DNA from: a virus | Lineage: Duplodnaviria; Caudoviricetes | DNA length: 64,000 nucleotides | Virus record (IMG/VR): IMGVR_UViG_3300022719_000071 | Coordinates: 1 to 64,000 of that record | Reading direction: 5' to 3' (one strand) | Part shown: positions 1 through 64,000 of the stretch, piece after piece | Layout: every line of letters starts with the position of its first letter | Numbering within the stretch: position 1 is the first letter of the stretch | Program-made: the position numbers and the translations under genes | The notes under the pieces: model-generated | The model's database searches: none | Told to the model about the DNA's origin: nothing | What the model saw: the letters and a program-made list of their open reading frames with translations, nothing else

Positions 1-8
1 TTACAGCT

Positions 9-2462
9 TTGTCTGTAGCTGATGGTTTGGAAGCGGTTAGAACCATGAATGAGACCCACTGGCGTATGCCAACTGGTTCTCGCATTGGTGATATCTCTGA
101 TGTTGACATTTCTAGTGCTTCTCCGGGTGACGTTCTGCGCTTGGGTAGTAGTGGTGGTTGGGAAAACACAGATCCAACCACTATCGGTTCTGCCCTTGTT
201 CTTGAAGAAGAGGGTGTAACGGTTGGTGGTGGGCCACACAGCATATTGAACTTTGTTGGTGCATCCGTAACAGTAACGGATGCTGGTGGTGGTGAAGCCA
301 CTATTACGGTTACCGCTAGCACGCAGAATATTTACGAGACATTTGCTGGTGACTCTGGAACTCCTACTACTGCATCGTCACCCACTGACACCCTGACTAT
401 TACCGGTGGCACGAACGTTTCCACGATTGCCAGTCCCGATACGATTACTGTTAATGGTGTCAATATCTGGAACACGGTGGCTGGTGATTCGGGTTCTACT
501 AATCCTGATACCGCTCTGGACACACTGACGGTTGCTGGTGGTACTGGAATTAGCACGGCTGTGTCCGGTGATACACTTACTATCACGAATGATTCTCCGA
601 ATGTAGACCAGAATCTCTTTGAGACTGTTTCTTCGGATTCCGGTTCTACGACTGCCGATACCACCACGGACACTCTGACCATATCGGGCGGAACAGGTAT
701 TAGCACGGCCATAGTTGGTGATGTTCTTACCATTACAAACGATGATCCCAATGTAAACCAAAATCTCTTTGATACCATCGTTACCCCTGCTGGTGGTCCA
801 GTGGTAGCTGATAGTGCCACAGATACTCTCACATTGACCCAGAGCGCCGGTATCAGTATTACTGGTACGGCGGGCACCGATACTATTAACATTGCCCCTG
901 CGAACGATCTAGCGGCTCTGGAGGCTCTTGCTACGACTGGATTCCCCGCACGTACTGGTGCTGAGACATGGGCATTACGTTCCTTGATCCAGCCTGCTGC
1001 TGGACTAACGATCACAAACCCTGCTGGTATTGCGGGCAACCCCACATTCTCTCTAGCGAACGACCTAGCGGCTCTGGAGGCTTTGGGTAGCACAGGGGTT
1101 GCTGTTCGTACTGGTGCTAACACCTGGGTACAGAGGACGGTTGTTGCTTCTGCTGCTGAGGATTTCACTGGCATTAACGTTGTCAATGGTGATGGCGTAT
1201 CTGGTAACCCAACCATCGGATTGGATATTGATGGTCTGACTTCATCCCCTACCGAGATGGCAGCAACAGATGAGTTTGCAGTTCACGACAAATCCGAAGG
1301 AACTGGTGGTGCTAACCGAAGCATGACCGGTACCCAAATTGCTAACGGTGTTTCTACTATCCTGGGATTGAACGCTGATAGCGATTTGGCTGGTGTTACG
1401 GTTGCTAATTCTGCTACTACTGCAATCCCATTGACCTGGACTGATGTAACTTGGGATACAACTCATTTTGAGAATGATCCTTCCATAATTGAACACAATA
1501 ACTCACTCACCGACCGCATCGAAATCAAGGAAACCGGTACCTACTTTGTATTCTTTAATATATCATTTGATGCTGATAGTGGAGAGGAAACTATTGAGGC
1601 ACGAGTGCGTGTCAATGACACTACCGTTCTTCCGGGTAGTATTAGACTAGCTAGCGAGGACGATGAAACCAATGATTTGAGTAACGCCTTTATGGCATCA
1701 CTCACGTCTGGTGATTTCTTAACATTCCAAACTCAAGCAAGTGGTAGTGGTAATACTCAGCAATCATCGTCCAACTTCAGTGTTGTACGTGCACGTGGGG
1801 CACGAGGAGCACAGGGTCCATCTGGTGCTGGTTCTACCGTCGTTGTTCAAGAGGAAGGTGCAACGGTCACTGGTGGACCGCATAGCACATTGAACTTCAT
1901 TGGTTCCAGCATCACTGCTACCGATTCTGGTGGTGGTGTGGCAGATATTACGGTTACCGCTAGTTCTGAAAAGACCAATTTCCATTATAATGCATGTGAG
2001 CTTGACAGTCCGGTTAACGACGATTGGGCTGTTAACGGATTAGCTCCAGCATCCCCAGATACAGTCAACGCTGCCGTTATCGTTCGTAGATTTGATGACA
2101 CGACTGAGGAGGGTGTGGGTTGGATCCATCGTATTCCAACTGGCGTTACCAATATGACGATTAATTTCGTGAGCCGTCGTCAGACTGCTGGTTCTACACA
2201 GACTGTAATCCCACGGTTGTATCGTCGTCAGTTTCCTGATAACGCTGCTCCAACAGCATGGAGTTCACAATTGTCCTTGACTGCTTTGTCATTTCCTAAC
2301 AACGTGAATTATCAGTACGACTCCCAAACTATTACTTTGGCTACTCTTGGTCTTACTGCTGGTCAAACCACTCAATTCGAATTGACTCGTTTAGGAACCG
2401 TGAGTGGTGACACCTTGTCTGGTGACTGGAACCTTCTTGAATTGCGTATCGTGTACACATGA
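9..2462 (+). CDS. Virion/tail structural protein with Thr/Gly/Asp-rich repeats (5'-truncated at window edge)
   Basis: 817-aa ORF open to the window edge. Repeated DTLT(V/I)xGGTGIST and NDLAALEAL units; two VVxEEGxTVxGGPHSxLNFxG units; shares NGDGVxGNPTIGLDI with 53581..57135. Confidence 0.7.
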   Translation: MSVADGLEAVRTMNETHWRMPTGSRIGDISDVDISSASPGDVLRLGSSGGWENTDPTTIGSALVLEEEGVTVGGGPHSILNFVGASVTVTDAGGGEATITVTASTQNIYETFAGDSGTPTTASSPTDTLTITGGTNVSTIASPDTITVNGVNIWNTVAGDSGSTNPDTALDTLTVAGGTGISTAVSGDTLTITNDSPNVDQNLFETVSSDSGSTTADTTTDTLTISGGTGISTAIVGDVLTITNDDPNVNQNLFDTIVTPAGGPVVADSATDTLTLTQSAGISITGTAGTDTINIAPANDLAALEALATTGFPARTGAETWALRSLIQPAAGLTITNPAGIAGNPTFSLANDLAALEALGSTGVAVRTGANTWVQRTVVASAAEDFTGINVVNGDGVSGNPTIGLDIDGLTSSPTEMAATDEFAVHDKSEGTGGANRSMTGTQIANGVSTILGLNADSDLAGVTVANSATTAIPLTWTDVTWDTTHFENDPSIIEHNNSLTDRIEIKETGTYFVFFNISFDADSGEETIEARVRVNDTTVLPGSIRLASEDDETNDLSNAFMASLTSGDFLTFQTQASGSGNTQQSSSNFSVVRARGARGAQGPSGAGSTVVVQEEGATVTGGPHSTLNFIGSSITATDSGGGVADITVTASSEKTNFHYNACELDSPVNDDWAVNGLAPASPDTVNAAVIVRRFDDTTEEGVGWIHRIPTGVTNMTINFVSRRQTAGSTQTVIPRLYRRQFPDNAAPTAWSSQLSLTALSFPNNVNYQYDSQTITLATLGLTAGQTTQFELTRLGTVSGDTLSGDWNLLELRIVYT

Positions 2463-2469
2463 GGGTAAC

Positions 2470-3135
2470 ATGATGGGTATGTTATTCACTGGTAACAACG
2501 ATATGACATCCGGTGGTTCGTACAGTCGTACGATGTCGAATCACACGGTCATGTATTGGCTTCGTTGCGATAGCGATGCTACAGTTCGTCGTCCGTTTGG
2601 TAACACTGGTCTATGGGAGGCACGTACTACTGGTAGCGGTGGTGGAACTGCCACGCTGATCAGTGACTACTTGCAATCTGGAATATTGGGTCACGTTATC
2701 TTAACGATTGGTACTATGCACCACGTGGCGTTCGTTCAAAATGTCAGCGGTTCCCAACGATTGGCATATCTGGATGGGGTATTGGTTAACATTGTTAACA
2801 ACGCATTCTTCTCTGGTACTCAAAACGGATTAGTTAGAATCGGTACTTCACCGGGTAATATTAATCAGGAATGGTTTGGTGTCATTGATGACATCCGAGT
2901 GTATGACCGAGTTGTTCCAGCCGATGAAATCCAAACGATCCATGCGTGTCGTGGGCGTGACTGCATAATGGACTCTTTGGCGTTGTGGTATCCGATGAAT
3001 GAGGGTGCAGTAGGAACGATTCCGGGTACAGCCGTTGAACGTGTTCAGGGTGGTGGATTGAATGCCACGGTCAGTGGAGGATCTCCTGTATACAACTACG
3101 ACGCCGGTCTAACATATAGACGTGCGGAGCTATAA
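2470..3135 (+). CDS. LamG/concanavalin-A-like lectin domain virion protein
   Basis: HHVAFV...LAYLDG...GVIDDIRVYDRV is the LamG pattern; start at ATG 2470 after GAGGG. Confidence 0.75.
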   Translation: MMGMLFTGNNDMTSGGSYSRTMSNHTVMYWLRCDSDATVRRPFGNTGLWEARTTGSGGGTATLISDYLQSGILGHVILTIGTMHHVAFVQNVSGSQRLAYLDGVLVNIVNNAFFSGTQNGLVRIGTSPGNINQEWFGVIDDIRVYDRVVPADEIQTIHACRGRDCIMDSLALWYPMNEGAVGTIPGTAVERVQGGGLNATVSGGSPVYNYDAGLTYRRAEL

Positions 3136-3137
3136 GA

Positions 3138-3869
3138 ATGGCAATTAGATTTATAGGGAATGGTGACAATGTGGCTAACAATTCAACCACGTTAACAAAC
3201 GGATTGAGTGCACTATCCATGGTTGCTTGGATAAAAAGCGATGTAACCGGTACCGACAAGGGTTGGTTAATCATGGGTGACCCTTCAGATCAAGATCGTT
3301 TAAACTCTATGCGCTACGACAATATCGGAGCGGTCACTGGTAACAACAACTGTCTTAAAGGAGGCATACTCCTTAGTCCGGGTAATATTGAGCATTCAGC
3401 GGAAACCATCGCCAACATTCAAACCACCAACTGGCAGCATTGTGTGTTTCGTTGGAAAAGTGGTACTGATATCAATTGGATTATAGATGGAGTTGCAGTC
3501 AATGATGCTGGTGGAATCACTGGTGGCAACACGGGGACCATTACCGGACAGACAAAAATCATCGTTGGTCTAGGGCCAAAAGATAACTCTGGTAGCAATT
3601 CCTGGAATGGAATAGTTGGTGAGATTCGTGTGTATAACAAGTACCTGAGTCTGAGTGAAGCACAGACCATGCACGCTTGTCCGGGAACAGACGGAATTCT
3701 TGATGGTTTGATTTACCACTATCAATTTGAAGAAGGTGGAGAAGGGGAGAATGTTCCAGCAACATCTGGGATCATCAAGGGTGAAAGCGCTAACAAAGTT
3801 GATTTGACAAGAATCGTCGTGGGACCAACGTGGGATGGCAGTATCATTGGGTCTAGAGCAATCAGGTAA
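3138..3869 (+). CDS. LamG/concanavalin-A-like lectin domain virion protein
   Basis: WQHCVFRW...IIDG...WNGIVGEIRVYNKYLS; paralogue of the upstream gene (shared TMHACxG motif). Confidence 0.75.
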   Translation: MAIRFIGNGDNVANNSTTLTNGLSALSMVAWIKSDVTGTDKGWLIMGDPSDQDRLNSMRYDNIGAVTGNNNCLKGGILLSPGNIEHSAETIANIQTTNWQHCVFRWKSGTDINWIIDGVAVNDAGGITGGNTGTITGQTKIIVGLGPKDNSGSNSWNGIVGEIRVYNKYLSLSEAQTMHACPGTDGILDGLIYHYQFEEGGEGENVPATSGIIKGESANKVDLTRIVVGPTWDGSIIGSRAIR

Positions 3870-3877
3870 ATACGAGC

Positions 3878-4498
3878 ATGGCTAACGCAATTAAGAAAAC
3901 TGCTGATTCCAATGGACTCTTCGAGTACGTAGAAAGCATCAACACGCCTGATTTCCCTGACACGGATTGGGAATTCGATCCAGATGTTTCTGGCGTTGAC
4001 GGAGTTGCACGAAAGTATTGGAAATACGATGGCACTAACGTTGTCGTTGAGATGTCCACGGAAGAGAAGAATGCTGTAGACGCAGCGTTGGCGGAAGCAT
4101 CAGCCACGACCAACACCGAGGGACACTACAGCTTCCTGCATTGGGGAGCAGCCAAGAAGACGTGGTTGCGCATGGGACTCGTAATGCCATCGAATATGAT
4201 GCCGGTCATCATGACGAATGATTGTGTTGTAACGGGATTTACATATGTCTGCTACACCGATAATTCGGATTGTGATATTGAAATTTACAAGAACGCAGTG
4301 TTGGAATACACTTGGGAAATTCGTAACAAGCGGCTTGCATACAAGTCCGATGAACTTTCCGCAGTGACATTTACTGCTGGGGATAGAATTTCAGTTCGAT
4401 TGGTTTCTGCTGGAAAATCTCCCTATTACCCATTGTTTACCTTTTTTTATCGTTACACAACACATGCTACAGGTGAGGGCGGATTAGCCTCGATGTAA
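3878..4498 (+). CDS. Hypothetical virion-associated protein
   Basis: 206-aa ORF in the structural operon. Confidence 0.6.
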   Translation: MANAIKKTADSNGLFEYVESINTPDFPDTDWEFDPDVSGVDGVARKYWKYDGTNVVVEMSTEEKNAVDAALAEASATTNTEGHYSFLHWGAAKKTWLRMGLVMPSNMMPVIMTNDCVVTGFTYVCYTDNSDCDIEIYKNAVLEYTWEIRNKRLAYKSDELSAVTFTAGDRISVRLVSAGKSPYYPLFTFFYRYTTHATGEGGLASM

Positions 4499-4510
4499 GA
4501 GAGAACAAAT

Positions 4511-5449
4511 ATGTCTATTTTCAGAGTTAGAAATGCATCAGGATCAGAAGGCACATGGGCTGGAGAAACGCTAGCTGATGGTGAGACTTTTGATATTATC
4601 GGTGAAAATAATTTACAGGTATGGAGGGGAGATGGGGATGTCATGCTCTCCGTGGCTCAAGGCAACCTGATTGTCAACAATGGTTCCGAGGATATCTTAA
4701 ATGTCACTGATGCTTGGCGTTACTTGAGTGGTGACACTTTACCTAAGTCCAAACTTGACAACACTAAGGTGGCTGTTCACTCTTCACCTAAGCCAGATAT
4801 CTCTGGCATTACCACATACGCTGTATGGACAGGTGCTGGTGACGATCCAGCAACCGGTGACATAGGTGAGGGAGACTTACTCCACTTCGAGTCTGAAGTT
4901 GGTGTTGCTGAAAAAATAATCGATGTGCATTTTAGCCCCGTACACGGTCGTATTTGGTTGCACGAGGGATATGTTAAGTTCAATGGTGCTGGTATTGGGG
5001 ACAACATGTCTGCTGAAGTTATCGCAACAGCTACTCCATTACAGCAATCTGTAGCGCTGGATTTGGTAGTCACAGACAATTGGATCACTTTCGCTCCCGG
5101 TGGACCAGGAACAGGAACACACGGTTTTGCAGACCCAACCAAGATTTCTTTGGTGGGACGTACATTCTCCAAGGATGGGGATTGGGATTACGATGGTGTG
5201 GATCTGACACCCAATTTCGCTGGTAATGGTGAATACAAGATTTCTGACATCGATAGAATCGCTCACCGTTTCATCAATAAAATTCCTTGTTATGATACGG
5301 CTAGCAACTACTTCACGATGTCATCAGATGAGACCTCAGAGTTGCCAGCGAACTACTTCCTACGAGTGAAGCAAAATAACGTATCAAATACGGTATGGCA
5401 TGCCTCGATTATCATAGAGATTTATCGTCAAAGGACGATGGTTCCGTAA
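4511..5449 (+). CDS. Hypothetical virion-associated protein
   Basis: 312-aa ORF with RBS-like GAGAG, last gene of the + strand structural run. Confidence 0.6.
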   Translation: MSIFRVRNASGSEGTWAGETLADGETFDIIGENNLQVWRGDGDVMLSVAQGNLIVNNGSEDILNVTDAWRYLSGDTLPKSKLDNTKVAVHSSPKPDISGITTYAVWTGAGDDPATGDIGEGDLLHFESEVGVAEKIIDVHFSPVHGRIWLHEGYVKFNGAGIGDNMSAEVIATATPLQQSVALDLVVTDNWITFAPGGPGTGTHGFADPTKISLVGRTFSKDGDWDYDGVDLTPNFAGNGEYKISDIDRIAHRFINKIPCYDTASNYFTMSSDETSELPANYFLRVKQNNVSNTVWHASIIIEIYRQRTMVP

Positions 5450-5767
5450 TCAGAAGTGGTCGAATTTTTTCGCTTCATGAACCTCTGAACTAATATCACG
5501 CACATCGAACTCTAGCAGGGTCTTGAACTCTGCTACGGTGATCAATTCTATGCACCACAAACCATAAGGCGAGCGACCAAGAAGTTGTTTGAATATTCCA
5601 CCGTCCGAAAGGAAGTATCCGTGCCTATACAGAAACACGCTTGTGTTGTTGCCAAATAATAGATGCTCGGCAGACATTATAGCGACTGCTTCCCCTTGTG
5701 GCTTGGTTCTGATCACGAACGGAACAAGATCGGTGTCGGGGATGAATTCAATCGTCCTGGTTGACAT
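5450..5767 (-). CDS. Hypothetical protein
   Basis: 105-aa ORF convergent on the structural operon. Confidence 0.5.
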   Translation of the reverse strand: MSTRTIEFIPDTDLVPFVIRTKPQGEAVAIMSAEHLLFGNNTSVFLYRHGYFLSDGGIFKQLLGRSPYGLWCIELITVAEFKTLLEFDVRDISSEVHEAKKFDHF

Positions 5768-5891
5768 GGATCACTCCCATCTTAGTGCTTGGTAACTGCT
5801 ACCACTTCACCGTGTGTGCGGATGGTGACATACACGACCTTGGAGGGATCCTTGAGAAGCTTCCGCAGTTTCTGGTTTCGTTGTTGTGTGT

Positions 5892-6680
5892 TCATGTCCA
5901 CTCCATGGTAAACAGGAACTCGTGGTCATCCTTTACGAATGGGGACTCTTCATCCGTCATGACCTTGAATAGTGGGGAATACTGAAGCATCCATGACATG
6001 ATCTTGGTGTCTGGATCTATTCGGGTGCGGGTCTGGTACATGTAACTGAAGTCAGCCCACACCAGTTTGTGCTTTCGAAGCATGATCGGATTGAACTCCA
6101 ACACTTCCATGCAGGGCATAAAACTTGCATAATTACCCCGCCCCCAACGGCTCTTGTATTTGGTATGCCATTTGGAGGCAAGACGAATTGGACGACGCCA
6201 GTATCGCTTGAAAATTCTGTATGGAACTTGACAGAACTGCACTTGAAATCCATCGTGTGGATTAGGAAACAATGTTTCGTAGAATCGCTGTCCTGCCACG
6301 AGAGATCCATTGCCATACTTTCGCCTTTTGAGTCCGGGCATCATGTGGGCGTTGTTGGTGACCAACCATTCTGTACCTTCACCGGGGCTCTCCGTGTGAT
6401 CGAAGATCGAGTGATCGTATCCCAGGATGCTGTTTATTGCCCTGCTTCTTCCTTGGCGGGTTGTCACAGAGAACTTTCCGTTCGCAGCCTTCTGTCTCAA
6501 GGCAAGGGCTTCCTCTTCTCTCAGAAATCGATAAGCCACCAAGCGGTACTTGGCATTGAACTTCTCTGTGATATCCACAGAGAGGACGTGATTGTCCGAT
6601 AAACGCCATAGTGGGTAGGACTCCTTGGTCTCCCATTCAATGGCGTACATCCGGTCCCGATCTAATAAGTGTCCAATCAC
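5892..6680 (-). CDS. Hypothetical protein
   Basis: 262-aa ORF with typical phage composition. Confidence 0.6.
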   Translation of the reverse strand: MIGHLLDRDRMYAIEWETKESYPLWRLSDNHVLSVDITEKFNAKYRLVAYRFLREEEALALRQKAANGKFSVTTRQGRSRAINSILGYDHSIFDHTESPGEGTEWLVTNNAHMMPGLKRRKYGNGSLVAGQRFYETLFPNPHDGFQVQFCQVPYRIFKRYWRRPIRLASKWHTKYKSRWGRGNYASFMPCMEVLEFNPIMLRKHKLVWADFSYMYQTRTRIDPDTKIMSWMLQYSPLFKVMTDEESPFVKDDHEFLFTMEWT

Positions 6681-6906
6681 GTCAGTTGTATCTCCATCAC
6701 CAATAGGATTTAATCGATATTCTCTTTACAAATATTTTATTACGAAACCATAACTAATGTCAACCACCATATCTGAGTGTTTAACAAGCTTTCATAATCT
6801 GGGAGAAAACATGAAATCACCCATACCTTTAATTCCTGGTGGTAGGATTATTCCGTTAATAAAATTGGGGTGTCCCGCATTAGGTGATCGAATGGACATT
6901 TCGGAA

Positions 6907-7617
6907 TTACGAGCCACTCTCATTCAGTTTCTGATTGATGAACTCGATTGCCTTGTAATGGTGCTTCTCGGCGATTCCTAGTTTATCGAGAGCACGAAAT
7001 ACTTCACGAAGGAAGTTGAGTTCTACATCCTTCCAGTCTCTCAAGTAGTGTTCTACGGGGGAGTTTCCATGTTTCAATTCATATTCTATAAACACCATGT
7101 ATATGCGATAGTCATCTACTTCCACACAATACGGTGGAAGCAAAGAAGATCTAAACAGTCTCCCAAGTAGACTACGGTGAAATACGTGTGGAACAGTTTC
7201 CATGGTCAGTTTGTCGGTGAACTGAAATTCTGGCATCATCAACGAACGATTAGCAGTCCAAACGTGAGTGGAATGGGCTAGCATCACATTTTTAGCTTTC
7301 AAATATTTGATTTCATTCGACAAACTGTGCTTGTACGATTTTTGTTTCATACAGATATCACGGTTCTTGCCCTTGTGGCGTTGCTGACGCTGTACTTTAG
7401 TCTTGCGGGGATAGTTTCTTTTAACACGGGTTCTGTTTGATACACCGGGCGTGATGAGCTTGCCAAGATCTAGTGTACCCAGACTTTCATTCAGGTCTTC
7501 CATGGCCTTGTCTACATCTCGTTCCATTTGTTCAATTGATTTTTCTAGCTTCTTCATGTTCTTTTCCATGGTTTGGTCGAACATCCTCATTACTTCTTCG
7601 TCAAAATCGTTGGACAT
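6907..7617 (-). CDS. Hypothetical protein with N-terminal coiled coil
   Basis: 236-aa ORF directly downstream of the NADAR fusion. Confidence 0.6.
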   Translation of the reverse strand: MSNDFDEEVMRMFDQTMEKNMKKLEKSIEQMERDVDKAMEDLNESLGTLDLGKLITPGVSNRTRVKRNYPRKTKVQRQQRHKGKNRDICMKQKSYKHSLSNEIKYLKAKNVMLAHSTHVWTANRSLMMPEFQFTDKLTMETVPHVFHRSLLGRLFRSSLLPPYCVEVDDYRIYMVFIEYELKHGNSPVEHYLRDWKDVELNFLREVFRALDKLGIAEKHHYKAIEFINQKLNESGS

Positions 7618-7619
7618 GA

Positions 7620-8402
7620 TTAGTTCAGAGGGAGAAGATCCCGTCGCTCCATAAGTAGCTTTCCAAGCATGTTGAGACCTTCCTTATTGGCGTCAACACC
7701 CCAATAGGTGTCACCCCAAGGTGCATACTCCACTAGGTAGTCCATGTGTGTATCTAGGAGTAATTGTGCAGCACGAGTTCCAGGGGCAAACTTGTATGCC
7801 AATGCTCGTCGCATAACGTCGTCCTTGCGACGATCCCAATCCCTATAACATGTAATCTGACGACCACGCTTCTTCGCTATGCCTGGGGTTGGTGCCTCTC
7901 GTACGTAATCTTGTTCTGATTCCAAGGGGCTCTTCATTGCTTGATAGTAATGTTCGGTGGTAGACCACGTGATACCGTCATCGTCCGTGAACTGATACCC
8001 GGTAGCAAAGTTAGACAGGAACCGTGATTGAGGGTTATCTTTTTTCTCGAAGAACAGCCAATTGGATACCCAGACTTCTGGTAGCTTCTTTTCGGCTTGT
8101 TCGATCATATTGGCGGTGCCTTTGCCACCCGGGAAAGCGAACAGGGCATCTGGTCTAGATTCGTTAAGCATTTGATGGTTGCGGATGTGTCCAGCACCAC
8201 GACCATGGGTTTTCCAATCTGCCGGAAAGACACGCACAGGAATTCCCATTTCTTCGGCCCATAGACCAGAAATGGTATCTGCGCCCTTGGCTGCTCCGTG
8301 GATAAGCTCGGTGATTGGGCGATTTTTGTAAAGACGGTTCAGGCGGGAAACGATAAATTCCACGTCATCAAAATCCCTTCCGCCACAGACTAATAACTTC
8401 AT
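7620..8402 (-). CDS. SLOG (YspA/DUF2493-like) domain fused to NADAR (YbiA-like) domain
   Basis: N-term LLVCGGRDF..LIHGAAKGAD..PADW..GRGAGHIRN..FPGGKGTANM (SLOG); C-term FLSNF..TTEHYYQAMK..W...M..ALAYKF..L.LL.T..L.E..DTYWG..GLNMLGKLLM (NADAR). Start trimmed to MKLLVC. Confidence 0.85.
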   Translation of the reverse strand: MKLLVCGGRDFDDVEFIVSRLNRLYKNRPITELIHGAAKGADTISGLWAEEMGIPVRVFPADWKTHGRGAGHIRNHQMLNESRPDALFAFPGGKGTANMIEQAEKKLPEVWVSNWLFFEKKDNPQSRFLSNFATGYQFTDDDGITWSTTEHYYQAMKSPLESEQDYVREAPTPGIAKKRGRQITCYRDWDRRKDDVMRRALAYKFAPGTRAAQLLLDTHMDYLVEYAPWGDTYWGVDANKEGLNMLGKLLMERRDLLPLN

Positions 8403-8499
8403 GATCGGAAGATAACTCAGAATGGGTCGGTTGTCCAGACTATCCAAGTGGTGTAAATACTCAAGTGCACCGTACTTACGTATTGCATAGGATGAATTC

Positions 8500-8730
8500 A
8501 TGCCGATTTGGAAAATAACAGCGTTGGTGGCCGTGTCTCTTTTGTTAGAAGGTTGCGTTCCGTTTTCGACTTTGGATAAAAGCACATTGCCTTTAATCTT
8601 TTCACTTGCTGCTGCTATTGGAGCAGGGTATGGGGCTTTGCGAGATCACTGTGAGGATAGGTGTGCTAGGAAGGCAGAAAATCTTGAGCGGCAAGTAAAA
8701 ACACATGTTGCGATGTATCACCCGGAATAA
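8500..8730 (+). CDS. Small membrane/lipoprotein in lysis region
   Basis: Signal peptide ending in LLEGC lipobox plus a second hydrophobic segment. Confidence 0.45.
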   Translation: MPIWKITALVAVSLLLEGCVPFSTLDKSTLPLIFSLAAAIGAGYGALRDHCEDRCARKAENLERQVKTHVAMYHPE

Positions 8731-8746
8731 GATGGTAGGAGACAGG

Positions 8747-9052
8747 ATGACTGAAATATCGTTTAGCATAGAATGGTCGGTTTGGGTTCCTATTTTGATT
8801 TCTGTGGTCTCTCTGTACTTGACTGTAAGAAGCATGCAAAAACGTGCTAACAGAGAAAAGGCTGAAGACGTTGAAGCAAAAATCGATAAGGCTCATACGG
8901 CACTAAAAGAATGTGAAGAAAATTTGCGTGCGTGTGGCCGTGAGAAGGATGAACTACGTCGTGATAAACTTGTACTGTTGGAACATATCGCTCGCTTAAC
9001 TAAATCGAATAGTAATAGTGGGAACCCTAGTGGCTCTGAAACTCCAGCCTAA
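8747..9052 (+). CDS. Single-TM coiled-coil protein (lysis region, possibly holin-like)
   Basis: N-terminal TM WVPILISVVSLYL followed by coiled coil. Confidence 0.5.
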   Translation: MTEISFSIEWSVWVPILISVVSLYLTVRSMQKRANREKAEDVEAKIDKAHTALKECEENLRACGREKDELRRDKLVLLEHIARLTKSNSNSGNPSGSETPA

Positions 9053-9082
9053 ATACTGGTTAAATATTAAACGAGGTATACC

Positions 9083-9619
9083 ATGCCATTCTTTCTACTA
9101 AAGGGTCTGTCTTTTCTTCCTTTTGGTGGGATTTTAAAAAACCCCAAGATCCTGTTTGCTCTTATTCTGGTGGTTGTTTTGGCCGTGGTGTACTTCAAAT
9201 GGAAGGGTGCCATCGAGGATCGCATTGCTAATGAGATTTTCACTGAGCAAGCACAGCAGCACATTGAGAATCAGAAGAAAGAGTTGGAGAGAATTCAGAA
9301 ACTATCCGTCGAAAGTCAACGTGCTGTGAGGGAAGCTCAAGAGCGTAGAGAAAAGCTACTACGTGAAGTAGAGCAAGCTCGTAGTGCCACCAGGAATGTA
9401 GATCCCGACCGTGATGGTGAAGTATCTCCGGTACTAAGAGATACCCTGGATTTTATTCATTCCAGACATCACGCACAAAGCCCTCAGCCACCAGCACAGC
9501 GCTCGTTGACCCAGAGGGCTGGTGCTGCCCTTGAGTCGGGTACGAAAGCCGTACAGGGCGCTGTGAAGGCGACTGGCAATGCTGCCATCGACGCTTGGAA
9601 GAAAGCGAGGGGACAATGA
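9083..9619 (+). CDS. Putative inner-membrane spanin (Rz-like)
   Basis: N-terminal TM then long helical region; stop overlaps the start of a lipoprotein (ATGA). Confidence 0.6.
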   Translation: MPFFLLKGLSFLPFGGILKNPKILFALILVVVLAVVYFKWKGAIEDRIANEIFTEQAQQHIENQKKELERIQKLSVESQRAVREAQERREKLLREVEQARSATRNVDPDRDGEVSPVLRDTLDFIHSRHHAQSPQPPAQRSLTQRAGAALESGTKAVQGAVKATGNAAIDAWKKARGQ

Positions 9620-9897
9620 GAATACTAGCGGTTGTTTTTATGGCATTGGTTTTGAGTGCTTGTGGTAGTAACAAGGTTCTGGTTACTGAGAAGACGCATA
9701 TTGTGGTCATGCCAGATGAAGGTTTGTGGCAGTGCCCGGATGTACCAAAGCCTCCGGTCGGTGAGTATACCCAAGCTGAAGTTGCTGACTATATTCTACA
9801 GTTGTATTCGGCTCATCAGCAATGCTGGAAGTCTATCGAGGATGTGAAGAGATATCTGGAACAGGCGGCTGAAATTACGGAGCGAGTACAGAAATGA
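9616..9897 (+). CDS. Putative outer-membrane spanin lipoprotein (Rz1-like)
   Basis: MRILAVVFMALVLSA-C lipobox, Pro-rich with two further Cys; overlaps the Rz-like gene. Confidence 0.65.
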   Translation: MRILAVVFMALVLSACGSNKVLVTEKTHIVVMPDEGLWQCPDVPKPPVGEYTQAEVADYILQLYSAHQQCWKSIEDVKRYLEQAAEITERVQK

Positions 9898-10154
9898 CTT
9901 CATTGCATTGGGTAATATTACTGATTTTGCTATTGACTGCATGCAAGCCGGTACCAGAAATCAAAGAACCGGACAAAAAACCGGCCATTGAACAGCCTGT
10001 TGTTCCAGAAAAGATTGAAAATTCAACATCTTCTGTAAAGGAAGAACCGGTCAAACAACCGGCTATAGATTGGGATTGTAGTGCCACCGATAACGATGTT
10101 ATCAACACATGGAAGCGTATTTTCAAGTGTAATGGTAAACTGGATGGAGAATGA
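9894..10154 (+). CDS. Small lipoprotein
   Basis: LLLTA-C lipobox. Confidence 0.55.
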   Translation: MTSLHWVILLILLLTACKPVPEIKEPDKKPAIEQPVVPEKIENSTSSVKEEPVKQPAIDWDCSATDNDVINTWKRIFKCNGKLDGE

Positions 10155-10393
10155 CGATGGATAGTTTAATTCTTGTGCTGTTAATTCTAATTTTTTTCTT
10201 CATTGCTACTGCGTATTTTGTATCGAACAATCGTGATGAACGTATTGAATATAAGATCAAAGCGTTGGAGAAAAAAATTAAAGAGTTAGGTGATATCGTA
10301 GAAGGGATTTCCCCGGGAGGGAAACTGATACCTGAAGGCAACGTTTCTTTTTGGAAAAGGGTGTCTCACTGTATCAAGCGTCTTTTCTTTTAA
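10151..10393 (+). CDS. Small membrane protein
   Basis: N-terminal TM; overlaps the previous stop. Confidence 0.5.
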   Translation: MTMDSLILVLLILIFFFIATAYFVSNNRDERIEYKIKALEKKIKELGDIVEGISPGGKLIPEGNVSFWKRVSHCIKRLFF

Positions 10394-10475
10394 TTTGTTT
10401 TTAAAGAATGGTGCAACCCATTTACTCGGATAAGTCGTCTTTAGACATTTATTCTAGTCTTAGAATCGAAATGGC

Positions 10476-10847
10476 TCACAACGCCTTCTTCAATCTCTTT
10501 TTATGTGTGATTGTTCGACCCATGCCAGCACGTCGTGTGATAGCACGTGCTTTACGCTGTCTCTTGCGTTGTGCTCGACGTTCCGAGCGGGACAGATGCG
10601 AGGGACCAGTACGACAGAAATATCCACGAGAGAGCTGCTGACGAGCATTAGCCATCAACTGCTGAATCATCTCAGGTGTGATTTCTTCTGGGTTCAGAAG
10701 ATCTTGACCAATTGTGAAATTCTGTGTGGTGTCTTCCGCAAGCTCGTCAGCCTGTTGTTCCATGGCTCGGCGCATCTTTTCCAGGTCTTTTGGATTTGGT
10801 AGATTATGCTTTGGCTCTTCCATTATCGTTGTGCCTTGTAAAACCAT
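10476..10847 (-). CDS. Hypothetical protein with basic C-terminus
   Basis: ORF track; Arg/Lys-rich tail. Confidence 0.5.
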   Translation of the reverse strand: MVLQGTTIMEEPKHNLPNPKDLEKMRRAMEQQADELAEDTTQNFTIGQDLLNPEEITPEMIQQLMANARQQLSRGYFCRTGPSHLSRSERRAQRKRQRKARAITRRAGMGRTITHKKRLKKAL

Positions 10848-11095
10848 ATCATCGAATGCAAACCGTAGCTCTTCAATCTTTGGTAAATTGAATAGTCGAT
10901 TTGATTAATCATGCTCAAAAGATATGTTGACTGGATTGCAAAATCAAGTCACTAAATTGAGCATAGAGTGCGGTGAATACAAACCCGTAGACCACGAGTC
11001 GTTCGAAGATCAAGATAGCGACGTAGGTCCAGTCAATCTTCATATCTTTGTGCGATATTAACGAATGGTTAGGAAAACTACTCAAGTTGTATATT

Positions 11096-11183
11096 CGGTG
11101 CGGGTGAGAGGACTCGAACCTCCACGGGATTTCTCCCAATAGCTTCTAAGGCTATCGTGGCTACCAAATTACACCACACCCGC
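11096..11183 (-). tRNA. tRNA-Leu(TAG)
   Basis: GCGGGTG/CACCCGC acceptor, ATAGC-CTTAGAA-GCTAT anticodon arm, long variable arm, GTTCGAGTC; ends CCG rather than CCA. Confidence 0.95.
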
Positions 11184-11342
11184 AAAGATGACGCTCTCAA
11201 AATCCGGTTCAATAGGAATTTATGGCTTATGTCATCAAAAATCATGCCAGTCCCTGACTGTAGCAGCGTCGTGTACCAAGGATACTGGCGGAACCATGAT
11301 ACCACTTTGACGGTGATACAGCGGCAACAAAGTTGCCTTTGT

Positions 11343-11425
11343 AGCGGGGGAAGGGATTCGAACCCTCGAAGCCTTTCGGCACAGGGTTATGAACCCTGCT
11401 ACTTTATCCTCTTGTATACCCCGCA
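11343..11425 (-). tRNA. tRNA with CAT anticodon and long variable arm (initiator-like)
   Basis: CAGGG-TTCATAA-CCCTG, variable hairpin GCC-GAAA-GGC, GAGGG-TTCGAAT-CCCTT; no encoded CCA. Confidence 0.85.
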
Positions 11426-11440
11426 TAGAGTACAAGTGTT

Positions 11441-11515
11441 TGGTAGCGGGGGCAGGATTCGAACCTGCGTTCTTCTGCTTATGAGGCAGACGAGTTTCCA
11501 CTTCTCCACCCCGCA
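11441..11515 (-). tRNA. tRNA-Met(CAT), fMet-like body
   Basis: TGCGGGG/CCCCGCT with 1:72 mismatch, TCTGC-CTCATAA-GCAGA, ends ACCA. Confidence 0.9.
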
Positions 11516-11521
11516 ATTGAG

Positions 11522-11597
11522 TGGTGGCTATGGAAGGAGTCGAACCTTCTACACGGACCTTATGAGGATCCTGCGTCACCACTTCCGCCTCATAGCC
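11522..11597 (-). tRNA. tRNA-Met/Ile2(CAT)
   Basis: GGCTATG/CATAGCC-ACCA, GGATC-CTCATAA-GGTCC. Confidence 0.9.
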
Positions 11598-11636
11598 AAA
11601 TCGTAGTTCTATTTATAGTGCTTCTGACTCGACAAG

Positions 11637-12110
11637 TCAAGGTTTACTAGGAACGTCATCCAATTCCCGAAGCAATCTTCTCGCACGACGGATCGCTTCT
11701 GGTGAAGATTTGAACGTTATACCAAGCTGCGCAATCTCTTCTCTCAGATCCTCAAGGGTACGCATCGTTCTCAAATATTGTCTCTTTTTGTAACGAATAA
11801 CTTCGGCTCTCTCCATCAATCGTTGTGATACAGAGAGGTTTTGAGCTAAATCATGGAAAGCTCTTCTTCGCTGCGTTGGTGTTATGTATGGTTCTCCGTT
11901 CATCTCACACCATACCCGGTCGATAACTCTTTCCGGTACTATGTGACCATTGCGGTCGTGGTCTATGATGTGATCCCACAAACCCTTGATGGTATTGAAA
12001 TGAACCGATTCGTATGGACTTTCCAATAGATCACAGCACAGACATTCCCAGCCGTCGCCGGTGCCTATGATATACAAGTCCGAATCTTTTCCCTTTCGGC
12101 AATAGCTCAC
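11637..12110 (-). CDS. Hypothetical protein
   Basis: 157-aa ORF overlapping the upstream stop. Confidence 0.55.
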   Translation of the reverse strand: MSYCRKGKDSDLYIIGTGDGWECLCCDLLESPYESVHFNTIKGLWDHIIDHDRNGHIVPERVIDRVWCEMNGEPYITPTQRRRAFHDLAQNLSVSQRLMERAEVIRYKKRQYLRTMRTLEDLREEIAQLGITFKSSPEAIRRARRLLRELDDVPSKP

Positions 12111-12412
12111 GATTTGTTAAAACGCAAGTACATCTGTGGTGTCCGCCTGTTCAACTCCACCAGCGCCTTGCGACCCTCCGGTGACATGTCTTCCAGTTCT
12201 TCACGGGTCATGGGCTTAGGGATTGCATCCCCCTCGTTCAGTTTTTCGAGCACCCAATGACCGATTGCCATCGCCAGTTCATCAGTTGGATTGATGCAGG
12301 ATAAGGCATTGATCCACATGTGATTGGAATTCAGTTGTTCCATCACGTCCTCTACAGTAGTTACCTCGAACTTCTGATTGTCGCTCTCGAATTTGATTAT
12401 GGTTGGCATCAA
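12107..12412 (-). CDS. Hypothetical protein
   Basis: 101-aa ORF. Confidence 0.55.
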   Translation of the reverse strand: MMPTIIKFESDNQKFEVTTVEDVMEQLNSNHMWINALSCINPTDELAMAIGHWVLEKLNEGDAIPKPMTREELEDMSPEGRKALVELNRRTPQMYLRFNKS

Positions 12413-12441
12413 TGTTTTCCCGTATGGAGCCTCAGTGGGCC

Positions 12442-13626
12442 TTACAAGCCCACTGAAGCATTCTCCAATAGCTTTTCACGGCTTGCCTTGCAACCACTAC
12501 GCTCCCACAGGATACGTAGCGTACGCATGGTTTCGCCGACCTTTGGACCCGGTTTCATGCCCAGGTCGAGTAGATCCTGTCCACGCACCGGGAATACCGG
12601 AGCTTCCCACATCTTCAGTGCTGCCACCAAATCGAAGTCTCCGAAGAACCGGGCGAATTCCTCGACGTGCTCACGCACGACGTGCTCCTTGACAATCTGA
12701 CGCTGGCACCAATTTAGGTCAAGGTTCACGAAGTCCTCACCATGCTCCTTGATCATCTGGGTCAAAGCAAGAAGCATGGTGGACTCCACCTTCGACAGCT
12801 TCCAGTTGGTGACCACATCCTGAGCATGCTTGATGTTTCCGTCCAGCAGACCAGCCAGAATCGTTACCGGCTTGGCACCCATGGAGTTAGCGATCCTGGA
12901 AAGTTCCTCGCCATCTCCCGTGATCATCAACGGAAGACCAACGGCGAACAGTACACCAGTCTGTTTCATGTCTTCCATCAGGAAGAGAAACGTTGGCGGC
13001 GGGACAACCAGGATTTTCTGCATCTCCATCCAGATACGCTCGCCAGAGATGCCCCTGAGACCTTCCACGTTCCGTTTGATGGCTTCCATGGTGAACGGAT
13101 CACCATCGACATGCAGGCGACCACAGAACCGAAAGTACCGCAGGATACGCAGGTAGTCTTCCTTGATGCGCTCGTCGGCATCACCCACGAACCGGACATG
13201 ATTGTCATCCAGATCGCTCTGACCGTTAAAGAAGTCATGCACGTTGCCATCCATGTCCAAGAACATGGCATTGATGGTCAAGTCACGTCGCTCCGCATCC
13301 TTCTGCCAGTCGTCAGTGAACACGACCTTGGTATGACGACCATCGGTCTCGGTATCGATGCGCAGGGTAGTGATCTCGAACGGCTCACCGTCCAGCACAG
13401 CGGTTACGGTGCCATGTTGAAGACCAGTCTCCACGACCGTGACACCAGCAGCACGCAAGATGTCCATGACATCAACCGGTAGCAAGGTAGTCGCAAGGTC
13501 GAAGTCCTTGGGGGTCTCTCCCAGCAGGAGGTCACGCACAGCGCCGCCAGCGACCCGGACATTGTTCTTACCCAGAATATCGGCCAGCGTGTGGACTTGA
13601 CTTGGAATGTGTTGCTTGAGGTTCAT
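12442..13626 (-). CDS. cca: CCA-adding enzyme (class II tRNA nucleotidyltransferase)
   Basis: GGAVRDLLLG..KDFDLAT (DxD), EITTLR, ERRDLTINAM, EDYLRILRYFRF, ISGERIWME. Confidence 0.95.
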   Translation of the reverse strand: MNLKQHIPSQVHTLADILGKNNVRVAGGAVRDLLLGETPKDFDLATTLLPVDVMDILRAAGVTVVETGLQHGTVTAVLDGEPFEITTLRIDTETDGRHTKVVFTDDWQKDAERRDLTINAMFLDMDGNVHDFFNGQSDLDDNHVRFVGDADERIKEDYLRILRYFRFCGRLHVDGDPFTMEAIKRNVEGLRGISGERIWMEMQKILVVPPPTFLFLMEDMKQTGVLFAVGLPLMITGDGEELSRIANSMGAKPVTILAGLLDGNIKHAQDVVTNWKLSKVESTMLLALTQMIKEHGEDFVNLDLNWCQRQIVKEHVVREHVEEFARFFGDFDLVAALKMWEAPVFPVRGQDLLDLGMKPGPKVGETMRTLRILWERSGCKASREKLLENASVGL

Positions 13627-14078
13627 AATACGTCCATTATACCATTGGGTGGGTTCATGAGCAAGTCCATTTCGTATATCAATTCTTCCTGGTTTTCGGG
13701 ATTTGGAAACCTGCCCTCGGACAGCCTCATGATGTAGTCATTTCGAAGTCGGGCGTTGAACTTACCTGCCTGCTCGTACAGATACAGACCCATGCAAAGC
13801 TGAACTCGGTCTGCGCCTAACAGAAGTACCTGCTTACGATGCCGGGTCTCATAGATGGCGTATGGAACGTCATATTGCTCGAAGTTATTGCGGTAGCCTC
13901 TCTTGGAAGCCGCTGGAATATGTGCCCATGGTTCTTTTCCCATGAAAAGGTCGATGGACATCTTTCCTTTCATCCCGAGATCACACACGAGGAGATGAAC
14001 TGCTTCCTCGTATGTGGTTACACCATCTCCGACGAAGTGATGACGAATCATGGTCTTTCCTTTTAGAGAGTGGGCCAT
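13623..14078 (-). CDS. Hypothetical protein
   Basis: 151-aa ORF overlapping the cca start. Confidence 0.55.
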   Translation of the reverse strand: MAHSLKGKTMIRHHFVGDGVTTYEEAVHLLVCDLGMKGKMSIDLFMGKEPWAHIPAASKRGYRNNFEQYDVPYAIYETRHRKQVLLLGADRVQLCMGLYLYEQAGKFNARLRNDYIMRLSEGRFPNPENQEELIYEMDLLMNPPNGIMDVL

Positions 14079-14099
14079 CCTTGGCCCTACCGGAGTTTC

Positions 14100-15269
14100 T
14101 TATGAAATCTTCGCCTTCATGGTCACCAGAATGTCCTTCCAGTCACCGCCCAGCTTGTAAATCTGGCTGGCATGCTTCATCATGCGAAGCGAAAGCTCCT
14201 GCCACTCGGTGGCCTTAGACTCGACGAACTCCATCAGTTCGGCAGCCTGGACCGGAGTCAAACCCTCGGCCTCGTGCATCGGACCCAGAAAAACCTGCTT
14301 GATGCGGACCAGCCGATCACGGATGGTCTTGAGCGTAAGGTCCAGGTACAGGGACCGGGACATCAGAGCCTTGAAGTGCGGGCTCATCTTCGATTCGGCG
14401 GCGATCTTCTCCTGGAAGTCAATGTTGGTGATGAAGATCACGGAGCCACTGAACTCGAACTTGTTCGGCACCTGATCATCCTTCACGTCGTCCTCGCTGG
14501 TGATGTCCGGGTCGTACACCCAGGACGACATCTTGCGCCAGGAGATGATGCGCTCGTCGGTGCTGTCCAGAGCGGACTTCAGCAGGTTCAGAGCGTCCTC
14601 GTCCCGGAAGATACCGTCGCAGTCATCCAGGACCACCACACCACCGTCCTTCATCTTGTACAGAGCGTTATAAAGACCCGGAGCCGTGCAGGCACCCTTC
14701 ACCATGTCGTATGCCAGACCATTGGAAGCGTGAGCACGCTTCAAAGCCTTGTCGATGTCCCAGGTCTTGCCGATGCCCGGAGCGCCGAAGATAATCATGC
14801 TGGGCACGAAGCCACTGATGACACCCTCGACCATGCGGTTCATGATGGAGAAACGCTTGGCAATGCGAGTGGAGATCTGCTCCTCGGTCTCGATCTTGCC
14901 GCCGATGCTTCCAACCAGACCCGCCTCGACCTTGGCAGCCGGGTACAGGCGACCCGACACCCGGTCACGAACGAAGTTCTCGGTGACGAACGGGCGGGTG
15001 CCGTCGTCCTCGGTCTCGACCTTGGGCACAGAGCCGTTGGCCAGGAACGCATCGTAGACGCTACGGACCTTGCTGGTCACCTTGGGGGAAAAGGTCTTGT
15101 CCTCGCCCTCGCCCTTCTGAACGGCACCGAAAGCGTGGGAGACAAAAGCCTGCGACACGTCGAACATCTGAGCAAGCTCAGCCTGGACACCACGGCGGGT
15201 GTGATAGTCCTCGGCACCTTTGATGTGATTGACGATGTTGACAAACTCGTTGGCGTTCATGCGGGTCAT
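14100..15269 (-). CDS. AAA+ family P-loop ATPase with N-terminal HTH-like region
   Basis: Walker A IFGAPGIGKT, Walker B VVVLDDCD, sensor VIFITN, ALMSR arginine finger. Confidence 0.85.
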   Translation of the reverse strand: MTRMNANEFVNIVNHIKGAEDYHTRRGVQAELAQMFDVSQAFVSHAFGAVQKGEGEDKTFSPKVTSKVRSVYDAFLANGSVPKVETEDDGTRPFVTENFVRDRVSGRLYPAAKVEAGLVGSIGGKIETEEQISTRIAKRFSIMNRMVEGVISGFVPSMIIFGAPGIGKTWDIDKALKRAHASNGLAYDMVKGACTAPGLYNALYKMKDGGVVVLDDCDGIFRDEDALNLLKSALDSTDERIISWRKMSSWVYDPDITSEDDVKDDQVPNKFEFSGSVIFITNIDFQEKIAAESKMSPHFKALMSRSLYLDLTLKTIRDRLVRIKQVFLGPMHEAEGLTPVQAAELMEFVESKATEWQELSLRMMKHASQIYKLGGDWKDILVTMKAKIS

Positions 15270-15307
15270 TTGGTTTCTCCGGTTCAGTTCCTAACTGATG
15301 GCGAGTA

Positions 15308-15336
15308 TTTTACTAGTTTTGTGATAATTCGTCAAG
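15308..15336 (-). promoter_or_regulatory. sigma70-like promoter for the AAA ATPase gene
   Basis: Minus strand TTGACG-17-TAAAAT, immediately after the last CRISPR repeat. Confidence 0.7.
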
Positions 15337-15354
15337 TGAACTACGTCACACTTT

Positions 15355-15821
15355 GTCTCAACTACTAAGCGGCTGAGCACGCATTTCAACTAGAGCCAGA
15401 TTCTGCTACCCATGTGCTTCCGTTACGTCTCAACTACTAAGCGGCTGAGCACGCATTTCAACGTGATTCCCTGAACAGGCTGCTTGTTGGTAATTGTTGT
15501 CTCAACTACTAAGCGGCTGAGCACGCATTTCAACGCCAATAGAAGAATAGGCTCTCCCTCCTCATGTACGTCTCAACTACTAAGCGGCTGAGCACGCATT
15601 TCAACGAATAGTTGCGATCATCGAATCCATCACAAAGCGATGTCTCAACTACTAAGCGGCTGAGCACGCATTTCAACTCGTATGCTGGTCTTTCGCCTGG
15701 GCAACGTCGTCAAGTCTCAACTACTAAGCGGCTGAGCACGCATTTCAACCCTGGTTAGCTTAGATGTTGCCCCACCTGTAAATGTGTCTCAACTACTAAG
15801 CGGCTGAGCACGCATTTCAAC
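15355..15821 (-). CRISPR. CRISPR array: 7 identical 36-bp repeats, 6 spacers (35-36 bp)
   Basis: Repeat (minus) GTTGAAATGCGTGCTCAGCCGCTTAGTAGTTGAGAC at 15355, 15427, 15499, 15570, 15642, 15714, 15786; hairpin CUCAGC/GUUGAG then AC. Orientation inferred from the cas gene strand and the 3'-GAC end typical of type V handles. Confidence 0.99.
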
Positions 15822-15854
15822 GGCCAGGGTTACCGGCCCTTTTAATTCAATCAC

Positions 15855-17960
15855 TTACGCAACCTTTTGCGAGAGGTCACCAGAACCACGCTTCTTCTTG
15901 GTGGCCACCGACTCCTCCGACGAGCCTAACCCCTTGTTTTTTCTAGTGCGAGCACTGCCCGGGGTTTCTTTCACCACCGGAGCGCTCGCATCCTTTCGGC
16001 TGACTTTTTCCTCGATGAACTGTAGCCCTTCCCGGTCTGCATAATTTTTCAACCATTTGACCAGTTCGGAAGGAGAGACCGTTTTCTGAAGGTCTGTCAT
16101 TCTTCGGGTTCGGTAATCAACCTTTGGCACGATGATGGTTGACACTTGTTTACCGATCTTTACAGCTATATTTCGATAGATATCCGTACGCTGGCGTAGC
16201 TTCTTGGCATTGAGGTTGACTGCCCATGGATAGAGATGCGAGTACCGCTCATCGAATGCGAGTAGAACCGAGAAAGCCATTGCATCCTTCGTATTCATAC
16301 GAAGTTTGCTCTGAGCTTTCTCAGCGAGCAGAGCAATGGTCATGCCGTAGCTGCTGCCATAGCTTCCACTGTCTTCCTCGGAGTTTTGTCCCTTGAACTT
16401 CCCATGGCGATTCCTGGTAAAAGCACGCATTTCACGAAGGGTCGCCTGAAACACTTTCTTCTCGTCCTCCGTAGCGGTATCCGGGCACAAAATTTGGCAC
16501 CAAGCTCGATACGAGTGCCGCATCGCACTTCTAGTGCCAGCGGGTAAACCCTTCGGAAGAGCATCACTCGGATCGTCAGTTCCACCAAGCTCGATTAGCA
16601 TCTGTCGGGCTCCGTCCACATGCGCCTTGATGTATCCCATTATCCGAACAGACTGCTCCATACCATTCTGGATATTGGAGGGAATCTCTTCGTATCCAGT
16701 ATTGCCATTGATATTCCACTCGCAACACTTGATATTACCTGAAGGAAGCACTTCCCAGGTAGGAGTGATATGCGCAGTGTTTCCGTTAGCGCACTTGTTC
16801 TTGAAAATAAGACGCTTCATGGTGACATACAGATTTCCTTCTTTCTTTAGCCCCATCTTGCGTCGAACGTAGTTGACTTCTCGAACCTCGTCGTCCAAAT
16901 CATCAGGAGCTAATGAGCGATGCATAACGAACGGAACTTCGTACCATCCATTCTTGCCATTGCGAATGCTTGCGATGAAGATGTCATCCAATCTCTTCCA
17001 ATTTGGAAGACCAAATCGCTCCAAATCTTTTGGTGTAATTGGACGGATTCTAAATCGGGGGTTTGATCCATTGAGGATGGTTCCCACGCTTTTCGGGACA
17101 TCGTTTTGGCTGAGAATAGTGGTTAAGCTTCCCTCACCATTCCAAGTCTGGAGAGAACAAATGTTTCCGGGTCGGCTTCCGTCACGGTTTCTGTAGCGAA
17201 ACCGCATTTCGATATCGCTGTAGTAGGGAGCCATCTGAGCAGCTTTCCTCGACTGCTTAAACTCTTCTTCGACACGCAGATAATTTCCGAACCATAGACC
17301 GCCGCCTTTTTTCTTGCCAGCAAATCCCGGACGGCGATTGCGGACATTCTTGATGGTAGCATTAATGAGATTATCAATTTCCTTGAGCCTGTCTGTGTTC
17401 TGCTCTCGAAGATCGGACGCTTCTGCCATCGCCTCTTTGGACAAAGCGTCACGCTCCACCTTTAGAGCTTGGATCTTCTCCTTGATCTGGTCGATTAGGG
17501 GTTGGGCTTGCTCCACAGCGTCCGGATTGATCTTCTTGATGCGCTCGAAGTTCGCAGTCTGATTGATGGTGCGAATCTCATCGTAGTGCTCGGAGATCTT
17601 GCGATTCTGTTCCTTGACCCTTCGCTGAATCGGACCCTCGGTGATTTCTCGATACCTAATCACCAGCGGCTTCACGGCATCACACAGCATGTTGAAGTAT
17701 TCGTGTGCCGCTCGCATCTCGTCGTCCGGTGAGTTGTTGGGGACACCGACAGAAATAGGATCTGAGAGGCACCCATACTTAACTACTTCGTTACGGAATC
17801 GGGGGAAATCTTCCAATCGAAGTCCAGCAGCGACGAACTCATCGGGATGACTATGAGCGAGCTTGGCAAGAGCCTTCCGAGCAGAATTGACCGATTTCTT
17901 ATTATCACTGGTCAATTTCTCAGCGGTCTTCTGAATAGTTTCTACCTTCTTCTTGTCCAT
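15855..17960 (-). CDS. cas12m: Cas12m (type V-M/V-U1)-like effector, predicted nuclease-dead and C-terminally truncated
   Basis: VVKYG N-term, GGGLWFGNYLRVE, TWNGEGSL, WYEVPFVMHRSL, RRKMG..LYVT, RTDIYRNIA, VSPSELVKWLKNYADREG all match recalled Cas12m motifs; adjacent to the array; RuvC-I TAHITPTW and RuvC-II IIVPKVD lack the acidic residue. Confidence 0.8.
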   Translation of the reverse strand: MDKKKVETIQKTAEKLTSDNKKSVNSARKALAKLAHSHPDEFVAAGLRLEDFPRFRNEVVKYGCLSDPISVGVPNNSPDDEMRAAHEYFNMLCDAVKPLVIRYREITEGPIQRRVKEQNRKISEHYDEIRTINQTANFERIKKINPDAVEQAQPLIDQIKEKIQALKVERDALSKEAMAEASDLREQNTDRLKEIDNLINATIKNVRNRRPGFAGKKKGGGLWFGNYLRVEEEFKQSRKAAQMAPYYSDIEMRFRYRNRDGSRPGNICSLQTWNGEGSLTTILSQNDVPKSVGTILNGSNPRFRIRPITPKDLERFGLPNWKRLDDIFIASIRNGKNGWYEVPFVMHRSLAPDDLDDEVREVNYVRRKMGLKKEGNLYVTMKRLIFKNKCANGNTAHITPTWEVLPSGNIKCCEWNINGNTGYEEIPSNIQNGMEQSVRIMGYIKAHVDGARQMLIELGGTDDPSDALPKGLPAGTRSAMRHSYRAWCQILCPDTATEDEKKVFQATLREMRAFTRNRHGKFKGQNSEEDSGSYGSSYGMTIALLAEKAQSKLRMNTKDAMAFSVLLAFDERYSHLYPWAVNLNAKKLRQRTDIYRNIAVKIGKQVSTIIVPKVDYRTRRMTDLQKTVSPSELVKWLKNYADREGLQFIEEKVSRKDASAPVVKETPGSARTRKNKGLGSSEESVATKKKRGSGDLSQKVA

Positions 17961-18023
17961 TTTAGTCTCCCGTATCTTAGTAGGTATCCGGCGTGTGTAA
18001 GTGTATACTATTTCCGAAAGAAG

Positions 18024-20039
18024 TCAAAATCTTTCAGTACCACTAGGCGAAACAAATCGTTCGTCGGAATTCCTGTTCTGTTTCCCTTTCAGCTTCTTAG
18101 CTTTTCTCTTAGCGGATGGATCTTTCACATTTGTGGTTCGAGTTCTCATCATCCTTCGAATGATCTCATCTCCTCGTTGTTGAAGGGGACGAACAATTTT
18201 GTCGAGTTGGTTCAGGCTTCCCTGATTAGTTCTCGACTCGAATAGTAAGAGGCCACTATCAAGTTTTTCAGTAACAGAAAAACCAGCCAGTCGTATCTCG
18301 CTCGGGTCCAAGCCGCCATGTGTCCATTCGGGTTGAATAGGAGGACTAATAGGCTTCTTTTTCATTTCTCGATTTGCTTTCATAGTCCGGACTGCGAATT
18401 CTCGAAGCCACTTTATGGCCTTTGGCATTTGAAGAAGACCACCAGACAATCCACCACCCAACGCATGTTGAGCACACTGATTGAAGACTTTCTCATCGAT
18501 GAACTCATCATCAGAGTCGATGATGCCGCTCTTCATCGCACTGTCTAAAGCTGCCAGGAAGCTTTCTTTAATTGCCTTCTTATCACTTCCGAACAATTCA
18601 TCTTCTGCTTGGGTCAAAGTTCGATCAGTTCCGTCGCCAAAATCAAGCTTAACCGGTCTAAACAAATCCTCTGCCGCCAAGAGTCCGGACAATGCCACAT
18701 TAACACGATCTGCCACGTGTTCACGAACCTGTTCATCATCAGCATGCTCTTGGAGATTCTGAAAATACGTCACATATGCGATGTCATGCTTTTGTTCGTC
18801 CCTTCGGAGCATACGACCAATCGTTTGGATCGTTCTGGTGGTACTAGGACTAGGTGCGTGGTCATGTACCCGGCTTGCCGGGGGCCAATCCGTCCCCTCT
18901 CGCATCAAATTACAGGCAATGATTACATCAAAATCTGTTTCCCCGTCCTGCTCATACTTCTCCTTGTCAGCACGAAGCATAGCCTTGTTTTCGATCTTAG
19001 TTTCCTCCGTAACCAAGTCCAAACAACGAATACCGTGCTTCCCTAGTTCAGAGATCAAATTGGAGACCCACGAATCGTTCCTCTTTCTGAATCTCTTATT
19101 CCTAGCGGGTACGCAAACGATGTGTTTCTGCTTCGCTTCGGAAAGGATGATGTCGATTAGGATATCGAACGGATCTTCATCGTAACCAGTGCAATCATAA
19201 CGAAATTCAGAAATGTTCAGCCATTCCCAATGATCCTCGAACTCACGTTCATAGGTTTCAAACTTCCTGGATGCTTTTTCCAAGAACATCGGTCGTCCAT
19301 CACCACGAAAATGGGTTGCTGAAATGACAGATAATCCACTGTCGTCTAGTTTGAGTAAATCTTCACATACATCACCTAGCTGTGTACCTTCCTTCTCTAA
19401 GCGAGCTAGTTCTTTTTCATCCAGTTCCTCATCTTCACCAACAACACAAGATATATGATGAGCTTCATCGACTGCTAGCCATAAATTAGTTAAGGCGTTG
19501 CGCTTCTCTTCATTGGTCATATTGCGATAGGCTAGAACTAGAGAAGAATATGTGGAAATGGCAATTCTGCCGTCCATGGTGTTCGTAATGGGCTGTAGCA
19601 ACCATCTCTTCAGACCATCAACTACAGAATTCCTATGGTAACTGTCCTCTACACCACGGAAGTCGAATTCCGGAACAATACGAAATTTACAAATCGAACC
19701 GTCCTTTCGTTGAATATCAGCTATCTTGAATCCTTCTCCGATATGCTGTTGTGGTACCACAATCAGACTTTTCTTACCGACCTGAGCATAATGAAAGGCA
19801 CTAGCCTTGATGATTTCAGTTTTTCCAGATCCGGTGGGTGAAATCAGTTTGGAAAATCTGTTCCCTGTAAGGCAAACCACCGCATCATCCTGCCATGCAA
19901 AATCCCTGTTAAAGATCTTGGTTTTCGACTGTTTGACTGATGCCGTGTCTGATAATTCTCTGATCTTATGACCACGATCACCAACCAAAGCTGGTGGCAA
20001 AATCCTACCGGGAATAGATAGTCTAGCTATGGTGCTCAT
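18024..20039 (-). CDS. SF2 DEAD/DEAH-box helicase, YeeB/ResIII-like
   Basis: SPTGSGKT, VDEAHH, SATHFRGD, IIACNLMREGTDWP, IQTIGRMLR; start trimmed to MSTIARL (ATGA overlap with the upstream stop). Confidence 0.9.
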   Translation of the reverse strand: MSTIARLSIPGRILPPALVGDRGHKIRELSDTASVKQSKTKIFNRDFAWQDDAVVCLTGNRFSKLISPTGSGKTEIIKASAFHYAQVGKKSLIVVPQQHIGEGFKIADIQRKDGSICKFRIVPEFDFRGVEDSYHRNSVVDGLKRWLLQPITNTMDGRIAISTYSSLVLAYRNMTNEEKRNALTNLWLAVDEAHHISCVVGEDEELDEKELARLEKEGTQLGDVCEDLLKLDDSGLSVISATHFRGDGRPMFLEKASRKFETYEREFEDHWEWLNISEFRYDCTGYDEDPFDILIDIILSEAKQKHIVCVPARNKRFRKRNDSWVSNLISELGKHGIRCLDLVTEETKIENKAMLRADKEKYEQDGETDFDVIIACNLMREGTDWPPASRVHDHAPSPSTTRTIQTIGRMLRRDEQKHDIAYVTYFQNLQEHADDEQVREHVADRVNVALSGLLAAEDLFRPVKLDFGDGTDRTLTQAEDELFGSDKKAIKESFLAALDSAMKSGIIDSDDEFIDEKVFNQCAQHALGGGLSGGLLQMPKAIKWLREFAVRTMKANREMKKKPISPPIQPEWTHGGLDPSEIRLAGFSVTEKLDSGLLLFESRTNQGSLNQLDKIVRPLQQRGDEIIRRMMRTRTTNVKDPSAKRKAKKLKGKQNRNSDERFVSPSGTERF

Positions 20040-20650
20040 CGAGATCTCCAGAAGAAAAAGGTAATCATCTGTGTCTGGTTGACTTTCCCTGGGAGGTATG
20101 CATCGTATTGACCGAACTTTATATGTTCCCAAGACCGTGTTGCGGTACTGAATTCGAAACGATCCAAGATCCTACTTACGAATACATCATAGGGAATTTT
20201 TTTGGTTGGACTTCTCGGATTATCCATGCAGTAATTTGCACACACTAGGGTGTTCGGCCCAACCGAATCCAACGTCGCTGTTAACAGTGTAGAAGCAACT
20301 GGACTAATTTGGTCAAGCTGACTCATAGTGTCTAGATAGACAAGACCACCATTGGTACACGGATTATACCGTCGTACAATATCTGTCCATTCTCCTAAGT
20401 ACGTTTCGATTCCAGGAAACAAAGTTTTACAAGCCTGAACTTTTTCAGCGTCTCGATTGACTCCATGAAATTGTGCCTTCTTTAGAAACCCTTGTTCTTC
20501 TAGAGTTTGTAATTCGAACGAATTGTCATCCATCAGAGTCCAATATTGCTCTTCGGGAGATAGTACCCGCCGTCCCGTCAAATGGCTCCATACCTCAATG
20601 TTTTTGAGATGAGCCTTTTGCTTCCTATCATTTCGATAGTCGGGTTTCAC
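20036..20650 (-). CDS. Hypothetical protein, possible SAM-methyltransferase-like Rossmann fold
   Basis: GTG start after AGGA and its own promoter; FHGVNRD..., LVYLD strand pattern; translationally coupled to the helicase. Confidence 0.6.
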   Translation of the reverse strand: MKPDYRNDRKQKAHLKNIEVWSHLTGRRVLSPEEQYWTLMDDNSFELQTLEEQGFLKKAQFHGVNRDAEKVQACKTLFPGIETYLGEWTDIVRRYNPCTNGGLVYLDTMSQLDQISPVASTLLTATLDSVGPNTLVCANYCMDNPRSPTKKIPYDVFVSRILDRFEFSTATRSWEHIKFGQYDAYLPGKVNQTQMITFFFWRSR

Positions 20651-20773
20651 GGATTTCCTGCGTAGTAAAGTCAATATACTAGTAATGTAACGTTCGTCTA
20701 TTATCGTTGTCAAGAGAAAGAACAGAAATTTCCTCAAAATGTGGGGAGGGGCCACCACCCCTCCCCACATTTG

Positions 20774-21109
20774 TTATGCAGCCTGTCGCTGGGCGATCAT
20801 CTGCTCCCTGGCAGCTTCCTTCGCTTGCATACGCATCTGCATCATCATGCGTGCCTGCTCCTGAAGATTCATAAGCATACTCAGGTTCTTCCAACCATAA
20901 CTATTATTCCATTCTTCCGGACGAAGACTAGGCTTTCTCCAAAGCTTGTGCTGACGAATGCGCTTGCTGAGTTCCTTGTACTCCTTGCGCCAGCCATCAC
21001 GTTGCTCCAGATACTGTTCCTTGCCTTCGAAATCGAAGATGAAGTGATACTTGGTCTTAGGGCCGTCATCGGTCCAATCGGTCGTCTTAGTCATTTCATA
21101 GATAAACAT
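20774..21109 (-). CDS. Hypothetical protein
   Basis: Start MFIYEM after AAGGAG. Confidence 0.6.
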   Translation of the reverse strand: MFIYEMTKTTDWTDDGPKTKYHFIFDFEGKEQYLEQRDGWRKEYKELSKRIRQHKLWRKPSLRPEEWNNSYGWKNLSMLMNLQEQARMMMQMRMQAKEAAREQMIAQRQAA

Positions 21110-21518
21110 GGTAATTCTCCTTAACTGATGTTGCCCATAGTGGGCATAATTAAACTCAAATTGGGTATGTTGAGTTACAATTAAGGACCACGAATGTAAT
21201 ACCACTACGTCATGGTTCAATCCTCCTCGTATTTGGCTTTCAATTCGGGGTGAGACCGTAATCATCCAGGGTTTGATCATAAACATTCTACGTCATCTGA
21301 TTACCCTCTTTATTGAGACGTGCGAATTTCCACGATAAGAGATCTTATCGTGCGTGAAAATAAAACGGGAGGGTTTGTGGTTCTATATACCGAACTTAAT
21401 GAAGCCGTAGTCGCCTTCAGCCATCCACTCTTTGATACCCAGAACCCAAGAAGAATCACGGGTGATAATCTCATTATCCCCACCAGAGATGTCGGACCAT
21501 CCTTCATTGCAAATTGGC

Positions 21519-21884
21519 TTAATTGGATTCGTCATTTTTATCTTCCCGTGGATAGTTATCACATGTATTTATCAGAAGTATACCTTCGAGGAACTTACCT
21601 TTGCTGGCTTGTTTGTTGAATACTTCTTGTTCAACACCTTTCCAGTCTATGTCTAGGAAAAAACACAAGCATTTTAACACTTCAATTACATCAGCGTATT
21701 CTTCTATGCTCTTGTAATCCGAAGCACGTAGTTCATCAATCTCTTCCTGTAACTTAGCTTTTAGGTACCGAAGATGTTGCTTTCCTCCCCGTGGTAACCT
21801 AACCCAATCGTCGGGTGTAATTCTACTTTGGTACTGATCTCGAATGAGTTTCTTCTTTCGGACTTTCTTGCGATGCTTTACCAC
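21519..21884 (-). CDS. MazG-like nucleoside triphosphate pyrophosphohydrolase
   Basis: YLKAKLQEEIDE...IEEYADVIEVL. Confidence 0.65.
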   Translation of the reverse strand: MVKHRKKVRKKKLIRDQYQSRITPDDWVRLPRGGKQHLRYLKAKLQEEIDELRASDYKSIEEYADVIEVLKCLCFFLDIDWKGVEQEVFNKQASKGKFLEGILLINTCDNYPREDKNDESN

Positions 21885-22210
21885 GGTGTTCCCCGACTGA
21901 TGAACTGTCCTCTAAATCTAGTTACCTCATCAGTCAGAAACAAGACCAAAATGTTACACACCGTTCGATTAGTAGCAGGACCGCTGCTCCTAATACAAAC
22001 AGTGTGCCCTAGCGGCTTTGCTAAGGAACACCTTAGTCACTACCATGTCCGGAACGGAATGCACAATTGCCTACGCATTCGATCCACTGTCATACACCAA
22101 CACAGTCCATTTAATTTTCAGCCTTCCATTCATACACGAAGGTTATAAGAGGAATACAGCACCCACAATAAGTGCAATCAGAATTGCAAGGGCAACTCCC
22201 TGTCTTGGTT

Positions 22211-22675
22211 TCATTGTAAAATCTTCCAGCTACCATCGGCCTGACGACATGCGGTACCGTATGTCTGCTCTCGTTTTCCACCGATTGTCACAGTGTGAGA
22301 GAACTCACGGCACGGAGTACCATCATTACGGTATGTGGGAGCACGTGGCTCTACAACATGATATCCAGTGTCCGGGTTGGTCCAGGCGACCGGATGATTG
22401 CTTGGAGTGGTCTCAAGAACTCGTGTGGTGCGTAGGCGATCCTGATGGTCCATGTTGGCCCCGATGCTATTACCGATAGCGGCACCAGCCAGAGCACCGA
22501 TGGCGACGGCTGCGAGCTTGCCAGAGCCTCCACCAATCTGGGATCCAAGGAGAGCACCACCGGCTGCACCGATGAGTGTGCCACCAGCCTGATTGGGACC
22601 GTTACCCAGGGTTTGGCATCCAGCGACAGAACCAGAAATGAGTAGCACTGCTACGATACGAGTCAAGATATTCAT
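22211..22675 (-). CDS. 17-kDa surface antigen-like lipoprotein (glycine-zipper 2TM + RT0821/Lpp0805-like domain)
   Basis: VAG-C lipobox, GTLIGAAGGALLGSQIGGG, WTNPDTG, CREFSHTVTIGG..YGTACRQADGSWKI. Confidence 0.85.
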   Translation of the reverse strand: MNILTRIVAVLLISGSVAGCQTLGNGPNQAGGTLIGAAGGALLGSQIGGGSGKLAAVAIGALAGAAIGNSIGANMDHQDRLRTTRVLETTPSNHPVAWTNPDTGYHVVEPRAPTYRNDGTPCREFSHTVTIGGKREQTYGTACRQADGSWKILQ

Positions 22676-22699
22676 GTTGTTTCAATCCTCATGTTGAGT

Positions 22700-22777
22700 T
22701 GGTGCCCCTGGAGGGATTCGAACCCCCGACGCAGGAATTTAGAGTTCCCCGCTCTGACCAGACTGAGCTACAGGAGC
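22700..22777 (-). tRNA. Amber suppressor tRNA (anticodon CTA)
   Basis: GCTCCTG/CAGGGGC-ACCA, GCTC/GAGC D stem, GGGAA-CTCTAAA-TTCCT anticodon arm, GGGGG-TTCGAAT-CCCTC. Confidence 0.9.
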
Positions 22778-22835
22778 TTTCATGGGCTTAGGAGGCACAC
22801 GGCCTCCCTTCACCCTCAGTTGCCGACGAAAGTAG

Positions 22836-24758
22836 TTATCGCTGAGCGGTTTTCTCGATATCAGTCTTCTTCGGAATGACAGGCTCATTGGCCTTGGTCT
22901 GAAGCACACCACCGCCCGTCAAGACTGCTGCCAGTCCCTCCAGGGAGCCGATGCCACCCATACCAGCCTCGCTACCGCCATTCACGACCACGATGCCGGG
23001 GACCGTCTTCTGGATGTGATCCAGCGCAGCCGGATTGTCCAGAACCAGTTCCAGCATCTTCAGACGTGCCACGATATCCTTACCGAGTACGGTAGCCTGA
23101 ACCTCCTGACCCTTGGCCACTTCCTCCAGATACTTTCGGTCAGCACGACCACGAGCGTCACGCTCCTGTTCGTACTGAAGAGCACGTTCCACAGCGATCT
23201 GAGCCTTCACAAGCTCGGGCTGCTGGTCAGCCGTTGCTGCTGCGTTCTCCTTGGCGATACGCTCCTGCTGAGCCAGACGCTCCTGCTCCATGGTCTTCAC
23301 CATGGCAAAGGCAAGCTGCGTGCGCTTGGAAGGAAGCAGAACTTCAGGAGGAAGATCAGGCTTCAGGAAACGAACCTCACGGATCGTCACACCAGCTTTC
23401 TCACCTTCCGGACGGATCTTCTCTTCTGCCAAAGACTGAAGCTTCTCACGATTGGTGATCAGATCCATTGGCTCGATAGGACGACGAACCTGACGGGTGA
23501 TAGCCTTACCAGTATCGTCATCGATTACTGGTTTACCAGTCTTGTCGTCCATGACGGCTTCTGTCACGTTGATGAACGTACCGGCAAGGTCACGAAGCGT
23601 TGACTGAGTAGCGGGCGTCACGATGCGGTCCTCAACCTCTTGCAAACCACCGACCGACGCCACAATGAACGGAGCATTCGATGGGTCCACCTGAACGAGA
23701 ATACGAGCACCCTGCCAAATGGTGTAACCGTTGATCTTGATATCGATGGCTGGTGCAGCGGACGACTCAGGATCGAACGGAACTTCCTTCTTTGAAGAAT
23801 TCTGACTGATGTCACCCTTTTGGTCCACTGACAGTGAAACCGTTCGACTGGTGAAACCACCCTCGTATTCCCATGCTTGCACACGGACGGGAACCAGGGT
23901 CACGCTGTATACATCCTCGTTGATGTAATATTGACCCTGACCCAGAGCTGTGTCCCAGATACCGACACAGCCCACTGGAACTAGCGGAGTGGACAGAGAC
24001 TCACCACCACGCTCGGAAGCGGTAGGAGCACAGTTCTCAGGATATGCGGCGGTCATTTCCGAACCGAAGTTCACAGACGAAACCGTGTTCGCCTTGATGA
24101 CAGCCACCGTACCCTCGGGAACGTTGGTTAGCTTGCGAGGCTTGCTGACGTTCCACAGATAGGTGTTGAGTCGGTACTTACCAGGAGGCAGGACCGTTGC
24201 TTGCGGACCCTTGTAGCCGACCTTCATGTCATCACCTGCGGAAAGGAACGCAACGGCATCCAAGTACGTATTCAGTTCGCCCTGGAAAGAAGGTGCGTAG
24301 GTGACGCCGGGAGGCAGCGGCTTACCGTCACGTGCAGACAGTGTTGCATAGCTACCCGGTGGTACCTCGATAATCTGAATAATCTCCACGTCATGCAGGA
24401 TGTTCAGACCCGGAATGAAGTGGAAGCCAGGACCGATGATCTCGGCACGTGGACCCTTGGTATTGCCGACAGCGATAATCTTCCCTGACTCCAGGTCGGA
24501 AGCGAAATAGATGCGCTTCATCAGCGCTGCCTCATTGTCACCCACTGTCACGAACGAAGTTGCCAACACCAGAAAACCGCCAAGAGCCAGAAGCCCGAAG
24601 CGAAGTCCATGACTGATCATCTTCACGAGACCAGGGGTTTCGATGACCCGCTCTTTCGTATCACGGTCGTAACGAGTCTGTGCCAACGCACGGTTCAGCA
24701 GAATAGGGATTAGCAGTGCACCAATGATGCACAGTAGGATTGCGATAATCATACCCAT
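22836..24758 (-). CDS. SPFH/band-7 (flotillin-like) membrane protein
   Basis: Two N-terminal TMs, repeated GPRAEIIGPGFHF/LPPGKYRLN units, GVTIREVRF, C-terminal coiled coil. Confidence 0.8.
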   Translation of the reverse strand: MGMIIAILLCIIGALLIPILLNRALAQTRYDRDTKERVIETPGLVKMISHGLRFGLLALGGFLVLATSFVTVGDNEAALMKRIYFASDLESGKIIAVGNTKGPRAEIIGPGFHFIPGLNILHDVEIIQIIEVPPGSYATLSARDGKPLPPGVTYAPSFQGELNTYLDAVAFLSAGDDMKVGYKGPQATVLPPGKYRLNTYLWNVSKPRKLTNVPEGTVAVIKANTVSSVNFGSEMTAAYPENCAPTASERGGESLSTPLVPVGCVGIWDTALGQGQYYINEDVYSVTLVPVRVQAWEYEGGFTSRTVSLSVDQKGDISQNSSKKEVPFDPESSAAPAIDIKINGYTIWQGARILVQVDPSNAPFIVASVGGLQEVEDRIVTPATQSTLRDLAGTFINVTEAVMDDKTGKPVIDDDTGKAITRQVRRPIEPMDLITNREKLQSLAEEKIRPEGEKAGVTIREVRFLKPDLPPEVLLPSKRTQLAFAMVKTMEQERLAQQERIAKENAAATADQQPELVKAQIAVERALQYEQERDARGRADRKYLEEVAKGQEVQATVLGKDIVARLKMLELVLDNPAALDHIQKTVPGIVVVNGGSEAGMGGIGSLEGLAAVLTGGGVLQTKANEPVIPKKTDIEKTAQR

Positions 24759-24842
24759 GTGTAGTTTCTCCCCTTATAGAATTTATGGAATTGAGACTGC
24801 AAATATATCCCTCCAATCAAGGTATGTCAAACTTACTTTTCT

Positions 24843-25148
24843 TTAAGAAGGTTTCCACTGAGTTCGACGGTGTTTCTTCCAGTTTTTGCAGTTGAAGTCG
24901 GAACGAACGTAATCATCCCAAGCGTTGGGTAGGCTGTGTGACTTACGACGACCACGAATATTCACACCGTAGTAAATTTCATCTTCGGTGAGGTAAGAGG
25001 CTCGGCGTTCTTGTGTGGTGCGTGGATTTCGTAGAATGGAACCGTAACCACCGCCACGCCAACAGTGGGTATGTGGAACGGGATCGTAACGATATTCAAA
25101 GGGTAGCCAGCGAAGACCGCCCTTCCAGGTACGAGTGTAATGTTTCAT
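24843..25148 (-). CDS. Hypothetical basic protein
   Basis: 101-aa ORF ending KNWKKHRRTQWK. Confidence 0.6.
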   Translation of the reverse strand: MKHYTRTWKGGLRWLPFEYRYDPVPHTHCWRGGGYGSILRNPRTTQERRASYLTEDEIYYGVNIRGRRKSHSLPNAWDDYVRSDFNCKNWKKHRRTQWKPS

Positions 25149-25401
25149 TGATCATCTCCTTTAGGTGATTAACCTAAAAGAAATGATCGATGTCCTCTCT
25201 GTAGTGATTCATGTCTTGTGTTCATCAAATGAAACCCAAATCCCACCGTCACACATATCTCGCTCGTATGTTGCGAAGGGACGCATTGCTTCAAACTCAG
25301 TTTCAGTAATTTCCTCATAAATTGCTAGTGGATGAGGAAATGGCCGTTCGCTTTTCATCATAGCCCACATATGTCCGTGAACATCTCGAAGGCGATGATA
25401 T

Positions 25402-26163
25402 TTAACTCGTGTATTCATCAATGTTGAACTGCTTTGCCCGTTCCGGCAAAATCGGCAGCATGTCACGCTTGTACCATTTAACCAGTTCAGGCATATTGGG
25501 TATCAACTTGCGTTTCTGATGTTCCGTTCTTGGCTTTTTGAGTCTCGGCAACTGAGTATCATCCGTACCCCTACTTAGTCCCGTGGCTTGCATAATTTCA
25601 CCACGAGTCTTTAATTTGGACAAATCTTCATAGTAGAGAACCTTTCGAATGGCTCGCACTGGACCTCGGTCTACGAATTCATAATAGATGCGGTATGATT
25701 CCCGCATGTAATTACCCATAGCAATAGTGAAAGGAATAGCTTTGTCAACAGGCTCAATGTTATCTTCTTGACGAACAGTCCATACTTCAGTTTCATATGC
25801 AATCACCGCCGAAATCACTGCATCGATTGGCCGTTTTCTTTCCACTGCGATGAATTCATAACCCTCTCTCATCAACCATTCGAAAATAGGACGATGAGCA
25901 ACGTCATGAGGGAAAACCTTAGTGAAATAATCGTGATGCTGATATTTCATCATCAGCAATAGACGCTCATCACGGCTTTGCTCTAGGCTTTTAAGAGCTT
26001 TGTCACTGGTATAATGATTGACTAACTGACCACCCTCCTCAACCAAAATGTTTTCAGACTTCGGTGGGAAGGGCTCGTTGATAGAGTATCGAAAGTGGGG
26101 TCGAATGGTAGTATACAGAAGTGATGTTCCGTTTCTTGGTACACCGAAGATCGCTAGTCTCAT
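25402..26163 (-). CDS. Sulfotransferase-like protein
   Basis: IFGVPRNGTSLL PAPS-binding loop, NEPF, ERKRPIDAVIS, LYYEDL. Confidence 0.7.
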   Translation of the reverse strand: MRLAIFGVPRNGTSLLYTTIRPHFRYSINEPFPPKSENILVEEGGQLVNHYTSDKALKSLEQSRDERLLLMMKYQHHDYFTKVFPHDVAHRPIFEWLMREGYEFIAVERKRPIDAVISAVIAYETEVWTVRQEDNIEPVDKAIPFTIAMGNYMRESYRIYYEFVDRGPVRAIRKVLYYEDLSKLKTRGEIMQATGLSRGTDDTQLPRLKKPRTEHQKRKLIPNMPELVKWYKRDMLPILPERAKQFNIDEYTS

Positions 26164-26177
26164 TCAACTATCCTGTA

Positions 26178-26252
26178 TGGTGGGTCCGGTAGGAATCGAA
26201 CCTACGACTTCTACCATGTCACGGTAGCACTCTGCCTCTGAGTTACGGACCC
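26178..26252 (-). tRNA. tRNA-Val(GAC)
   Basis: CTACC-GTGACAT-GGTAG; GGGTCCG/CGGACCC-ACCA. Confidence 0.95.
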
Positions 26253-26406
26253 TGCTGTACGTTTTGATCTGGTTCCTGTTGTGGACAGCCTTCGTGGCGA
26301 AGTCTCCAGGTCTGGTAGATATCGCCTATCAGTATGTATCTAATTGCAGTCAGGACTGGCCGATTTTTGATACGAACCACCGGCCATCCCAATTTGTCCC
26401 GGATGA

Positions 26407-26808
26407 TCATCGACGCTGGCTGAATCCGAAGCTAAAGCCATGGTGACCATGACCACCCACCGAGAAACCGAACTGCACGCTGGAACCACGGTGATGTCCA
26501 TACTTACGGTGCTTGTAATGTCCATACTTACGGTGCTTGTAATGTCCATACCCATGACCGTAGCGGGGCTGATGGAAGCACTCTCGGTAGCACGTATTCG
26601 GGCCGTAGTGACCACCGTGATGGTAATGGCGGCTGCCATGTCGCCCACTATGACGAGTCACACCGTACGGGTAGTGATGCTCCACGATAACACGACCGAC
26701 GTGGTGTGCGCTGGCATCTTTCATAACAACGGCGTAGAGAGAGATGGCGATGAAAATGCCCATCAGCACTCGGAAAGCTATCTTGAAATAGGTGATATTC
26801 ATGTTCAT
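26407..26808 (-). CDS. Exported His/Gly/Tyr-rich protein
   Basis: Signal peptide, His-rich body. Confidence 0.6.
   Translation of the reverse strand: MNMNITYFKIAFRVLMGIFIAISLYAVVMKDASAHHVGRVIVEHHYPYGVTRHSGRHGSRHYHHGGHYGPNTCYRECFHQPRYGHGYGHYKHRKYGHYKHRKYGHHRGSSVQFGFSVGGHGHHGFSFGFSQRR
26494..26551. repeat. 24-bp tandem repeat (about 2.4 copies)
   Basis: ATGTCCATACTTACGGTGCTTGTA x2 plus 10 bp; encodes YKHRKYGH repeats on the minus strand. Confidence 0.9.
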
Positions 26809-26951
26809 GCCCTCTAATGTGATTATTTACTTGATGATAGCGGTTTTCTTGAGAGAAGTCAAGAAGTCAATCGAAGAGTTAGACCAAGGGTCACTTCTTG
26901 GTAAAATTTGGGGGGACACGACTGCTTTTTAAGGAAGCAAGAAACCTTTTG

Positions 26952-27024
<73 letters not shown>

Positions 27025-27029
27025 AAATT

Positions 27030-27105
27030 TGGTGGAGAGTGCGGGATTTGAACCCGCATGACTGCCGTGCAAAGGCAGCATAATCCCAGGTTATATGAAC
27101 TCCCC
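27030..27105 (-). tRNA. tRNA-Ala(TGC)
   Basis: CTGCC-TTTGCAC-GGCAG; ends ACCA. Confidence 0.95.
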
Positions 27106-27335
27106 AATTACCGAAACCGACCCGCCTCCACACACGCTGCACTAAGGTACTATTCTATGTTGAGGCTACGGAGCGTCTCTATAATATATTTATAGTTCTT
27201 TTATCTTTTGTTGTCAAGGTTTCCACGGAATTCTTTCCAGAACCTCTTAGCTACCTGCCACGGGGTTTTCCAGTTCCGGAACCAAAACCAAGGCAATGCC
27301 GAATGACCACATCAAAATTAGAATGGTTGCTTCCA

Positions 27336-27878
27336 TCAGAAAATGACCTTGATTTCCACGACTTCCAGGTTCATAGGATTGACTCCCTCAAAGTCGATTG
27401 CCACCAAAACCTCATTGGATGAAGCCACTGGCATATTCTCTCCCCGTGGATTTTGCTGTAGTAACTTCAAGAATTCTACGATGTGCTGTTGATTGCCACT
27501 GGTCATTGGTGAAAAGCTCATCTCACTTCCACCATCACGAAGAACGAAGGTGCCATCGTCTTGCTTGCTGACGCCGAGAGAAACAAGGTTCCCCGTGGTT
27601 GTATTCTTGACACCCCACAGTTTGTGCATCGTCACCCGACTCCAATTGATTGGAGTGAACAAGTGGTTTACAGTCCATGTGAAGACCTCCGAGTCTTCCT
27701 GGTGCACCATGGAGAGGAAAGAATCTTTACTCAGCATCGCATCGGAGATATGCTTCTCGTATGCGACCTCAATGGCTCGATGGATATCATCCTTAATCTC
27801 ATCGTCTGCGGTCTCGTCAAAAAGATTGAGCTTCGGACGAACTGCATCAATGAACTTCTGTACTTCCGGATAGATCAT
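27336..27878 (-). CDS. Hypothetical protein
   Basis: 180-aa ORF. Confidence 0.6.
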   Translation of the reverse strand: MIYPEVQKFIDAVRPKLNLFDETADDEIKDDIHRAIEVAYEKHISDAMLSKDSFLSMVHQEDSEVFTWTVNHLFTPINWSRVTMHKLWGVKNTTTGNLVSLGVSKQDDGTFVLRDGGSEMSFSPMTSGNQQHIVEFLKLLQQNPRGENMPVASSNEVLVAIDFEGVNPMNLEVVEIKVIF

Positions 27879-27930
27879 ACCATAATTTCCTTAATTCCGT
27901 CTTCGATTTTGTGCCGTCATGATACCCTCC

Positions 27931-28359
27931 TTACGGGAGCAGGTTCAACTGGCCTAGAAGGATCTTCAGATCGTCCTTGTCACCGAAAACGTAACCACAG
28001 GTATCCAGCGGAATCAGGTGAGTGACCAGACCATCGGTGATGGGGTAGCTCGGATCATGTGTCACACCAGCCGGGAAGCCCATCTTCTTGGCAGCCTTGT
28101 ACACCAGCGGAAGCTTGTTGCCGTCGATGTCCAGGGTGATGGTCACACCGAAACCTTGTGGAGTGGAAGTCTGCCACTGCTCGAACATCATGATCATGCG
28201 ATTGGGATAGTTTGGTTTTTCGGTATCCCGCATGAACTCGAACACGAACTGGTTGGCAGCATGTGCGCCCTGAGCAACCTTCTTGCCAGGGTTCATGCTG
28301 TCCAGGTCCGACCGCATCAGGATGTACAGATACGGGTTTGGCTCTTTCATCAAATCCAT
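27931..28359 (-). CDS. Peptidyl-tRNA hydrolase type II (Pth2)-like
   Basis: YILMRSDLDSMNPGKKVAQGAHAA, HDPSY, TCGYVFG. Confidence 0.7.
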   Translation of the reverse strand: MDLMKEPNPYLYILMRSDLDSMNPGKKVAQGAHAANQFVFEFMRDTEKPNYPNRMIMMFEQWQTSTPQGFGVTITLDIDGNKLPLVYKAAKKMGFPAGVTHDPSYPITDGLVTHLIPLDTCGYVFGDKDDLKILLGQLNLLP

Positions 28360-28682
28360 GGCCGGTCTCCGATGATTTCCTTCATGCGCTCGTACGTGCG
28401 AGGAGCTTTGTTGCCCGTTGCCATCTCCTCACGCAGAAGTGTCTCCAGTTCCTGCCAGTTGTCGATGAGGTCGTTCCACACGGGACCGAGTTTTCGCACC
28501 TTGTTGAGATGCCGACGAGCCTGGGGTACAGCCTCCAAAAACCAAACACAACGGCGAAGGTCAGCGGGATCCAGCGGAAACAACGGACGCTTAGGGGTGA
28601 TACCTGCCACTGCGGCAGCCATAGCCGAAGATGATAGACCGGTCTCGCCGTTTGCGAACCAATCGATGATGTCTTTACGCAC
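28350..28682 (-). CDS. Conserved phage hypothetical protein
   Basis: WFANGETGLSS..PLDPADLRRC..W. Confidence 0.6.
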   Translation of the reverse strand: MRKDIIDWFANGETGLSSSAMAAAVAGITPKRPLFPLDPADLRRCVWFLEAVPQARRHLNKVRKLGPVWNDLIDNWQELETLLREEMATGNKAPRTYERMKEIIGDRPWI

Positions 28683-28736
28683 GGGGAACTCCCTCGTTGA
28701 ATTACAGAAGCAATGTATAAGGATGGATTACAATTG

Positions 28737-29444
28737 TCAAGAAGAAAAGTCAGAGATGAACATAAATTCTTCATCCTTCTCTCGAAACAAATTCTTCGAT
28801 AATGGGAAAAAGCCCCCTTTGCAGTGATCAGAGATCCACTTGGTGGCTTTTTCCTTTATCTTCGGTCTGTTCAAAGCAGAATCAGAAAACACGAATTCCA
28901 TGTCGTAGGTTTCGGTTCTCTTCCATTTTCCATCTTCCCAAGTCTCGGAGAATTTCTTGAAGATGATAGCAGTGACGAAATCTTTCAAATCTTCGTCTTG
29001 TATACTAAGCATGAGTCGATTGGCTTCCAAAGAGGGGTTCTGGTCGTCACGAGAGATGACACCGTTTTCGTACCACATCTTCACCGACATGTTGAAATTG
29101 TCCAAAGATACAGCAGGCATGATGCGACTGTATTTCACGTGAGACTGAATCTCACCATCAACGTTCAGAGAAATGTAGGATGGCGCACCCGACATAATAG
29201 AAGGAAACCAAATTTCTTCACGACCGGTTTCTAATTCGACCATTCGGATTGGATTTCCTTCGTTCTTGGCCCAGGCTTCTTTGTCATGGTGACTAAGATT
29301 ATGAATTCCACCAACCGTACGGACGATGAAATTCTCTCTTCCTTCAATCCATTTTATTGGATTATCGAAGAGTTGTGTAACGCTGTCGTCTACATAGACG
29401 TTTTTCAGGACTTCTATGGTGCTCATGTCAGCAATAGTAATCAC
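28737..29444 (-). CDS. Hypothetical protein
   Basis: 235-aa ORF. Confidence 0.55.
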   Translation of the reverse strand: MITIADMSTIEVLKNVYVDDSVTQLFDNPIKWIEGRENFIVRTVGGIHNLSHHDKEAWAKNEGNPIRMVELETGREEIWFPSIMSGAPSYISLNVDGEIQSHVKYSRIMPAVSLDNFNMSVKMWYENGVISRDDQNPSLEANRLMLSIQDEDLKDFVTAIIFKKFSETWEDGKWKRTETYDMEFVFSDSALNRPKIKEKATKWISDHCKGGFFPLSKNLFREKDEEFMFISDFSS

Positions 29445-29913
29445 ACAACGCTTGATTTACAAGCTCCTAGTATTTACATTGGTCATGGTCATTGTTCTTG
29501 TCTCCTGACAAGATTCGGCGGATTTCGCCATAAGCCCCGCTGGGTTCATCCCTTCGGGGCTTAATTTTGTAAATACGTTGTGTAATGACCACAGGAAAAC
29601 ATTACATGGGCGCAACCAAGAAGTTTGAATCAGCGAAGTTTCTGAATCACAAGGTTCAGGTGCGGTGTGACGTTGATCGTCATATCGTTCGTATCATTTG
29701 TTCAAAACAAGAGATCGCATCCAGATACTTGGCTAGATTGATTGTCGAAAAGAAGATTGGCTCAGTGGATACTGTCATCTACAGCGCAGCAAAAAATTCC
29801 AGGGTTGTGGCTCTTCTTCGTGGGGAAAGCCTCAACCGCTTCCTACGTGCTGGACAAAAGCACCCTCTTCCGAAGCCAAAGAAAAAGTTTTCAGAACTGG
29901 CAGACGGTTCTGC

Positions 29914-30477
29914 TTAAACCATCTTATCCAAATCTATAACTTCTCGCTCGTTAGGATCTCTCTTTTCAGGAGGTTTGGGCCATGGAAGCTCATATACTTC
30001 TGGATGCTCTCGTCCTTCCAAAGAATTCTGAAACGGGAATTTCAACATCATACCCTGTATATCACCCAGCGCAGTAGCACGTTGACCACGTTGCAACTTC
30101 TCAGCCATCTCTTGATTCCAAGGAAACTGATAGTACCTCGGTACAATGATGCCTTCATACATCAACAGAAGATAGATAGCTTTACCTTCTTGTAGAAATT
30201 GTGCCAAGATTGTAGCGTCCTCAACGTCGGGACGCTCCCAGGTTAGAATGTCCACCGGTTTTGGTCTACTTAATAGTTCTCCCATGGCGACATACCCGAC
30301 ACCTAGTGCCACCATGAAGAAAACCGAAATGATTGAACGTCGGAGTGGAAACTTATCGAATATTCCAAGTATCGACACCAAGAACACTGCAATGCCTAAT
30401 GATGCAAACAGTGTGTATAGCGTCATATCGGTTCGTTCGCTGAATAACGTTAATGTTTCAATTTCCATATTTATCAC
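29914..30477 (-). CDS. Two-TM membrane protein
   Basis: Third gene of an overlapping membrane trio; LLSRPKP motif after the TMs. Confidence 0.65.
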   Translation of the reverse strand: MINMEIETLTLFSERTDMTLYTLFASLGIAVFLVSILGIFDKFPLRRSIISVFFMVALGVGYVAMGELLSRPKPVDILTWERPDVEDATILAQFLQEGKAIYLLLMYEGIIVPRYYQFPWNQEMAEKLQRGQRATALGDIQGMMLKFPFQNSLEGREHPEVYELPWPKPPEKRDPNEREVIDLDKMV

Positions 30478-31099
30478 CAGTTCTGATAGACTTGAATACG
30501 GTTGAGAAACTATCCTTCACAAGATTTCTGTTATCATCAATCTTGAACCGTATTGCTGTAACTTCTTCGGTTACATGATTTAGTGTAACGATCTTACTTA
30601 ACACCTTGATCGAAGAAGATGTAGATGATTCGGTGTCATCCTTCCTCATAGTGATCAAAACCTTCACAGGCACCGATGTTGCGCCATGAGCGTTACTAAA
30701 CCAATGGAGATTGATAATGTATTCTCCCGGCGGAATGCCACGAGAGAATGAAACCTCGTAGTTCATTTCAGATAGGTCGGCGTAATTACCCAGGTCATCA
30801 CGAACTAGGTTGAACACTACACCCGTGAGGTTTGAATATCCTACTGGAGTATCACCAGGAGCTTTGGACCATAGATCAATGTCTACGTTTAGGTCTTGTG
30901 GCCAAATGATCTCAACTCGAATATTACCACGAGACCGCTCTTTCTCAGCGTCGTTCTCTTTTGGTGGGTTGATGTGGAAGATCAGAATGAGCAATGCCAC
31001 CATGACACCACCCAAAGCGCCCAAAATCAAATCTCGAAATAGGGTATTGGTGGTGCGTTCGTCACCAAAAGATCCGCTGAACCAGGAATTGTCCAGCAT
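30458..31099 (-). CDS. MotB/ExbD-like single-TM protein
   Basis: LFRDLILGALGGVMVALLIL TM with Asp, followed by a beta-rich domain (DIDLW, DDLG, PGEYIINLH). Confidence 0.55.
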   Translation of the reverse strand: MLDNSWFSGSFGDERTTNTLFRDLILGALGGVMVALLILIFHINPPKENDAEKERSRGNIRVEIIWPQDLNVDIDLWSKAPGDTPVGYSNLTGVVFNLVRDDLGNYADLSEMNYEVSFSRGIPPGEYIINLHWFSNAHGATSVPVKVLITMRKDDTESSTSSSIKVLSKIVTLNHVTEEVTAIRFKIDDNRNLVKDSFSTVFKSIRTGDKYGN

Positions 31100-31103
31100 G
31101 ATG

Positions 31104-31694
31104 TTATCCTCCGAGTACCTTGGAGTACAAGTATGCGTTGCCTTGCATTAAAATGTAATGATTGGTTCGAAGCCACAAGTTCACTACGCCACCAACCAGA
31201 GTAGTATGGAATGCTACGGATAGTCCTTTCAGGAGACCACCCACTACCGCACCAGCATTCGCTGCGTTGGAGATGTCTTCCGGATTGACATGCGAAAATC
31301 CGAAAATCAGTCCCACAACCGTGCCCATGACACCTACTGCCAAAGCAGCGGTTGCGAAGAAGTCGATGAAAGATGCGTTGCTTATGAGTTCGGTCTTGAG
31401 AGCATCACGAGATTCTGAACGGTCGGAACCTTCTCGGTTTGACGCTTTGAGATATGCTTCTCGGATACTATCCGAAATCCTGAAGAAATTACGAAGCTGA
31501 ACTGCTCGGTAAGCGCTTACAGCTAGAACAAGAAGAAAACTAACTGCAATACCATGGGAGATATAGGTGATGTCCTTCTCGAAGATATACGGGATCCACC
31601 CTTGGTGCCAAGCCGCTGCCACCAGCGAAGTCCAAAGTGTGTTAACGATAACCCATTTCGAGAGAATGGCGTCATTACCACGGGTTGATAACAT
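31104..31694 (-). CDS. MotA/TolQ/ExbB proton-channel-like protein
   Basis: ALAVGVMGTVVGLIFGF and GLSVAFHTTLVG. Confidence 0.75.
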   Translation of the reverse strand: MLSTRGNDAILSKWVIVNTLWTSLVAAAWHQGWIPYIFEKDITYISHGIAVSFLLVLAVSAYRAVQLRNFFRISDSIREAYLKASNREGSDRSESRDALKTELISNASFIDFFATAALAVGVMGTVVGLIFGFSHVNPEDISNAANAGAVVGGLLKGLSVAFHTTLVGGVVNLWLRTNHYILMQGNAYLYSKVLGG

Positions 31695-31769
31695 GCTGAG
31701 TTACCTCTTTTAGCGTTTCGTATCCTAATATATAGGTAGTGGCAACATAAACGTCAACAGGCAATTTCC

Positions 31770-32150
31770 TCAATTCATGCCACTGAACCATTTTTTCCAC
31801 AGTGGGTATTCGTATCCGTACCCCCATCTCCATCCGAACGGGTAGAATGGGCTCCCACCAAATCGAACACCGTGATACATCAAGTACGCCCAAATTGGAT
31901 AACCATTGTCCTTCACGCACTTATAGAGATCTAGATCTGCTTGAACCCGATCTGCCCAAGTTCCTCCTCTCCAGTATTTACGGTCGTGCTCAACACAACA
32001 ACCATGCCAGGGAAGATCGGTCTTTGTAAAAGGCTTGACGAATGTCTGCCAGAACCAAGACATACCACCTGAGCATCCATCCGTAGTGAACGAAATCGGT
32101 GGGGTTCTGTTGTCTCGGGGCTTGTAATACTCTCTCATGAAGGTATTCAC
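31770..32150 (-). CDS. Phospholipase A2-like (CCxxHD) protein
   Basis: TTDGCSGG, GCCVEHDRKYW, ADLDLYKCV, MYHGVRFGG. Confidence 0.5.
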   Translation of the reverse strand: MNTFMREYYKPRDNRTPPISFTTDGCSGGMSWFWQTFVKPFTKTDLPWHGCCVEHDRKYWRGGTWADRVQADLDLYKCVKDNGYPIWAYLMYHGVRFGGSPFYPFGWRWGYGYEYPLWKKWFSGMN

Positions 32151-32160
32151 TGAAATAGAT

Positions 32161-32234
32161 TGGAGCGGGATGCGGGACTCGAACCCGCCTCTTCAGCTTG
32201 GAAGGCTGAGGCACAACCTCTATACCAATCCCGC
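32161..32234 (-). tRNA. tRNA-Gly(TCC)
   Basis: TCAGC-CTTCCAA-GCTGA; ends TCCA. Confidence 0.95.
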
Positions 32235-32264
32235 ATTTGGGGGCAACTGATGCCCCCGACTCGC

Positions 32265-32396
32265 TTAGTTGAGCGATCCTGGTGCCTCGCCACCAAGGCT
32301 ATCTGGTCCCGGTAGGAATCCAGAAAAACCTAGTACGGCTAGAAGCACAACAACGGCTAGTGCGCCGTATAGAATCCACTTTTTGTCAAAACCCAT
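32265..32396 (-). CDS. 43-aa membrane peptide (not in ORF track)
   Basis: MGFDKKWILYGALAVVVLLAVLGFSGFLPGPDSLGGEAPGSLN after GGAGG, followed by hairpin GGGGGCA-TCAGT-TGCCCCC. Confidence 0.65.
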   Translation of the reverse strand: MGFDKKWILYGALAVVVLLAVLGFSGFLPGPDSLGGEAPGSLN

Positions 32397-32476
32397 GATT
32401 TTTTCCTCCATTATTGGGAACGATTTCCCCTATATTTATAGGGGATAAAACATGAGTCAAGACAATGTAACAAATT

Positions 32477-32552
32477 TGGTGCTACCGGTGAGATTCGAAC
32501 TCACGACCTCTTCATTACCAATGAAGTACTCTGCCAACTGAGCTACGGCAGC
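32477..32552 (-). tRNA. tRNA-Thr(GGT)
   Basis: CTTCA-TTGGTAA-TGAAG; ends ACCA. Confidence 0.95.
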
Positions 32553-32558
32553 ATTTTG

Positions 32559-32632
32559 CGCCCTTGACAGGAGTCGAACCTGTAACCTTTCGGGTAGGAG
32601 CCGAGTGCTCTGTCCAGTTGAGCTACAAGGGC
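32559..32632 (-). tRNA. tRNA-Arg(CCT)
   Basis: CTCGG-CTCCTAC-CCGAA; A20 in D loop; no encoded CCA. Confidence 0.9.
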
Positions 32633-32655
32633 ATAAAACCTTATTTATAGAACCA

Positions 32656-33249
32656 TCACTTGGATTTGTCAAGTATTACCAAACGTCTCTTATGCATCGG
32701 GTCAGGGCAAACATAACTCAGTTCTACTAATGCTTTGAACCCCTGGGCAGTGAGATCGTTTTCCAATCTTCTGTTGCTCTCTATGGATTTCCCCTTGCGA
32801 TACTCGAAAACAACTCTAGTGCTTTGCAACGCCATATCAAGTAAGACATCGTATCCGGTACGAATGGAGCATCCCAGGATGACTAACCCGATTGTTTCGC
32901 CTTGTCCCTTGCAACGTGCCAGTTCTTCTAGACCGACATCATCATGCCTACCACAAACCGCTCGTTGTTCATCACCCATTTTAGGGAAAGGTATTAACGT
33001 GTATTCTCCTTTCATTCCAGGTAGCTTAGAATCATCACGGTATCGTAAGTCTACCGTAACATAGCTCATGGGTCTTTTAGAAAACTCTAAAAGATAAGGG
33101 GCAATTGGCAAATCACCACCACCAATCTCTATTACATGATCACAATCATGTACGTACCTGGATGCTAACACTTGACGAAGAAGTAGGGTGGAGCTTTTCA
33201 GGTGACTAGTTGAAATATAACTGCTAAGAGCTTGGGGATTCTGATTCAT
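32656..33249 (-). CDS. Hypothetical protein, methyltransferase-like motif I
   Basis: VIEIGGG, YVTVDL. Confidence 0.45.
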   Translation of the reverse strand: MNQNPQALSSYISTSHLKSSTLLLRQVLASRYVHDCDHVIEIGGGDLPIAPYLLEFSKRPMSYVTVDLRYRDDSKLPGMKGEYTLIPFPKMGDEQRAVCGRHDDVGLEELARCKGQGETIGLVILGCSIRTGYDVLLDMALQSTRVVFEYRKGKSIESNRRLENDLTAQGFKALVELSYVCPDPMHKRRLVILDKSK

Positions 33250-33643
33250 GGATTGCCATCAAGGTTGCGTTAACTTGATCTATGAGACTGGCTGTGCAAC
33301 GAGCAATGTCATCGCCCTCCTCCAGTTCCACGGTGATTTCGGCGTGCGGACGGTCACTCTCGTAGTTGCCGAGATTGATCGTCATCGTTCGTCCTACTGT
33401 TAGAGTCTTCGGTTTCATCTTCCAAATATAGGTAGTTTCGAAATTTCAGTCAAGGTATTGCACTCGAAGACATTCTTTTCATGCCATTCCGACCGTTTCT
33501 CAAACCATTCCTTTGCCTTTTCACAAGACTGAAGCTCAGTGAATAGATGAACTCCACATCGGGTCTCCTGCGTCTCCTCATAGTAAACACAGATACGCCA
33601 AATATGTGGGTTTGGATCTCTTGCGACTGCCGGAAATGACAGA

Positions 33644-34210
33644 CTAGCGGTCACTATAAACCCAACGATGGAACGCTTGAACGATTTCAACTTGATTTAC
33701 CGCATCGTCAACTGGATGGTGAACTGTACCCTTAAATGTTTTCTTCTTAGCTTCCGGCATCAAATTCTTGATTGTTCTCACATCCATTTCAACCCATGGA
33801 GAAAAAGGCCATTTGGAGCCAACTTCCTTACAGGCGTTTCTCAGTATGATGACATCAAATGATGGACTGTTTGCCCACACCCTCTTTGCCTTCATCTGCT
33901 TGCACCACTTATAGAAGTCGTCAAGAGCAGCCTTCAATTCTACTGGCTCTGGATCAAACAACGATGCTTTAGCATCATCCCCTTGCTTCTCCCACCACGA
34001 TACTGTGGACTCTGAGAAGGTGCCATAGGTCAAGGCAGACTCGAATGTAATGTTCTGATGGAAGGGAGCATCAATCGTTCCCTCTTCATCAATATTGAAT
34101 AACACCGAACCGATACTAAGCACCGCTGAAGTGGGCTCAGTATCGAGTGTTTCGATGTCTACCATGCAATCCATCAGTCCGAATCCGGATGCCCGAATGA
34201 ATGACGCCAT
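33644..34210 (-). CDS. 3'-5' exonuclease (DEDDh; Rv2179c/ExoVIII-like)
   Basis: MVDIETL, WANSPSFD..IL, MDVRT, HHPVDDA. Confidence 0.85.
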   Translation of the reverse strand: MASFIRASGFGLMDCMVDIETLDTEPTSAVLSIGSVLFNIDEEGTIDAPFHQNITFESALTYGTFSESTVSWWEKQGDDAKASLFDPEPVELKAALDDFYKWCKQMKAKRVWANSPSFDVIILRNACKEVGSKWPFSPWVEMDVRTIKNLMPEAKKKTFKGTVHHPVDDAVNQVEIVQAFHRWVYSDR

Positions 34211-34397
34211 CCTTCAGTGCCGAAGATATCCTCCATCTCGTATTCGTCCAGTTTCATTTCCAAAGCATCCAGGTGTCCAAAAACACTCATGATTTCATCG
34301 GTAGTGGCATGACCCACCGATGCCTTGCCACGGATGATGTTGAGTTCCTTGTCGCTTAGAAGTTTCATATGATGTTGTCTTATAGTAGTTAAAGGTG

Positions 34398-34762
34398 CTT
34401 TACGATATCTATAGCCGGGATTCTGTCAAGAGCTATCATTCATCTTGGGGTATGCTTTTCAGCACCCCTCTTCGCCCCCTACCCGCCCCTCGTCGTGCCG
34501 AGTCATCAGAGCTGTCTGGAGTTGCACCGACCAGAGTTTGCTTCCGCAACATGTCGCCATGCTACGTGTGGTCTCTTACACCACCGTTCCACCTATTGCC
34601 TGTGCTCAACCTACCCGAAGGGTGAGCCATCGGCTGTCTGTCTCTATGGCACTTGTCCTCAGCATTACGCCGGGTGGGATTTCCCCACTGGTCTGCACTA
34701 TGGTGTCCCGAACTTCCTCTCTCCCAATAAAATGGGCCGAGCGATAGCTTGAATACCTGCAC
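34398..34762 (-). ncRNA. rnpB: Bacterial type-A RNase P RNA
   Basis: CR-I GAGGAAGTTCGGG (34707-34719), AGTGCCATAGAGA, GGAACGGTGGTGTAAGAG, GCAAACTC...GTGCAA, CR-V GACAGAATCCCGGCTATA (34410-34427); P2 GCTATC/GATAGC; upstream TTGCCT-17-TATATT promoter. Confidence 0.92.
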
Positions 34763-35309
34763 ATACTTAATATAGCTTACTTCGGCATGTAAGGCAAGAT
34801 GCTTAGAAACATTATGCCAGCCAACATACCAATCATTACGATCAACGCAATAATTGGCGGTAGGATCTTCATGAAAATCACGTCCTTGATTTGTGCAATA
34901 CTAGTCATTTCTATTACCTCGATTGTTTAGATTACCGCAATATATATTGCACTGCACCATTCGTCAAGGATACCTGTATTACAGTGATTTTACCGTGAGA
35001 TTTCCTCAAGTTCATATGAGAAAATTTCATCAGCGATACGATCCTTATGGGTAGGAATCCCGAGTAGTTTTTCGCCATGGCATATATAGCAGCGGGGCTT
35101 ACCACAGCCTCCACGTTTTTGACCCTTACGAAACCGATTAGGCTGCTGTTCGCAGACGCAACCAGTATCCTCGTTTCCATGTATGATATGATTATGTTCA
35201 CGCCATGTGCGGAGCGCACGGGCACGTTCGAGAGATGCTCGACGCATGATACTTCTCCTTTGTTGGCGGCTACCGCCCCGAAGAGTGGTAGCCTAACTAG
35301 TCTTTCGTA

Positions 35310-36203
35310 TCATGGTTCTGGATGTCCTCTGTTGTAGGTTGGATTACGTTGCCCAGCACGTCCAAGGTCTACCTCTGGATCGTATCTTGGGCTCTCTTCG
35401 CCACCCGGCATGAATTCCGGATGATCTACTTCTTTCAAGTCGTCATCATCCTCCAAATCGGATAGCGATAACTCGTCATCATCAATTGTATCAGACAAAT
35501 CGTCCATATTTAACATCGTTGGATCTTCACCAACGTGGTCAACCTCAGATGGGGAACCGTTATTGTCAAGTTCCATGCGATGTAGAAGCTCACCGAATTC
35601 CTCTGGCTTGAACTCTTTATCCTCTTCCTCTTGCGGAACTCCCTCGTGACCACCTACAGTTAGGTAGTCTGGCATGGTGTCTGCCTGTTGGGCGTTCGGA
35701 TCGCCAACAGGGCGACCACCCCAATCCTCCAATACGTCATCCAGGCTTTCCCAAGAGTCTCTGTACGGGTTGGGGTCAATGGATGGACCGGTATCCTCAA
35801 TCATCTCTCTGAAGCTTCTACGGTTCTTCTGAGTACGTACACGGGCTTGTGCCTTGTCAGCGGAGTTCAGCACTTCCATAGGAATACCGGGCTCACCGGT
35901 ATACGGAAAATAGTGTTGAGCCTTGGGGTCTTTCTCCGATGCAGAAACTACATCACCAAACCCTTCTTCACCAAAGGCATCCTGCCACGGGTCCACGATG
36001 GTCATATCTGGCATCACTAGCCAGATATGACCATCCTCAATTCGACCGTTACGTGTTACAAAGAACCCGGAAGTTACTGTCGAGTCCTGAAAATCAGGAA
36101 GTCGAGACAGAGTTTGCACAAGATCCTTGCATGTGCCATCTTCTGCACGAACGCAGTCACGGAGCAATTCAATTAAGCGACGGGTCTTGGATGCTAGTTT
36201 CAT
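35310..36203 (-). CDS. Hypothetical protein; N-terminal Cys-His-Asp transglutaminase/papain-like pattern, acidic C-terminus
   Basis: GTCKDLV...GHIWL...IVDPW. Confidence 0.45.
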   Translation of the reverse strand: MKLASKTRRLIELLRDCVRAEDGTCKDLVQTLSRLPDFQDSTVTSGFFVTRNGRIEDGHIWLVMPDMTIVDPWQDAFGEEGFGDVVSASEKDPKAQHYFPYTGEPGIPMEVLNSADKAQARVRTQKNRRSFREMIEDTGPSIDPNPYRDSWESLDDVLEDWGGRPVGDPNAQQADTMPDYLTVGGHEGVPQEEEDKEFKPEEFGELLHRMELDNNGSPSEVDHVGEDPTMLNMDDLSDTIDDDELSLSDLEDDDDLKEVDHPEFMPGGEESPRYDPEVDLGRAGQRNPTYNRGHPEP

Positions 36204-36211
36204 GCATGTAT

Positions 36212-37132
36212 TTAGATACCCATGACTGGCACAGTCTCCTTAAAGGACACCATCCTTTCGATTGGTGTCCTCGCACGTTCTGCTTGCTCATCGGTAATGT
36301 AGTCAATTGGAACACCAGACTTTCCGTTGATGGCATCCTGAACCTTCTGCATCGTGTTGAGCTTCATGTACGGACACGTTACACAACGACATCCTAAGAA
36401 CTCTGGTACCTGGGAAATCTTCAGGTCTGGACGCTCTTCCTTCATGATTTCCAGAAGCTCGTATTCCGTTGCCACAAAGATCGTTGCATCGGATGGACCA
36501 TCATACATTTTGACCCATTCAAGCATGCCCTTGGTGGATGCGATGAAGTCCGACTCGTCCAAGATAGCCATTGGACTTTCTGGGTGAGCAATCAAGAATC
36601 GATTTGGATGTTGCTCGAATCGTTCTTGTAACATCTCGATATCAAATCGGTCATGGACCTCACAGACAGCAAACCAGATAGGCATATCGATATCAAGTTT
36701 ACGTCTGTAGTATGCTCCCATGTTTCGGTCAGGTGAAAACATCACCTTTTTACCCTCGTTGAGTAAGCTTGTAATAATTGGTTCCACGTTACGTGAGGTC
36801 ACGATCCAGTCCGCCATAGCCTTCTGAGCTACGCTGGAATTGATGTACATCACATGGGTGTGGTCCGAATGTTCATCCCTCCATCTCTGGAGATCGTTGG
36901 TATCGGTCTGTTCGACCAAGGAACAGGTAGATCCCCAATCTGGTAGGATGACTTCGGATTCCGGGTTGAGCACCTTAGCTGTTTCAGCCATGAAGCGAAC
37001 ACCAGCAAACACAATGCGGTCTGCTTTCTCTTCTTGTGCTACTCGGGCTAGTTCCAGGCTATCGCCCGTGTGGTCAGCGATACGCTGTACTTCGATGGGA
37101 GCGTAATAATGGGCTAAGATTAATGTACCCAT
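36212..37132 (-). CDS. nadA: Quinolinate synthase
   Basis: ILAHYY, ADHTGDSLEL, GVRFMAETAK, CSL, YINSS, PDRNMG, CEVH, AHPES, ATE, CPYMK (three Fe-S Cys). Confidence 0.97.
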   Translation of the reverse strand: MGTLILAHYYAPIEVQRIADHTGDSLELARVAQEEKADRIVFAGVRFMAETAKVLNPESEVILPDWGSTCSLVEQTDTNDLQRWRDEHSDHTHVMYINSSVAQKAMADWIVTSRNVEPIITSLLNEGKKVMFSPDRNMGAYYRRKLDIDMPIWFAVCEVHDRFDIEMLQERFEQHPNRFLIAHPESPMAILDESDFIASTKGMLEWVKMYDGPSDATIFVATEYELLEIMKEERPDLKISQVPEFLGCRCVTCPYMKLNTMQKVQDAINGKSGVPIDYITDEQAERARTPIERMVSFKETVPVMGI

Positions 37133-37218
37133 TGGAAATCCTCCAATGTTGTGATTGCCAAAGGTCTATCCCTTGGTCTTACACTATATTTAGGGATCTC
37201 GGGGTAAATGTCAAGAAG

Positions 37219-37309
37219 TGGCGGAAGGGGTGGGATTCGAACCCACAAAGCCATTGCTGGCTCAAACTGCTTTCGAGGCAGCGCCGGTCGCCAATCCGGT
37301 AGCCTTTCC
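37219..37309 (-). tRNA. tRNA-Ser(CGA)
   Basis: GCTGC-CTCGAAA-GCAGT, long variable arm, ends GCCA. Confidence 0.95.
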
Positions 37310-37810
37310 TTATAGACTACTTACAGTGTGGTAACCCCTGCCCATAGAAGAATGCACACGACTAGTAGGGCGAGTTCTGCTACCAATCTAGGATGAATGT
37401 TCATGTTTCGATTCCTTCGTAGTCTGCATGTTGATCGTCATAGTCGATGATAACCTGGATCTTGGCTTTTCTGTACTTAGCAACGACTGTACCATCGACC
37501 GATGGCTCATTATTCGTGATGATAAACATGTAAGCGTCGTCATCGCCACGGAATCGATAGGATACTCTACCATTACACAAGATCTCGTGCAAGGTTCCTT
37601 CGGAGGTAATTTCGAATGAGGATTTCATTCAACCAATGTAGGTCTTACATTGGCATAGGTCCAGGGTAGTAATCGTCATCCTCCCTAACTTCACGCCAGA
37701 ACTTCTTGTGATAAATGGGATTGGATTCTGTTCTTCGAGGACGATTGGACAGAGTCGTTAGAACAACGACAAATATGAAAAAGGCGAGGACTAGTACTAA
37801 TTCCATTTTG

Positions 37811-37885
37811 AGGCCGGAGTCGGATTTGAACCGACGTTGACATGGCTTTGCAGGCCACCGCATAACCAGACTCTGCCACCCGGCC
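37811..37885 (-). tRNA. tRNA-Cys(GCA)
   Basis: GTGGC-CTGCAAA-GCCAT, U73; no encoded CCA. Confidence 0.93.
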
Positions 37886-37920
37886 CAAGAGTCTTCCTAT
37901 GTATATATAGCAACTGGACA

Positions 37921-38376
37921 TTAAGAAGTCAAGGACGGAAACCAAATGAGGGCTTCACCCCTGATGACAACATCACCATCGCTGTTCTTGCATACAGTAA
38001 AGAAATCCACGGTGGCTTTCTTCTTTCCATATCCCTGAACGATTGCGGTTGCCGTGATAATATCACCAATGTATACCGGCTTCATGAACTCCAGAGATTG
38101 CTTGAGATACACGGCACCCTCGATGTTACCGAAAATTGCAGAGATGAAAGAAGCTGACAGCATCCCATGAGCAATGCGTTTGCCAAACATGGTTTTAGCT
38201 GCGAAAGACTCAACGAAGTGGAGAGGATTCTGGTCAGTGCTAATGTACCCGAAGGCATCTACTCTGTCTGGGGTCACGGCAACTGTGACTGGTGGTAGTT
38301 TCTTTTCCAGCGGAAAAACATCAGATATCGATTCCTGCACGACGCTTAATGTCGGTGATTTCTGATTCGAAGTCAT
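37921..38376 (-). CDS. MaoC/PhaJ-like (R)-enoyl-CoA hydratase
   Basis: DQNPLHF...FGKRIAHGML, FMKPVYIGD. Confidence 0.9.
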   Translation of the reverse strand: MTSNQKSPTLSVVQESISDVFPLEKKLPPVTVAVTPDRVDAFGYISTDQNPLHFVESFAAKTMFGKRIAHGMLSASFISAIFGNIEGAVYLKQSLEFMKPVYIGDIITATAIVQGYGKKKATVDFFTVCKNSDGDVVIRGEALIWFPSLTS

Positions 38377-39055
38377 TATCTACCTCTGGCTGTACAGCCT
38401 TTCTTGGTGTTACTCTATTCGCTTTTGGTGCTGCATGCTTTTTAGTTTTTGATGCAGACTTGCGTGGTGCAGGCTTTGCCTTCGGTCGTTTTGGCTCTCC
38501 GTCACCAGCTAACTTAGACCCTGATGCAGCGATTGTCCAGTAAATGCCTCCCTTTCTACCCATGATCACTTCAACACTATTGAAGTAACGTTTGGCTTCA
38601 CGTATTAGAGCTTCAGCAGTGTATGACTTTTGAAAAGTTTTAGAAGAAGTGATCACGCCATCCTTGTACTTCTTACCACGGATGCTCTTGTCTCCAGTGC
38701 TGCGGACTGTGATGTAGGCGGTACCACCCGTGGCACGAGCGATATCTTCCCAGGCATTCTTGCGAATGTCAGGTGGAAGGACGTTAAGGACATAGTTGCT
38801 GATTACCACATCATAGCGATCATCGAAGACTGTACGGTCAGGGGCGTAATTTGGATCGTATTCGGCGTATGCTGCGGCAGCAGAAGCTAGAGCTTGTGCA
38901 TCATCATCTGCACGACCACGACCGTGATGTAGGACTGTAGCATCCGGAGGAATACGACCACCAGAGATGAGTTCTCTGGTAGGAACAGACACTGCTCGGC
39001 GTGACATCGCTGTCTTGGCAGCAATGGTGCCATAATCTGGCTTCTCTTTAGGCAT
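38321..39055 (-). CDS. Class I SAM-dependent methyltransferase-like protein
   Basis: VLHHGRGRADD, YDPNY, YDVVISNYVLNVL, TFQKSY. Confidence 0.75.
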   Translation of the reverse strand: MPKEKPDYGTIAAKTAMSRRAVSVPTRELISGGRIPPDATVLHHGRGRADDDAQALASAAAAYAEYDPNYAPDRTVFDDRYDVVISNYVLNVLPPDIRKNAWEDIARATGGTAYITVRSTGDKSIRGKKYKDGVITSSKTFQKSYTAEALIREAKRYFNSVEVIMGRKGGIYWTIAASGSKLAGDGEPKRPKAKPAPRKSASKTKKHAAPKANRVTPRKAVQPEVDNDFESEITDIKRRAGIDI

Positions 39056-40288
39056 CTACAAACTCTCGTGGTATTAAAATATTTACTCAGTTACAGGAGG
39101 TAGATGACCCTGCTTGTAATCCTCCTCGGAAATAATTCGATAGTGTGCGTAATCCTCTACTGCAATGTATTCTTCCGCACCATCATCAAATCTAACAACG
39201 AAGCATGCACGACCGCTAATGTTCAAAGGAGTTGCATACATTACATTGATGATTTTCGCTGCTTCTCCAGCACGAAAGGAATACTGGAGGATGCCCACGA
39301 TGTAGGCATCCTCCAGTTGAAGTCCGCTTGCCGTTTGGTATTTCATCGAAGGTGAAACTTCATCCACGGATCGGCATCCTTGGATACCATATCGGAGGGC
39401 TGAAGAGTTTCCATCCGGCGGTTATTCCTGGCCTCGGAATGATGACGTAACAACCAGACAGCTTCCTCCTCCGTCATTTCCAGGTCGGAAACATGAATGC
39501 TGCTCAGCGTATCCGCCAGAAAGTCATGTTTCGGATTTGGGGGAAGACACTCCCGGTGCATGAGGATGCGGTCACCCATCAGGCGTGCATCACCCGCTTC
39601 CACGAGATGGGTCGCCCCGGCCTCGGCAATGACTCGCTGCTTCTCCTCCCAGTTTCTCGTGGCTTTGAGTAGAATACGATCTCGCTCCAGTTGCTCCTGA
39701 AGGTCATTGTATCGCTTGCGAGCCTTGGGGCTGAGGGCCAGACGAACTCGAAGAATCATTTTCTGTACAAGTTTCATGGTGATGATCTTCCTTGTGCTCA
39801 AGTGTTGACGTTACGCTCACGAAGCACGTAGTTCGTGGCGATGTGATGATTGATTGCCTGTTCGTGAGTGCCGACGATTTCGTAGAAACTCGGGCAGCTC
39901 AGATCCCAGATTTTGGTGGTGGGCACGATGAGCTTCTCGTCGGTCTCCCGCAACATCCGAGGATGGGAGAGTTTACGATTCCGAAGCGACTCACGGTATG
40001 CCATCAAATCCAGAGTGCTGCGATGGCGCAGAGCACTTACGATTCTTGCGACACCGGACTCATAATCCTGTTGATTGGTCATCTTGCCCCCCATCAAGTC
40101 TGATTAACGTTAGAACTAGCCTACCAGACCTATAGTTTTAGTCAAGAACACAAAATGATGCATGGTTCATAGTTTGTAAGTATTATCATGATTTGAATGA
40201 GAATAGAAAGATCAACTCACAGATTAAGAAGATTCAGAGAGTGCTTTCCACTGATCTTTGAAGATGCTCATAGTTGTTCTTGAACATC

Positions 40289-40570
40289 TCAGACGACCTC
40301 GAACATGGGGGCGTTGGCCTCGGCCACGACCTGATTGGTGAACTGATTCACGATGAGAACTCGGTTGACGTGGACGATCACATCTCCGGGATAGCGTGGT
40401 CCGTTGACGCCACCCGGCTGGAAGCTTGCGTTGAGAAGTTGCCGATACTTCTCGGCGTTCTCAGCCGTGGGGCGACCCATGGTGCGGCAGTTCCAACACG
40501 CTGGGGTCAAGTAAGTCTTGGCGTTGGTGCGGAACTCGACACGGTACTTCGGAGTGGTGACTCGGCCCAT
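40289..40570 (-). CDS. Hypothetical early-type protein
   Basis: ATG after GAGGAG and the conserved leader motif. Confidence 0.6.
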   Translation of the reverse strand: MGRVTTPKYRVEFRTNAKTYLTPACWNCRTMGRPTAENAEKYRQLLNASFQPGGVNGPRYPGDVIVHVNRVLIVNQFTNQVVAEANAPMFEVV

Positions 40571-40816
40571 CGTGGTATCTCCTCAATTGATGAAAATATT
40601 ATATATTAGTTCGTACAGAAAGTCTGTGATCTACGTCTCAGTTTCCGTCAGAATAGTAAACCCACAGTCTTCGATCTTCCCGGCGACAGGACTGGAGCGC
40701 CGCCAGTCTATTGTATTCCTCCAGAGCTTGATAGAAAGCCAGGGCCGACTGGAATTCACCCATTTTTTCGTGGACGGTTCCAGTCGGTACATGGAGAGCT
40801 TTGAACTTGTAGACGG

Positions 40817-41137
40817 TCATGCGTCCTTCCACTCCTCATTCACAGTCTTGGGCGGGCAGTACAACTCACGCTCGATAACTGGCCTGCCGAATTTCCGGAT
40901 GCTCTTAAGATCGCTAAGCATCGTGTAACCCCACTCGTAGCCGTGGCCGATATCGGCAGCACCATAGAGGAGCCAGTCGCCGTCCTCTTGCTTCTCGGCC
41001 TCCACGATCAACCACTTGCTGACGCCGTAGAGATCGAAGAACTTGACGATGACCGGTGCATCCTTGCCCATCCCATCGGTCGTTCCGATAGGGGTCTTCT
41101 CCAGCTTCTTCTCGATTTCCTTGGTGATGAGCTTCAT
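40817..41137 (-). CDS. DUF2958-like protein
   Basis: VIVKFF..W...E..DGD.LLYG..EWGY..LSDL. Confidence 0.6.
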   Translation of the reverse strand: MKLITKEIEKKLEKTPIGTTDGMGKDAPVIVKFFDLYGVSKWLIVEAEKQEDGDWLLYGAADIGHGYEWGYTMLSDLKSIRKFGRPVIERELYCPPKTVNEEWKDA

Positions 41138-41147
41138 GATGTTTTTC

Positions 41148-41450
41148 TCAGCGCAGATAAGCCACACCGTACTTGCCCATGCAGCCGAGCCCGTTGTCGT
41201 TGTTGAAGATGTTGCCACGAGCATGCTTGGCGGGAGCCTTGTAGCTGGCAGGCTTGAGCACGTCGCCGTTGGTAGTGTCGATGAAAGCCCAGGCGCTGCC
41301 GTGCTCCTGACCGTGCTGCCTCTTGACGATGCGGATGTAGCGGCGACCGGGCTGGGGCACCAGCTTGCCGTCGTTCGCCTCCACGATCTCCCGGCAGCGG
41401 GTCAGGAAGGTTTCCAAGGCGATGTCGAACTCGGGGGTGGTCTTGGCCAT
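41148..41450 (-). CDS. Conserved phage hypothetical protein
   Basis: GRRYIRI..SAWAFID..NGDVLKPASYKAPAKHARGNI. Confidence 0.65.
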   Translation of the reverse strand: MAKTTPEFDIALETFLTRCREIVEANDGKLVPQPGRRYIRIVKRQHGQEHGSAWAFIDTTNGDVLKPASYKAPAKHARGNIFNNDNGLGCMGKYGVAYLR

Positions 41451-41486
41451 GTGAATTTCCTGGGATTGCCTCAACTGATGGAAGTA
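41448..41486 (-). promoter_or_regulatory. Duplicated 39-bp 5' leader (second copy 41769-41807)
   Basis: Identical TACTTCCATCAGTTGAGGCAATCCCAGGAAATTCACATG following -10 boxes TATACT/TATATT. Confidence 0.85.
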
Positions 41487-42170
41487 GTATACTCTACTCC
41501 AACTTATTCCTCAAGAACTTTCTCGTGGAATGTGGCCTAAATCACGGGGTTTGTTTGAATTCGATGATTGTCACCTTTCTCCCACCGTACTGCCTCGTGA
41601 GACGGGATTTCAAATCCTTGCGGGTGGTCCCTATCCAGTCCATGAAGGTTTGGGTGATGGGGTCACCGGGGACACCTTCGACCGTGAAGGTGACCATGAA
41701 CCGTTTTGTGCTGTTTCGCATTACGCTATCCGATTTACCCGCTCTGCGAACCACTTCGTGAATGCGGTCATGTGAATTTCCTGGGATTGCCTCAACTGAT
41801 GGAAGTAATATACAGAGGTACCTAATCTCGTCAAGAGATTCCGATCAGTTTTGTGACACAAAACACACCGAGTCCCGTGACGGCTCCGATGATGGAAATG
41901 ATCCCTACCCACATCCACCCACACTGAAACCAGTAGAAATCCCCTCGATGATGTTGCATCATTCCGAAAATCCCGAACCCCAGGCTCACTAAGGTCGGGA
42001 TAAGGATGCTCACTTCGCATCCGGGAGAGGACGAGGCTCCCAGGTAGCGACCATCTTGAGGTTAACGATAGCAGCGGTGTGTAGGTCGATCATGCGGTGT
42101 CTCCAGCATTGCCTCAACTGATGGGGGTGTTCGCAGAACACCCCCATCATGTACGTGACCACATCACATT

Positions 42171-43382
42171 TCAGTTGAATTCCGTGGCATTGCCCTTCCG
42201 CAGCAGGTAGTCCGGGCTGATCATCTTGAGAGTCACCCGACCCAGCACGAAATCGTTTCGTTCTTTAACCGGAGTAATCACGATACCCTCCCGAATGTTG
42301 GCTCCGGTGATGGTATCCTTTCCGTCACGAAAGCTCTTGGCAGTATCCATGCTGAACGGACCATGGTACAGGACCGGTACCGTGGAAACCTCTAGCCAGG
42401 AGCACGTCTGCTTGAACTCCACGTGATCGAGGTATTGACCCTGACCCGGCTTGCCGACGTAGATGCCGAACACCAGAAAACTCTTCTCCTTCAGACCGTA
42501 GTGCAGATCTTGTACACCAGGACCGAAGGTCTCACCCAGGATGAACACGGGCTCGCCACGACGAACGGCCATGTCCATCACCTTGTTCCATCTACCAGTA
42601 TCCAGCATGTACTGCTTGAACATCCGAACGTACAGGTTCTTGTCATTGGCGTCGTTCCACTTGAATGCCAAACCCTGCTCGCTCAGACCCTTAGAGTTGA
42701 TGATGGTGCCACCGTGAAGAAGTTCCTCGTGATCCAGGTCCGGATCGAAGCCAAAGCACGTCCAGGTGCCGTGAAGCTTCTCGGTGATCACGACCTCCTC
42801 GCCCGAAACCAGAACCTCGTTGTGCTTCTGGATGTTCTCGATGTCGAACTTCAGAGTGTGGCCGAAGATGTTGCAGACCTCACCAGCCATGTGCGTCGGA
42901 ATGGGAGGCTCCCACTTGGTGATGCCAAGCACGTCTCCCACGTCCACGTCGATGCAACGAGACTTGATGGTCTCGATGTCCACGTCGTTCCAGTCATACA
43001 GCAGGTAGCTTTCGCCGTCGCTCAGATCGACACGAGGCAGACCGACAGTCTCTCCCTGAGACAGATCTGGGTCATCCCAAGACACCGGGTACAACAGACC
43101 CTGACTCACGACGCCACGCAGCTTGACAGCCTTGACACGATTGCCTTCTTTGCCTGCCAGCTTGCCTTTGCCTTTCTCCTCATCCCACAGACCCATGCGC
43201 TTCAGCAGCCACTCGGGCATGACCGCAGCCTCGGGGATGTACACGGCGATATCACCAGCCTTGTACTCACCGATGCGGGTGATGCAATCGAAGTCACGCA
43301 CCTTGGCGATCTCCAAGGCGTCGGCATTGGGATGGTCCTCGATGGCGTCGATACGGACGACTGGAACTGAAAATGTGGCCAT
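42171..43382 (-). CDS. RNA ligase, DRB0094/Rnl2-like
   Basis: N-terminal OB-like IEDHPNADALE, motif I EKLHGT, GETFG, motif IV REGIV, motif V LKMISPDYL. Confidence 0.93.
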   Translation of the reverse strand: MATFSVPVVRIDAIEDHPNADALEIAKVRDFDCITRIGEYKAGDIAVYIPEAAVMPEWLLKRMGLWDEEKGKGKLAGKEGNRVKAVKLRGVVSQGLLYPVSWDDPDLSQGETVGLPRVDLSDGESYLLYDWNDVDIETIKSRCIDVDVGDVLGITKWEPPIPTHMAGEVCNIFGHTLKFDIENIQKHNEVLVSGEEVVITEKLHGTWTCFGFDPDLDHEELLHGGTIINSKGLSEQGLAFKWNDANDKNLYVRMFKQYMLDTGRWNKVMDMAVRRGEPVFILGETFGPGVQDLHYGLKEKSFLVFGIYVGKPGQGQYLDHVEFKQTCSWLEVSTVPVLYHGPFSMDTAKSFRDGKDTITGANIREGIVITPVKERNDFVLGRVTLKMISPDYLLRKGNATEFN

Positions 43383-43489
43383 GACTCTAGCTCTCCAAAA
43401 ATATCAGGGAGTATATAGTATCACACAGAACGGTCGTTTGTCCAGTGTCAATTTCGGATGTTTCCATCCTTTTGGTGGGATCAATGGCG

Positions 43490-43569
43490 TGGAGCCCCAG
43501 ACAGGATTCGAACCCGCATGTGTCCAATTACCCTTTCATCGGGGTAGAAACCCGAGGGGATACAGGGGC
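43490..43569 (-). tRNA. Non-canonical tRNA-like RNA, Arg(TCT) loop, rearranged cloverleaf
   Basis: GCCCCTG/CTGGGGC-TCCA, T arm GCGGG-TTCGAAT-CCTGT, hairpin TCGGG-TTTCTAC-CCCGA enclosed by TATCC/GGGTA. Confidence 0.75.
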
Positions 43570-43577
43570 AGAGAATT

Positions 43578-43654
43578 TGGTACACCGTGCCGGATTCGAA
43601 CCGGCGTCTTCCTGCTTGAAAGGCAGGCATCCTAGGCCACTAGACGAACGGTGC
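43578..43654 (-). tRNA. tRNA-Glu(TTC)
   Basis: CCTGC-CTTTCAA-GCAGG; ends ACCA. Confidence 0.95.
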
Positions 43655-43656
43655 AT

Positions 43657-43735
43657 TGGCACTCCGTGTGGGATTCGAACCCACGACCTTCACCTTGAGA
43701 GGGTGACGACCTAAACCAGACTAGTCCAACGGAGC
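43657..43735 (-). tRNA. tRNA-Glu(CTC)
   Basis: TCACC-CTCTCAA-GGTGA; ends GCCA. Confidence 0.95.
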
Positions 43736-43779
43736 GTTGCGTACAGTATATTTATATCGACTCGACTCGAAAGTCAAGA

Positions 43780-43978
43780 GAAACCGGTTGGTCAACACTC
43801 GATGCGACGGTCAGCCACAACCCGGTGGAGCCTACCCATGACTGGTGAGGTTAATACCCACCAGATCCCGGTCTTCACATCCAATTAAGGATGAGCGTGC
43901 TATTAGTTCCAGGCGAAAGGAACAGGCTTCTACCAACCTTCGGTGTGGGCATCCGCAAGGGAGTCGCCTCCCACAACA
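43780..43978 (-). ncRNA. Candidate structured ncRNA (~200 nt)
   Basis: Own promoter TTGACA-17-TAAGAT (44012-43984), no convincing ORF, multiple hairpins. Confidence 0.55.
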
Positions 43979-44091
43979 CAAGTATCTTATCAAATTCACG
44001 ATCCAATGTCAAGCTTTTTCTTGAGGAATTTGATGTTTGACAGCCGGATCGGGTAGCCATATATTTCAGACACCACATAGGAGGCATTTCG

Positions 44092-44832
44092 ATGGCTAAA
44101 TTTGACAATACCGATAAGGTGAAATTGAATAAGGCGGAAGATCCGGTTTATCGCATGCAAGAATATCATCTGGATATTCAAAACAACCACATCTATCTGT
44201 TCGGTGATCACAATCTGGCCGGAACTGATGCTTATGGAGATGCTGAACCCGGTGTCAATTTCACGATGGCCAATCGCTTTGTTTTGAATATGCATCTGTG
44301 TATGAAGACCTCTCAAAGTCCAGTCGTGATCCACATGAAGACCAACGGTGGAGATTGGATCGAAGGCATGGCCATGTTCGATATGCTCATCTCCTATCCT
44401 CATGATACCACGATCCTGAACTATTCTCACGCCCGGTCGATGTCTTCCATCATTTTCCAGGCTGTGACTAAGAGAGTCATGATGCCCAATTCGCACTTCA
44501 TGTTTCATGAGGGAACCTATGGGGATGAAGGAAACATGCGTACTGTCATGTCCGGGATGGAGTTCTACAAAGATACTAACCGCCTGATGTTGGAAATCTA
44601 TGTCCGTCGCATGAAGCAAGGTGGAAAGTTCTCCAAGAAAAAATCAGAATGGATTGCTGACATGCTCATGGAACAGATGCGCCGAAAAGACGATGTATTT
44701 CTGACTGCCAAGGAAACAGTGGATTGGGGATTGGCTGATGAGATCTTTGATGGCGACTGGACCGGACTTACCAAATACACCAAGGCCCAGAGTGAAAACG
44801 CAGTGGAGTTCTCCAGCAACTTCTTAGACTAA
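44092..44832 (+). CDS. clpP: ClpP-like serine protease
   Basis: NGGDWIEGMAMFD, ARSMSSIIF (Ser), FMFHEG (His), DVFLTAKETVDWGLADEI. Confidence 0.85.
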   Translation: MAKFDNTDKVKLNKAEDPVYRMQEYHLDIQNNHIYLFGDHNLAGTDAYGDAEPGVNFTMANRFVLNMHLCMKTSQSPVVIHMKTNGGDWIEGMAMFDMLISYPHDTTILNYSHARSMSSIIFQAVTKRVMMPNSHFMFHEGTYGDEGNMRTVMSGMEFYKDTNRLMLEIYVRRMKQGGKFSKKKSEWIADMLMEQMRRKDDVFLTAKETVDWGLADEIFDGDWTGLTKYTKAQSENAVEFSSNFLD

Positions 44833-44879
44833 ATACCTGTGTGGTCATAGAGCCACGGCAAATAACAAGAAAAAGGCCC

Positions 44880-45971
44880 ATGCAGGTAGACATGCATTAT
44901 TACGGTACGTATTGTTTATCACGTATCGCTGGGATCAATGCTGAAACTTCACACATCATAGCGTACTCGACCCAGTACGTTGATGATAATACCGCTCGTG
45001 AAATCGGTGATCACGAGGATGGCGGAAAAATAGTCGCTATCCCGACCGCTCATCACCCTGGCAATCTAAGAAATAGAGATGAGGATGACCAACGTTTCAT
45101 CTGGGTTCCATTTCATTTCATTCCAGGTAATCAGGGCGAAGCGTGGACCGAACGTCTCCTCTGTAGAAAGAATTCTCTTATCGCACAAGAGATGATACAA
45201 AACAGTATCAACTGCCAAGCTGACTACCATGCAGAATTGATGGGCATCAGTCTTCATACATTCCAGGATACCTTCGCTCATTATAGATTCTCTGGAGTGT
45301 CTTCCCGTCGAAATCGTGTTCGTGGAGATTCCTTCAAGCTAAGACAATCAGAAGAAGTAGTACGTATGGCTTTGGGTCGTACTATTTCAGAATGGTTCAA
45401 CGAATACGGCTACCAAGGTGGTCTGCTGTCTAATATTCGTTCCGTGATTAGTGGTGTCAGTGAAATCTATAGTGGAGCACTAGGCCACGGTGGAGTATCT
45501 ACGTATCCCGATATCCCATTCTTGGAGTGGAGCTATATTCCAGAATATCCAAAGAATGCAGAACGCATTTGGAGAAATAATCCACAGACATACATGCAAG
45601 CGTGTGAGACAGTTTACGACAAGCTAGTTGAATATGTAGATGTTCATCCCGAGGTTTATGATCGCAAGAGCAAGATGCGGTTCTTGGGACACAAGCAGCG
45701 CATCGAGAGGATCTTGGCTACCGTGGGTAACAAAAAAACCAGAGCCGAAGCCTGGAAGAAAGCAGCACGTAGGTTCGAATTTGGGTTTCAGGATGGAATG
45801 CCAGAGTATAATTCAGTTCACTGGCATAAGCAGTGGAACAACTTCAAGAATATGAAGACCAGTTCCGATATTCTAAACTTACCGGTCTACCGATTCATGA
45901 AAGCAGCCAGCTACTATCGTCATTACGTCCTGCGAGAGCTACTGCCCTCGCACGGACTGGTTGTGGTTTAA
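44880..45971 (+). CDS. DUF6765-like protein (His-rich, zinc phospholipase C-like motifs)
   Basis: MQVDMHYYGT, SQ/TQYVDD, TAHH, WVPFHF.PG, GISLHTFQDTFAH. Confidence 0.6.
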   Translation: MQVDMHYYGTYCLSRIAGINAETSHIIAYSTQYVDDNTAREIGDHEDGGKIVAIPTAHHPGNLRNRDEDDQRFIWVPFHFIPGNQGEAWTERLLCRKNSLIAQEMIQNSINCQADYHAELMGISLHTFQDTFAHYRFSGVSSRRNRVRGDSFKLRQSEEVVRMALGRTISEWFNEYGYQGGLLSNIRSVISGVSEIYSGALGHGGVSTYPDIPFLEWSYIPEYPKNAERIWRNNPQTYMQACETVYDKLVEYVDVHPEVYDRKSKMRFLGHKQRIERILATVGNKKTRAEAWKKAARRFEFGFQDGMPEYNSVHWHKQWNNFKNMKTSSDILNLPVYRFMKAASYYRHYVLRELLPSHGLVVV

Positions 45972-46191
45972 TCCTTTCTGAGAATAGAAGCGATGTCACG
46001 ATTTGCCGGTTGACGAGCCGCAGCACCGATTAGGAGATCCAGATAATCCCCACGAGTGGCATTGTTCTGAAGCATGCGCCTCCAGGCAGCCGTGGCGGCG
46101 CACAGATCGTAGCCGAATCGACGGTAGACCATAAGCGCCATGTCCTGGCTGTCCTCAAGGGTGAATGTCTCCTCAGCGGTCGTTGTCACGT

Positions 46192-46521
46192 TCATAACGG
46201 GTTCTCCTTGAGGAACTTGTGTGCCTCATCCTCGGTCATGCCTGCGATGAATTCACCACCCCAAGCGATCCACTTGATCAAACCATTCCCAACACCAAAC
46301 TTGTTGCAATCGTCCAAACCACAAATGGCGTAGATCGCTGAGTACCGCTTCAGTAAAAATGAAATATCCAGCGCAAGACCGAAATTGTAGTTGTTCGGTA
46401 CATTGACGGGCTGCTTCTGACCCTCACGGTTGAAGACGAAAGTATCACCAAACGCATAGAAATTCGTCACACCAGTGATAATGCGAGTCCGTCCGTTGGC
46501 GATGGTGAATACTAGAATCAT
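46192..46521 (-). CDS. Hypothetical protein
   Basis: 109-aa ORF. Confidence 0.5.
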   Translation of the reverse strand: MILVFTIANGRTRIITGVTNFYAFGDTFVFNREGQKQPVNVPNNYNFGLALDISFLLKRYSAIYAICGLDDCNKFGVGNGLIKWIAWGGEFIAGMTEDEAHKFLKENPL

Positions 46522-46552
46522 ACTGACATCCTATCAAGATATCTTCTTTTTA

Positions 46553-46882
46553 TCAAGAATTTTCTTTCAGAAAAGCAGCGAACTTTGCGTAAGCTGCATC
46601 CAGACTCTCTTGGCTGCCATCTACTTCCTCAGCGAATGGGCTCGACCAGAAGTCATGGTTGACGGGCTTCTCCGTGAAGCACTTCCGCTGCTTCTCGACC
46701 ATGCCCTCGTACTTCGGCTGGACGATGGTCACGTTGGGACCGTTGGAGTGCATGATGTGGTTTCGAACATAGCGTTCGGTGTAAACCTCACCGGGCTTCA
46801 CGCCGAGATGATTGGTGACCGAGAGCACCTTGTAGTTGCCTTTGCTATCGGGTCCAGCCAGTTTGGTTGTCTTTGTTGCCAT
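46553..46882 (-). CDS. Hypothetical protein
   Basis: ATG after GGAGG, directly downstream of the large ncRNA. Confidence 0.6.
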   Translation of the reverse strand: MATKTTKLAGPDSKGNYKVLSVTNHLGVKPGEVYTERYVRNHIMHSNGPNVTIVQPKYEGMVEKQRKCFTEKPVNHDFWSSPFAEEVDGSQESLDAAYAKFAAFLKENS

Positions 46883-46911
46883 TAGGTCTTACCTCCGAAT
46901 TTGGCATTGAT

Positions 46912-47543
46912 TGGAGCAGAGTTGAGGGATCGAGCCTCCAGCGGCCACCTGTTCCCAGGTGCGGCACCCTGCAATTCAAGTCGTCGGGCTGCCCGGACTC
47001 ACACCGGCTGTCAGGTTGGCCGCTCTTGGCCCGACTTGTCTCAAACCGCTGTCTTTCCAGCCTGTCACCGACACTGTATGGCTAGTCGGACTCCATTACA
47101 TTCGATGTCTCTTCCCAAGGCTCGCTAACACCCGGTTATGATTTCCCGGTCATCCCATGGGCGAATCCAGAAACAAAAGACCGTGTTCAAAGGGCAGTTT
47201 TTTCGTCAGGCGACTTGCCGAGGTCGCCCGGAAACGATGTACGTCTCCGATTGTAAGTCGGTGGCAGAGGTTCGACTACGTTGGCGTACAGTTATTCGCC
47301 ATTTTCCCCGTGCTGTATCACGGTACCGTCTCAGTCGAAGATGCCACCGAATTCAAAAATTCGGAGAGCCTTTTATTCGTCAGGCGACGTGCTCAGGTCG
47401 CCGGGTAGGTCCGTAGAGCCACCCAAATGTCGAGGGGGTCTTTGAATGGCGACGTTACCCCAGGTCGCCGGGTGCGTGTATTATTCGAACGCAACCCTAT
47501 TAATCCCTGTGAATCCGTGGTTCTTTGTATAGTATTCTCTGCT
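46912..47543 (-). ncRNA. Large (~630 nt) structured RNA with tRNA-like termini
   Basis: Promoter TTGACA-17-TATAGT (47581-47553); 5' AGCAGAG pairs with 3' CTCTGCT-CCA; T arm GAGG-CTCGATC-CCTC; many helices; no credible ORF. Confidence 0.8.
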
Positions 47544-47587
47544 ATGGTGTGTACTATACTCTCCTCTATCCCGTTTGTCAAGTGTTT

Positions 47588-47815
47588 TCAGGCGGTGATC
47601 TGGTCATTCGGGAAGAGCACTTTGTAGTAGCGTCGCTTCGGCTCCTTGTTGCCCTCGATCTCGTTGCCCTCGTCGTCGTAGCGGACCAGTTTGCCGTCGT
47701 TCGTGTAGTCCAGAAAGTCCTTGCAGGCGAGCGGCTCGTAACGGCACTGCATGAAGTTCTCGCACGTGTCGCACGGCGACTCCTCCTCCAGAATTGCGTA
47801 AGCGTCCTTGTACAT
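47588..47815 (-). CDS. Small Cys-rich (Zn-binding) hypothetical protein
   Basis: PCDTCENFMQC...C; start trimmed to MYKDAY after GAGGAG. Confidence 0.55.
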   Translation of the reverse strand: MYKDAYAILEEESPCDTCENFMQCRYEPLACKDFLDYTNDGKLVRYDDEGNEIEGNKEPKRRYYKVLFPNDQITA

Positions 47816-47897
47816 CTCTATCTCCTCATGGTTGTTGGGTCGATGGATGTATCCTACACTATTCTTCAGGAAATGTCTGTGAACTGTGTCACAAATG

Positions 47898-47923
47898 AAA
47901 AAGGCTCCCGGAGGAGCCTTTTT
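47898..47923. terminator. Bidirectional intrinsic terminator
   Basis: AAAAAGGCTCC-CGGA-GGAGCCTTTTT. Confidence 0.85.
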
Positions 47924-47926
47924 ATT

Positions 47927-48015
47927 TGGTGGGTGTTCAAGGAATCGAACCTCCCGTCTACCACCCCACGGTTTTTTGACGCTGGTTTTACAGACCAGAG
48001 TGGGGAAAAACACCC
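47927..48015 (-). tRNA. Non-canonical tRNA-like RNA, Tyr(GTA) loop, rearranged cloverleaf
   Basis: GGGTGTT/AACACCC-ACCA, hairpin CTGGT-CTGTAAA-ACCAG enclosed by CCCCAC/GTGGGG, T loop GTTCGATTCC. Confidence 0.8.
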
Positions 48016-48138
48016 ATGTGTTTTGTATATTTATCACTCCTTGAATTGGAAGTCAATAGATTTAGTCCATATTCTGCCGAATATCTTTGCGAGGATAGAG
48101 TCAGTTATCGTTCGGCTCCAGAAGGATGGTCTTGTCGC

Positions 48139-48414
48139 TCATCGCCGGAACCTCCCGTTACGAGTGCGCTGGGTAATGGCTTCACCCACGGTGCGTGGAG
48201 GGCCATCCAGGAACACATCGATGCCCTGCTGGGTGATGCGAAGGCGCTCTGCCTCTTGGTCGCTACCGATGACACCAGCCTCCTTCAAAATGTCTACGAG
48301 ACCCTGATAGCTGATGGTCGTGACAATACCGGACTGCCCCTTCTTGGACAGTCTGGGCTCGAACCAGCCATTCTTGGCACCGGGCTCGATGTAAAGCTCT
48401 TTGGACTTGTTCAT
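48139..48414 (-). CDS. Hypothetical protein
   Basis: Under the duplicated promoter cassette. Confidence 0.55.
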   Translation of the reverse strand: MNKSKELYIEPGAKNGWFEPRLSKKGQSGIVTTISYQGLVDILKEAGVIGSDQEAERLRITQQGIDVFLDGPPRTVGEAITQRTRNGRFRR

Positions 48415-48481
48415 TTCATCTTCCTCTTGCTTTCTCTAACTCAACGGTACACATTATACAGCGTAAAAGCAAATGTCAAGC
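48414..48481 (-). promoter_or_regulatory. Duplicated promoter/RBS cassette (second copy 48869-48937)
   Basis: 47 identical bp, then near-identical TTGACA-15/16-TATAAT. Confidence 0.85.
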
Positions 48482-48874
48482 AATTTCTACTAGGGAACCG
48501 TCCACGACCTCGAAGGTCTTGCCGTGCGTCCTGAGAACCTTCACGTTCTCGCAGGGGATGGAGCGGTAGGCACCGGTCTCGGCGGTCATCTCGGTACGGT
48601 CATCGACCTTGATGCCTTCCTTGAACACGAACACCGTGACGATGTTCTTGTCGCCATCATCGAACTTCTTGCCGACGCCTGTAACGTACTTCTTGACGCC
48701 CGTGCGACACGTAGGATAGACCCGGTACTCACCCTCGGTCGGCTGGACCTCGCCTCGGGCAAGGGCACGCTTGCCAAGGGGCTTCGGACGCTTGGTGAAC
48801 TCGACACTGAAGAAGGTACCGTCACCAATCAGATCAAGGACATCGTTGCGAGTAAGGGTATTACTCATTTTCAT
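48476..48874 (-). CDS. Small beta-barrel phage protein
   Basis: FFSVEFTKR...YRSIPCENV pattern. Confidence 0.55.
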   Translation of the reverse strand: MKMSNTLTRNDVLDLIGDGTFFSVEFTKRPKPLGKRALARGEVQPTEGEYRVYPTCRTGVKKYVTGVGKKFDDGDKNIVTVFVFKEGIKVDDRTEMTAETGAYRSIPCENVKVLRTHGKTFEVVDGSLVEIA

Positions 48875-49160
48875 CTTCCTCTTGCTTTCTCTAACTCAAC
48901 GGTACACATTATACAACGTAAAAAGCAAATGTCAAGCGATTCCTACTAGGAATCCTTGTTGTTTAATGAGGAATCATCATGGCAAAGATTGTGGAAGAAA
49001 GAGTGACGGTGAAGTTTAGTCGTCTGGTGAGAAATAATGAGGATGTAGAAGGAACTTTGAGTGCTGAACATCTTCAGCTAATAGACGCTACTCTACAGGA
49101 AGTTTTGGATCTTCCGGCAGGCGTCGTGGTGGAAGTAGAAGCTGACGAATAAATACTTGT

Positions 49161-49511
49161 ATGAGCAAGAAAGTCATCTACGAAACCAGCTATCCCGAGA
49201 AGCGCAAGCTGAAAGAGCAAGGCGAGACGTTTGATACGGCTACGCACGATCAAATGATGAAGTTGGTAAATGGAGATATCGATTTCAACAATCGCATGAT
49301 GCAAGTTCTAAGTCAAATTCTTCCTGTAGATCGTCGTGCTCAGATGATTGGTGTGCTTCGTCAACGTAATCAGCAGTTAACACAGATGGGTCGTCAACAG
49401 CAACAACGTGCTCAGAAAGTAAACGCAGAGCAGCAACGTGCTGCTGATGCATACGCCGACACCGATGCTGCTTCATCTGAAACTAGATCAACACTATCAA
49501 CAAGGGCATAA
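49161..49511 (+). CDS. Gln-rich hypothetical protein
   Basis: 116-aa ORF. Confidence 0.55.
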   Translation: MSKKVIYETSYPEKRKLKEQGETFDTATHDQMMKLVNGDIDFNNRMMQVLSQILPVDRRAQMIGVLRQRNQQLTQMGRQQQQRAQKVNAEQQRAADAYADTDAASSETRSTLSTRA

Positions 49512-49682
49512 CCATTCTCATCTTCGAAGAAACCAGGGAAGACTTACGGTAAAGATGGCAGACAACATGCGACTGGGAGCACCGGATGGAATGCTCAGGA
49601 GATACGAGAAGTCTATTGCTATTCTGAAACAGGCTCTTGAATTTAGAAGTTAATGATGCTACTGTGATAAATACTAAACCAT

Positions 49683-49768
49683 GCGGATGTGGTGAAATGG
49701 TAGACACGCTAGCTTGAGGGGCTAGTGGGGGAAACCCCGTGAAGGTTCGAGTCCTTTCATCCGCACCA
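49683..49768 (+). tRNA. tRNA-Leu(GAG)
   Basis: CTAGC-TTGAGGG-GCTAG, long variable arm, ends ACCA. Confidence 0.95.
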
Positions 49769-49890
49769 ATCGATTGCTACGTCCATAGGAGAGATCCGAT
49801 GGGTAGCGTAGCTTTAGCTGATAGATGGTATGGATACCTGAAAAGGTCCGAGGTTGTAGAGGACGATTGTGTAGGACAATCTAATTGAAT

Positions 49891-49975
49891 GCCCTTGTGG
49901 TGGAATTGGCAGACACAGCGGTCTCAAAAGCCGCCGCCGAAAGGCATGGGGGTTCGACTCCCTCCAGGGGCACCA
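49891..49975 (+). tRNA. tRNA-Leu(CAA)
   Basis: GCGGT-CTCAAAA-GCCGC, long variable arm, ends ACCA. Confidence 0.95.
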
Positions 49976-50477
49976 AAACGAGCAGCGGTCTAAACGTCAA
50001 CGTGACCAGTATGAGTCTGTCGTCCTATCCGTAGAGATTTGACAGACAAGCAACAGTATTAAATTAGCGGGCGTGACAATCTGGAGAGACAGATCCTCAT
50101 GAGCACCAAATATTCAAACGATACTTTAATAGACACCGTTGATCACATTCGTGAACTCAACGGACAAAAACCTGTAACTTTTCGTGGTATTCGAAAGAAA
50201 ACCGTGTTGGCCTTCCGTACCCAAGACAAAACCGAAGTTTTCTACAGCGCTGGAGAACTCATAAACTTCTTGGATAACGTCAAAGAAATAGATCCTGAGT
50301 TGTACGAGCGCCTAACAAATCCGTCGTGATCTACCCCGCCCTTAAAAGGCGGAGCTTCCTAATTCAACGAGGATGCCTCCGAAATCATTAGATTTCTTTG
50401 GTCTTATGTCCTCTCCAAAGGCGTTATTTCCTGCCGATCCGGCAGTACCAAACTTTAAAATGTTTATGGAGAAAATT

Positions 50478-50879
50478 TCAATCCTTATTATGGTAAGGGT
50501 CCAGTAGCTTCTCGTTGATACAACCACGGCTCAGCGGGCCACGGTCTTTATCTGATTCGACTTCGATGTAGTTATCCTGGCGACTGATTACCAAAACCAC
50601 TTCTCCTTTGTGCCACTGAGAGTGCGCCTTATTCTTCTGACAAGTTCCTCTCTTGAATGGCCACACCAAAGTGTTGTTGGCATTGACCACCATCCATTCT
50701 AGTTGTGGTTCTACCGGTACAACCTCAGCTACAGGCTCTTCTTTCGGAAAAAGCGGTCCAATAGTTAGACCGCCACCGTAAGCGATCTTCCAGAACAAAG
50801 AGACTATACCAATAAAGAAAAGCACCACCAAGAGTTTCGGTAGTGCTCTCCTTACATCTCTTGCGAACCTCGGTGTCAT
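50478..50879 (-). CDS. Membrane-anchored protein with possible SH3-like domain
   Basis: N-terminal TM; GEVVLVISRQDNYIEV. Confidence 0.5.
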   Translation of the reverse strand: MTPRFARDVRRALPKLLVVLFFIGIVSLFWKIAYGGGLTIGPLFPKEEPVAEVVPVEPQLEWMVVNANNTLVWPFKRGTCQKNKAHSQWHKGEVVLVISRQDNYIEVESDKDRGPLSRGCINEKLLDPYHNKD

Positions 50880-50900
50880 AGGTTTTAACCTTCAATCACT

Positions 50901-51545
50901 TTAACCCTGTTCTAGTTCAGAACTCCAGTAAAGATAATCTTCCCAGGAATCATGCAGGTATTGCGGTGGGTACTTGCGTCCCTTGTTTTGAAGCTCATGG
51001 TACGATGGTTCGTATGGTTTACGAATCAGATGGTATCCATGTCGCTTTGCAAACTCCGCAGCCGACATATGGTCCTTTAGCTCGTTGATATCACGTCGAG
51101 CCGCAACGATGTTGTTCCAGGTTGACTGTCCACCCTTGGCACGGGGTACCACGTGATCGAACGTCAGGTCGCTCGGACGGCAACGCTCGCCAGTATATTG
51201 GCACGTAAAGTCGTCACGAAGGAAGATGTTGAACTTCGTGTACGGAACTCTAGTCGGCGGCGGAACGTAGTCCAAGTGAGCTACGACGGACGGCAGCCGA
51301 AACTTATTATGGGCACCACGGACGTAGACATCATCGTACTCCTCCACGACCTTGATGCGAGGAGTACCAGTGTTCATGCCCTTGACGAGCAAAAACATTA
51401 CCTGCTGCCAGTTCCAAGTGGACAGCGGATAATAAGACATCGGACGGAAGTCAGCGTTCAAACGGAGCACACGGAACCTGTCCAAATGCGATCCGGTCTC
51501 CTTGCTTCCCAATCCGTTTACATATTGAAGCTCTGCATTATCCAT
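50901..51545 (-). CDS. HNH endonuclease (McrA-like, host type)
   Basis: VLRLNADFRP, NIFLRDDFTCQYTG, LTFDHVVPRAKGG..W.NIV.A..N..K. Confidence 0.9.
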   Translation of the reverse strand: MDNAELQYVNGLGSKETGSHLDRFRVLRLNADFRPMSYYPLSTWNWQQVMFLLVKGMNTGTPRIKVVEEYDDVYVRGAHNKFRLPSVVAHLDYVPPPTRVPYTKFNIFLRDDFTCQYTGERCRPSDLTFDHVVPRAKGGQSTWNNIVAARRDINELKDHMSAAEFAKRHGYHLIRKPYEPSYHELQNKGRKYPPQYLHDSWEDYLYWSSELEQG

Positions 51546-51768
51546 TGGTTATACCCTCGGCTTTCTTTATTGTAACCCCGTGCCGACGATATGTCAACGG
51601 ATTCTACCTGAGTGTCGGCTGATCTTCCCTCTCTAGTCTATCAATTTCTTCAAGAATGTCTTTCTTCCTTATCCATCATAAACCATCCTAGCAATAGAGA
51701 AAGAAAATCAAATGAGGGTAAACCATTTCTAAGTTCCAATCTGGCAGCATACTTGTTTATATCGATAT

Positions 51769-52368
51769 TTAGAGAGGGGGTAGCTCGATATCCAGATTAT
51801 CACACATCATTCGAATGGCCAAATGGGCCTGTTGTCTTGCGTCATCAAGCGCTACGTGTGTGTGAGGCAACTTCGAGGCAAACCAACGCTTGGGCATGTT
51901 CCGCTTGGTGGAATGGCGTAGGGGGCGTTTGAGCGCTGCTGAGGCGTATGTTTTCACTCCAAACTGCCCCGAGTGTCCGAAGGGATCTTCACCCAGGAAG
52001 TTCAGAAAATACCAATGACACCAGAAGTAATCGATTGCTCCAGGATACTCCAGAAAAACTCCCGCTCGTGGCTTGGCATACTGGTTATAGAAATTCCTGA
52101 ATTGCTGCATTGCAACTTTTGGGGACTGCTGATCGACCAGTGTGGATGCCAAAGCTTCCGGATGCTTATCCCAGAACTCCCGCTTGACTACGGGGTCCAT
52201 GGTAGCTCCAGAAAGTGGTTTGATATTTACGCTGAACTCACCGATGATGCCATCAGACAACGTGAACGCTACAGAGCCAATTGACAACATGGAATGGTTC
52301 GGTGGAAATGGTCCATCGAATTCTCCATCCACGGAGAAAAAGACTTCACTTAATAATCGGTCATTCAT
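51769..52368 (-). CDS. 3'-5' exonuclease (DEDDh)
   Basis: SVDGEFDGP, SMLSIG, HVALDDA. Confidence 0.85.
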   Translation of the reverse strand: MNDRLLSEVFFSVDGEFDGPFPPNHSMLSIGSVAFTLSDGIIGEFSVNIKPLSGATMDPVVKREFWDKHPEALASTLVDQQSPKVAMQQFRNFYNQYAKPRAGVFLEYPGAIDYFWCHWYFLNFLGEDPFGHSGQFGVKTYASAALKRPLRHSTKRNMPKRWFASKLPHTHVALDDARQQAHLAIRMMCDNLDIELPPL

Positions 52369-52531
52369 TTCTTCATACTACGCTCATTTCTGGAACCTTT
52401 CGTGTAATGATCTCCTTGCTACATGATTACAGTATGGTTTCCGAAGGTTGCTTCGCACATCAAGAACTTCCTTTCTTGTTCTTACGACCGGTATAGGGCT
52501 TTACCGAGTGCCGCCCGGAAAGCCTCGTCCT

Positions 52532-53239
52532 TCAGTCATTGTACTGCGGAATCTTCCCGTAGAGACTCTTCAGCTTATTTTCAAGCGTATTGATAGGAAT
52601 GCCTCGCTCACGACTGGGATTGAATATACCCATCACATTGCCTGTAATGTCATTAACAACCGGAAGAAGTTGTCCCTTTGGCTTGTCAACGATCACCTTT
52701 CCATTTGCAACCATGTACTCTACGGCGGGTACACCATGGTCCTCGCATTGCTCAGCATCCAAAAGCTGGCAACGAAGCTTGAGGGTAGGGAATACTGATG
52801 CAATTTTAGCCCACTCATTCGCCACGGTATCGGCCTCTGGCCACTTGCCGATATTGTACGTGTTGCAAAAGATGTTTCCGCTCCAATCGCACCAACCATG
52901 CGGGCCACCGATGTAGGAAGATCCGATGCGGCTATTCTTTAGATAGTCCAATCCGAGTATACCTAGCTTTTTACGAATAGCATCGACCTTGTCGTAATGA
53001 GCCATGAAATCATCACGCTTGGCACCACGGAAACGTGAAGGCATACCAAACAGAGACATGATTTGGTTGGCGTAGTCGGTGTCATTTAGAACGTACTCGT
53101 AATCAGGAAGATTTGAGTCTGTGCGAATCAAGATCTCCGAAGCCAAATCCTCGCTGACTTTTTCTCCAGCAACAATCAACGCTGGCCATTTTGGTAGACC
53201 AACATTCAGCGCATCGTTTTTCACTTGGATCTTTTTCAT
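52532..53239 (-). CDS. Hypothetical protein
   Basis: 235-aa ORF. Confidence 0.6.
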   Translation of the reverse strand: MKKIQVKNDALNVGLPKWPALIVAGEKVSEDLASEILIRTDSNLPDYEYVLNDTDYANQIMSLFGMPSRFRGAKRDDFMAHYDKVDAIRKKLGILGLDYLKNSRIGSSYIGGPHGWCDWSGNIFCNTYNIGKWPEADTVANEWAKIASVFPTLKLRCQLLDAEQCEDHGVPAVEYMVANGKVIVDKPKGQLLPVVNDITGNVMGIFNPSRERGIPINTLENKLKSLYGKIPQYND

Positions 53240-53580
53240 GATTGAAATGTACTACTCGACAGGAGTGAAGTCAACCCCCCGAAGTAATCGTAGACCTCCT
53301 TTTCCCCCGTGGCAACACCGTGCTCATCATTGACTGGCTTCCCATGTGCTAGATTCTACATCAGAAGTGTTGACAGTTCTTCTGAAGCACAAAAATCCCA
53401 AACCTCTCACATCCTTTCAACGTGGTTTAATAGAGTTTACGTAATGAAATAGTATTAGTCAAGGATTTTGGGTTCCAGTGCTTATGTATGAAGCTAACGA
53501 CTAAATAAAAGGGCAAGTATTGTGGCTTCAAATAGATCCTACAGAGCCATAAAAATAAAAAATAACCGAGGAAAATTACA

Positions 53581-56500
53581 ATGCGTATAGGTTTGATTGA
53601 CGCCCGAGGACAAGCGATATTTGATGATGCACTGAATACGGCTGCTACACCATCAATTTCGTTTAACGGTGATACGGATACTGGTTTGTATCGTAGCGCT
53701 GCTGATACCATCGGAATCTCTACTGGTGGTACAGAGCGAGTCTCTATTAGCACGACTGCTGTAACTTCCACCCTCCCAATAGTACATCCGACGGGTACTG
53801 CTGTTGCTCCATCGGTCACTTTCACGGGTGACCTTGATAGTGGTGTATATTCTGGTGGCGCAGATCAAATCTGTGTTTCTGCTGGCGGTGCTGAAGTAAT
53901 TTGCTTTGACACTACTGGAATCACGGCTGCTTCCGGAGTAGACATTACTCTGTCTGGTGGTGGTGAACTTCTGGGTCTTCCAGCAATTCCATCTGGCGCA
54001 ACGGCTGCTGCTTCGAAGTCCTACGTTGACAGTCTGGCTGCTGGTCTTGATCCGAAGGAATCGGTTCGTGTAGCTACCACTGCTGCTCTACCTGCTAATA
54101 CGCAGAACGGTTCTGGCGTTGGCGCTACGCTGACAATGGACGCTGTTGGTGTTGTCACCATTGACGGTGAGGATATCACAGCCGCAAACGGTTTTGCTGT
54201 TGGAGATCGTATCCTTGTCAAGAACGAGGCTGATGCGACTCACAATGGTATCTATACTGTTTCAGTTCTATCTGATGGTACTACTGCACTTGAGCTTACT
54301 CGTGCTGCTGACCAGGACGGTTCTCCATCCAACGAGGTATCCGGTGGTAACTTCACGTTCGTTGAAGAAGGTACTACCAACGCTGATAGCGGATGGGTGG
54401 TCATTGGAGATGGTCAACTAACGGTTGAGACCGATAACATCAATTGGGTTCAGTTCTCTGGTGCTGGTTCCTTTACTGCTGGTGCTGGTCTTGCACAGTC
54501 TGGTTCCACAATCTTCCTCGATACCGGTGACCTAACAGATACTGCTATTACCACAACTGACGAAATTACGTTCCATGATGTATCGGTTGTCGATAGTGGT
54601 GTTGACAATGGTTCCCGTAAGCGTTTGGTCTCCGACTTCCTGAGTGACCTGGATATCGTTAACTCTCTTGGTGGTAACGGTATTGCGGTTCAGACTGCTG
54701 CTGGAACTTACGCCAATCGTTCCATTGCCGTTTCTGGTCCTGGTAACGAAGATGGTCTGACTGTCACCAATGGTGACGGTGTTGCTGGTAACCCAACAAT
54801 TGGTTTGGATATTGTTGGAAACGCATTGGCTGGTGAAGATGTTGCTACGGGTGACCTCTTCCTGTTGTACAACGTTTCGGCTACAGCTAACCAAACCTTC
54901 ACTCTGGCCGAAGTTGCTGCTGGTGTTTCTACCGAACTGTCAATTGACAATACATTGTTGGTTGATGCTGATGGTGACACGAGGGTTGAGGTCGAAGAAA
55001 ATGCTGATGAAGACATCATCCGCTTCGACGTTGGTGACACAGGCGGAGTGGCTCGTCAGGACATCGTAACGATTTCCAACACTGCCATTCAGATTGGTCA
55101 CACTACTGCGCTAGGCACTCCGTTAGCCGGGCACTCTACTACTGTCCAAGGTGGTGTTGGTGGTTTACTTGGTGGTGATGGTGGTGCTGTTACTGTTAGT
55201 GGTGGTAATTCTGTCGCTGCAAGCGGTGGTGATGTTTCTGTTATTGGTGGTGATGGTAATACTAGTAGTGGTTCAGTAACGATCTCTACTGGTAGCAATA
55301 CTGCTACTAGCGGTACCGCTGGAACAATCACTATCAGTACCCCAAGCAATGGTCTTGCTGGCGTTGATACCGGTGCGATCAGTATTTCTACTGGTAATAA
55401 GACGGCTGAGGGTAATGCTGGTTCTATTAACATTACTACTGGTGATGGTAATGGTACTGGTGTTGGTGGTGCTATCAACCTGACTGCTGGTGCTGGTGGT
55501 GGTAACGATGGTGGTGCTGTTGGTGGTGATGTTGTAATCACTGCTGGAGCTGGCAACAATGCTGACGCTGGTGATCTTGTCCTGGCTGGTGGTTTTTCTT
55601 CCAGCACCGGTGCTGGTGGTAATGTAGACATCTCTGGTGGTAATTCCTCTGGAGTAGGTGGCTCCATTAATCTTACTGCTGGTTCTTCAGGTGCGGCTGA
55701 CGGTGGTGACATTAACCTGACTCCTGGTAATGCTAGTAGTAATAAAGGTTCCGTAAACCTTCTTCCTATCGGAACGGATTCTGGTGATACTACTGAACTC
55801 CGATTCTTCGAACTAGTAGCCAGCGGAAACAACTATGTTGGTTTCAAGGCTCCTGATGCAATCACTTCGAACGTAATCTGGACGCTTCCTAATTCCGATT
55901 CTACCGGAACTCAGGCTCTTGTCTCCAACGGTGCTGGAGTTCTCTCCTGGTCTAGCCTAGACTCTGCTGTGCTGCTATCGGATGCTGATAGTGACACTCA
56001 GATTCAGGTCGAAGAAAATGCTGATGAAGACATCATCCGCTTCGACGTTGGTGATTCTCCTGCCGGATACGGTGCTGTAGCAGACATCATGACTCTAGCC
56101 TCTTCTGGCTGGACGGCTTCGATGGGTACTGCCGATACGGCTGCTACTGCTGGTGCTCCAATCAGCTTCACTGCTGGAACTGGTAACACAACTGGTGCTG
56201 GTGGTGCTATCAACCTGACTGCTGGTGTTGGTGGTACTGATGGTGATGGTGGTGCAGTTGTAATCACTGCTGGTGATGCTGGTGGTGGTGACGAAAGTGG
56301 TGGCGATATCGAGCTTCGTCCTGGTGCTGGTGACGGTACTGGTGAAAACGGTGTTGTCCGAATCATTGGACCAACTACTGGTTCTTCTGGTGCCATTCGT
56401 CTTGAGGATAATACTGGTGGTGAATTCGTCGGACTACAGGCTCCTGCTACAATCACCACAAGCTTTACTCTGACGCTACCTGCCGATGACGGTGATGCTG

Positions 56501-57135
56501 GTCAATTCCTGCGGACTGATGGTTCTGGTGTACTAACGTGGGAGACTGCTAGTAGCCTAGCGTTCACCACTATCACTCCAGACAGTGGTGGTGACATTGT
56601 TGCCGACACCAATTCTGATACTCTAACCCTCGTTGGTGGAACGGGTATCGACACTGTTGGTACCCCGGGTAGTGATACTATCACCTTCAACGTTAACATC
56701 AACAGTCTAACCGCTCTTGGTGTTGCTCCAGCAACTGGTGATGAAATTGCAATCGCTGACGTTGACGACTCTAACAACGTTAAGAAGGTTACAGTTGCTC
56801 AGCTTGCTAGCGCAATTCAAGGTGCCACAACTCTTGGTGACCTCAACGATGTTGACACGACGGCTGAGGCTGCTGGATTTGCTCTGGTATTCGATGCAAC
56901 CGCATCGACGTGGGAAGCCAAGAAGATCTTCCATACGGAAGCCTTCACTTCTTCCACACAGTGGGTTGTTACACACAACCTGAATCAGCAGTATCCGGTT
57001 ATCACGGTTTACGATGACAACGATGAAGTTGTTATCCCGGCCACAATTATTGCCAACAGCGCAACTCAGGTAACCATCAACTTCGCAGTAGCAACTGCTG
57101 GTCAAGTTTCCATCATGGGTGTGAACCAAGATTAA
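53581..57135 (+). CDS. Large Gly/Thr-rich tail fibre/virion protein
   Basis: FNGDTDTGLYR, DAASKSYVD-like AAASKSYVD, KESVRVATTA, GDRILVKN, GG(x)n solenoid repeats, C-terminal WVVTHNLNQQYP. Confidence 0.8.
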   Translation: MRIGLIDARGQAIFDDALNTAATPSISFNGDTDTGLYRSAADTIGISTGGTERVSISTTAVTSTLPIVHPTGTAVAPSVTFTGDLDSGVYSGGADQICVSAGGAEVICFDTTGITAASGVDITLSGGGELLGLPAIPSGATAAASKSYVDSLAAGLDPKESVRVATTAALPANTQNGSGVGATLTMDAVGVVTIDGEDITAANGFAVGDRILVKNEADATHNGIYTVSVLSDGTTALELTRAADQDGSPSNEVSGGNFTFVEEGTTNADSGWVVIGDGQLTVETDNINWVQFSGAGSFTAGAGLAQSGSTIFLDTGDLTDTAITTTDEITFHDVSVVDSGVDNGSRKRLVSDFLSDLDIVNSLGGNGIAVQTAAGTYANRSIAVSGPGNEDGLTVTNGDGVAGNPTIGLDIVGNALAGEDVATGDLFLLYNVSATANQTFTLAEVAAGVSTELSIDNTLLVDADGDTRVEVEENADEDIIRFDVGDTGGVARQDIVTISNTAIQIGHTTALGTPLAGHSTTVQGGVGGLLGGDGGAVTVSGGNSVAASGGDVSVIGGDGNTSSGSVTISTGSNTATSGTAGTITISTPSNGLAGVDTGAISISTGNKTAEGNAGSINITTGDGNGTGVGGAINLTAGAGGGNDGGAVGGDVVITAGAGNNADAGDLVLAGGFSSSTGAGGNVDISGGNSSGVGGSINLTAGSSGAADGGDINLTPGNASSNKGSVNLLPIGTDSGDTTELRFFELVASGNNYVGFKAPDAITSNVIWTLPNSDSTGTQALVSNGAGVLSWSSLDSAVLLSDADSDTQIQVEENADEDIIRFDVGDSPAGYGAVADIMTLASSGWTASMGTADTAATAGAPISFTAGTGNTTGAGGAINLTAGVGGTDGDGGAVVITAGDAGGGDESGGDIELRPGAGDGTGENGVVRIIGPTTGSSGAIRLEDNTGGEFVGLQAPATITTSFTLTLPADDGDAGQFLRTDGSGVLTWETASSLAFTTITPDSGGDIVADTNSDTLTLVGGTGIDTVGTPGSDTITFNVNINSLTALGVAPATGDEIAIADVDDSNNVKKVTVAQLASAIQGATTLGDLNDVDTTAEAAGFALVFDATASTWEAKKIFHTEAFTSSTQWVVTHNLNQQYPVITVYDDNDEVVIPATIIANSATQVTINFAVATAGQVSIMGVNQD
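54989..55037 (+). repeat. 49-bp exact internal duplication (second copy 56006-56054)
   Basis: AGGTCGAAGAAAATGCTGATGAAGACATCATCCGCTTCGACGTTGGTGA encoding VEENADEDIIRFDVG. Confidence 0.9.
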
Positions 57136-57157
57136 GCTTGACGCTTAATCCAAACAG

Positions 57158-57185
57158 AAAAAGGGGGCCATTTGGCCCCCTTTTT
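57158..57185. terminator. Bidirectional intrinsic terminator
   Basis: AAAAAGGGGGCC-ATTT-GGCCCCCTTTTT between convergent genes. Confidence 0.9.
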
Positions 57186-57632
57186 CATTTCAGTCCGGTG
57201 ATGGTTCGTTCCTTTCTTCGCAAGGCGTCGATCATTCTGTCCACCGCAGCGGACCTTTTGATGATCTGACTCCATTGTGTGAGAGGAACCGTATCCAGGG
57301 CACTCTTGGCGTTGAATCGCTTCTTGGTGACTCGGTTCACCCCAGCGGCGTTGATAAGGATGTATTCACTGTTGCTCATTTACTTTCCTCCGAATGCTGC
57401 GAACGTGACGTTGCCACGATTGATGTGACCGGTGTACTCGGAAGCCGACTCGTCCAGGTAACCCTGGAGCTTACGGCATTGTGCCTCGATGGTGGTATGC
57501 CCTTGACCAGCGGTCAGAAGCTCGACGTTGTAGACGAGATCCCGAAGAACCTGGGCGGGAACGGTTACTGTGTCATAGCGCATGAGTGATTTCCTTGATT
57601 GATGAAGTATCTTACACGAATTTCGTGAAGAA

Positions 57633-58049
57633 TCAAGTATTGAAGCGCTCACCTGTGATGATGTTCACTACTTCCTTTCCGGGTCCAAAGGCTGCAAGTC
57701 GCTCGAAGGCTTCCTCGGCACGCTGATCGGAGGTCATGTTGGCACGACCCTGCTTGTAGGCAGCAATGGTAGCAGCCATCTGAGCATCACGAGCCTCATT
57801 CATCTCTGCACGGAAGGGCCAGTTCTCTTCAAAGAGACCGGTGGCGACCTCCATGATGTCAGCGGGCACGACGGCATCGTTGGACTGCCAGCGCAGAATC
57901 TTGTTGTGTTCGTCCTCTCGGGTGTAAGCGACACCCTCGTTCAGCGACTCGCTTTCGTGCCACTTGGTGCCGATGAGCCACAAGGTGACGTTCTCGCCGT
58001 TGTGCTGACCCCGACCGATGCAGGAGTATTCTGCGTAGTGGTATCCCAT
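57633..58049 (-). CDS. Hypothetical protein
   Basis: ATG after AAGGAG. Confidence 0.6.
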   Translation of the reverse strand: MGYHYAEYSCIGRGQHNGENVTLWLIGTKWHESESLNEGVAYTREDEHNKILRWQSNDAVVPADIMEVATGLFEENWPFRAEMNEARDAQMAATIAAYKQGRANMTSDQRAEEAFERLAAFGPGKEVVNIITGERFNT

Positions 58050-58534
58050 GATAGTTCTCCTTACTGGCGGGTGTAGTGGTTGTTCGGGATGCTGGTGATG
58101 TCCTTGGCGGCACTGAAGTTACCACGCTCAAGTTCCAATAGAGCCGCCTGACGAAGAAGTTCACGAGGATTGTTGTTGGTGTTTGTGGTCTCGACGCTGT
58201 ACTTGCCCTTGATGATAATGTCTTCGATCTGCATAGCGTTCGTGATTGGTCTCCGAAGTTTATGAAAGAAGTATACAGGAGACAGGATTATTCGTCAATA
58301 ACTATTTGGGAATAGTGTGGGATCGGTCACCAGTAAATAATAGTATGAAAGGTGAATTTGTGATTCTTAGAAATGGGGAATTAGAGACGTATTCGGAATA
58401 CGACGACATTCCTCACGATTTTGAGCATGTAATCAAATTTGCTCCGGAGTATCCGTCTGAACCTCACACGGAGGAAGAACATGCACAGATGGCTACCTTC
58501 AATGATAAGCTACAACAACTGATGGAGATTGAGC

Positions 58535-58825
58535 GTGCCAGCAGCAACTAGAATTGGTGACGATGACGTTCCGCACTGCTCGCCTATGGTTAGGGCAGAA
58601 GGATCACCCGATGTGTTTGTCAATGGAATTCCGTGGAGCCGTGAAAGCGATGTCAACACTCCACATTTGCTCCCACCAGTCCCATGTCCTACCCACACCG
58701 CTCCAATTGCTATTGGCAGCACGACAGTATTTGTGAACAATCTGGGTGCTGGTCGTGTGGGTGATGCTATCACTGCATGCACATCGGTAGCTGAAGGTTC
58801 ACCAGACGTATTCGCTGGACCTTAA
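58535..58825 (+). CDS. PAAR-like baseplate spike tip (T4 gp5.4-like)
   Basis: PAATRIGD, GSPDVFVNG, H..H..GSTTVFVN, RVGD..C..EGSPDVF. Confidence 0.9.
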   Translation: MPAATRIGDDDVPHCSPMVRAEGSPDVFVNGIPWSRESDVNTPHLLPPVPCPTHTAPIAIGSTTVFVNNLGAGRVGDAITACTSVAEGSPDVFAGP

Positions 58826-60576
58826 CCAATCTTTTTCATCGACCATGAATACGTTGGATAGACTACGAGATCCGAATCAAACCCCTCGATTCTATATTCA
58901 CCGGTCTTGGCTAAGTTGTAGATGAGTTCTTGAGGATTCAAATTGTTGTCGTTGGAGAATTCTTCCACTGTGCTTTCGTCCTCGTAGTCCATCTCCTTGC
59001 CCATGTCGATAATCACGCCCTTGATTTCAATACTCCAATCTAATGGGTCACCGGGATCTCCCGTTGCTGACACTCGAATGATTGCGTTGTCATCAAATGG
59101 AACAATGATGATACCCATTGCTAAGAGGTCTTCTTCTCCCATGCCATCACCAGCCGTGATGGTGGTCTCACTCTTCAAGTGCTTGAGTAATTCTTCAACC
59201 TGCGGCCAATACTTCTTCACAGGGGGCTCGTTTTCTTTACCCTTGATTTGTTCGATTGCAATACCCTGTGCATCCTTCATCTCAAACGGACGAAGTTCCA
59301 CAGTAACATGTGGATTGTTTTTAGAGTCACGAAGTGACAGAATGATTGCTTCATCGCTTTCTACATCATCGATGTAATCTGCAACACAGTGACCCATCAA
59401 GTTACCTTCACGGTCAAGGCATGATGGTCCCGTTAGCTTCCACCATTGACCATTCTGTCCGAGGTCCAGGTACAGTTCTTTGTCTCCCTCTTCCTCAATG
59501 TCTGCTTCTTTTCTACGTTTGAGTTCTTCGTGATATTTCTCGGTACCTTGAAGAGCTTGAGCCCAAGACATTCTGTTGAGTCGATGTGGCTCAAGCAATT
59601 GCGGATTAGTACGTGACAAATTTCTGAACCAGTCTGCAATCATCCGTGTTTGATAATCCAGTCCTCCCCTTCCAAAAATGGCTTTGCTGTCCAGGAAGTA
59701 TATCTCTTCGCCCCGTTGGAGAGCATTTGCAGCCCAGACTGGCAATGACAGAGTTTGCTCTTGAGTGCGTCCACTCAGGATACCGAATGTTTCAGGGTCG
59801 TTTGGATATTGAATGACAGCAGCACCCTGAACAATCTTCTGTTTGTCTGCGTCAGGAGGGATGATATCCATCAACTCGTACTGTATGATTTTCTTAGCAG
59901 GGAAATTGTTGATGACATACTTTCGCATGGATCTCTTTGCCCATTCAGCGACATGCACACCGAACTGAGCAAAAGAGTCAGAGAAACGATCAGCAGCATC
60001 TATCGCCATTTCAGGATTCAGCAGGTTGCGCTCGAATAGGATATCTTCGTTAGTACGTTCTTTACGACGACGCTCGGTACTTTCGTTGAATTTGTGTTCC
60101 CAAGGCTGCTCGTATTCTCGGTCGATATACAGCGGGAAGGTAGGAAGAAGGAGGCTCTCCAGGTTATTCAGTTCTTTGGGATCGACACTAACAGTAATGT
60201 GTGGCTGATAGTGGTCATGGTCATAATGGATACCATGTTCTTTACGTGCCTTGTTATGACGTTCTTCTAGCTCAGGGCAGGAAAACGTCAGAACGACGCA
60301 CTCATTCTCACCCCCGAAGCGTTGAAGCTTATACGTAGAAGCATCGACTTCTAGGGGTGGATCAAATACAGCGGGAGTCCAATCGAAATTCCTAGTCTTA
60401 TCGCCAATGACGGTGATGTGGAGACGAGCACGTGGGACACGCTTACGCAAGCCCGTCTCACGCATCCAGTGCATGAGATTGCGTTCAGATTCTCGGGTAA
60501 GGCGGGCTCCAACAAACTTTCCGGGTTCGCTGGTGTCATCCTCCCGAATGATGTCCAGGAACTCCAGGAGTTTCAT
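58822..60576 (-). CDS. 2H phosphoesterase (Acb1/gp57B-like) fused to PcfJ-like domain
   Basis: LHITV and PHITV (two HxT motifs) in the first 160 aa; C-term EGNLMGHCVADY..ILSLRD..PHVTVE..IEQIKGKEN. Confidence 0.75.
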   Translation of the reverse strand: MKLLEFLDIIREDDTSEPGKFVGARLTRESERNLMHWMRETGLRKRVPRARLHITVIGDKTRNFDWTPAVFDPPLEVDASTYKLQRFGGENECVVLTFSCPELEERHNKARKEHGIHYDHDHYQPHITVSVDPKELNNLESLLLPTFPLYIDREYEQPWEHKFNESTERRRKERTNEDILFERNLLNPEMAIDAADRFSDSFAQFGVHVAEWAKRSMRKYVINNFPAKKIIQYELMDIIPPDADKQKIVQGAAVIQYPNDPETFGILSGRTQEQTLSLPVWAANALQRGEEIYFLDSKAIFGRGGLDYQTRMIADWFRNLSRTNPQLLEPHRLNRMSWAQALQGTEKYHEELKRRKEADIEEEGDKELYLDLGQNGQWWKLTGPSCLDREGNLMGHCVADYIDDVESDEAIILSLRDSKNNPHVTVELRPFEMKDAQGIAIEQIKGKENEPPVKKYWPQVEELLKHLKSETTITAGDGMGEEDLLAMGIIIVPFDDNAIIRVSATGDPGDPLDWSIEIKGVIIDMGKEMDYEDESTVEEFSNDNNLNPQELIYNLAKTGEYRIEGFDSDLVVYPTYSWSMKKIG

Positions 60577-60602
60577 TTTATCACTTACCTGTTGCGATGT
60601 CT

Positions 60603-61898
60603 TTAGCGAGCTTTCATTGTACCAGACATATGCTTGTTAAACCGCTTCTTATCGGATTTGTCCACGTACTGATTCAGTTTCATCTCGAAGTGTAACTTAC
60701 GACCCAGCAGACTTTCAAGACTTTGTACAGTCTCGTGCATCTTTTTCATGGATTTATGCTCGTTTTCACCCCCTTTGAAGTCTTTAACGGTAGTCGGGTT
60801 CGGGTCCATGTGCCCACCCTGCGAGGCACGTTTCTCTCCCTTCTTGGGCGTGCCTGGATTGCCCTTGTTAACGGGCTCATCATTTTGGTTCGTACGTGTC
60901 TTGGCGGTACGAGCCGGGTCATTCTTTGCAGTGCTGTATGCACCTTTGTCCATTTCGCCATCAGCGGTTTTGTGTGCGCTCTCACCCACTCTGTTGCGTA
61001 GATCCATGGTAGTTCTGCCAACGTTACCGCCGCCAAATTGTGACTTTATTCCAGCACCTACATTACTACGCACATTCGTGCTTCCTTGTGGACCCATAGT
61101 CTGGCGTCCCATCTGTGCCTGCTGACGATCCTTGTGGAAAGGATATGGATCTTGGTCTGGAGCCTCACCCATCTTTGTAGATGACTTCCAGTTGCGATTG
61201 CGTGCGACACGAGCGCCGTCACCAAAAGCCATGTTGTACTCGCTAACCATAGCTTCGGCTTCATCCTTATCATCAAACGAATCGATAACCTCTCCTTTCC
61301 AAACAATCAGGAACTTACCATCGTCTGGCTCACCAAGAGCTTCAGCCATTTTACCCCTATTTTCACCAATAGCAGTGTTCCTTGGATCGTATCCAGCACC
61401 ACTCTCTGCGTAATCTAAAAGCATATCAAACACCGTGCTGACATCCTGATGGCGTGCCATGGTGCGAACTACAAACTGATGAGACTCGGGACCATACTCA
61501 ATGGTATAAATCTTATCTGGATTGCCTGGGTGATGGAACTGAAGTAGTCCATTGCTAATGTTGATACCAAGAGCCTTCATAGCAGGATGTCTACCAACAC
61601 TCTGCTCGGTTACCTTCTTAGGCTTAGTCTTGGTGCCCTCCATGTCACGTCCTTTCTCCTTATGGGCGGAACCGACATTGGCGGTAGGCTTCTTGTCCTT
61701 GCGATCTCCTAAACCAGCGGCAGGATTTGATACTGGCTTGGTTCCAGGCTTGCCCTTGACGTGATTATCAGGAGTGTCAAAATTATCATACTTCGGTACG
61801 CCCATTTCGTCCTGAGCAGTTTTCTTCTTTTCTTCAAGAACTCTCTTTATTAGCTGTGTTGCTAGTGACATTGTTCCAACAGCCTCCCATTTAGGCAT
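60603..61898 (-). CDS. Low-complexity charged hypothetical protein
   Basis: 431-aa ORF, Lys/Gly/Asp-rich. Confidence 0.6.
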   Translation of the reverse strand: MPKWEAVGTMSLATQLIKRVLEEKKKTAQDEMGVPKYDNFDTPDNHVKGKPGTKPVSNPAAGLGDRKDKKPTANVGSAHKEKGRDMEGTKTKPKKVTEQSVGRHPAMKALGINISNGLLQFHHPGNPDKIYTIEYGPESHQFVVRTMARHQDVSTVFDMLLDYAESGAGYDPRNTAIGENRGKMAEALGEPDDGKFLIVWKGEVIDSFDDKDEAEAMVSEYNMAFGDGARVARNRNWKSSTKMGEAPDQDPYPFHKDRQQAQMGRQTMGPQGSTNVRSNVGAGIKSQFGGGNVGRTTMDLRNRVGESAHKTADGEMDKGAYSTAKNDPARTAKTRTNQNDEPVNKGNPGTPKKGEKRASQGGHMDPNPTTVKDFKGGENEHKSMKKMHETVQSLESLLGRKLHFEMKLNQYVDKSDKKRFNKHMSGTMKAR

Positions 61899-61952
61899 TC
61901 GGTATAATCATATTTACCGAGAATGCCTATATGGGCGAACCGTTGTGTTATA

Positions 61953-62612
61953 TCAATTCTCGAAGTGCCACTGAACCGAATGTGCGAGGTCTGTAGCGCT
62001 TTGAATAAGCCTCTTCTGTGCTTCTTCCAAGTCACTCTGGTACTCCTCCTTGGTCTTTTTTGGAGTGATCCAGGACTTGGGGTCATCGAACGCATCGAGA
62101 TATCTTTTCGCTTTCTCTATCTGCTTCTCGTAGTGCGATACATTTTGAGCTTGGATGACCAAACTATTCTGCCGGTTTGCACGGTCATGAATCTCACCAG
62201 TCTCTTCCGATGAAAGGCGACGAACGCTGTTAAACAGTGAAAGAATGGTTCGAGCTTCATCCTTACCAAAGAGATCGTACAGGAACATCTCAGAGAAAAA
62301 CGGGCACTCATGAGGATACTTGTATCCGATGCGCTCTTCCTCATGCTTCTGCTTATCTTCCTCGACGTAGCTATAATACTGACGATACTCGCTTACAGAC
62401 TCGTACTCGGCACCAGCATTCACGGCGATCATGACGTAGGTTTCTTCTTGAATGGGCAAAACCCATTCCTCACTATGTCTGATTGCTCGATTGATGTCAA
62501 CCAGCAAACCCTCGATGAACGCATTACGCTCCAGCGCTCGGGCGAGCGCAAGACGAAGAGCAGCATCGCTTATCTGGTTCAGATCTAAATCATTCTGGTT
62601 GATTGCTACCAC
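61953..62612 (-). CDS. Hypothetical protein
   Basis: 219-aa ORF; CPFFSEMFLYDLFG...ILSLFN. Confidence 0.6.
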   Translation of the reverse strand: MVAINQNDLDLNQISDAALRLALARALERNAFIEGLLVDINRAIRHSEEWVLPIQEETYVMIAVNAGAEYESVSEYRQYYSYVEEDKQKHEEERIGYKYPHECPFFSEMFLYDLFGKDEARTILSLFNSVRRLSSEETGEIHDRANRQNSLVIQAQNVSHYEKQIEKAKRYLDAFDDPKSWITPKKTKEEYQSDLEEAQKRLIQSATDLAHSVQWHFEN

Positions 62613-63302
62613 TAATATCCCTCGACGGTGAGTACATTTTCATACAAGTCAATAAACTAACACAGTACACTCGATACCACAAGGAAGGCTTGGTCTCAAT
62701 ATGCCATATTGCTCCGTGTCGGGTCGCAGTGACATCACCAAACAGATACGGTCCTGTCTTGAATTCAAATCTTGGATTAGACATAACCGTACTTACTTCT
62801 TGACGACGTATGCCTCGTTGAACTCGGTCACCAGTTCCTCACCACCGATTCTGATCTGGTCATCATCGGTGATGAGGAAGGAAGCATGGAGATCGACCAC
62901 GTGTTGTTTCCCCTTGTTATAGAGGAGAATCAGGACGCATTTGTTTCCCTTGCGGTCCCGTGCGCTCATGGTTACTTCGAAATCATCCCACCCCTTAAAG
63001 GTGTCGGGATGCAGCGAGCGTAGCTCATCGAGTACTGATGCGGGTTCCATTAATCTGACTCGACCGGAGGAACATAGATCATGGCTTTCTTCATGGCCTT
63101 GACGGCGGCGACCATGACGATACCGATGATGAACACTCCAGCCAGCACCAGGATCCCCAGGATATGAACTGGAGCCATCGTGGCGTTGAGAACCAGATAC
63201 ACCACGATGGCAGCGATGCTACCCAGGAGAACGTCAGCGGACGCAGCCGCAATGGCCAACTTGGGATTGGCACGAATCATTCGAATCAAGGTCTTCATGT
63301 GT

Positions 63303-63599
63303 TTAGTCCTCTGCTTTCATTGGACCGAGGCACTTCTTGCAAAGCTTCTCGGTAGTGATGGATGAAATGTCAACAATCTCGTACGATTCCTCTCTCTTTC
63401 CGTTGATGCGAAAACCATGCTCGTCAGGTTGGAACCTGTCCTCGCCCCAGACAATCGCATTGCACACCGTAAAACCTTCACCGTTCGGATCAATACCATG
63501 CTTCAAAAGATGGTACTTGCCGGTCTTGGGCATCTTCCGCTTACCCGGCTTGCCCTTCTTGAAGCCGATAGCACGAGTTGGGACGGTGAGCTTAGCCAC
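63303..63599 (-). CDS. Hypothetical protein (H...C...CxxC Zn-binding)
   Basis: YHLL..TVCN..LCKKC. Confidence 0.55.
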   Translation of the reverse strand: MAKLTVPTRAIGFKKGKPGKRKMPKTGKYHLLKHGIDPNGEGFTVCNAIVWGEDRFQPDEHGFRINGKREESYEIVDISSITTEKLCKKCLGPMKAED

Positions 63600-64000
63600 G
63601 GGTTTACTTCACCTGCACGATGGTAATCATGAACACGGAACCATCTCCCATGCGAACCACCAAACCTCTGTCCCTCGTCAAGACTCCAGCGTCATCGTAG
63701 GTCACGACCGACTCGATGCTTTTGCCTCTACCGAACAGGCAGTCGTAGTCGTCTCCCTGAAGCACGGACTGAAGGTCTTCCTGAAAATCGTAATCGTTCA
63801 TGCTGCTTCTCCATCGGCCAGTAGGTTGATATTCTCCTGTATCCAATCCGTTATGATTTTTATGCTGCGTTCTTTAATTGCTTGGTCCCGTTGCACTCGG
63901 GGTATCCAGTGCATCCCAGGAAGTCTCCATTCTTACCCTTGCGAATTGCCATCACCTTACCACACTTCGGGCAGGAATTCAACATGACGTGGCGGAAGTA

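What the first reader, a model, noticed from the sequence alone, without database searches (positions are those of the whole stretch)
17961..20650. YeeB-like helicase plus small Rossmann-fold gene sitting directly upstream of the dead Cas12
Seen: the 204-aa gene and the helicase are coupled by an ATGA overlap; the helicase stop is 63 bp from the Cas start, all on the same strand. Known: the helicase motifs (VDEAHH, xxFRGD, REGxDWP, QxIGR) fit the YeeB/ResIII group, normally partnered with an MmeI-like methylase (YeeA) and a GIY-YIG/T5orf172 nuclease (YeeC), both absent here. Inference: a nuclease-dead guide complex could recruit a translocase, as type IV-A does with DinG, giving a new type V plus helicase subtype. 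Caveat: a TTGACT-16-TACACT promoter just before the Cas gene suggests it can be expressed alone.
Basis: partly seen in the sequence, partly recalled or inferred. Interest (0 to 1): 0.72.

Follow-up and report, generated by a model that had tools for sequence, protein, structure and literature searches.

The report
Helicase-methylase partner of dead Cas12m
A 360-kb giant phage carries a CRISPR system whose Cas12m-like protein lacks the residues needed to cut DNA, and in every relative found it sits directly after a helicase and a small methyltransferase-shaped protein, which points to an undescribed helicase-assisted type V CRISPR variant.

Summary
On the minus strand, a 204-aa gene overlaps a 671-aa SF2 helicase gene by ATGA. 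The helicase stop lies 63 nt before a 701-aa Cas12m-like gene, followed by a 7-repeat CRISPR array.

The 204-aa protein has a class I SAM-methyltransferase fold. It is fused to the helicase N-terminus in three relatives, so the two work together. The helicase is a generic SF2 enzyme with all ATPase motifs intact. A YeeB assignment could not be supported.

The same order, small protein, helicase, dead Cas12m-like gene, recurs in 13 distinct metagenomic lineages. Helicase identity falls to about 35% and Cas identity to about 21%, and the flanking genes differ.

Cas-linked helicases form one clade (SH-aLRT 99), and the three gene trees agree. The wider small-protein/helicase pair (about 300 representative clusters) mostly lacks Cas. 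There it sits beside tandem-repeat proteins instead.

Best reading: an old phage helicase/methylase-fold module was captured as the accessory of a nuclease-dead type V-M effector, as DinG serves type IV-A and Cas3 serves a reported Cas12m hybrid. Binding and activity are not shown; a structure prediction gave only weak support. I found no published description.

The parts
20036..20650 (-). 204-aa protein with a class I SAM-methyltransferase fold; helicase partner (P0002)
   Evidence: No Pfam, PHROG, NCBIfam, PADLOC or PDB sequence match. AlphaFold model pLDDT 86.7. All top Foldseek and VIA matches are methyltransferases: E about 1e-7, TM 0.5-0.6, Z 14, rmsd 3.4 over 175 residues. Homologous to residues 1-205 of fused helicases P0016, P0012 and P0013 (36% identity, E 2e-42).
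18024..20039 (-). 671-aa SF2 (DEAH-type) helicase with a fast-evolving C-terminal domain at about residues 460-671 (P0001)
   Evidence: Pfam ResIII 8.9e-8 and Helicase_C 1.7e-5. Motifs I, II, III, V and VI are invariant in 16 relatives. The fold is generic SF2 (RecQ, UvrB, Lhr, SauUSI). C-terminal domain similarity was found by BLAST only in Cas-linked relatives and is marginal in L079.
15855..17960 (-). 701-aa Cas12m-like (type V-M / V-U1) effector with a destroyed RuvC site (P0003)
   Evidence: PADLOC Cas12u1 E 1.7e-28. Profile against PDB: Cas12m 23vw_A E 2e-18, UnCas12m4a 1.2e-5, Cas12m2 8hio 1.5e-4. The RuvC-I Asp of IDLGW aligns with Thr in ITPTW. The RuvC-II LEE aligns with VPK. The protein ends soon after the ADREG motif, with no zinc finger or RuvC-III.
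15355..15840 (-). CRISPR array: seven identical 36-nt repeats and six spacers of 35-36 nt
   Evidence: It is the only array in the 360-kb genome. Related repeats ending in GAGAC/CAGAC/GGAAC, with a GCC...GGC stem, follow the Cas gene in L009, L016, L076, L078 and L079.
20684..20713 (-). Promoter-like site TTGACA-18-TACATT upstream of the 204-aa gene; candidate operon promoter
   Evidence: A consensus match only; the count of sites in the region is not above chance.
18000..18027 (-). Promoter-like site TTGACT-16-TACACT in the helicase-Cas spacer
   Evidence: 9 of 12 matches; not above chance.

Best explanation
The three minus-strand genes plus the array form one module: a variant type V-M CRISPR system of a giant phage.

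Shown:
- The effector is a Cas12m relative that has lost its RuvC catalytic residues and its C-terminal zinc-finger/RuvC-III part.
- It is always preceded by an SF2 helicase with intact ATPase motifs.
- The helicase is always preceded by, or fused to, a 200-aa methyltransferase-fold protein.
- The three genes have diverged together as a unit.

Inferred:
- The Cas12m-crRNA complex binds target DNA and forms an R-loop without cutting.
- The helicase, together with its methyltransferase-fold subunit, is brought to that R-loop, possibly through its fast-evolving C-terminal domain. It then uses ATP to translocate or unwind, turning passive binding into stronger interference with a competing phage, plasmid or host locus.
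- This is functionally like CasDinG in type IV-A, or Cas3 in type I and in the reported Cas12m-Cas3 hybrid.
- The helicase/methylase-fold pair is older than the association. A Cas-independent phage module was captured once by the Cas12m lineage.
For: (1) Linkage. All Cas homologues found (identity to P0003 from 53% down to 21%) lie immediately downstream of a helicase homologue on the same strand. There are 13 distinct lineages: window, L002, L003, L006, L008, L009, L012, L014, L016, L019, L076, L078, L079. Gaps run from a 4-nt overlap to 96 nt, and no other gene is ever inserted.

(2) A prediction held. L079 was picked only because its small protein groups with the Cas-linked set. It proved to carry helicase, Cas-like gene (E 6.5e-106) and a mini-array.

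(3) Flanks differ. Apart from close pairs (window/L006, L002/L076), a protein comparison of eleven Cas-module loci found nothing but the trio shared, out to 12-14 kb in the window and as far as each contig reaches elsewhere. L079's called flanks (NAMPT, NUDIX, DNA ligase) are different again.

(4) One clade. In a 43-sequence tree the Cas-linked helicases form one clade with SH-aLRT 99 and a stem of 1.02 substitutions per site. It holds 10 Cas-linked rows, 1 cut contig and 1 Cas-less row. The other 31 rows lack Cas. The Cas label needs as few changes in 0 of 500 shuffles.

(5) Cas, helicase and small-protein trees agree at every well-supported node.

(6) Fusion. The small protein is fused to the helicase in P0012, P0013 and P0016. 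Elsewhere the two genes overlap by 1 or 4 nt or abut (window, L002, L006, L008, L014, L078, L079).

(7) Helicase motifs I, II, III, V and VI are invariant. The effector lacks RuvC residues throughout the clade, so an added activity is plausible.

(8) This genome has only one copy of the small-protein/helicase pair, the Cas-linked one.

(9) Complex prediction, Cas residues 1-665 with the helicase C-terminal domain: weak support. Score 0.34, best of 3 controls 0.00. The mark was reached by 58 of 80 solved complexes and 2 of 110 mismatched pairs, but scores of 0.60 or under by only 7 of those 80 and by both mismatches that passed. The runs agree in at least 27% of contacts, and the partner's pLDDT is at least 53.

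(10) Precedent. Helicases have been acquired repeatedly by nuclease-poor CRISPR systems (PMC11656645). A Cas12m-Cas3 hybrid has been proposed (PMC10910872).
Against: - The wider small-protein/helicase pair is common without any Cas or array: 31 of 43 helicases in the tree, and about 290 of 305 representative small-protein clusters score far below the Cas-linked group. It therefore has a Cas-independent function, which may be all it does here too.
- All Cas-linked cases trace to a single origin, so the linkage is one evolutionary event kept by descent, not repeated convergence.
- One sub-lineage inside or beside the clade (L010-like) has no Cas.
- The complex prediction is only weak support, with low partner confidence.
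- The helicase C-terminal domain is barely recognisable in L079, so it is not a clean marker of Cas linkage.
- A promoter-like site before the Cas gene would allow separate expression.
- No experiment, expression data or spacer target is available.
Confidence: 0.55

Rival explanations
1. Neighbours by descent only. The methyltransferase-fold protein and the helicase are an ordinary phage gene pair, for example for DNA or RNA modification, replication or repair. A Cas12m-plus-array cassette was inserted next to it once and has stayed there without functional coupling.
For: Most members of the helicase and small-protein families occur without Cas. The Cas link has a single origin. This genome has only this one copy of the pair, so any Cas-independent job would have to be done by it. 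A promoter-like site precedes the Cas gene.
Against: Adjacency, order and strand are kept in 13 lineages. Helicase identity falls to about 35% and Cas identity to 21% while the flanks on both sides are replaced. There are overlaps or gaps of 2 nt or less between helicase and Cas in L002 and L012. The stem of the Cas-linked helicase clade is long, and its C-terminal domain is not detectable in Cas-less relatives. The three gene trees are congruent. Accessory CRISPR cassettes in phages are usually gained and lost quickly (general knowledge).
Confidence: 0.25
2. The helicase/methylase-fold pair serves the guide RNA rather than the target. The RuvC site, which in studied Cas12m processes pre-crRNA, is destroyed here. 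The pair might therefore help crRNA maturation, RNP loading or turnover, acting as an RNA helicase and RNA-modifying enzyme.
For: RuvC residues are lost. Among many methyltransferases, the structural matches of the small protein include RNA methyltransferases such as NSUN4, Trm4 and RsmG-type enzymes. SF2 DEAH enzymes include RNA helicases. That RuvC processes pre-crRNA in Cas12m is from my memory of Wu et al. 2022, not checked here.
Against: The same pair works without any CRISPR array in most phages that have it. Fold matches do not discriminate RNA from DNA or small-molecule methyltransferases, since Z values are tied within 1. No RNA-binding domain was seen.
Confidence: 0.08
3. RNA-guided modification. 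The dead Cas12m delivers the methyltransferase-fold enzyme, driven along DNA by the helicase, to chosen loci. Methylation, rather than roadblock or unwinding, is then the output.
For: The methyltransferase fold has family-wide invariant polar residues at the classical positions: Asp/Asn at the end of strand 2, Gly-Asp/Glu after strand 3, and Asp at the end of strand 4 in 99% of 137 representatives. The small protein has no target-recognition domain of its own; it is about 200 aa in nearly all of the 150 listed representatives, out of 305 hits. In Cas-less relatives, tandem-repeat proteins with weak likeness to DNA-binding repeats sit beside the helicase, before or after it, and are fused to its C-terminus in L024 and L055, where the Cas gene follows in the Cas-linked clade.
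Against: The glycine-rich SAM loop is missing. In the Cas-linked clade the ribose-binding Asp is Asn, so SAM binding is uncertain. No methylation data exist. The repeat-protein likeness rests on scores below the tools' trust levels.
Confidence: 0.07

Closest known systems
Type V-M CRISPR-Cas (Cas12m, formerly V-U1), e.g. Cas12m2 of Mycolicibacterium mucogenicum (PDB 8hio/8hhl) and the Cas12m chains 23vw and 23vu
   Same: Significant sequence similarity. A compact single effector next to an array. No DNA-cutting capacity is expected. Carried by a mobile element.
   Different: RuvC-I and RuvC-II residues are replaced, and the zinc-finger/RuvC-III tail is missing. The locus always carries two extra upstream genes, a helicase and a methyltransferase-fold protein. 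The V-M descriptions I read mention neither gene (PMC11656645, PMC12669027, bioRxiv 10.64898/2026.09.14.751636). It is found in giant phages rather than mainly in plasmids.
Cas12m-Cas3 putative class 1-2 hybrid (Altae-Tran et al. 2023, PMC10910872)
   Same: A non-cutting Cas12m is paired with an SF2 helicase that could supply interference beyond binding.
   Different: There the partner is a type I-C-like Cas3 with an HD nuclease. Here the helicase matches Cas3 profiles only around the Walker A motif and far below cut-off. It has no HD domain, and its partner domain is a methyltransferase fold.
Type IV-A CRISPR-Cas with CasDinG
   Same: A nuclease-free guide complex with an associated helicase, on mobile elements, without an adaptation module. 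This is the functional model proposed here.
   Different: That is a class 1 multi-subunit effector with an XPD/DinG-family helicase. Here there is a single Cas12m-like protein and an unrelated SF2 helicase. P0001 gave no DinG profile match.
Huge-phage type I-C variant with 'a helicase protein instead of Cas3' (Al-Shayeb et al. 2020, PMC7162821)
   Same: A giant-phage CRISPR system that lacks its nuclease and carries an unclassified helicase.
   Different: A different effector class (Cascade-type against Cas12m-like). I could not compare the helicases because no sequence was on hand.
   Same: The gene order, methylase-like protein then ResIII-type helicase, and the Pfam ResIII match.
   Different: The small protein is only about 200 aa, has no target-recognition domain and lacks the canonical SAM loop. 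The helicase has no recognisable nuclease domain. No YeeA-like or YeeC-like gene is in the operon. YeeB itself could not be compared.

Membership tests
Type V-M effector (Cas12m) | Sequence similarity to Cas12m / V-U1 profiles and solved Cas12m structures | tested here: met
   PADLOC Cas12u1 E 1.7e-28. Profile A1 against PDB: Cas12m 23vw_A E 2e-18, UnCas12m4a 1.2e-5, Cas12m2 1.5e-4.
Type V-M effector (Cas12m) | Adjacent CRISPR array with a conserved repeat | tested here: met
   Seven 36-nt repeats at 15355-15840. Related repeats follow the homologues in L009, L016, L076, L078 and L079.
Type V-M effector (Cas12m) | RuvC-like domain with its acidic residues and the zinc-finger/RuvC-III segment, which I recall as retained in studied Cas12m (not checked in a paper here) | tested here: not met
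   IDLGW aligns with ITPTW (Asp to Thr) and LEE with VPK. The protein ends after ADREG. No acidic residue is conserved at these columns in any of 8 clade members.
SF2 helicase | Walker A, DEAH, motif III, motif V and motif VI in order on two RecA-like domains | tested here: met
   GSGKT, DEAHH, SATHFRGD, REGTDW and QTIGRxxR are invariant in 16 sequences. The predicted fold matches RecQ, UvrB and Lhr cores.
Cas3 (type I helicase-nuclease) | Match to Cas3 helicase profiles above cut-off, and an HD nuclease domain fused or adjacent | tested here: not met
   TIGR01587 cas3_core scores 14.2 bits against a cut-off of 102, and the Cas3g match covers residues 45-89 only. The adjacent or fused N-terminal domain is a methyltransferase fold, not HD.
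CasDinG (type IV-A) | DinG/XPD-family helicase profile match | tested here: inconclusive
   No typeIV_DinG hit for P0001. P0016 gave E 0.0083 over the Walker A region only. DinG or XPD chains are not among the 50 best fold matches, which does not exclude distant kinship.
   No YeeB sequence or model was available. The libraries searched gave only generic ResIII/Helicase_C matches. No YeeA-like or YeeC-like domain is in the neighbouring ORFs that were scanned.
Class I SAM-dependent methyltransferase (the 204-aa protein) | Seven-stranded Rossmann-like methyltransferase fold | tested here: met
   Model pLDDT 86.7. All of the 50 best Foldseek and VIA matches are methyltransferases (Z 14.0, rmsd 3.4, 175 residues aligned for 4htf_A).
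Class I SAM-dependent methyltransferase (the 204-aa protein) | Glycine-rich motif I loop and an acidic residue at the end of strand 2 that bind SAM | tested here: not met
   The loop after strand 1 reads LMDDNSFE, with no Gly-x-Gly. The strand-2 end is Asn65 in the Cas-linked clade, and Asp in 77% of 137 wider relatives. Asp107 at the strand-4 end is kept in 99%. SAM binding itself cannot be tested here.

The most novel reading that the evidence does not exclude
The helicase and its methyltransferase-fold subunit form a modular phage machine whose targeting partner can be swapped. In most phages the partner is a set of tandem-repeat, possibly DNA-binding, proteins. In this clade it is an RNA-guided dead Cas12m. 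The system would then deliver an ATP-driven translocase, and perhaps a methyl mark, to programmable sites, that is, natural RNA-guided epigenetic or remodelling activity.
Probability: 0.1. Interest if true: 0.9.

Novelty: new variant of a known kind. Interest (0 to 1): 0.72.

Why it matters
Nuclease-dead CRISPR effectors raise the question of how binding alone defeats a target. Type IV-A answers it with DinG. A conserved, co-diverging helicase plus methyltransferase-fold accessory on a Cas12m-like effector would be a further independent recruitment of a motor by CRISPR, and the first I can find of a non-Cas3 helicase for class 2. It would be a candidate new type V subtype or variant carried by giant phages. 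It also offers a compact natural scaffold (about 700 aa of dead Cas12 plus its partner proteins) for programmable recruitment of a translocase or modifying enzyme. Finally, it assigns a first context to a family of roughly 300 uncharacterised phage protein clusters.

Tried and rejected
- YeeB label: no model or sequence to test it. Pfam, NCBIfam, PADLOC and fold searches give only generic SF2 matches.
- Tunturiibacter phage Tunturi_5 gp102 as a homologue of the small protein: rejected (E 14).
- Annotated phage records: no Cas homologue, and only two helicase hits.
- IMG/VR scan with the Cas profile returned only the contig already known as L009.
- The word-indexed search with the Cas alignment found nothing beyond the first four homologues.
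- Spacer targets: none in the phage's own 360-kb genome, none in the phage record collection with the whole array as query, and no exact 24-nt match for three spacers in IMG/VR.
- Expression: no RNA holder listed among public runs; three DNA metagenome runs of one study were listed, two of which hold part or all of the stretch.
- Neighbours of Cas-less helicases gave no trustworthy family names in Pfam or PHROGs. The Atlas lead for the repeat proteins scored below 0.9.
- The idea that the helicase C-terminal domain is a clean marker of Cas linkage was weakened by L079, where it scores only 11 bits.
- The three cysteines conserved in the Cas-linked small proteins (C74, C98, C141) were considered as m5C-type catalytic residues. 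This was dropped because they are not conserved in the wider family.
- TAG recoding, suggested by the suppressor tRNA, was not pursued. The helicase ORF is intact under code 11 and ends in TGA; the other two ORFs are also intact under code 11.
Full report
**Anatomy**

The genes of the finding are on the minus strand.
- A 204-aa ORF (20650..20036, GTG start) ends in an ATGA overlap with a 671-aa ORF (20039..18024).
- The stop of that ORF is followed by 63 nt and then a 701-aa ORF (17960..15855).
- Directly after this lie seven identical 36-nt repeats with six spacers of 35-36 nt (15355-15840). It is the only array in the 360,469-bp genome.
- The window has 17 tRNA genes and phage-type proteins, so this is a giant phage.
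- A promoter-like TTGACA-18-TACATT precedes the first gene. Neither stands out statistically, and no terminator-like site separates the genes.

**The effector**

The 701-aa protein matches the PADLOC Cas12u1 (V-U1, now Cas12m) model at E 1.7e-28. As an 8-sequence profile it matches solved Cas12m chains at E 2e-18, 1.2e-5 and 1.5e-4.

In these alignments the RuvC-I Asp (IDLGW) is Thr (ITPTW). The RuvC-II LEE is VPK. The protein stops shortly after the conserved ADREG motif, so the zinc-finger/RuvC-III part is absent. No acidic residue is conserved at these columns in any clade member. 'Dead Cas12m-like' is therefore justified.

**The helicase**

Pfam gives ResIII and Helicase_C at modest scores. 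NCBIfam and PADLOC give only short or sub-threshold matches to Cas3, PbeA, UvrB and Hef.

The AlphaFold model (pLDDT 73.8) matches many SF2 cores (RecQ, UvrB, Lhr, SauUSI) at TM 0.3-0.4, without a specific family. Walker A, DEAHH, SATHFRGD, REGTDW and QTIGRxxR are invariant in 16 relatives, so an active ATPase is expected.

**The small protein**

It has no sequence-family match anywhere. Its model (pLDDT 86.7) is a class I SAM-methyltransferase fold. All 50 best matches in two independent structure searches are methyltransferases, with top Z 14.0, rmsd 3.4 and 175 residues aligned.

The glycine-rich SAM loop is missing. Even so, across 137 representatives the family keeps K10, Y36, W37, E46, Q60, G63, Asp/Asn65, Asp107, N139 and W174, so a conserved pocket exists.

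In P0012, P0013 and P0016 (828-868 aa) this domain is fused to the N-terminus of the helicase (36% identity, E 2e-42). Elsewhere the two genes overlap by 1 or 4 nt or abut. The two proteins therefore act together.

**Is the helicase tied to the Cas gene?**

- The Cas protein has few relatives. In each one the upstream genes are a 198-219-aa protein and a 655-679-aa helicase.
- Working outward from the helicase, relatives at 34-39% identity are again followed by 629-743-aa proteins. These are Cas12m-like (21-28% identical to P0003), and arrays follow where the contig allows.
- A metagenome scan with the helicase profile (60 loci), scored with my own HMMs, gave 13 distinct Cas-linked lineages. 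In all of them the order, strand and tight spacing are kept, from a 4-nt overlap to 96 nt.
- L079 served as a test. It was chosen only because its small protein groups with the Cas-linked set, and it carried helicase, Cas-like gene (E 6.5e-106) and a 3-repeat array in yet another genomic context.
- Outside the trio the flanks share nothing except between close pairs.

**Phylogeny**

In a 43-helicase tree the Cas-linked sequences form one clade (SH-aLRT 99, stem 1.02). It holds ten Cas-linked rows, one cut contig and one Cas-less, rearranged locus (L010). The other 31 rows lack Cas. Trees of Cas, helicase and small protein agree at all supported nodes.

The helicase C-terminal 200 residues are recognisable by BLAST only within Cas-linked relatives, although they are very divergent in L079. 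A complex prediction of this domain with the Cas protein gave weak support:
- Score 0.34, with the best of 3 controls at 0.00.
- The mark was reached by 58 of 80 solved complexes and 2 of 110 mismatched pairs.
- Scores of 0.60 or under were reached by only 7 of those 80 and by both mismatches that passed.
- The runs agree in at least 27% of contacts, and the partner's pLDDT is at least 53.

**The wider family**

The small-protein family has 305 representative clusters at E 1e-3 or better. Nearly all of the 150 listed are stand-alone proteins of about 200 aa. In most loci the pair occurs without Cas, including in giant-phage contigs such as L077 and in Tunturiibacter phage Tunturi_5, where only the helicase was found.

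In those loci the helicase is flanked by, or C-terminally fused to, proteins built of tandem repeats of about 55 aa, with only weak likeness to DNA-binding repeat families. The pair is therefore older than its link with Cas12m, and in this clade the repeat proteins are absent. This genome has no second copy of the pair and no repeat proteins.

**Interpretation**

The best-supported reading is a single capture of a phage helicase/methylase-fold module by a Cas12m lineage that lost its nuclease. The capture has since been maintained as one operon. I infer that the helicase is recruited to the R-loop and adds an ATP-driven activity, by analogy with CasDinG and with the proposed Cas12m-Cas3 hybrid (PMC10910872, PMC11656645).

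The main rival is inherited adjacency without coupling. It is weakened by the depth of divergence, the replaced flanks, the gene overlaps and the congruent trees, but it is not excluded, because there is only one origin.

I found no description of this arrangement in the papers searched. A 2026 preprint calls a stand-alone Cas12m in a myxophage the first phage Cas12m and mentions no helicase partner.

**Limits**

There are no spacer targets, no expression data and no biochemistry. Most related contigs are short. The fold of the small protein does not show that it methylates anything.

Noticed in passing
L002:10950-11822: The array after the Cas homologue is unusual. It has 18 units with a period of about 48 nt, repeats of about 30 nt that differ between copies with compensating changes in a hairpin, and spacers of only about 17-20 nt.
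   Followed up: no
L024:4398-6983, L055:6836-9415, L038:9202-11917, L042:4276-6625, L001:7827-9682: Cas-less relatives of the helicase are fused to, or followed by, one to three paralogous proteins made of tandem repeats of about 55 aa. These show weak Pfam INT_rpt hits and Atlas leads to HNH_repeat below 0.9. In GenBank they are annotated 'DNA helicase' in Tunturiibacter phage Tunturi_5.
   Followed up: partly
L076:8305-12958: In a 458-kb contig the small, helicase and Cas genes are each split in two, probably by assembly indels. A 15-repeat array follows, and a TnpB fragment (Cas12f1-like_TNB) lies 8 kb upstream.
   Followed up: partly
L079:3201-4608: An IS200/IS605 TnpA plus TnpB pair sits 4.4 kb upstream of the Cas-linked module in a 196-kb contig.
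   Followed up: no
L056:5-1016: An 11-copy interspaced repeat lies upstream of a distant helicase relative that has no detected Cas-like gene.
   Followed up: no
window 18024-18140 and 15855-15990: Both the helicase and the Cas12m-like protein end in Lys/Arg-rich tails. The L006 homologues have them too. Their role is unknown.
   Followed up: no
window 20774-21286 (-): The 170-aa ORF just upstream of the module has no family match. It is 70% identical to the ORF in the same position in L006, but it is absent from the other Cas-linked loci.
   Followed up: partly
window 14100-15269 (-): An AAA-type ATPase of PHROG 1250 (E 1e-84, function unknown) lies directly downstream of the array. It is not conserved next to the module elsewhere.
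   Followed up: partly
L010:5689-9477: A Cas-less sub-lineage (also P0081, P0087, P0089, P0090) has the order helicase then small protein, followed by a 196-aa protein with no family match and a 1.1-kb gene-poor stretch.
   Followed up: partly

What the first reader, a model, noticed from the sequence alone, without database searches (positions are those of the whole stretch)
43490..43569. Arg(TCT) tRNA-like gene with the same rewired topology
Seen: GCCCCTG-TATCCC-C-[TCGGG-TTTCTAC-CCCGA]-TGAAA-GGGTA-ATTGG-ACACAT-GCGGG-TTCGAAT-CCTGT-CTGGGGC-TCCA. TATCC pairs with GGGTA downstream of the anticodon hairpin and the GG follows it, as in the Tyr-like gene, although the sequences are unrelated. Two independent instances argue for a real structural class, not decay.
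Basis: partly seen in the sequence, partly recalled or inferred. Interest (0 to 1): 0.65.

Follow-up and report, generated by a model that had tools for sequence, protein, structure and literature searches.

The report
Rewired phage arginine tRNA (UCU)
This 80-base gene in a 360-kb phage is very probably a working arginine tRNA that is not a cloverleaf: half of its D-arm lies behind the anticodon arm and pairs back around it. Hundreds of phages, including Felix O1, share this layout; gene finders miss it and I found no paper on it.

Summary
ARAGORN misses it, and Rfam's tRNA model scores it 28.2 bits, just under its 29-bit cut-off.

In 99 distinct relatives a 3-bp helix (C11-C13 with G37-G39 here) encloses the anticodon arm. 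It is paired in 98% of cells, and all four Watson-Crick pair types occur at each position.

After the helix come a conserved U, a D-loop-like AAU(U)GGA and an invariant A-U-G before a canonical T arm.

Evidence that it is a working Arg tRNA:
- 96 of 99 anticodons are Arg.
- The three exceptions are the only members that have lost the A at the position-20 analogue, the main ArgRS determinant.
- Rewired and ordinary Arg genes in one cluster almost never share an anticodon (2 observed, 13.9 expected).
- Here it supplies the phage's only UCU isoacceptor.

The family is phage-enriched and unannotated in Felix O1. This scan has already reported the same family on other DNA, and my tests agree. It is a new structural variant of tRNA. 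Expression and charging are untested.

The parts
43490..43569 (-). Whole gene, 80 nt including the encoded CCA: rewired tRNA-Arg(UCU)
   Evidence: Sequence. Rfam tRNA 28.2 bits. Family model R1 95.8 bits. Not called by ARAGORN.
43563..43569 (-). Acceptor stem 5' strand GCCCCUG (nt 1-7)
   Evidence: Pairs with 43494-43500. The family helix is 98.8% paired, with all 7 pairs covarying. This copy has one U6-U71 mismatch.
43561..43562 (-). U8 A9
   Evidence: Invariant in 99 of 99 distinct relatives.
43557..43560 (-). U10 plus C11-C13: 5' strand of the D-type helix. I map it to canonical positions 22-25.
   Evidence: 11-13 pair with 37-39 and covary at all three pairs. The mapping to canonical numbering is inference.
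43556..43556 (-). Single spacer C14 between the D-type helix and the anticodon stem (analogue of position 26)
   Evidence: Exactly one nucleotide in all 99 relatives (alignment A5).
43539..43555 (-). Anticodon arm UCGGG-UUUCUAC-CCCGA; anticodon UCU at 43546-43548, with U33 and A37
   Evidence: Sequence. The family helix has all 5 pairs covarying. 96 of 99 family anticodons are Arg.
43534..43538 (-). Linker UGAAA from the anticodon stem back to the D-type helix
   Evidence: Length is 3-10 nt in the family, and one member carries a 16-nt linker with a small hairpin.
43530..43533 (-). G37-G39 plus U40: 3' strand of the D-type helix. I map it to canonical positions 10-13.
   Evidence: Covariation with 11-13. 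U40 is present in 98 of 99.
43523..43529 (-). D-loop-like AAUUGGA (analogues of A14, A15, G18, G19, A20)
   Evidence: GG occurs in all relatives. The A after GG is in 97 of 100 rows, and the three exceptions are the three non-Arg anticodons.
43518..43522 (-). CACAU, a variable-loop-like connector ending in the invariant A-U before G of the T stem
   Evidence: A-U-G is invariant in 38 of 38 on alignment A1, where the search pattern did not fix it.
43501..43517 (-). T arm GCGGG-UUCGAAU-CCUGU
   Evidence: Canonical T loop. The family helix is 99% paired.
43490..43500 (-). Acceptor 3' strand CUGGGGC, discriminator U, encoded CCA
   Evidence: Sequence. 52 of 100 family rows encode CCA. The neighbouring tRNA-Glu also encodes CCA.
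43578..43735 (-). Two canonical tRNA-Glu genes (CUC, then UUC) directly upstream on the same strand. The second ends 8 nt before the rewired gene.
   Evidence: ARAGORN and Rfam, 62 bits each.
42171..43382 (-). Next gene downstream: RNA ligase with an N-terminal OB fold (context only)
   Evidence: Pfam PF09414 at 5.9e-21 and PF21189 at 3.4e-16.

Best explanation
It is a functional arginine tRNA that reads AGA (and probably AGG), transcribed with the two tRNA-Glu genes upstream. Its acceptor, anticodon and T arms are standard. The D domain has the usual parts in a different order along the chain.

After U8-A9 comes the strand that normally forms the 3' half of the D stem. One nucleotide and the anticodon arm follow it, as in any tRNA. 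A short linker then leads to the strand that normally forms the 5' half of the D stem, followed directly by a D-loop (A14, A15, G18, G19, A20 analogues). Four to six nucleotides ending in A-U lead into the T arm.

The two half-strands pair around the anticodon arm: 3 Watson-Crick pairs plus a U-U or U-C apposition. The secondary structure is therefore a three-way junction, not a cloverleaf.

The D-stem/anticodon-stem stack and the D-loop-next-to-D-stem link are both kept. Because of this, the usual tertiary contacts (U8-A14, A15-U48, G18/G19 with the T loop) could still form and give an L shape.

The host ArgRS would charge it through the A20 analogue and C35-U36.

Shown: the secondary structure, the family, the Arg specificity and the non-redundant use. 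Inferred: the L shape, charging and decoding.
For: Structure:
- The 3-bp helix covaries at all three pairs. On the MAFFT alignment of 38 sequences it is 93.9% paired. RNAalifold predicts it independently. On 99 distinct sequences it is 98.3% paired, with CG, GC, AU and UA at each position and no G-U.
- The three pairs rank among the 12 highest mutual-information pairs of the molecule.
- U8 and A9 are 100% conserved. Exactly 1 nt lies between this helix and the anticodon stem, and GG is present in all members.
- A-U-G before the T stem is invariant where the search did not force it.

Arg identity:
- Anticodons are UCU 57, ACG 18, UCG 12, CCU 7, GCG 1 and CCG 1, which is 96 of 99 Arg.
- Bacterial ArgRS determinants are A20, C35 and U/G36 (PMC9976931).
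- The only three members with U instead of A at the position-20 analogue are exactly the three with non-Arg anticodons, UAU twice and UAC once.

Use as an isoacceptor:
- Among 38 loci with ordinary Arg tRNAs, a rewired gene shares its anticodon with an ordinary neighbour twice, against 13.9 +/- 2.6 expected (0 of 20000 permutations).
- This phage has ordinary Arg ACG, UCG and CCU genes but no ordinary UCU. AGA is 17.5% of its Arg codons.
- Felix O1 likewise has an ordinary ACG gene plus a rewired UCU gene.

Context: it lies 8 nt after tRNA-Glu, with an encoded CCA.

Against: - There are no expression, processing, charging or decoding data for any member.
- A single-sequence fold shows no thermodynamic signal (z = -0.21), and its minimum-energy structure breaks the T arm.
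- This copy has a U6-U71 mismatch in the acceptor stem.
- The D-type helix has only 3 pairs, and in one subfamily the pair next to the anticodon stem is a C-A mismatch.
- No covariation supports the proposed tertiary contacts, because they involve invariant bases. The L shape therefore rests on analogy.
- The sequences came from pattern searches that fixed parts of the D-loop and T loop, so conservation there is partly by ascertainment. The helices were left free.
- Loci related by descent are not independent, so the permutation P value is optimistic.
Confidence: 0.78

Rival explanations
1. It is a D-armless tRNA of the mitochondrial type. The 3-bp helix merely lengthens the anticodon stem, and the following stretch is a floppy connector. 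There is no D-loop/T-loop elbow, so the molecule works as a flexible 'boomerang' rather than a true L.
For: The secondary structure is formally the same: acceptor, extended anticodon hairpin with an internal loop, connector, T arm. No covariation shows the elbow contacts. Bacterial translation can use a D-arm-less tRNA (PMC11551756).
Against: The connector is not free to vary. U-AAU(U)GGA and the final A-U are conserved across hosts from Streptomyces to Escherichia, and the T loop is fully canonical, unlike in mitochondrial D-armless tRNAs. The A after GG tracks the Arg anticodon as the position-20 determinant would. Spacing to the anticodon stem is exactly one nucleotide, as for position 26.
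Confidence: 0.1
2. It is a tRNA mimic that is not used in translation. For example, it could be a decoy or sponge for a host tRNA-Arg-directed nuclease or modification enzyme, or a processing or regulatory element of the tRNA operon.
For: The non-cloverleaf core could exclude it from some tRNA-handling enzymes. It sits beside an RNA ligase gene. Phage tRNA clusters hold other tRNA-like RNAs (earlier notes, untested here).
Against: A decoy would not need to avoid the anticodons of neighbouring ordinary Arg tRNAs. It would not need to switch the position-20 analogue when the anticodon leaves Arg. It would also not need to keep a 7-bp acceptor stem with discriminator and CCA across 99 variants.
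Confidence: 0.07
3. This particular copy is a decaying pseudogene of the family.
For: There is a U6-U71 mismatch in the acceptor stem. The anticodon loop UUUCUAC differs from the family majority CUUCUAA. No close relative was found; the nearest is 81% identical.
Against: It has the fourth-highest score to the family model (95.8 bits), and every other helix is intact. The same U-U and the same loop sequence occur in other members. It is the only UCU isoacceptor in a phage that carries about 43 tRNAs and uses AGA often.
Confidence: 0.05

Closest known systems
Canonical class I tRNA-Arg(UCU) of bacteria and phages (cloverleaf, Rfam RF00005; for example E. coli argU and phage T4 tRNA-Arg, named from my own knowledge)
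   Same: It shares the 7-bp acceptor stem, U8-A9, the 5-bp/7-nt anticodon arm with U33 and A37, and the canonical T arm. It also has G18-G19 and A20 analogues, C35-U36, a discriminator and CCA. It has the same presumed job of reading AGA.
   Different: There is no D hairpin at positions 10-25. The two D-stem strands lie on either side of the anticodon arm, and the D-loop follows the anticodon arm. There are therefore three helices at the junction, not four. It is not found by ARAGORN and scores 28-40 bits with RF00005, against 40-73 for ordinary tRNAs.
Metazoan mitochondrial D-armless tRNAs, e.g. mt-tRNA-Ser(AGY/UCU) (review PMC7609411)
   Same: There is no D hairpin, and the anticodon stem is in effect lengthened by extra pairs. 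The molecule is used (or presumed to be used) in translation.
   Different: The mitochondrial forms have degenerate T loops and have lost the D-loop/T-loop contact. The phage family keeps a canonical T loop and a conserved GG-containing D-loop placed 3' of the anticodon arm. It is also of normal length (73-82 nt) and works with bacterial machinery.
Circularly permuted and split tRNA genes of red algae and archaea (PMC3978253, PMC3218864)
   Same: The order of tRNA parts along the gene departs from the textbook.
   Different: In those cases processing restores a normal cloverleaf in the mature RNA. Here no simple cut-and-join would restore it, and the covarying helix indicates that the mature RNA itself has the new order.
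tRNA-like domain of tmRNA (my own knowledge)
   Same: It is also a three-way junction: an acceptor stem, a T arm, a long helix in place of the anticodon arm, and a stemless D-loop analogue that contacts the T loop.
   Different: In tmRNA the D-loop analogue is 5' of the long helix, there is no anticodon, and it is charged with Ala. There is no sequence relation.
The rewired Tyr(GUA) gene of the same phage
   Same: The parts come in the same order: a C-run before the anticodon arm, and a matching G-run followed by a GG-containing loop after it.
   Different: The sequence is unrelated, with a longer spacer and a shorter D-loop-like stretch. The Arg family model does not match it. I did not test it by covariation here.

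Membership tests
tRNA (Rfam RF00005, cloverleaf) | 7-bp acceptor stem with discriminator (and CCA) | tested here: met
   GCCCCUG/CUGGGGC with one U-U, discriminator U, encoded CCA. The family helix is 98.8% paired.
tRNA (Rfam RF00005, cloverleaf) | Anticodon arm with a 5-bp stem and a 7-nt loop carrying U33 and purine 37 | tested here: met
   UCGGG-UUUCUAC-CCCGA.
tRNA (Rfam RF00005, cloverleaf) | T arm with a 5-bp stem and a UUCRANY loop | tested here: met
   GCGGG-UUCGAAU-CCUGU.
tRNA (Rfam RF00005, cloverleaf) | D hairpin between positions 10 and 25, before the anticodon arm | tested here: not met
   Rfam aligns 15 model positions to 4 nt and inserts 18 nt after the anticodon arm. ARAGORN makes no call here or on any of the 100 relatives.
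tRNA (Rfam RF00005, cloverleaf) | Score at or above the curated gathering threshold (29 bits) | tested here: not met
   It scores 28.2 bits. Some relatives reach 32-40 bits.
Rewired phage tRNA-Arg family (defined by model R1 here and by earlier notes of this scan) | 3-bp Watson-Crick helix enclosing the anticodon arm, one nucleotide from the anticodon stem | tested here: met
   C11-C13 with G37-G39, spacer C14. Family covariation.
Rewired phage tRNA-Arg family (defined by model R1 here and by earlier notes of this scan) | U, then a D-loop-like AAU(U)GGA after the helix, and A-U-G entering the T stem | tested here: met
   U40, A41-A47 = AAUUGGA, then CAC-A-U-G.
Rewired phage tRNA-Arg family (defined by model R1 here and by earlier notes of this scan) | Arg anticodon together with A at the position-20 analogue | tested here: met
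   UCU and GGA.
Rewired phage tRNA-Arg family (defined by model R1 here and by earlier notes of this scan) | Family model score well above that of ordinary tRNAs | tested here: met
   It scores 95.8 bits. Family members score 44-100 bits and ordinary tRNAs 34 or less.
Functional aminoacylated tRNA-Arg | Transcribed, end-processed, charged with Arg and used on the ribosome | not testable with these tools
   Only indirect evidence is available: non-redundant anticodons, and the identity element tracks the anticodon.
Mitochondrial-type D-armless tRNA | Loss of the D-loop/T-loop elbow elements (no conserved G18-G19, degenerate T loop) | tested here: not met
   GG is present in all relatives and the T loop is canonical. 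The comparison follows the description in PMC7609411.

The most novel reading that the evidence does not exclude
Phages maintain a second, non-cloverleaf tRNA chassis, seen here for Arg and with a sibling design for Tyr. It keeps the L shape needed by the synthetase, EF-Tu and the ribosome but changes the core wiring. As a result it escapes host enzymes that recognise or unfold the ordinary D-arm core: tRNA-directed defence nucleases, decay by PNPase-type surveillance, or the phage's own depletion of host tRNAs. On this reading the rewiring is an immune-evasion or insulation device, not a neutral oddity.
Probability: 0.2. Interest if true: 0.92.

Novelty: new variant of a known kind. Interest (0 to 1): 0.78.

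Why it matters

If these genes work, a natural tRNA with permuted core strands operates with ordinary bacterial synthetases and ribosomes in hundreds of phages. These include laboratory phages such as Felix O1, phi92, 121Q-type jumbo phages, T5-like Klebsiella phages and Streptomyces phages.

Consequences if the genes work:
- Phage tRNA counts and codon-supply analyses are systematically short of an Arg isoacceptor, because finders skip these genes. In Felix O1 a protein gene start is annotated on top of one.
- It would offer a natural test of which tRNA core connections the translation machinery really needs.
- It would be a ready-made scaffold for orthogonal tRNA engineering.
- The question of why phages rewire tRNAs could be tested directly in cultured phage-host pairs.

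Tried and rejected
Rejected by pair counts: 66% paired, and 11:43 forms in 3 of 38.
- **Single-sequence folding.** No signal (z = -0.21), and the minimum-energy fold destroys the T arm. It was not used.
- **MAFFT alignments A1 and A2.** These misplace the last base of the anticodon stem when linkers differ in length. I therefore built the model from the eight UGAAA-linker sequences (A3, R1) and realigned. The D-type helix result is the same on both kinds of alignment.
- **Pseudoknot or further tertiary covariation.** Mutual information with APC correction on 99 sequences gives only the model helices at the top.
- **Second copy or other rewired identities in this genome.** R1 finds only this gene.
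- **Generic script for 'anticodon hairpin right after the acceptor stem'.** Outside Arg it returned only ordinary tRNAs whose D arm was mis-parsed, so it was uninformative.
- **Cellular origin.** The specific pattern occurs 13 times in 596 Gb of bacterial and archaeal genomes, all metagenome-assembled and several inside large tRNA arrays, against 115 stretches in viral contigs.
- **Literature.** Seven full-text searches, including sequence strings, and four papers read found no description. Subscription-only papers are not covered.
- **Intron or processing back to a cloverleaf.** No single excision or circular permutation restores the normal order. I rejected this by inspection only.

Full report
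**Where it is**

The window is the first 64 kb of a 360,469-bp IMG/VR virus record, estimated 91% complete. The record has 46.7% G+C, 42 tRNA genes found by ARAGORN, a tmRNA and an RNase P RNA. ARAGORN finds no Arg(UCU), Tyr, Asn or Lys(UUU) gene.

The gene lies 8 nt after tRNA-Glu(UUC), which itself follows tRNA-Glu(CUC) by 2 nt, all on the minus strand. The next gene downstream is an RNA ligase (PF09414).

Rfam's general tRNA model matches the stretch end to end at 28.2 bits, just under its 29-bit threshold. It does so by deleting the D arm and inserting 18 nt after the anticodon arm. Folding the single sequence gives nothing useful (z = -0.21).

**Relatives**

- blastn against 50,697 phage records found full-length relatives in Streptomyces phages. 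Mildred21 carries one with anticodon UCG that is annotated as tRNA-Phe, and Francob carries one with UCU.
- The enterobacterial version occurs in 269 records, mostly unannotated or labelled 'tRNA-OTHER'. Carriers include Felix O1, phi92, 121Q-type jumbo phages, Vequintavirinae, T5-like Klebsiella phages, and records deposited as Campylobacter phages.
- In the Felix O1 RefSeq record the gene sits at 25951-26032 inside the tRNA cluster. It has no annotation, and an HNH endonuclease CDS start is drawn over its 3' end.
- A pattern specific to the layout hits 115 stretches in 2.9 million viral contigs. It hits only 13 in 596 Gb of bacterial and archaeal genomes, all metagenome-assembled and several inside arrays of 15-24 tRNA genes.

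**Structure**

On a MAFFT alignment of 38 distinct relatives, the helix between positions 11-13 and the three bases before the conserved U-AAU(U)GGA is paired in 93.9% of cells. All three pairs show changes on both sides. RNAalifold predicts the 3-bp helix on that alignment without being told.

I built a covariance model from the eight sequences with a UGAAA linker. It separates the family (44-100 bits) from ordinary tRNAs (34 bits or less) and gave 99 distinct sequences. On these:

- The helix is 98.3% paired.
- Pair 11:39 is CG 71, AU 11, GC 8, UA 7.
- Pair 12:38 is GC 48, CG 27, AU 13, UA 11.
- Pair 13:37 is CG 42, GC 35, AU 5, UA 3.
- There are no G-U pairs.

That alignment is fitted to the model, but the MAFFT result agrees with it. 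Mutual information ranks the three pairs among the top twelve of the molecule. It shows no further covarying pair, so I see no support for a pseudoknot in this family.

Other constant features are:

- U8 and A9 in 99 of 99 sequences.
- Exactly one nucleotide between the helix and the anticodon stem.
- U after the helix in 98 of 99.
- GG in all.
- A-U-G before the T stem in 38 of 38 where the search did not fix it.

Small hairpins can be inserted in the linker or after the D-loop-like stretch. These are the places that would lie at the surface of a tRNA-like core.

**How I read the wiring (inference)**

- The 5' strand (U10, C11-C13), the single spacer and the anticodon stem reproduce the canonical run 22-25, 26, 27-31.
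- The 3' strand (G37-G39, U40) followed at once by A-A-U-U-G-G-A reproduces 10-13 followed by A14, R15, Y16, Y17, G18, G19, A20.
- The final A-U before G49 would serve as A21 and U48.

The two blocks '10-21' and '22-43' are thus swapped along the chain, while each keeps its internal continuity. In a normal tRNA the strand 39-43 is coaxial with 10-13, so a short linker can close that gap. Positions 9 and 21 lie close to 22-23 and 48, so the new joins there are short as well. An L shape with U8-A14, A15-U48 and the G18/G19-T-loop contacts therefore looks attainable. Nothing here tests it.

**Evidence that it is a working Arg tRNA**

- Anticodons among the 99 are UCU 57, ACG 18, UCG 12, CCU 7, GCG 1 and CCG 1. 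Only UAU (twice) and UAC (once) fall outside Arg.
- Bacterial ArgRS relies on A20, C35 and U/G36 (PMC9976931).
- The A after GG is present in 97 of 100 rows. The three rows with U there are exactly the three non-Arg anticodons, and all three have discriminator A. That is what an identity switch would look like. It also argues that the relocated loop really acts as the D-loop.
- ARAGORN calls none of the 100 genes.
- In the 38 loci that also hold ordinary Arg tRNAs, the rewired gene repeats a neighbour's anticodon only twice, against 13.9 +/- 2.6 under permutation (0 of 20000). Related loci are not independent, so the P value is optimistic.
- This phage has ordinary Arg(ACG), Arg(UCG) and Arg(CCU) genes, and the rewired gene is its only UCU. 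AGA makes up 17.5% of its Arg codons in a rough ORF set.
- The copy here scores 95.8 bits, fourth best in the family. Its only blemish is a U6-U71 mismatch that five other members share.

**What is known**

Seven full-text searches, including sequence strings, found no description. The 2020 review of non-canonical tRNAs does not mention phages or such a layout. A 2024 paper states that all known bacterial tRNAs are cloverleaves. It also shows that E. coli HisRS, EF-Tu and the ribosome accept a D-arm-less tRNA, while PNPase limits it (PMC11551756). Subscription journals are not covered by these searches.

Within this scan the same family has already been reported on other DNA several times, starting with Felix O1. 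The Tyr sibling in this window has been followed up separately. I reached the same reading from my own alignments.

**Verdict**

The finding is real. It is a new member of a phage-specific family of non-cloverleaf arginine tRNAs, a new structural variant of tRNA. Its secondary structure is well supported. Its function as a charged, decoding tRNA is strongly suggested but untested. Why phages use this wiring is unknown. Escape from host enzymes that act on the ordinary tRNA core is the most interesting possibility, and I give it about one chance in five.

Noticed in passing
window 34400-34757 (-): Full-length bacterial class A RNase P RNA (168 bits, model positions 1-367) encoded by the phage itself, among its tRNA genes.
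   Followed up: no
window 22700-22777 (-): tRNA with anticodon CUA, an amber suppressor that ARAGORN labels 'Pyl' (Rfam tRNA 62.7 bits). The phage may read some UAG codons.
   Followed up: no
L206 3952-4033 (Felix O1 NC_005282.1 25951-26032): The rewired Arg(UCU) gene is unannotated in the RefSeq record. The start of HNH endonuclease CDS Felix01p088 (26003) is drawn over its last 30 nt, so that start codon is probably wrong.
   Followed up: partly
L145 9034-9110, L015 5506-5582, L173 10637-10713: Three members of the rewired scaffold carry the non-Arg anticodons UAU, UAU and UAC. All three have U in place of the A20 analogue and have discriminator A. They look like identity switches to Ile/Val on the rewired chassis.
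   Followed up: partly
L130 4767-4854, L133 2951-3039, L158 5137-5229: Family members of 88-93 nt carry small extra hairpins, either in the linker after the anticodon arm or between the D-loop-like stretch and the T arm.
   Followed up: partly
L021 9402-9478 and 9491-9566, with L087 2227-2305 (same contig, IMGVR_UViG_3300038393_000245); L117 1178-1539: Some phages carry two or three rewired Arg genes with different anticodons, sometimes in tandem. One 2.9-kb locus holds ACG, CCU and UCU.
   Followed up: partly
L127, L129, L134 (Bryobacterales MAG contigs of 46-437 kb): Rewired Arg genes sit inside arrays of 15-24 tRNA genes within 8 kb on contigs binned as bacterial. These may be chromosomal tRNA arrays or integrated elements.
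   Followed up: no
L079 1744-1827; L115 2049-2452: One viral contig has a tRNA-Sec match (50.2 bits, threshold 47) among 33 tRNAs. Another has a tmRNA (72 bits) next to its rewired Arg gene.
   Followed up: no
window 43736-43790 (-): TTGACT, 17 nt, TAAATA lies just upstream of the first tRNA-Glu and is a possible promoter for the Glu-Glu-Arg transcript. No intrinsic terminator follows the Arg gene on the minus strand. A promoter-like TGGACA-16-GATACT (43444-43417) precedes the RNA ligase gene.
   Followed up: partly
G000:C1:277752-277865 (+), outside the window: A 114-nt match to the tRNA model (45.5 bits) that ARAGORN does not call.
   Followed up: no

What the first reader, a model, noticed from the sequence alone, without database searches (positions are those of the whole stretch)
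46912..47543. ~630-nt ornate RNA closed by a tRNA-like acceptor stem, T-arm and CCA
Seen on the minus strand: a near-consensus promoter (TTGACA-17-TATAGT) starts transcription just before AGCAGAG, which pairs with CTCTGCT followed by CCA about 630 nt later; T arm GAGG-CTCGATC-CCTC. Inside: three copies of a GGCGAC-N8-10-GTCGCC hairpin (47209-47228, 47383-47402, 47448-47469; two followed by TGACGAAWAAAA), long-range helices GGTGGCA/TGCCACC and TTCGACT/AGTCGAA, CACCTG-GGAA-CAGGTG, and GCTG-GAAAGA-CAGC. There is no credible ORF. Inference: a stable large RNA matured by RNase P/CCA enzyme like a tRNA; it may be a GOLLD/ROOL-type phage RNA or a new class. The repeated hairpins could be protein-binding or multimerisation sites.
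Basis: partly seen in the sequence, partly recalled or inferred. Interest (0 to 1): 0.82.

Follow-up and report, generated by a model that had tools for sequence, protein, structure and literature searches.

The report
Modular jumbo-phage RNA with tRNA-like tail
The 630 gene-free bases encode a real, conserved, folded non-coding RNA of an uncatalogued family found in related giant phages; it ends in a small tRNA-shaped piece that is probably a cutting signal, but the whole RNA is not closed like one big tRNA as first proposed.

Summary

I found homologous RNAs of 430-1100 nt at the same gene-order slot in eight other metagenomic phage lineages. They sit upstream of a conserved small protein, near DUF6765 and ClpP genes. 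None matches an Rfam family.

Comparison changes the architecture. The 3' acceptor strand pairs with a strand about 50 nt upstream, not with the transcript's 5' end. This forms a 61-nt tRNA-like minihelix with no D arm and a tetraloop in place of the anticodon loop. Compensatory changes in seven lineages support it. The 630-nt closing helix exists only in this phage.

Covariation also supports three other modules: the hairpin with its GACGAA-A-rich tail, a three-helix junction, and a pre-tail domain. Modules come and go between lineages.

A distant relative carries a GOLLD-scoring RNA (119 bits) in the same slot and shares one module.

Best reading: a modular stable RNA transcribed together with the downstream genes and released at the tRNA-like tail by RNase P. 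The phage encodes its own RNase P RNA and a CCA-adding-type enzyme. Function is unknown.

This scan has noted analogous modular phage RNAs on other DNA, but not this family.

The parts
47553..47581 (-). Sigma-70-type promoter: TTGACA (47581-47576), 17-nt spacer, TATAGT (47558-47553). Predicted start about 47545.
   Evidence: 11/12 matches. A promoter at the equivalent place precedes the RNA in L015, L019, L024 and L026 (read directly).
46973..47545 (-). Body of the large RNA, about 573 nt, made of several modules.
   Evidence: block-wise homology to L011, L015, L019, L023, L024, L026, L032 and L050. No frame-specific conservation.
47537..47543 (-). The pairing is possible only in this phage.
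   Evidence: used in the single-sequence MFE. (no equivalent in any homologue).
47448..47469 (-). Hairpin copy 1 (GGCGAC/GTCGCC), without the GACGAA tail.
47370..47402 (-). Hairpin copy 2 plus the single-stranded tail UGACGAAUAAAAG.
   Evidence: The stem covaries in homologues (AGCGUC/GACGCU in L026, CGCGAC/GUCGCG in L011 and L019) while the tail sequence is kept.
47197..47228 (-). Hairpin copy 3 plus the tail UGACGAAAAAAC.
47260..47348 (-). Junction module. Outer helix GGUGGCA/UGCCACC. Helix UUCGACU/AGUCGAA (47339-47333 with 47277-47271). UGAGACGG strand. Hairpin CCGUG/CACGG (47323-47308). Hairpin GGCG/CGCC (47300-47283). AACGUA strand.
   Evidence: 32 nt are 97% identical to L032. On W, L032 and L011, 91.5% of cells are paired and 7 pairs have changes on both sides; slid controls give 39-50%. 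The outer helix GGUGGCA/UGCCACC was not tested.
47159..47168 (-). Conserved block GGAUUCGCCC.
   Evidence: identical in L011 and L015. Role unknown.
47048..47061 (-). Hairpin GCUG-GAAAGA-CAGC.
   Evidence: Present in the sequence. Not assessed in homologues.
46983..47035 (-). Pre-tail domain. 7-bp helix GUCGGGC/GCCCGAC encloses the conserved strand AAGAGCGGCCAACCUGACAG and the hairpin CCGG-UGUGAGU-CCGG.
   Evidence: on W, L023, L015 and L050: 97.7% of cells paired, 5 pairs with changes on both sides, slid controls 15-46%.
46912..46972 (-). tRNA-like 3' minihelix. Acceptor GCAGGGU (46972-46966) with ACUCUGC (46922-46916). Middle arm with a GGAA tetraloop. T arm GAGG-CUCGAUC-CCUC (46938-46924). 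U46915. CCA 46914-46912. Predicted RNase P cut between 46973 and 46972.
   Evidence: the same three-way fold in all 7 lineages. (the covariance model finds L015, L019 and L011, which were not used to build it). (95% paired, 6 pairs with changes on both sides, 0 of 500 shuffles). (only one strong copy in the genome).
46553..46896 (-). Downstream conserved small protein (109 aa, ATG at 46882) with RBS GGAGG at 46896-46892. Probably co-transcribed, since no terminator separates it from the RNA.
   Evidence: Its homologues anchor the conserved gene order.

Best explanation
Window 47545-46912 (minus strand) is the gene for a stable, modular, structured non-coding RNA. It belongs to an uncatalogued family carried by a group of uncultured large phages.

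A strong sigma-70-type promoter drives it. With no terminator in between, transcription runs on into a conserved small-protein gene.

The last 61 nt fold locally into a tRNA-like minihelix: a 7-bp acceptor stem stacked on a T arm, a tetraloop arm in place of the anticodon arm, no D arm, then U-CCA.

Inferred mechanism: RNase P cuts at G46972, using the host enzyme and/or the phage's own RNase P RNA at 34400-34757. This gives the roughly 573-nt body a defined 3' end and detaches it from the mRNA. The small tRNA-like product is then trimmed or repaired at its CCA end. The phage encodes a CCA-adding-family enzyme.

The body is a string of independently folding modules that are gained, lost, multiplied and reordered between lineages. 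One module is shared with a relative whose RNA at the same slot scores as GOLLD, so the family may be related by descent to GOLLD-type phage RNAs. What the body does is unknown.

Shown here: conservation, gene order, the non-coding nature, and four covarying modules. Inferred: transcription, RNase P and CCA processing, and the GOLLD relationship.
For: Family and gene order: homologues of the downstream protein lead to contigs with the same order of RNA, small protein, DUF6765 and ClpP. Each has a 0.43-1.1-kb gene-free stretch that shares sequence blocks with the window RNA.

Non-coding: translated similarity is equal across frames and strands and limited to conserved nucleotide patches. No Rfam family matches.

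Local tRNA-like fold: it is predicted independently in 7 lineages. A covariance model built from 4 lineages finds the other 3. 95% of cells are paired, 6 pairs have compensatory changes, 0 of 500 shuffles reach this, and slid controls give 38-54%. The acceptor pairs are W GCAGGGU/ACUCUGC, L023 GCCGGGU/ACCCGGC, L015 GCGGGGU/ACCCCGC, L024 GUGGGGU/ACCUCAC, L026 GAUGGGU/AUCCAUC, L011 GCGGGUGG/CCACCCGC and L019 GUGAGGGU/ACCCUCGC.

Other modules: pre-tail domain, junction module, hairpin with tail.

Co-transcription: no terminator-like site lies between the tail and the ATG at 46882. The gap of about 30 nt and its RBS region are conserved in all lineages.

Processing toolkit in the same genome: RNase P RNA at 168 bits; a PF01743 ORF at 13192-13557; 17 tRNAs in the window.

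GOLLD link: L032:1600-1989 scores 119 bits, E 2e-31, against RF02032, directly upstream of a homologue of the same protein. The same non-coding stretch holds the junction module, 97% identical over 32 nt to the window.

Precedents: tRNA-like t-elements direct RNase P/Z end formation in plant mitochondria (PMC1920247). tRNAs are sometimes embedded in GOLLD linkers (PMC12286853). In phiCbK an annotated tRNA-Gly lies inside the GOLLD interval. From memory, bacterial RNase P and CCA-adding enzymes accept acceptor/T-arm minihelices.
Against: No RNA data exist: no transcript, 5' or 3' end, or cleavage site has been observed.

In this phage the single-sequence MFE prefers the far 5'/3' pairing by about 11 kcal/mol over the enforced local tail. 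A perfect 7-nt Watson-Crick complement lying 2-3 nt from the predicted start is unlikely by chance (my estimate is about 1 in 1000 for that position).

The T loop has C where tRNAs have U54. There is no D loop to dock on it.

Two lineages (L024, L026) lack CCA and extend the stem to 11 bp. Two relatives (L032, L050) have no tRNA-like tail at all, so the tail cannot be essential to whatever the body does.

The comparative set is small: 7 tails and 3-4 sequences for the other modules. The alignment used for one search was fitted to the model.

The GOLLD link rests on one locus scoring below Rfam's gathering threshold (119 against 150 bits). The shared module is absent from three cultured-phage GOLLD loci.
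Confidence: 0.55

Rival explanations
1. The 5' end (AGCAGAG, 47543-47537) pairs with CUCUGCU next to the T arm, so the whole 630-nt RNA is one molecule closed by an acceptor stem and matured at both ends like a tRNA. As I recall it, T4 species 1/RNAC is said to be closed in this way.
For: There are 7 perfect Watson-Crick pairs 2-3 nt from the predicted start. The full-length MFE uses this pairing and is about 11 kcal/mol better than the fold with the local tail enforced.
Against: No homologue has a complementary strand at its 5' end. The local partner is conserved with compensatory changes in 7 lineages. The MFE that uses the far helix destroys the T arm and the covariation-supported pre-tail domain. 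This pairing leaves no discriminator base before CCA. The window's 5' purine-rich start aligns with the GAGAGAUGG start of homologues, which faces a CU-rich loop, not the tail.
Confidence: 0.12
2. It is not an independent stable RNA but a long cis-acting 5' leader of the small-protein operon. The modules and the tRNA-like element would regulate or stabilise the downstream mRNA. The element might, for example, protect the 5' end or sense something tRNA-related.
For: No terminator lies between the RNA and the ATG. The tail-to-ATG spacing and the RBS region are conserved. The RNA and the protein are linked in 8 lineages. This scan has read other modular phage RNAs with tRNA-like parts as leaders (unchecked notes).
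Against: In L015 a 69-aa gene and a separate promoter lie between the RNA and the protein gene. In L032 a terminator-like hairpin separates them. Protein homologues occur without any RNA, next to ClpS. Sizes of 430-1100 nt and module turnover are unusual for a regulatory leader. An encoded UCCA suggests a matured free 3' end.
Confidence: 0.2
3. It is a true but highly diverged GOLLD RNA that forms a GOLLD-type homo-oligomeric cage, with the tRNA-like piece corresponding to the tRNA seen in some GOLLD linkers.
For: It occupies the same slot as a GOLLD-scoring RNA in L032 and shares a module with it. It sits in a phage tRNA island. tRNAs occur in GOLLD linkers (PMC12286853). The tail's acceptor in L015 and L011 and the U73-CCA resemble the phage's own tRNA-Gly.
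Against: The defining conserved 3' domain is not detected in the window RNA, nor in L011 and L015, at E up to 10; nor in L024, L026 and L050 at E up to 1; nor anywhere in the 360-kb genome at E up to 10. The RNA ends at the tRNA-like piece, where a GOLLD 3' domain would begin. The shared module is absent from the phiCbK, DSS3P8 and PG07 GOLLD loci.
Confidence: 0.08
4. It is a tmRNA-like trans-translation RNA. The nearby ClpP gene and ClpS-linked protein homologues hint at a link to tagging for proteolysis.
For: There is a tRNA-like end with CCA. ClpP lies 2 kb away. Homologues of the downstream protein sit next to ClpS. The block CUGGAUUCGCCC resembles the tmRNA 5' motif CUGGAUUCGAC, as I recall it.
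Against: ARAGORN and the Rfam tmRNA models find nothing here. The tRNA-like domain is not formed by the two ends of the RNA. The 3:70 pair is A-U, C-G, G-C or U-A, never G-U. No conserved tag frame exists. The GACGAA-UAA after the hairpin is not followed by a stop in copy 3 or in L024.
Confidence: 0.02
5. The tRNA-like 3' end is an attP-type copy of the 3' half of a host tRNA or tmRNA gene, and the rest is spacer.
For: Phage attachment sites often copy tRNA 3' ends. That is general knowledge, not a test made here.
Against: The 5' acceptor strand covaries with the 3' strand. This is selection on RNA pairing, not on identity to a host gene. The T-arm/acceptor pattern has no exact match in 185,579 species' genomes. 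No integrase was seen nearby in the loci examined.
Confidence: 0.02

Closest known systems
GOLLD RNA (Rfam RF02032 in the copy used here; Weinberg et al. 2009; cryo-EM 14-mer cage, Kretsch et al. 2025, PMC12286853)
   Same: A large (>400 nt), promoter-driven, ORF-less, multi-helix RNA of phages, located in a tRNA island. GOLLD has a variable 5' region and sometimes a tRNA covalently embedded. A GOLLD-scoring RNA occupies the same gene-order slot in relative L032 and shares the junction module.
   Different: The universally conserved GOLLD 3' domain is not detectable. The RNA ends at the tRNA-like piece. Oligomerisation is unknown. The shared module is not found in three cultured-phage GOLLD loci.
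Plant mitochondrial t-elements (Forner et al. 2007, PMC1920247) and, from memory, the MALAT1/MEN-beta mascRNA system
   Same: A non-canonical tRNA-like fold embedded in a longer transcript. Its ends define the 3' end of the upstream RNA and the 5' end of the downstream RNA through RNase P/Z. CCA or C additions occur on the released piece.
   Different: Those are organellar or nuclear eukaryotic systems. Here the host is a bacteriophage that carries its own RNase P RNA, and CCA is genome-encoded in 5 of 7 lineages. Cleavage has not been shown here.
Phage T4 RNAC/RNAD (species 1 and 2 stable RNAs of the tRNA region; function unknown, PMC9697503)
   Same: Phage-encoded stable RNAs of unknown function, associated with the phage tRNA genes. 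As I recall, they are matured by the tRNA-processing enzymes.
   Different: They are much smaller (about 120-140 nt). No sequence relationship was tested. The tRNA-like closure of T4 species 1 is from memory only.
tmRNA tRNA-like domain and 3' tRNA-like structures of plant RNA viruses
   Same: An acceptor/T-arm mimic lacking a normal anticodon arm, ending in CCA.
   Different: It is not formed by the 5' and 3' termini. There is no G3:U70, no tag frame and no pseudoknotted acceptor.
ROOL RNA (per PMC12286853, a cage-forming large RNA of phages and prophages, often near tRNA islands)
   Same: The same kind of genomic context and a similar size (about 580 nt).
   Different: No Rfam family, ROOL included, matches at E up to 10.

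Membership tests
GOLLD RNA | Conserved 3' domain matched by the Rfam covariance model (gathering score 150 bits) | tested here: not met
   No match at E up to 10 in window 46800-47700, none in the whole window at gathering score, none in the 360-kb genome. Homologues L011 and L015 are negative at E up to 10, and L024, L026 and L050 at E up to 1. Positive control: L032 scores 119 bits.
GOLLD RNA | Encoded by phages or prophages, often beside tRNA islands; tRNA sometimes embedded | tested here: met
   360-kb phage record. 17 tRNAs and an RNase P RNA in the window. A tRNA-like piece is covalently attached.
GOLLD RNA | Homo-oligomeric nanocage (14-mer) | not testable with these tools
   Needs cryo-EM or mass photometry of the transcript.
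ROOL RNA | Match to the Rfam ROOL covariance model | tested here: not met
   All 4227 Rfam families were scanned at E up to 10. The only hit was a chance miRNA match.
tmRNA | tRNA-like domain formed by pairing of the RNA's own 5' and 3' ends | tested here: not met
   The 5'-end complement exists only in the window RNA. The conserved partner is local.
tmRNA | G3:U70 alanine identity pair | tested here: not met
   The pair at position 3:70 is A-U here and C-G, G-C or U-A in homologues (pair 3/100).
tmRNA | Conserved tag reading frame; detection by ARAGORN or Rfam tmRNA models | tested here: not met
   (only true tRNAs hit weakly). (no frame-specific conservation).
Canonical tRNA | Cloverleaf with D arm and 7-nt anticodon loop | tested here: not met
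   ARAGORN and the Rfam tRNA model do not call it. The fold has no D arm and carries a GGAA tetraloop.
tRNA-like processing element (t-element / mascRNA type) | Acceptor stem stacked on a T arm (about 12 bp) with a 7-nt T loop, embedded in a longer transcript | tested here: met
   A 7-8-bp acceptor plus a 4-5-bp T stem and the loop CUCGAUC, supported by covariation. It lies between a 573-nt body and a downstream gene with no terminator.
tRNA-like processing element (t-element / mascRNA type) | Cleavage by RNase P (5') and RNase Z, RNase E or exonucleases (3') in vivo | not testable with these tools
   No RNA run holding this sequence was listed. Needs an in vitro RNase P assay and end mapping.

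The most novel reading that the evidence does not exclude
The family is a new class of large modular phage RNA, related by descent to GOLLD. Its covalently attached tRNA-like minihelix would be functional rather than a mere cutting signal. It might be aminoacylated: L015 and L011 carry G1:C72, C2:G71, G3:C70 and U73, which I recall as the bacterial glycine identity set, and the window's tail shares U73-CCA with the phage tRNA-Gly. Alternatively the minihelix could dock the RNA onto tRNA-binding machinery such as the ribosome, EF-Tu, the CCA enzyme or the phage's own RNase P. In that case the RNA body would act as a scaffold or cage that presents or sequesters a tRNA mimic during infection.
Probability: 0.12. 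Interest if true: 0.85.

Novelty: new variant of a known kind. Interest (0 to 1): 0.6.

Why it matters
Large, intricately folded bacterial and phage RNAs are rare, and their functions (GOLLD, ROOL) are still unknown. This family adds three things.

First, it is a clear case in which a degenerate tRNA, supported by covariation, is fused to the 3' end of a large phage RNA. That gives a concrete and testable maturation mechanism. It is of particular interest in a phage that carries its own RNase P RNA and a CCA-adding-type enzyme.

Second, it shows that such RNAs are built from modules that are swapped, multiplied and lost between close lineages.

Third, it shows a positional and modular bridge to a GOLLD-scoring RNA. 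That bridge may help trace how GOLLD-type RNAs evolve and why tRNAs are found embedded in them.

The report also corrects the proposed architecture, which matters for any structural or biochemical follow-up.

Tried and rejected
- BLAST of the window RNA, L015 RNA and L032 RNA against 50,697 phage records found no match.
- IMG/VR scans with flanking proteins and five RNA motifs found nothing beyond distant ClpP relatives. The 371-kb relative G001 has neither this RNA by BLAST nor a GOLLD.
- Two pattern scans of GTDB genome contigs found nothing.
- Sequencing runs: five DNA holders were listed, and no RNA holder was listed.
- The MAFFT alignment of the full-length RNAs was unusable because of module turnover. 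MAFFT misaligned the 5' strands of the tail, so a covariance model was used instead. RNAalifold on a 3-sequence MAFFT alignment picked a wrong helix; I replaced it with a boundary-anchored alignment.
- A motif search in the GOLLD alignment supplement of PMC12286853 found no occurrences, but the file is gapped, so this says little.
- Downstream small protein: no Pfam family; the AlphaFold2 model has pLDDT 67; no Foldseek PDB match at E up to 0.001. Its function, and any binding to the RNA, remain unknown.
- The tmRNA, attP, protein-coding, intron and riboswitch readings were considered and rejected, or not supported, as listed under the rivals.
- The weak tRNA-Sec hit on the L015 tail (17.9 bits) only reflects the long acceptor/T stack.

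Full report
**What is in the sequence.**
The window is the first 64 kb of a 360-kb IMG/VR phage record. On the minus strand, a near-consensus promoter (TTGACA-17-TATAGT, 47581-47553, 11 of 12) precedes a stretch of about 634 nt with no credible ORF, running to 46912. The three GGCGACCT-loop-GTCGCC hairpins sit at the stated coordinates. None is expected by chance, and there is no further copy in the whole genome. The region folds better than shuffles, z = -4.5. Rfam (4227 families) gives no match at E up to 10, and ARAGORN finds no tRNA or tmRNA here. The same window holds 17 tRNA genes and a bacterial type-A RNase P RNA at 168 bits. The genome also has a PF01743 (CCA-adding/poly(A) polymerase family) ORF at 13192-13557.

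**Finding relatives.**
DNA searches of cultured phages and IMG/VR found nothing. The 109-aa protein encoded directly downstream (46882-46553) has homologues with a highly conserved N-terminus. The contigs that encode them show the same gene order as the window: a gene-free stretch, the small protein, a few small genes, then DUF6765 and ClpP on the opposite strand. The gene-free stretches share sequence blocks with the window RNA. They are L011 (about 1045 nt), L015 (about 1120), L019 (about 775), L024 (about 1050) and L026 (about 430), plus the partial L022, L023 and L050. None matches an Rfam family. Translated comparison gives similarity only over the nucleotide-conserved patches, equally in several frames and on both strands. 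The conservation is therefore at the RNA or DNA level, not the protein level.

**The tRNA-like element is local.**
In every lineage the acceptor 3' strand, next to the T arm, pairs with a strand 50-85 nt upstream. The pairs are:
- W: GCAGGGU/ACUCUGC
- L023: GCCGGGU/ACCCGGC
- L015: GCGGGGU/ACCCCGC
- L024: GUGGGGU/ACCUCAC
- L026: GAUGGGU/AUCCAUC
- L011: GCGGGUGG/CCACCCGC
- L019: GUGAGGGU/ACCCUCGC

RNAfold predicts the same three-way junction for all seven on their own: an acceptor stem, a middle arm with a tetraloop or an extension, and a T arm with a 7-nt loop (6 nt in L026). A covariance model built from four of them finds the other three, and finds only one strong copy in the 360-kb genome. 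On the resulting alignment, 95% of cells pair, six pairs show changes on both sides, no shuffle of 500 reaches this, and slid controls give 38-54%. That alignment was fitted to the model, which favours the structure. However, the acceptor pairs listed above can be read directly from the sequences.

By contrast, the AGCAGAG at the window's 5' end has no counterpart at the 5' end of any homologue. The window's own MFE does use the far pairing and is about 11 kcal/mol better than the fold with the local tail enforced. That MFE, though, destroys the T arm and a covariation-supported domain. I therefore keep the far closure only as a minor rival, possibly an alternative conformer specific to this phage.

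UCCA is encoded in five of the seven lineages. L024 and L026 instead extend the stem to 11 bp and have no CCA. L032 and L050 lack the tail altogether.

**The body is modular.**
Three further modules of the window RNA are supported by comparison.

(i) The hairpin plus the single-stranded tail (U/A)GACGAA-N-AAA. The stem covaries (GGCGAC/GUCGCC, AGCGUC/GACGCU, CGCGAC/GUCGCG) while the tail is conserved. Homologues have one copy; the window has three, the first without the tail.

On W, L032 and L011, 91.5% of cells are paired and seven pairs have changes on both sides. A 32-nt core is 97% identical between the window and L032.

(iii) A pre-tail domain at 47035-46983. A 7-bp helix encloses the conserved strand AAGAGCG-CCA-CC and the hairpin CCGG-UGUGAG-CCGG. 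97.7% of cells are paired, with five pairs changed on both sides in four lineages.

Modules are present, absent, multiplied or reordered between lineages. Most homologues start with a 5' element that the window RNA lacks: GAGAGAUGGA-GAGG facing a CU-rich hairpin loop.

**Relation to GOLLD.**
In L032 a more distant homologue of the same small protein is preceded by 2 kb without genes. Positions 1600-1989 score 119 bits (E 2e-31) against Rfam GOLLD, below the gathering score of 150. The junction module lies 700 nt upstream in the same stretch.

GOLLD has a conserved 3' region and a variable 5' region. It is encoded near tRNA islands in phages and sometimes carries tRNAs in its linker (PMC12286853). 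In phiCbK an annotated tRNA-Gly lies inside the GOLLD interval.

The window RNA and its close relatives give no GOLLD signal, nor does the rest of the genome. The shared module is absent from three cultured-phage GOLLD loci. Membership is therefore not met. A relationship by descent or by module exchange is possible but unproven.

**Mechanism.**
No terminator-like site separates the tail from the downstream start codon about 30 nt away. This short spacer, with its RBS, is conserved across lineages. The simplest reading is a co-transcript in which the tRNA-like minihelix acts as a processing signal. RNase P would cut at G46972, releasing the body with a defined 3' end. The tail would then be trimmed to, or repaired at, its CCA. 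Plant mitochondrial t-elements work this way (PMC1920247), as does MALAT1-mascRNA from memory. From memory, bacterial RNase P and CCA-adding enzymes accept acceptor/T-arm minihelices. The phage's own RNase P RNA and its PF01743 enzyme fit this picture, but nothing shows that they act on this RNA. The function of the body is unknown.

The main rival is a cis-acting leader of the small-protein operon. It is weakened by L015, where a gene and a promoter intervene. It is also weakened by L032, where a terminator-like hairpin intervenes, and by protein homologues that lack the RNA.

The tmRNA, canonical tRNA, attP and coding readings fail their tests.

**Novelty.**
No RNA family library or paper searched holds this family. 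Notes from this scan describe analogous large or modular phage RNAs with tRNA-like parts on other DNA. Those notes are unchecked, and none concerns this sequence. So the kind is recurring while this family and its covarying tRNA-like tail are new. I rate it a new variant of a known kind: large ornate phage RNAs associated with tRNA islands.

Noticed in passing
window 34400-34757 (-): Phage-encoded bacterial type-A RNase P RNA, full-length match at 168 bits, E 1.6e-52. It may process the phage's many tRNAs and the tRNA-like tail described here.
   Followed up: partly
window 13192-13557 (-), within a 431-aa open frame: PF01743 (CCA-adding enzyme / poly(A) polymerase family) match at 113 bits. 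Together with the RNase P RNA, this gives the phage its own tRNA-end maturation toolkit.
   Followed up: partly
window 22700-22777 (-): tRNA with anticodon CUA (amber suppressor; ARAGORN labels it Pyl). Long ORFs around the RNA read normally under code 11.
   Followed up: no
window 47927-48015 (-) and 43490-43569 (-): Two tRNA-like genes that ARAGORN does not call, each with an acceptor stem, a T arm and CCA but no normal D arm. Like the tail described here they lack a D arm, but they keep an anticodon-type loop. One lies just upstream of the RNA's promoter and inside a spurious 149-aa ORF call.
   Followed up: partly
L011:3930-4050, L015:1097-1200, L019:1045-1145, L024:1995-2090, L026:2540-2625: A conserved 5' element of the homologous RNAs, absent from the window RNA. 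A purine-rich start GAGAGAUGGA-GAGG is followed by a covarying hairpin (for example CCCUGGCGGC/GCCGCCAGGG against CCCCGGUCGCA/UGCGACCGGGG). Its loop holds CCUCCUCUCCUCUCUCC. This could be a pseudoknot or an anti-Shine-Dalgarno-like sequence.
   Followed up: no
L032:1600-1989: A GOLLD-like RNA (RF02032, 119 bits, below the gathering score of 150) in an uncultured phage contig. It follows 1.6 kb of further gene-free, repeat-rich sequence (several GGCUAGGAGCCG motifs) and is followed by a terminator-like hairpin.
   Followed up: partly
L024:2265-2345: Inside the homologous RNA there appears to be a circularly permuted tRNA-like piece: a T arm GCGAGGUUCAAGUCCUCGC, then a closed acceptor-like hairpin, then a D-arm-like AGCUCAGCGGU. 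This is reminiscent of YrlA-type Y RNAs.
   Followed up: no
L042 (Caulobacter phage phiCbK JX163858.1:105107-105179): An annotated tRNA-Gly(TCC) lies inside the interval listed as GOLLD (105042-105528) in the alignment of PMC12286853. The window's tail shares U73-CCA-AUC with the phage's own tRNA-Gly (32161-32234).
   Followed up: partly
L029-L031, and the contigs of P0012: Distant homologues of the downstream small protein sit directly upstream of a ClpS gene with no RNA in front of them. In the RNA-bearing loci a ClpP gene is always within about 3 kb. No fold or family could be assigned to the protein.
   Followed up: partly
window 46883-46911, and the equivalent stretch in all homologous loci: The translation-initiation region of the small protein is unusually conserved at the nucleotide level (consensus CUAACUCGGAGAUAAGACCUAUGGC), even in L032 and L050.
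   Followed up: no

Follow-up and report, generated by a model that had tools for sequence, protein, structure and literature searches.

Comparative analysis of viral and bacterial homologues supports a rewired topology for a tRNA-Tyr(GUA) gene of a large phage, and supports the view that this topology is both real and selected. In the predicted structure, one strand of the D helix lies in front of the anticodon arm, while its partner strand and the D-loop GG lie behind it, such that the D helix closes across the anticodon arm and is crossed by the variable stem. The fold as drawn is very likely correct. The gene is located in the first 64 kb (64,000 nucleotides, hereafter the window) of a 360,469-bp virus record that belongs to a phage of the T4 superfamily. 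A second gene in the window, for tRNA-Arg(UCU), carries a related rearrangement.

Layout of the rewired tRNA-Tyr gene

Read on the minus strand, the first half of the Tyr gene consists of GGGTGTT, TTT, CCCCAC, T, the anticodon arm (CTGGT/CTGTAAA/ACCAG), and CGTC; the second half consists of an A-rich linker, GTGGGG, TGGTA, GACG, G, a T arm with the loop TTCGATT, the 3′ acceptor strand, and ACCA (Table 1). The canonical parts include a 5-bp anticodon stem, a 7-nt anticodon loop with U33 and a purine at position 37, a 7-nt T loop, and an NCCA end. The identity set established for TyrRS, namely G1-C72, A73, GUA, and a long variable stem, is present in full.

Merely 10 nt separate the acceptor stem from the anticodon arm, confirming the sequence-only reading of this gene, according to which the D hairpin is missing at this position. 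The long-range pairing proposed in its place also held: CCCCAC and GTGGGG form a perfect 6-bp match across the anticodon arm with compensatory changes in homologues, and the TGG directly 3′ of GTGGGG was rightly likened to the D-loop GG, which is conserved in the family. Two other proposals were retained in part. The anticodon arm is indeed nested within the D-like stem, but a second helix, CGTC/GACG, encloses GTGGGG, so that the variable stem and the D helix cross and form a pseudoknot rather than nesting alone. Likewise, the ACCA end and the normal T loop stand as described, whereas the acceptor stem, given as 7 bp, has 8 bp (with an extra U.G pair) and the T stem has 4 bp; with this 8/4 reading, the apparent G.G mismatch at 49:65 disappears.

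Table 1. Features of the two rewired tRNA genes and candidate signals flanking the Tyr gene (window coordinates)
Feature	Position	Strand	Remarks
tRNA-Tyr(GUA), predicted internally permuted D domain	47927..48015	-	89 nt; 8/4 acceptor/T branch; pseudoknot; encoded CCA
Acceptor 5′ strand, 8 bp (G1 to extra U7a)	48008..48015	-	Partner 47931-47938
CCCCAC, first D-helix strand	48000..48005	-	Would take the three-dimensional role of canonical 20-25
Anticodon arm, 5-bp stem and canonical loop	47982..47998	-	Anticodon GTA at 47991-47989
CGTC, variable stem 5′ strand (tRNA-Tyr type)	47978..47981	-	Partner 47955-47958
A-rich pseudoknot linker	47970..47977	-	In the family mostly 7-9 nt and A/U-rich
GTGGGG, relocated D-helix strand (probable canonical 10-15)	47964..47969	-	Within the variable-arm loop
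TGGTA, relocated D loop (U16, G18, G19)	47959..47963	-	U16 matches T-loop U59
GACG, variable stem 3′ strand	47955..47958	-	Compensatory pairing in homologues
T arm, 4-bp stem and canonical 7-nt loop	47939..47953	-	From sequence-only alignment
3′ acceptor strand, discriminator A73, encoded CCA	47927..47938	-	Read directly from the gene
Promoter-like motif TTGAC-N18-TAAATATA	48026..48056	-	10 nt ahead of G1
Symmetric terminator-like hairpin and U run	47898..47923	-	-15.6 kcal/mol; 3 nt past CCA
tRNA-Arg(UCU), class-I build	43490..43569	-	7/5 branch; U8 A9; U48; U6.U67 mismatch; U73

As had been anticipated, standard scanners miss the rewired gene. Neither ARAGORN nor Rfam at its gathering score called it, the best Rfam match being tRNA-Sec (RF01852) at 24.8 bits (E 0.21; cut-off 47). 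At a lowered threshold, ARAGORN yielded nothing but noise, and it called none of 63 viral copies of the rewired class. The single-sequence minimum-energy fold computed with ViennaRNA was another structure that lacks the anticodon hairpin (-27.7 kcal/mol versus -26.0 for the nested model), with a z score of -0.43; pseudoknots are outside what such folding can score. Single-sequence folding was thus uninformative, and homologues were needed. When the segment behind the anticodon arm of the Tyr gene alone was shuffled, GTGGGG arose in 1.8% of cases and both helices in the right order in 0.07%; the family evidence for the predicted D helix, described below, is far stronger. Returning the moved block in silico led ARAGORN to call both Tyr and Arg, but a shuffled block did nearly as well (54 versus 57 of 57), and this experiment was therefore not counted as evidence.

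Comparative evidence for the topology

Unannotated homologues were found by BLAST in the Pseudomonas phages Rembedalsseter and SCYZ1. The Rembedalsseter copy has compensatory changes in its acceptor and anticodon stems, and it keeps both CCCCAC/GTGGGG and CGTC/GACG. In IMG/VR, the first exact pattern was too strict and gave no match, and a pattern presupposing the D pairing was used solely to show that relatives exist. To avoid circularity, the census was then redone blind, using a pattern built from the Tyr loop and, beyond a long gap, the T loop with ACCA, with no requirement for the D helix. Retaining matches with a paired acceptor stem, a paired anticodon stem, and a short 5′ segment gave 60 distinct viral genes among the matches listed, in which the D helix was 97% paired. 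In 70% of these same 60 listed genes, the two segments share at least six Watson-Crick pairs, versus 1.2% when segments were combined across genes, 1.7% when reversed, and 5.2% when shuffled. With G-U pairs allowed, 55 of 58 genes among the matches listed pair at all six D-helix positions, and they do so with 25 different hexamers.

A model of 27 base pairs was evaluated on a sequence-only alignment, in which 96% of the cells pair and 354 double changes occur; none of 500 shuffles reached 96%, and slid registers gave 38-59%. Under a tree-aware null, in which substitutions were moved along the tree, the top 14 column pairs all fell within the model; four of them are D-helix pairs, and a single variable-stem pair and the eighth pair of the acceptor are also included. 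Tests based on independent pairs had few supported branches: one D pair reached a p value of 0.03, and the others pointed in the same direction with significance out of reach. An absence of compensatory changes in homologues had been named in advance as grounds for abandoning the topology. Such changes were sought and were found in the D helix, the variable stem, and the eighth acceptor pair, and since they persist under the tree-aware null, the topology is not refuted. These comparisons show five predicted helices: an 8-bp acceptor stem, a 6-bp D helix that spans the anticodon arm, the anticodon stem, a 4-bp variable stem that crosses the D helix, and a 4-bp T stem.

A search of GTDB returned 92 matches representing 72 distinct Tyr genes, mostly in tRNA arrays of Planctomycetota. 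The 8/4 branch is present in 71 of these 72 genes, and in the viral set the extra pair 7a:65 is standard in all 58 genes among the matches listed, with five pair types, versus eight of 58 for 49:65. All four pairs of the variable stem form in 53 of 58 viral genes among the matches listed and in 65 of 72 GTDB genes. At positions that were not imposed by the search, A73 occurs in 71 and G1-C72 in 69 of the 72 GTDB genes. A U.U mismatch interrupts the T stem at 50:64 in 28 of the 58 viral members among the matches listed. The family model R1, which includes the gene described here, scores it at 91.1 bits.

Predicted three-dimensional arrangement

Judged by the fold, the RNA is expected to be an L-shaped tRNA whose D domain is permuted internally. 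As the strand that leads into the anticodon stem, CCCCAC has to occupy positions 20-25, and GTGGGG consequently stands for positions 10-15, followed by 16, G18, and G19; we infer from the model that a block equivalent to positions 10 to 20 effectively sits in the loop of the variable arm. Put back in order, the Tyr gene is a predicted 8/4 cloverleaf with a 6-bp D stem. As drawn, the chain would continue from U8-U9 as strand 20-25 of the D helix, descend to the anticodon arm, and then pass out along the variable stem, returning via the A-rich linker to rise in the D helix as strand 10-15. U16, G18, and G19 would thereby be placed on the T loop in the fashion of tRNA-Sec, and passage of the chain back through the variable stem to the T arm would give a normal L-shape.

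In tRNA-Sec, a 6-bp D stem and a 4-nt loop are accompanied by a C16:C59 or U16:U59 contact (PMC7609411). Suggestive covariation of the same kind is seen here between the base before the relocated GG and T-loop position 59: among viral genes in the matches listed, the combination is C-C in 10 and U-U in 41, and in the separate GTDB set it is C-C in 15 and U-U in 52 of 72. After correction for kinship, this signal is not significant (E 2.4, with three independent pairs only). The earlier suggestion that an alternative topology may still give an L-shape has indirect backing from three features: conservation of the GG, the stacked acceptor/T branch of 12 bp, and the 16:59 match, the last of which loses significance once kinship is considered.

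A second build in tRNA-Arg and the extent of the class

In the Arg(UCU) gene of the window, TCCC lies before the anticodon arm, and GGGT together with the whole D loop (AATTGGACA) lies behind it. The relocated D loop is almost identical to the D loops of the canonical Arg genes in the same genome. The gene closes a Glu-Glu-Arg cluster, which has the same promoter motif as the Tyr gene, at 43777. The sequence-only reading had proposed a single covariance model for both rewired genes. The strand swap is indeed shared, but the Arg gene is built differently (7/5, without a long variable stem), and one model therefore does not cover both (20.9 versus 91.1 bits). In 75 distinct class-I Arg homologues, pairs 11:24 and 12:23 are standard in 100%, with four types each, and three Watson-Crick pairs form in 77%, versus 0.8% across genes. 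The Levitt pair 15:48 is A-U in 68 and G-C in 4 of these 75 genes, which were found by a search that required TGGA. The strand swap is thus present in a second build as well, one that retains the class I tertiary core.

All loci examined contain 123 distinct Tyr genes, along with 20 pseudoknotted and 60 class-I Arg(UCU) genes, counts that are biased by the anticodon-seeded searches; a few rewired genes have other anticodons (Arg ACG, CCU, UCG, and GCG; Ile GAU). The class would thus include at least two builds, one 8/4, pseudoknotted, and tRNA-Sec-like (Tyr, Arg) and the other 7/5 and class I (Arg, Ile). Cultured carriers of the Arg build are Streptomyces phage Mildred21 (anticodon UCG) and Microbacterium phage A3Wally (ACG, unannotated). 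The Mildred21 gene (L472:401-476) is annotated as tRNA-Phe(gaa) and is a class-I rewired tRNA with the Arg anticodon UCG, directly behind an HNH gene.

A longer Tyr variant (L222:2771-2868, minus strand), which has a 7/5 branch, UA at positions 8-9, and an extended variable region, stands between the two builds. Separately, another RNA that recurs in six loci (L123, L151, L176, L182, L196, and L200) ends in a T arm and is not a cloverleaf; it has a hairpin and a GUUUGGGGC-type loop before the T arm, and its 3′ end is TACGGAG-ACCA.

Expression signals and genomic distribution

The motif TTGAC-N18-TAAATATA has four copies in the genome versus 0.18 expected, each upstream of tRNA genes, and TTGACA-type promoters precede the homologues in Rembedalsseter and SCYZ1. 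A consensus scan called neither the promoter motif nor the terminator hairpin of the Tyr gene. Together, the promoter-like motif and the terminator-like hairpin suggest a stand-alone Tyr transcript.

The median viral locus of the class contains 11 other tRNAs, and lone promoter-driven copies occur in 45-kb phages. A canonical Tyr gene is present in none of 28 arrays with at least 20 other tRNAs, in which all 19 other amino acids occur; these arrays, like the genes counted, are related and thus not independent of one another. The hosts checked carry a canonical-looking Tyr gene elsewhere, and three of eight large phage records appear to carry both a canonical and a rewired Tyr gene, indicating that the rewired Tyr is not essential. 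Judged by this distribution, the class is accessory and mobile, yet acts like the Tyr member of a set.

Function and alternative explanations

The best explanation, which we consider fairly likely, is that the gene encodes a working accessory tRNA-Tyr, charged by the host and serving as a backup, with its D domain wired in another order. That the rewired tRNA-Tyr is charged and used in decoding is probable. Under this model, the Tyr gene would be transcribed alone from a phage tRNA-type promoter, its transcript would be trimmed at the 5′ end by RNase P (either that of the host or one using the phage RNA at 34400-34757), and the product would be charged by host TyrRS through G1-C72, A73, GUA, and the long variable stem for use on the ribosome. 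The weakest step is the benefit, which would be a Tyr decoder that host tRNA-destroying defenses recognize poorly, as we propose, owing to the altered structural surroundings of its anticodon arm. Retron-Eco7 PtuAB depletes host tRNA-Tyr and a phage tRNA-Tyr rescues (PMC11555353). OLD cleaves the anticodon stem, and phage variants are resistant to it (PMC12445682). 8/4 tRNAs function in E. coli translation, and some odd allo-tRNAs are inactive in translation or are charged yet unused (PMC5389517). The anticodon loop of the rewired gene is fully canonical, so nucleases that read the loop alone would not be evaded, and the U.U mismatch at 50:64 seen in 28 of 58 listed viral members lies near the EF-Tu binding site, a point against a working tRNA. 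Selection of the rewiring for escape from tRNA-destroying defenses is accordingly proposed with some reserve. Equally tentative is the broader picture of a natural and widespread bacterial-type tRNA class that is charged and read by the ribosome without a cloverleaf, and whose phage decoders may be poorly recognized by tRNA-cutting defenses.

An RNA of the same fold could instead serve as a decoy or mimic that binds a tRNA-Tyr nuclease, a tRNA sensor, or TyrRS without decoding. Such a role would fit the lone promoter-driven copies in 45-kb phages, the coexistence with canonical-looking Tyr genes in hosts and in three of eight large phage records, the weak T stem of many members, and the precedent of irregular tRNAs that are charged but unused (PMC5389517). 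It is nevertheless unlikely, given that the rewired gene fills the Tyr slot of near-complete tRNA sets, that several sense anticodons (Arg UCU, ACG, CCU, UCG, and GCG; Ile GAU) are found with the same swap, and that the 12-bp branch, A73, and G1-C72 are all maintained. Another alternative, which differs from the best explanation solely in why the form exists, is a working tRNA whose rewiring is neutral or acts at the DNA level, reducing likeness to host tRNA genes as targets of integration, recombination, or homing endonucleases. The Arg homologues in Mildred21 and A3Wally are directly behind HNH endonuclease genes, and a canonical anticodon loop would not escape loop-reading nucleases, both of which favor this idea. 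However, no HNH gene was identified beside either gene here (one was found at 50901-51545), and the 3′ half, the usual integrase target, is canonical. Colicin D is a nuclease acting on tRNA-Arg. Tyr and Arg, known nuclease targets (PMC11555353 for Tyr), dominate the class in searches seeded with those anticodons, which also argues against a DNA-level or neutral origin and leaves it distinctly improbable.

Conservation of the synthetase identity elements would equally suit a Tyr-charged RNA that donates its aminoacyl group to a phage enzyme instead of serving the ribosome. Use of charged tRNA by phage enzymes is reported; however, a shared partner gene was not noticed in an informal look at neighbors, and most copies lie among ordinary tRNA genes (median of 11 others per locus), making this role very improbable. 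It is extremely unlikely that the transcript is a precursor in scrambled order from which cutting and ligation produce a cloverleaf, as with the permuted tRNA genes of red algae and archaea. A phage RNA ligase gene lies just downstream of the Arg gene (42171-43382), and the block put back in silico gives a cloverleaf, albeit in a test without discriminating power (54 of 57 in the shuffled control); an internal swap, by comparison, would require the RNA to be cut three times and joined three times, the mature 5′ and 3′ ends are in position from the start, a bulge-helix-bulge-type motif was not noticed, and copies stand alone in small phages as well as occurring in bacterial arrays. Finally, the rejection of the gene by scanners and its unremarkable single-sequence folding are what would be expected of a decayed or D-armless tRNA (like mitochondrial tRNA-Ser) with complementarity by chance, a reading that is almost certainly wrong, being refuted by compensatory changes in the D helix and the variable stem across more than 120 distinct genes; promoter, CCA, and terminator are, moreover, intact.

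Relation to known tRNAs

The rewired gene is best regarded, from its predicted structure, as a structural variant of tRNA that resembles class II tRNA-Tyr without being a cloverleaf, and that is distinct from allo-tRNAs, tRNA-Sec, D-armless tRNAs, permuted tRNAs, and YrlA RNAs. It shares with class II tRNA-Tyr(GUA) (RF00005; e.g., the canonical Planctomycetota genes in L451 and L467) G1-C72, A73, the loop CUGUAAA, a CCC directly after U8-U9, a normal T loop, and a short variable stem similar in sequence type. In contrast to that cloverleaf, a D hairpin is absent, the D partner strand and GG are in the variable loop, the branch is 8/4 rather than 7/5, and there is a pseudoknot. As in tRNA-Sec and 8/4 allo-tRNAs (PMC7609411 and PMC5389517), there are a 6-bp D helix, a 4-5 nt loop, a long variable arm, a pyrimidine match at 16:59, and, in common with allo-tRNA, an 8/4 branch of 12 bp. 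Those RNAs are true cloverleaves, and their identity is Ser, Ala, Cys, His, or Sec, whereas here the identity is Tyr and the D helix forms across the anticodon arm. The Tyr gene has the 8-bp acceptor, 4-bp T stem, and long variable arm that mark allo-tRNAs, but a long-range D helix, A73, and GUA in place of their contiguous D stem-tetraloop and G73 or U73 with Ser/Ala identity. From tRNA-Sec (RF01852) it is set apart by GUA instead of UCA, a branch of 12 bp instead of 13 bp, and a score of 24.8 bits, below the gathering cut-off of 47. In E. coli, the allo-tRNAs of PMC5389517 undergo processing and charging and are carried by EF-Tu, and the main text of that paper describes neither an 8/4 Tyr nor a pseudoknot.

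D-armless mitochondrial tRNA-Ser and the synthetic mini HisT (PMC11551756) are likewise non-cloverleaf adaptors without a D hairpin between the acceptor and the anticodon arm. They lose the D domain and are Y-shaped, whereas here a covarying 6-bp D helix is present and the helix and elbow residues appear to be rebuilt from relocated strands. Circularly permuted tRNA genes are known from Cyanidioschyzon and Thermofilum, and YrlA Y RNAs likewise carry tRNA parts in altered order. In those cases the ends are moved and restored by processing, or the acceptor is closed and the RNA is not charged; the Tyr gene, in contrast, has a normal 5′ end and a 3′ ACCA, the relocated block lying inside. PMC11551756 describes every known bacterial tRNA as a cloverleaf. 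No description of the rewired layout was found in the literature searched, the coverage of which is incomplete, such that earlier publication is possible. A viral candidate RNA listed in PMC10690425, DNAVirus_1423, sometimes overlaps tRNA-Tyr calls; it may be the rewired Tyr family, with the topology undescribed there.

A natural family with another connectivity could show which tRNA features are read by synthetases, RNase P, EF-Tu, and the ribosome, i.e., shape and not strand order. Cultured phages are available for such studies: Rembedalsseter and SCYZ1 for the Tyr gene, and Mildred21 and A3Wally for the Arg build. Phage tRNA inventories need correction, as Tyr and Arg genes have been missed and the Mildred21 gene is labeled Phe. 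In addition, rewired tRNAs may reveal structural escape from tRNA-targeting immunity and may offer a scaffold for orthogonal tRNAs.

The phage and its tRNA inventory

The gp23-type capsid protein is 62% identical to that of Sinorhizobium phage Phosso and approximately 56% identical to those of GAP32/CBB-like jumbo phages. A close relative was not found, 62% being the top capsid match and an RNA ligase search giving none. ARAGORN identified 42 tRNAs and one tmRNA in the full record. No canonical Tyr or Arg(UCU) gene was found there, and the two rewired genes are the sole intact bearers of those anticodons. A tRNA-Asn gene was not found in the record, which is approximately 91% complete; the other amino acids are covered if the rewired Tyr is counted. 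A simple pattern search of the genome did not find a class I synthetase motif.

The window also encodes a class A RNase P RNA (34400-34757, minus strand; 168 bits). A tRNA maintenance kit is represented by the RNA ligase (PF09414; minus strand) just downstream of the rewired Arg gene, a gene of the poly(A) polymerase/CCA-adding family (12442-13626, minus strand), and ORFs that by eye resemble T4 Rnl1 and polynucleotide kinase (G000:C1:81806-86083 of the full record). A canonical tRNA at 22700-22777 (minus strand) has the amber-suppressor anticodon CUA; long ORFs stop at TAA in 80, TGA in 57, and TAG in 9 cases, and wholesale recoding is not evident. A Lys-UUU-like tRNA with a canonical D arm and a loop that starts CTTTTA (G000:C1:277752-277868 of the full record, plus strand, equivalent to L471:153-269) has an intron-like insertion of approximately 40 nt just 3′ of the anticodon; it scores 45.5 bits with Rfam, is not called by ARAGORN, and is the only Lys(UUU) gene found in the record. 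A tRNA-Gln(UUG) gene (G000:C1:244550-244629 of the full record, plus strand) has an unusually long D region. Finally, an Acb1-type anti-CBASS domain is fused to a PcfJ-like domain in the window at 58822-60576 (minus strand).
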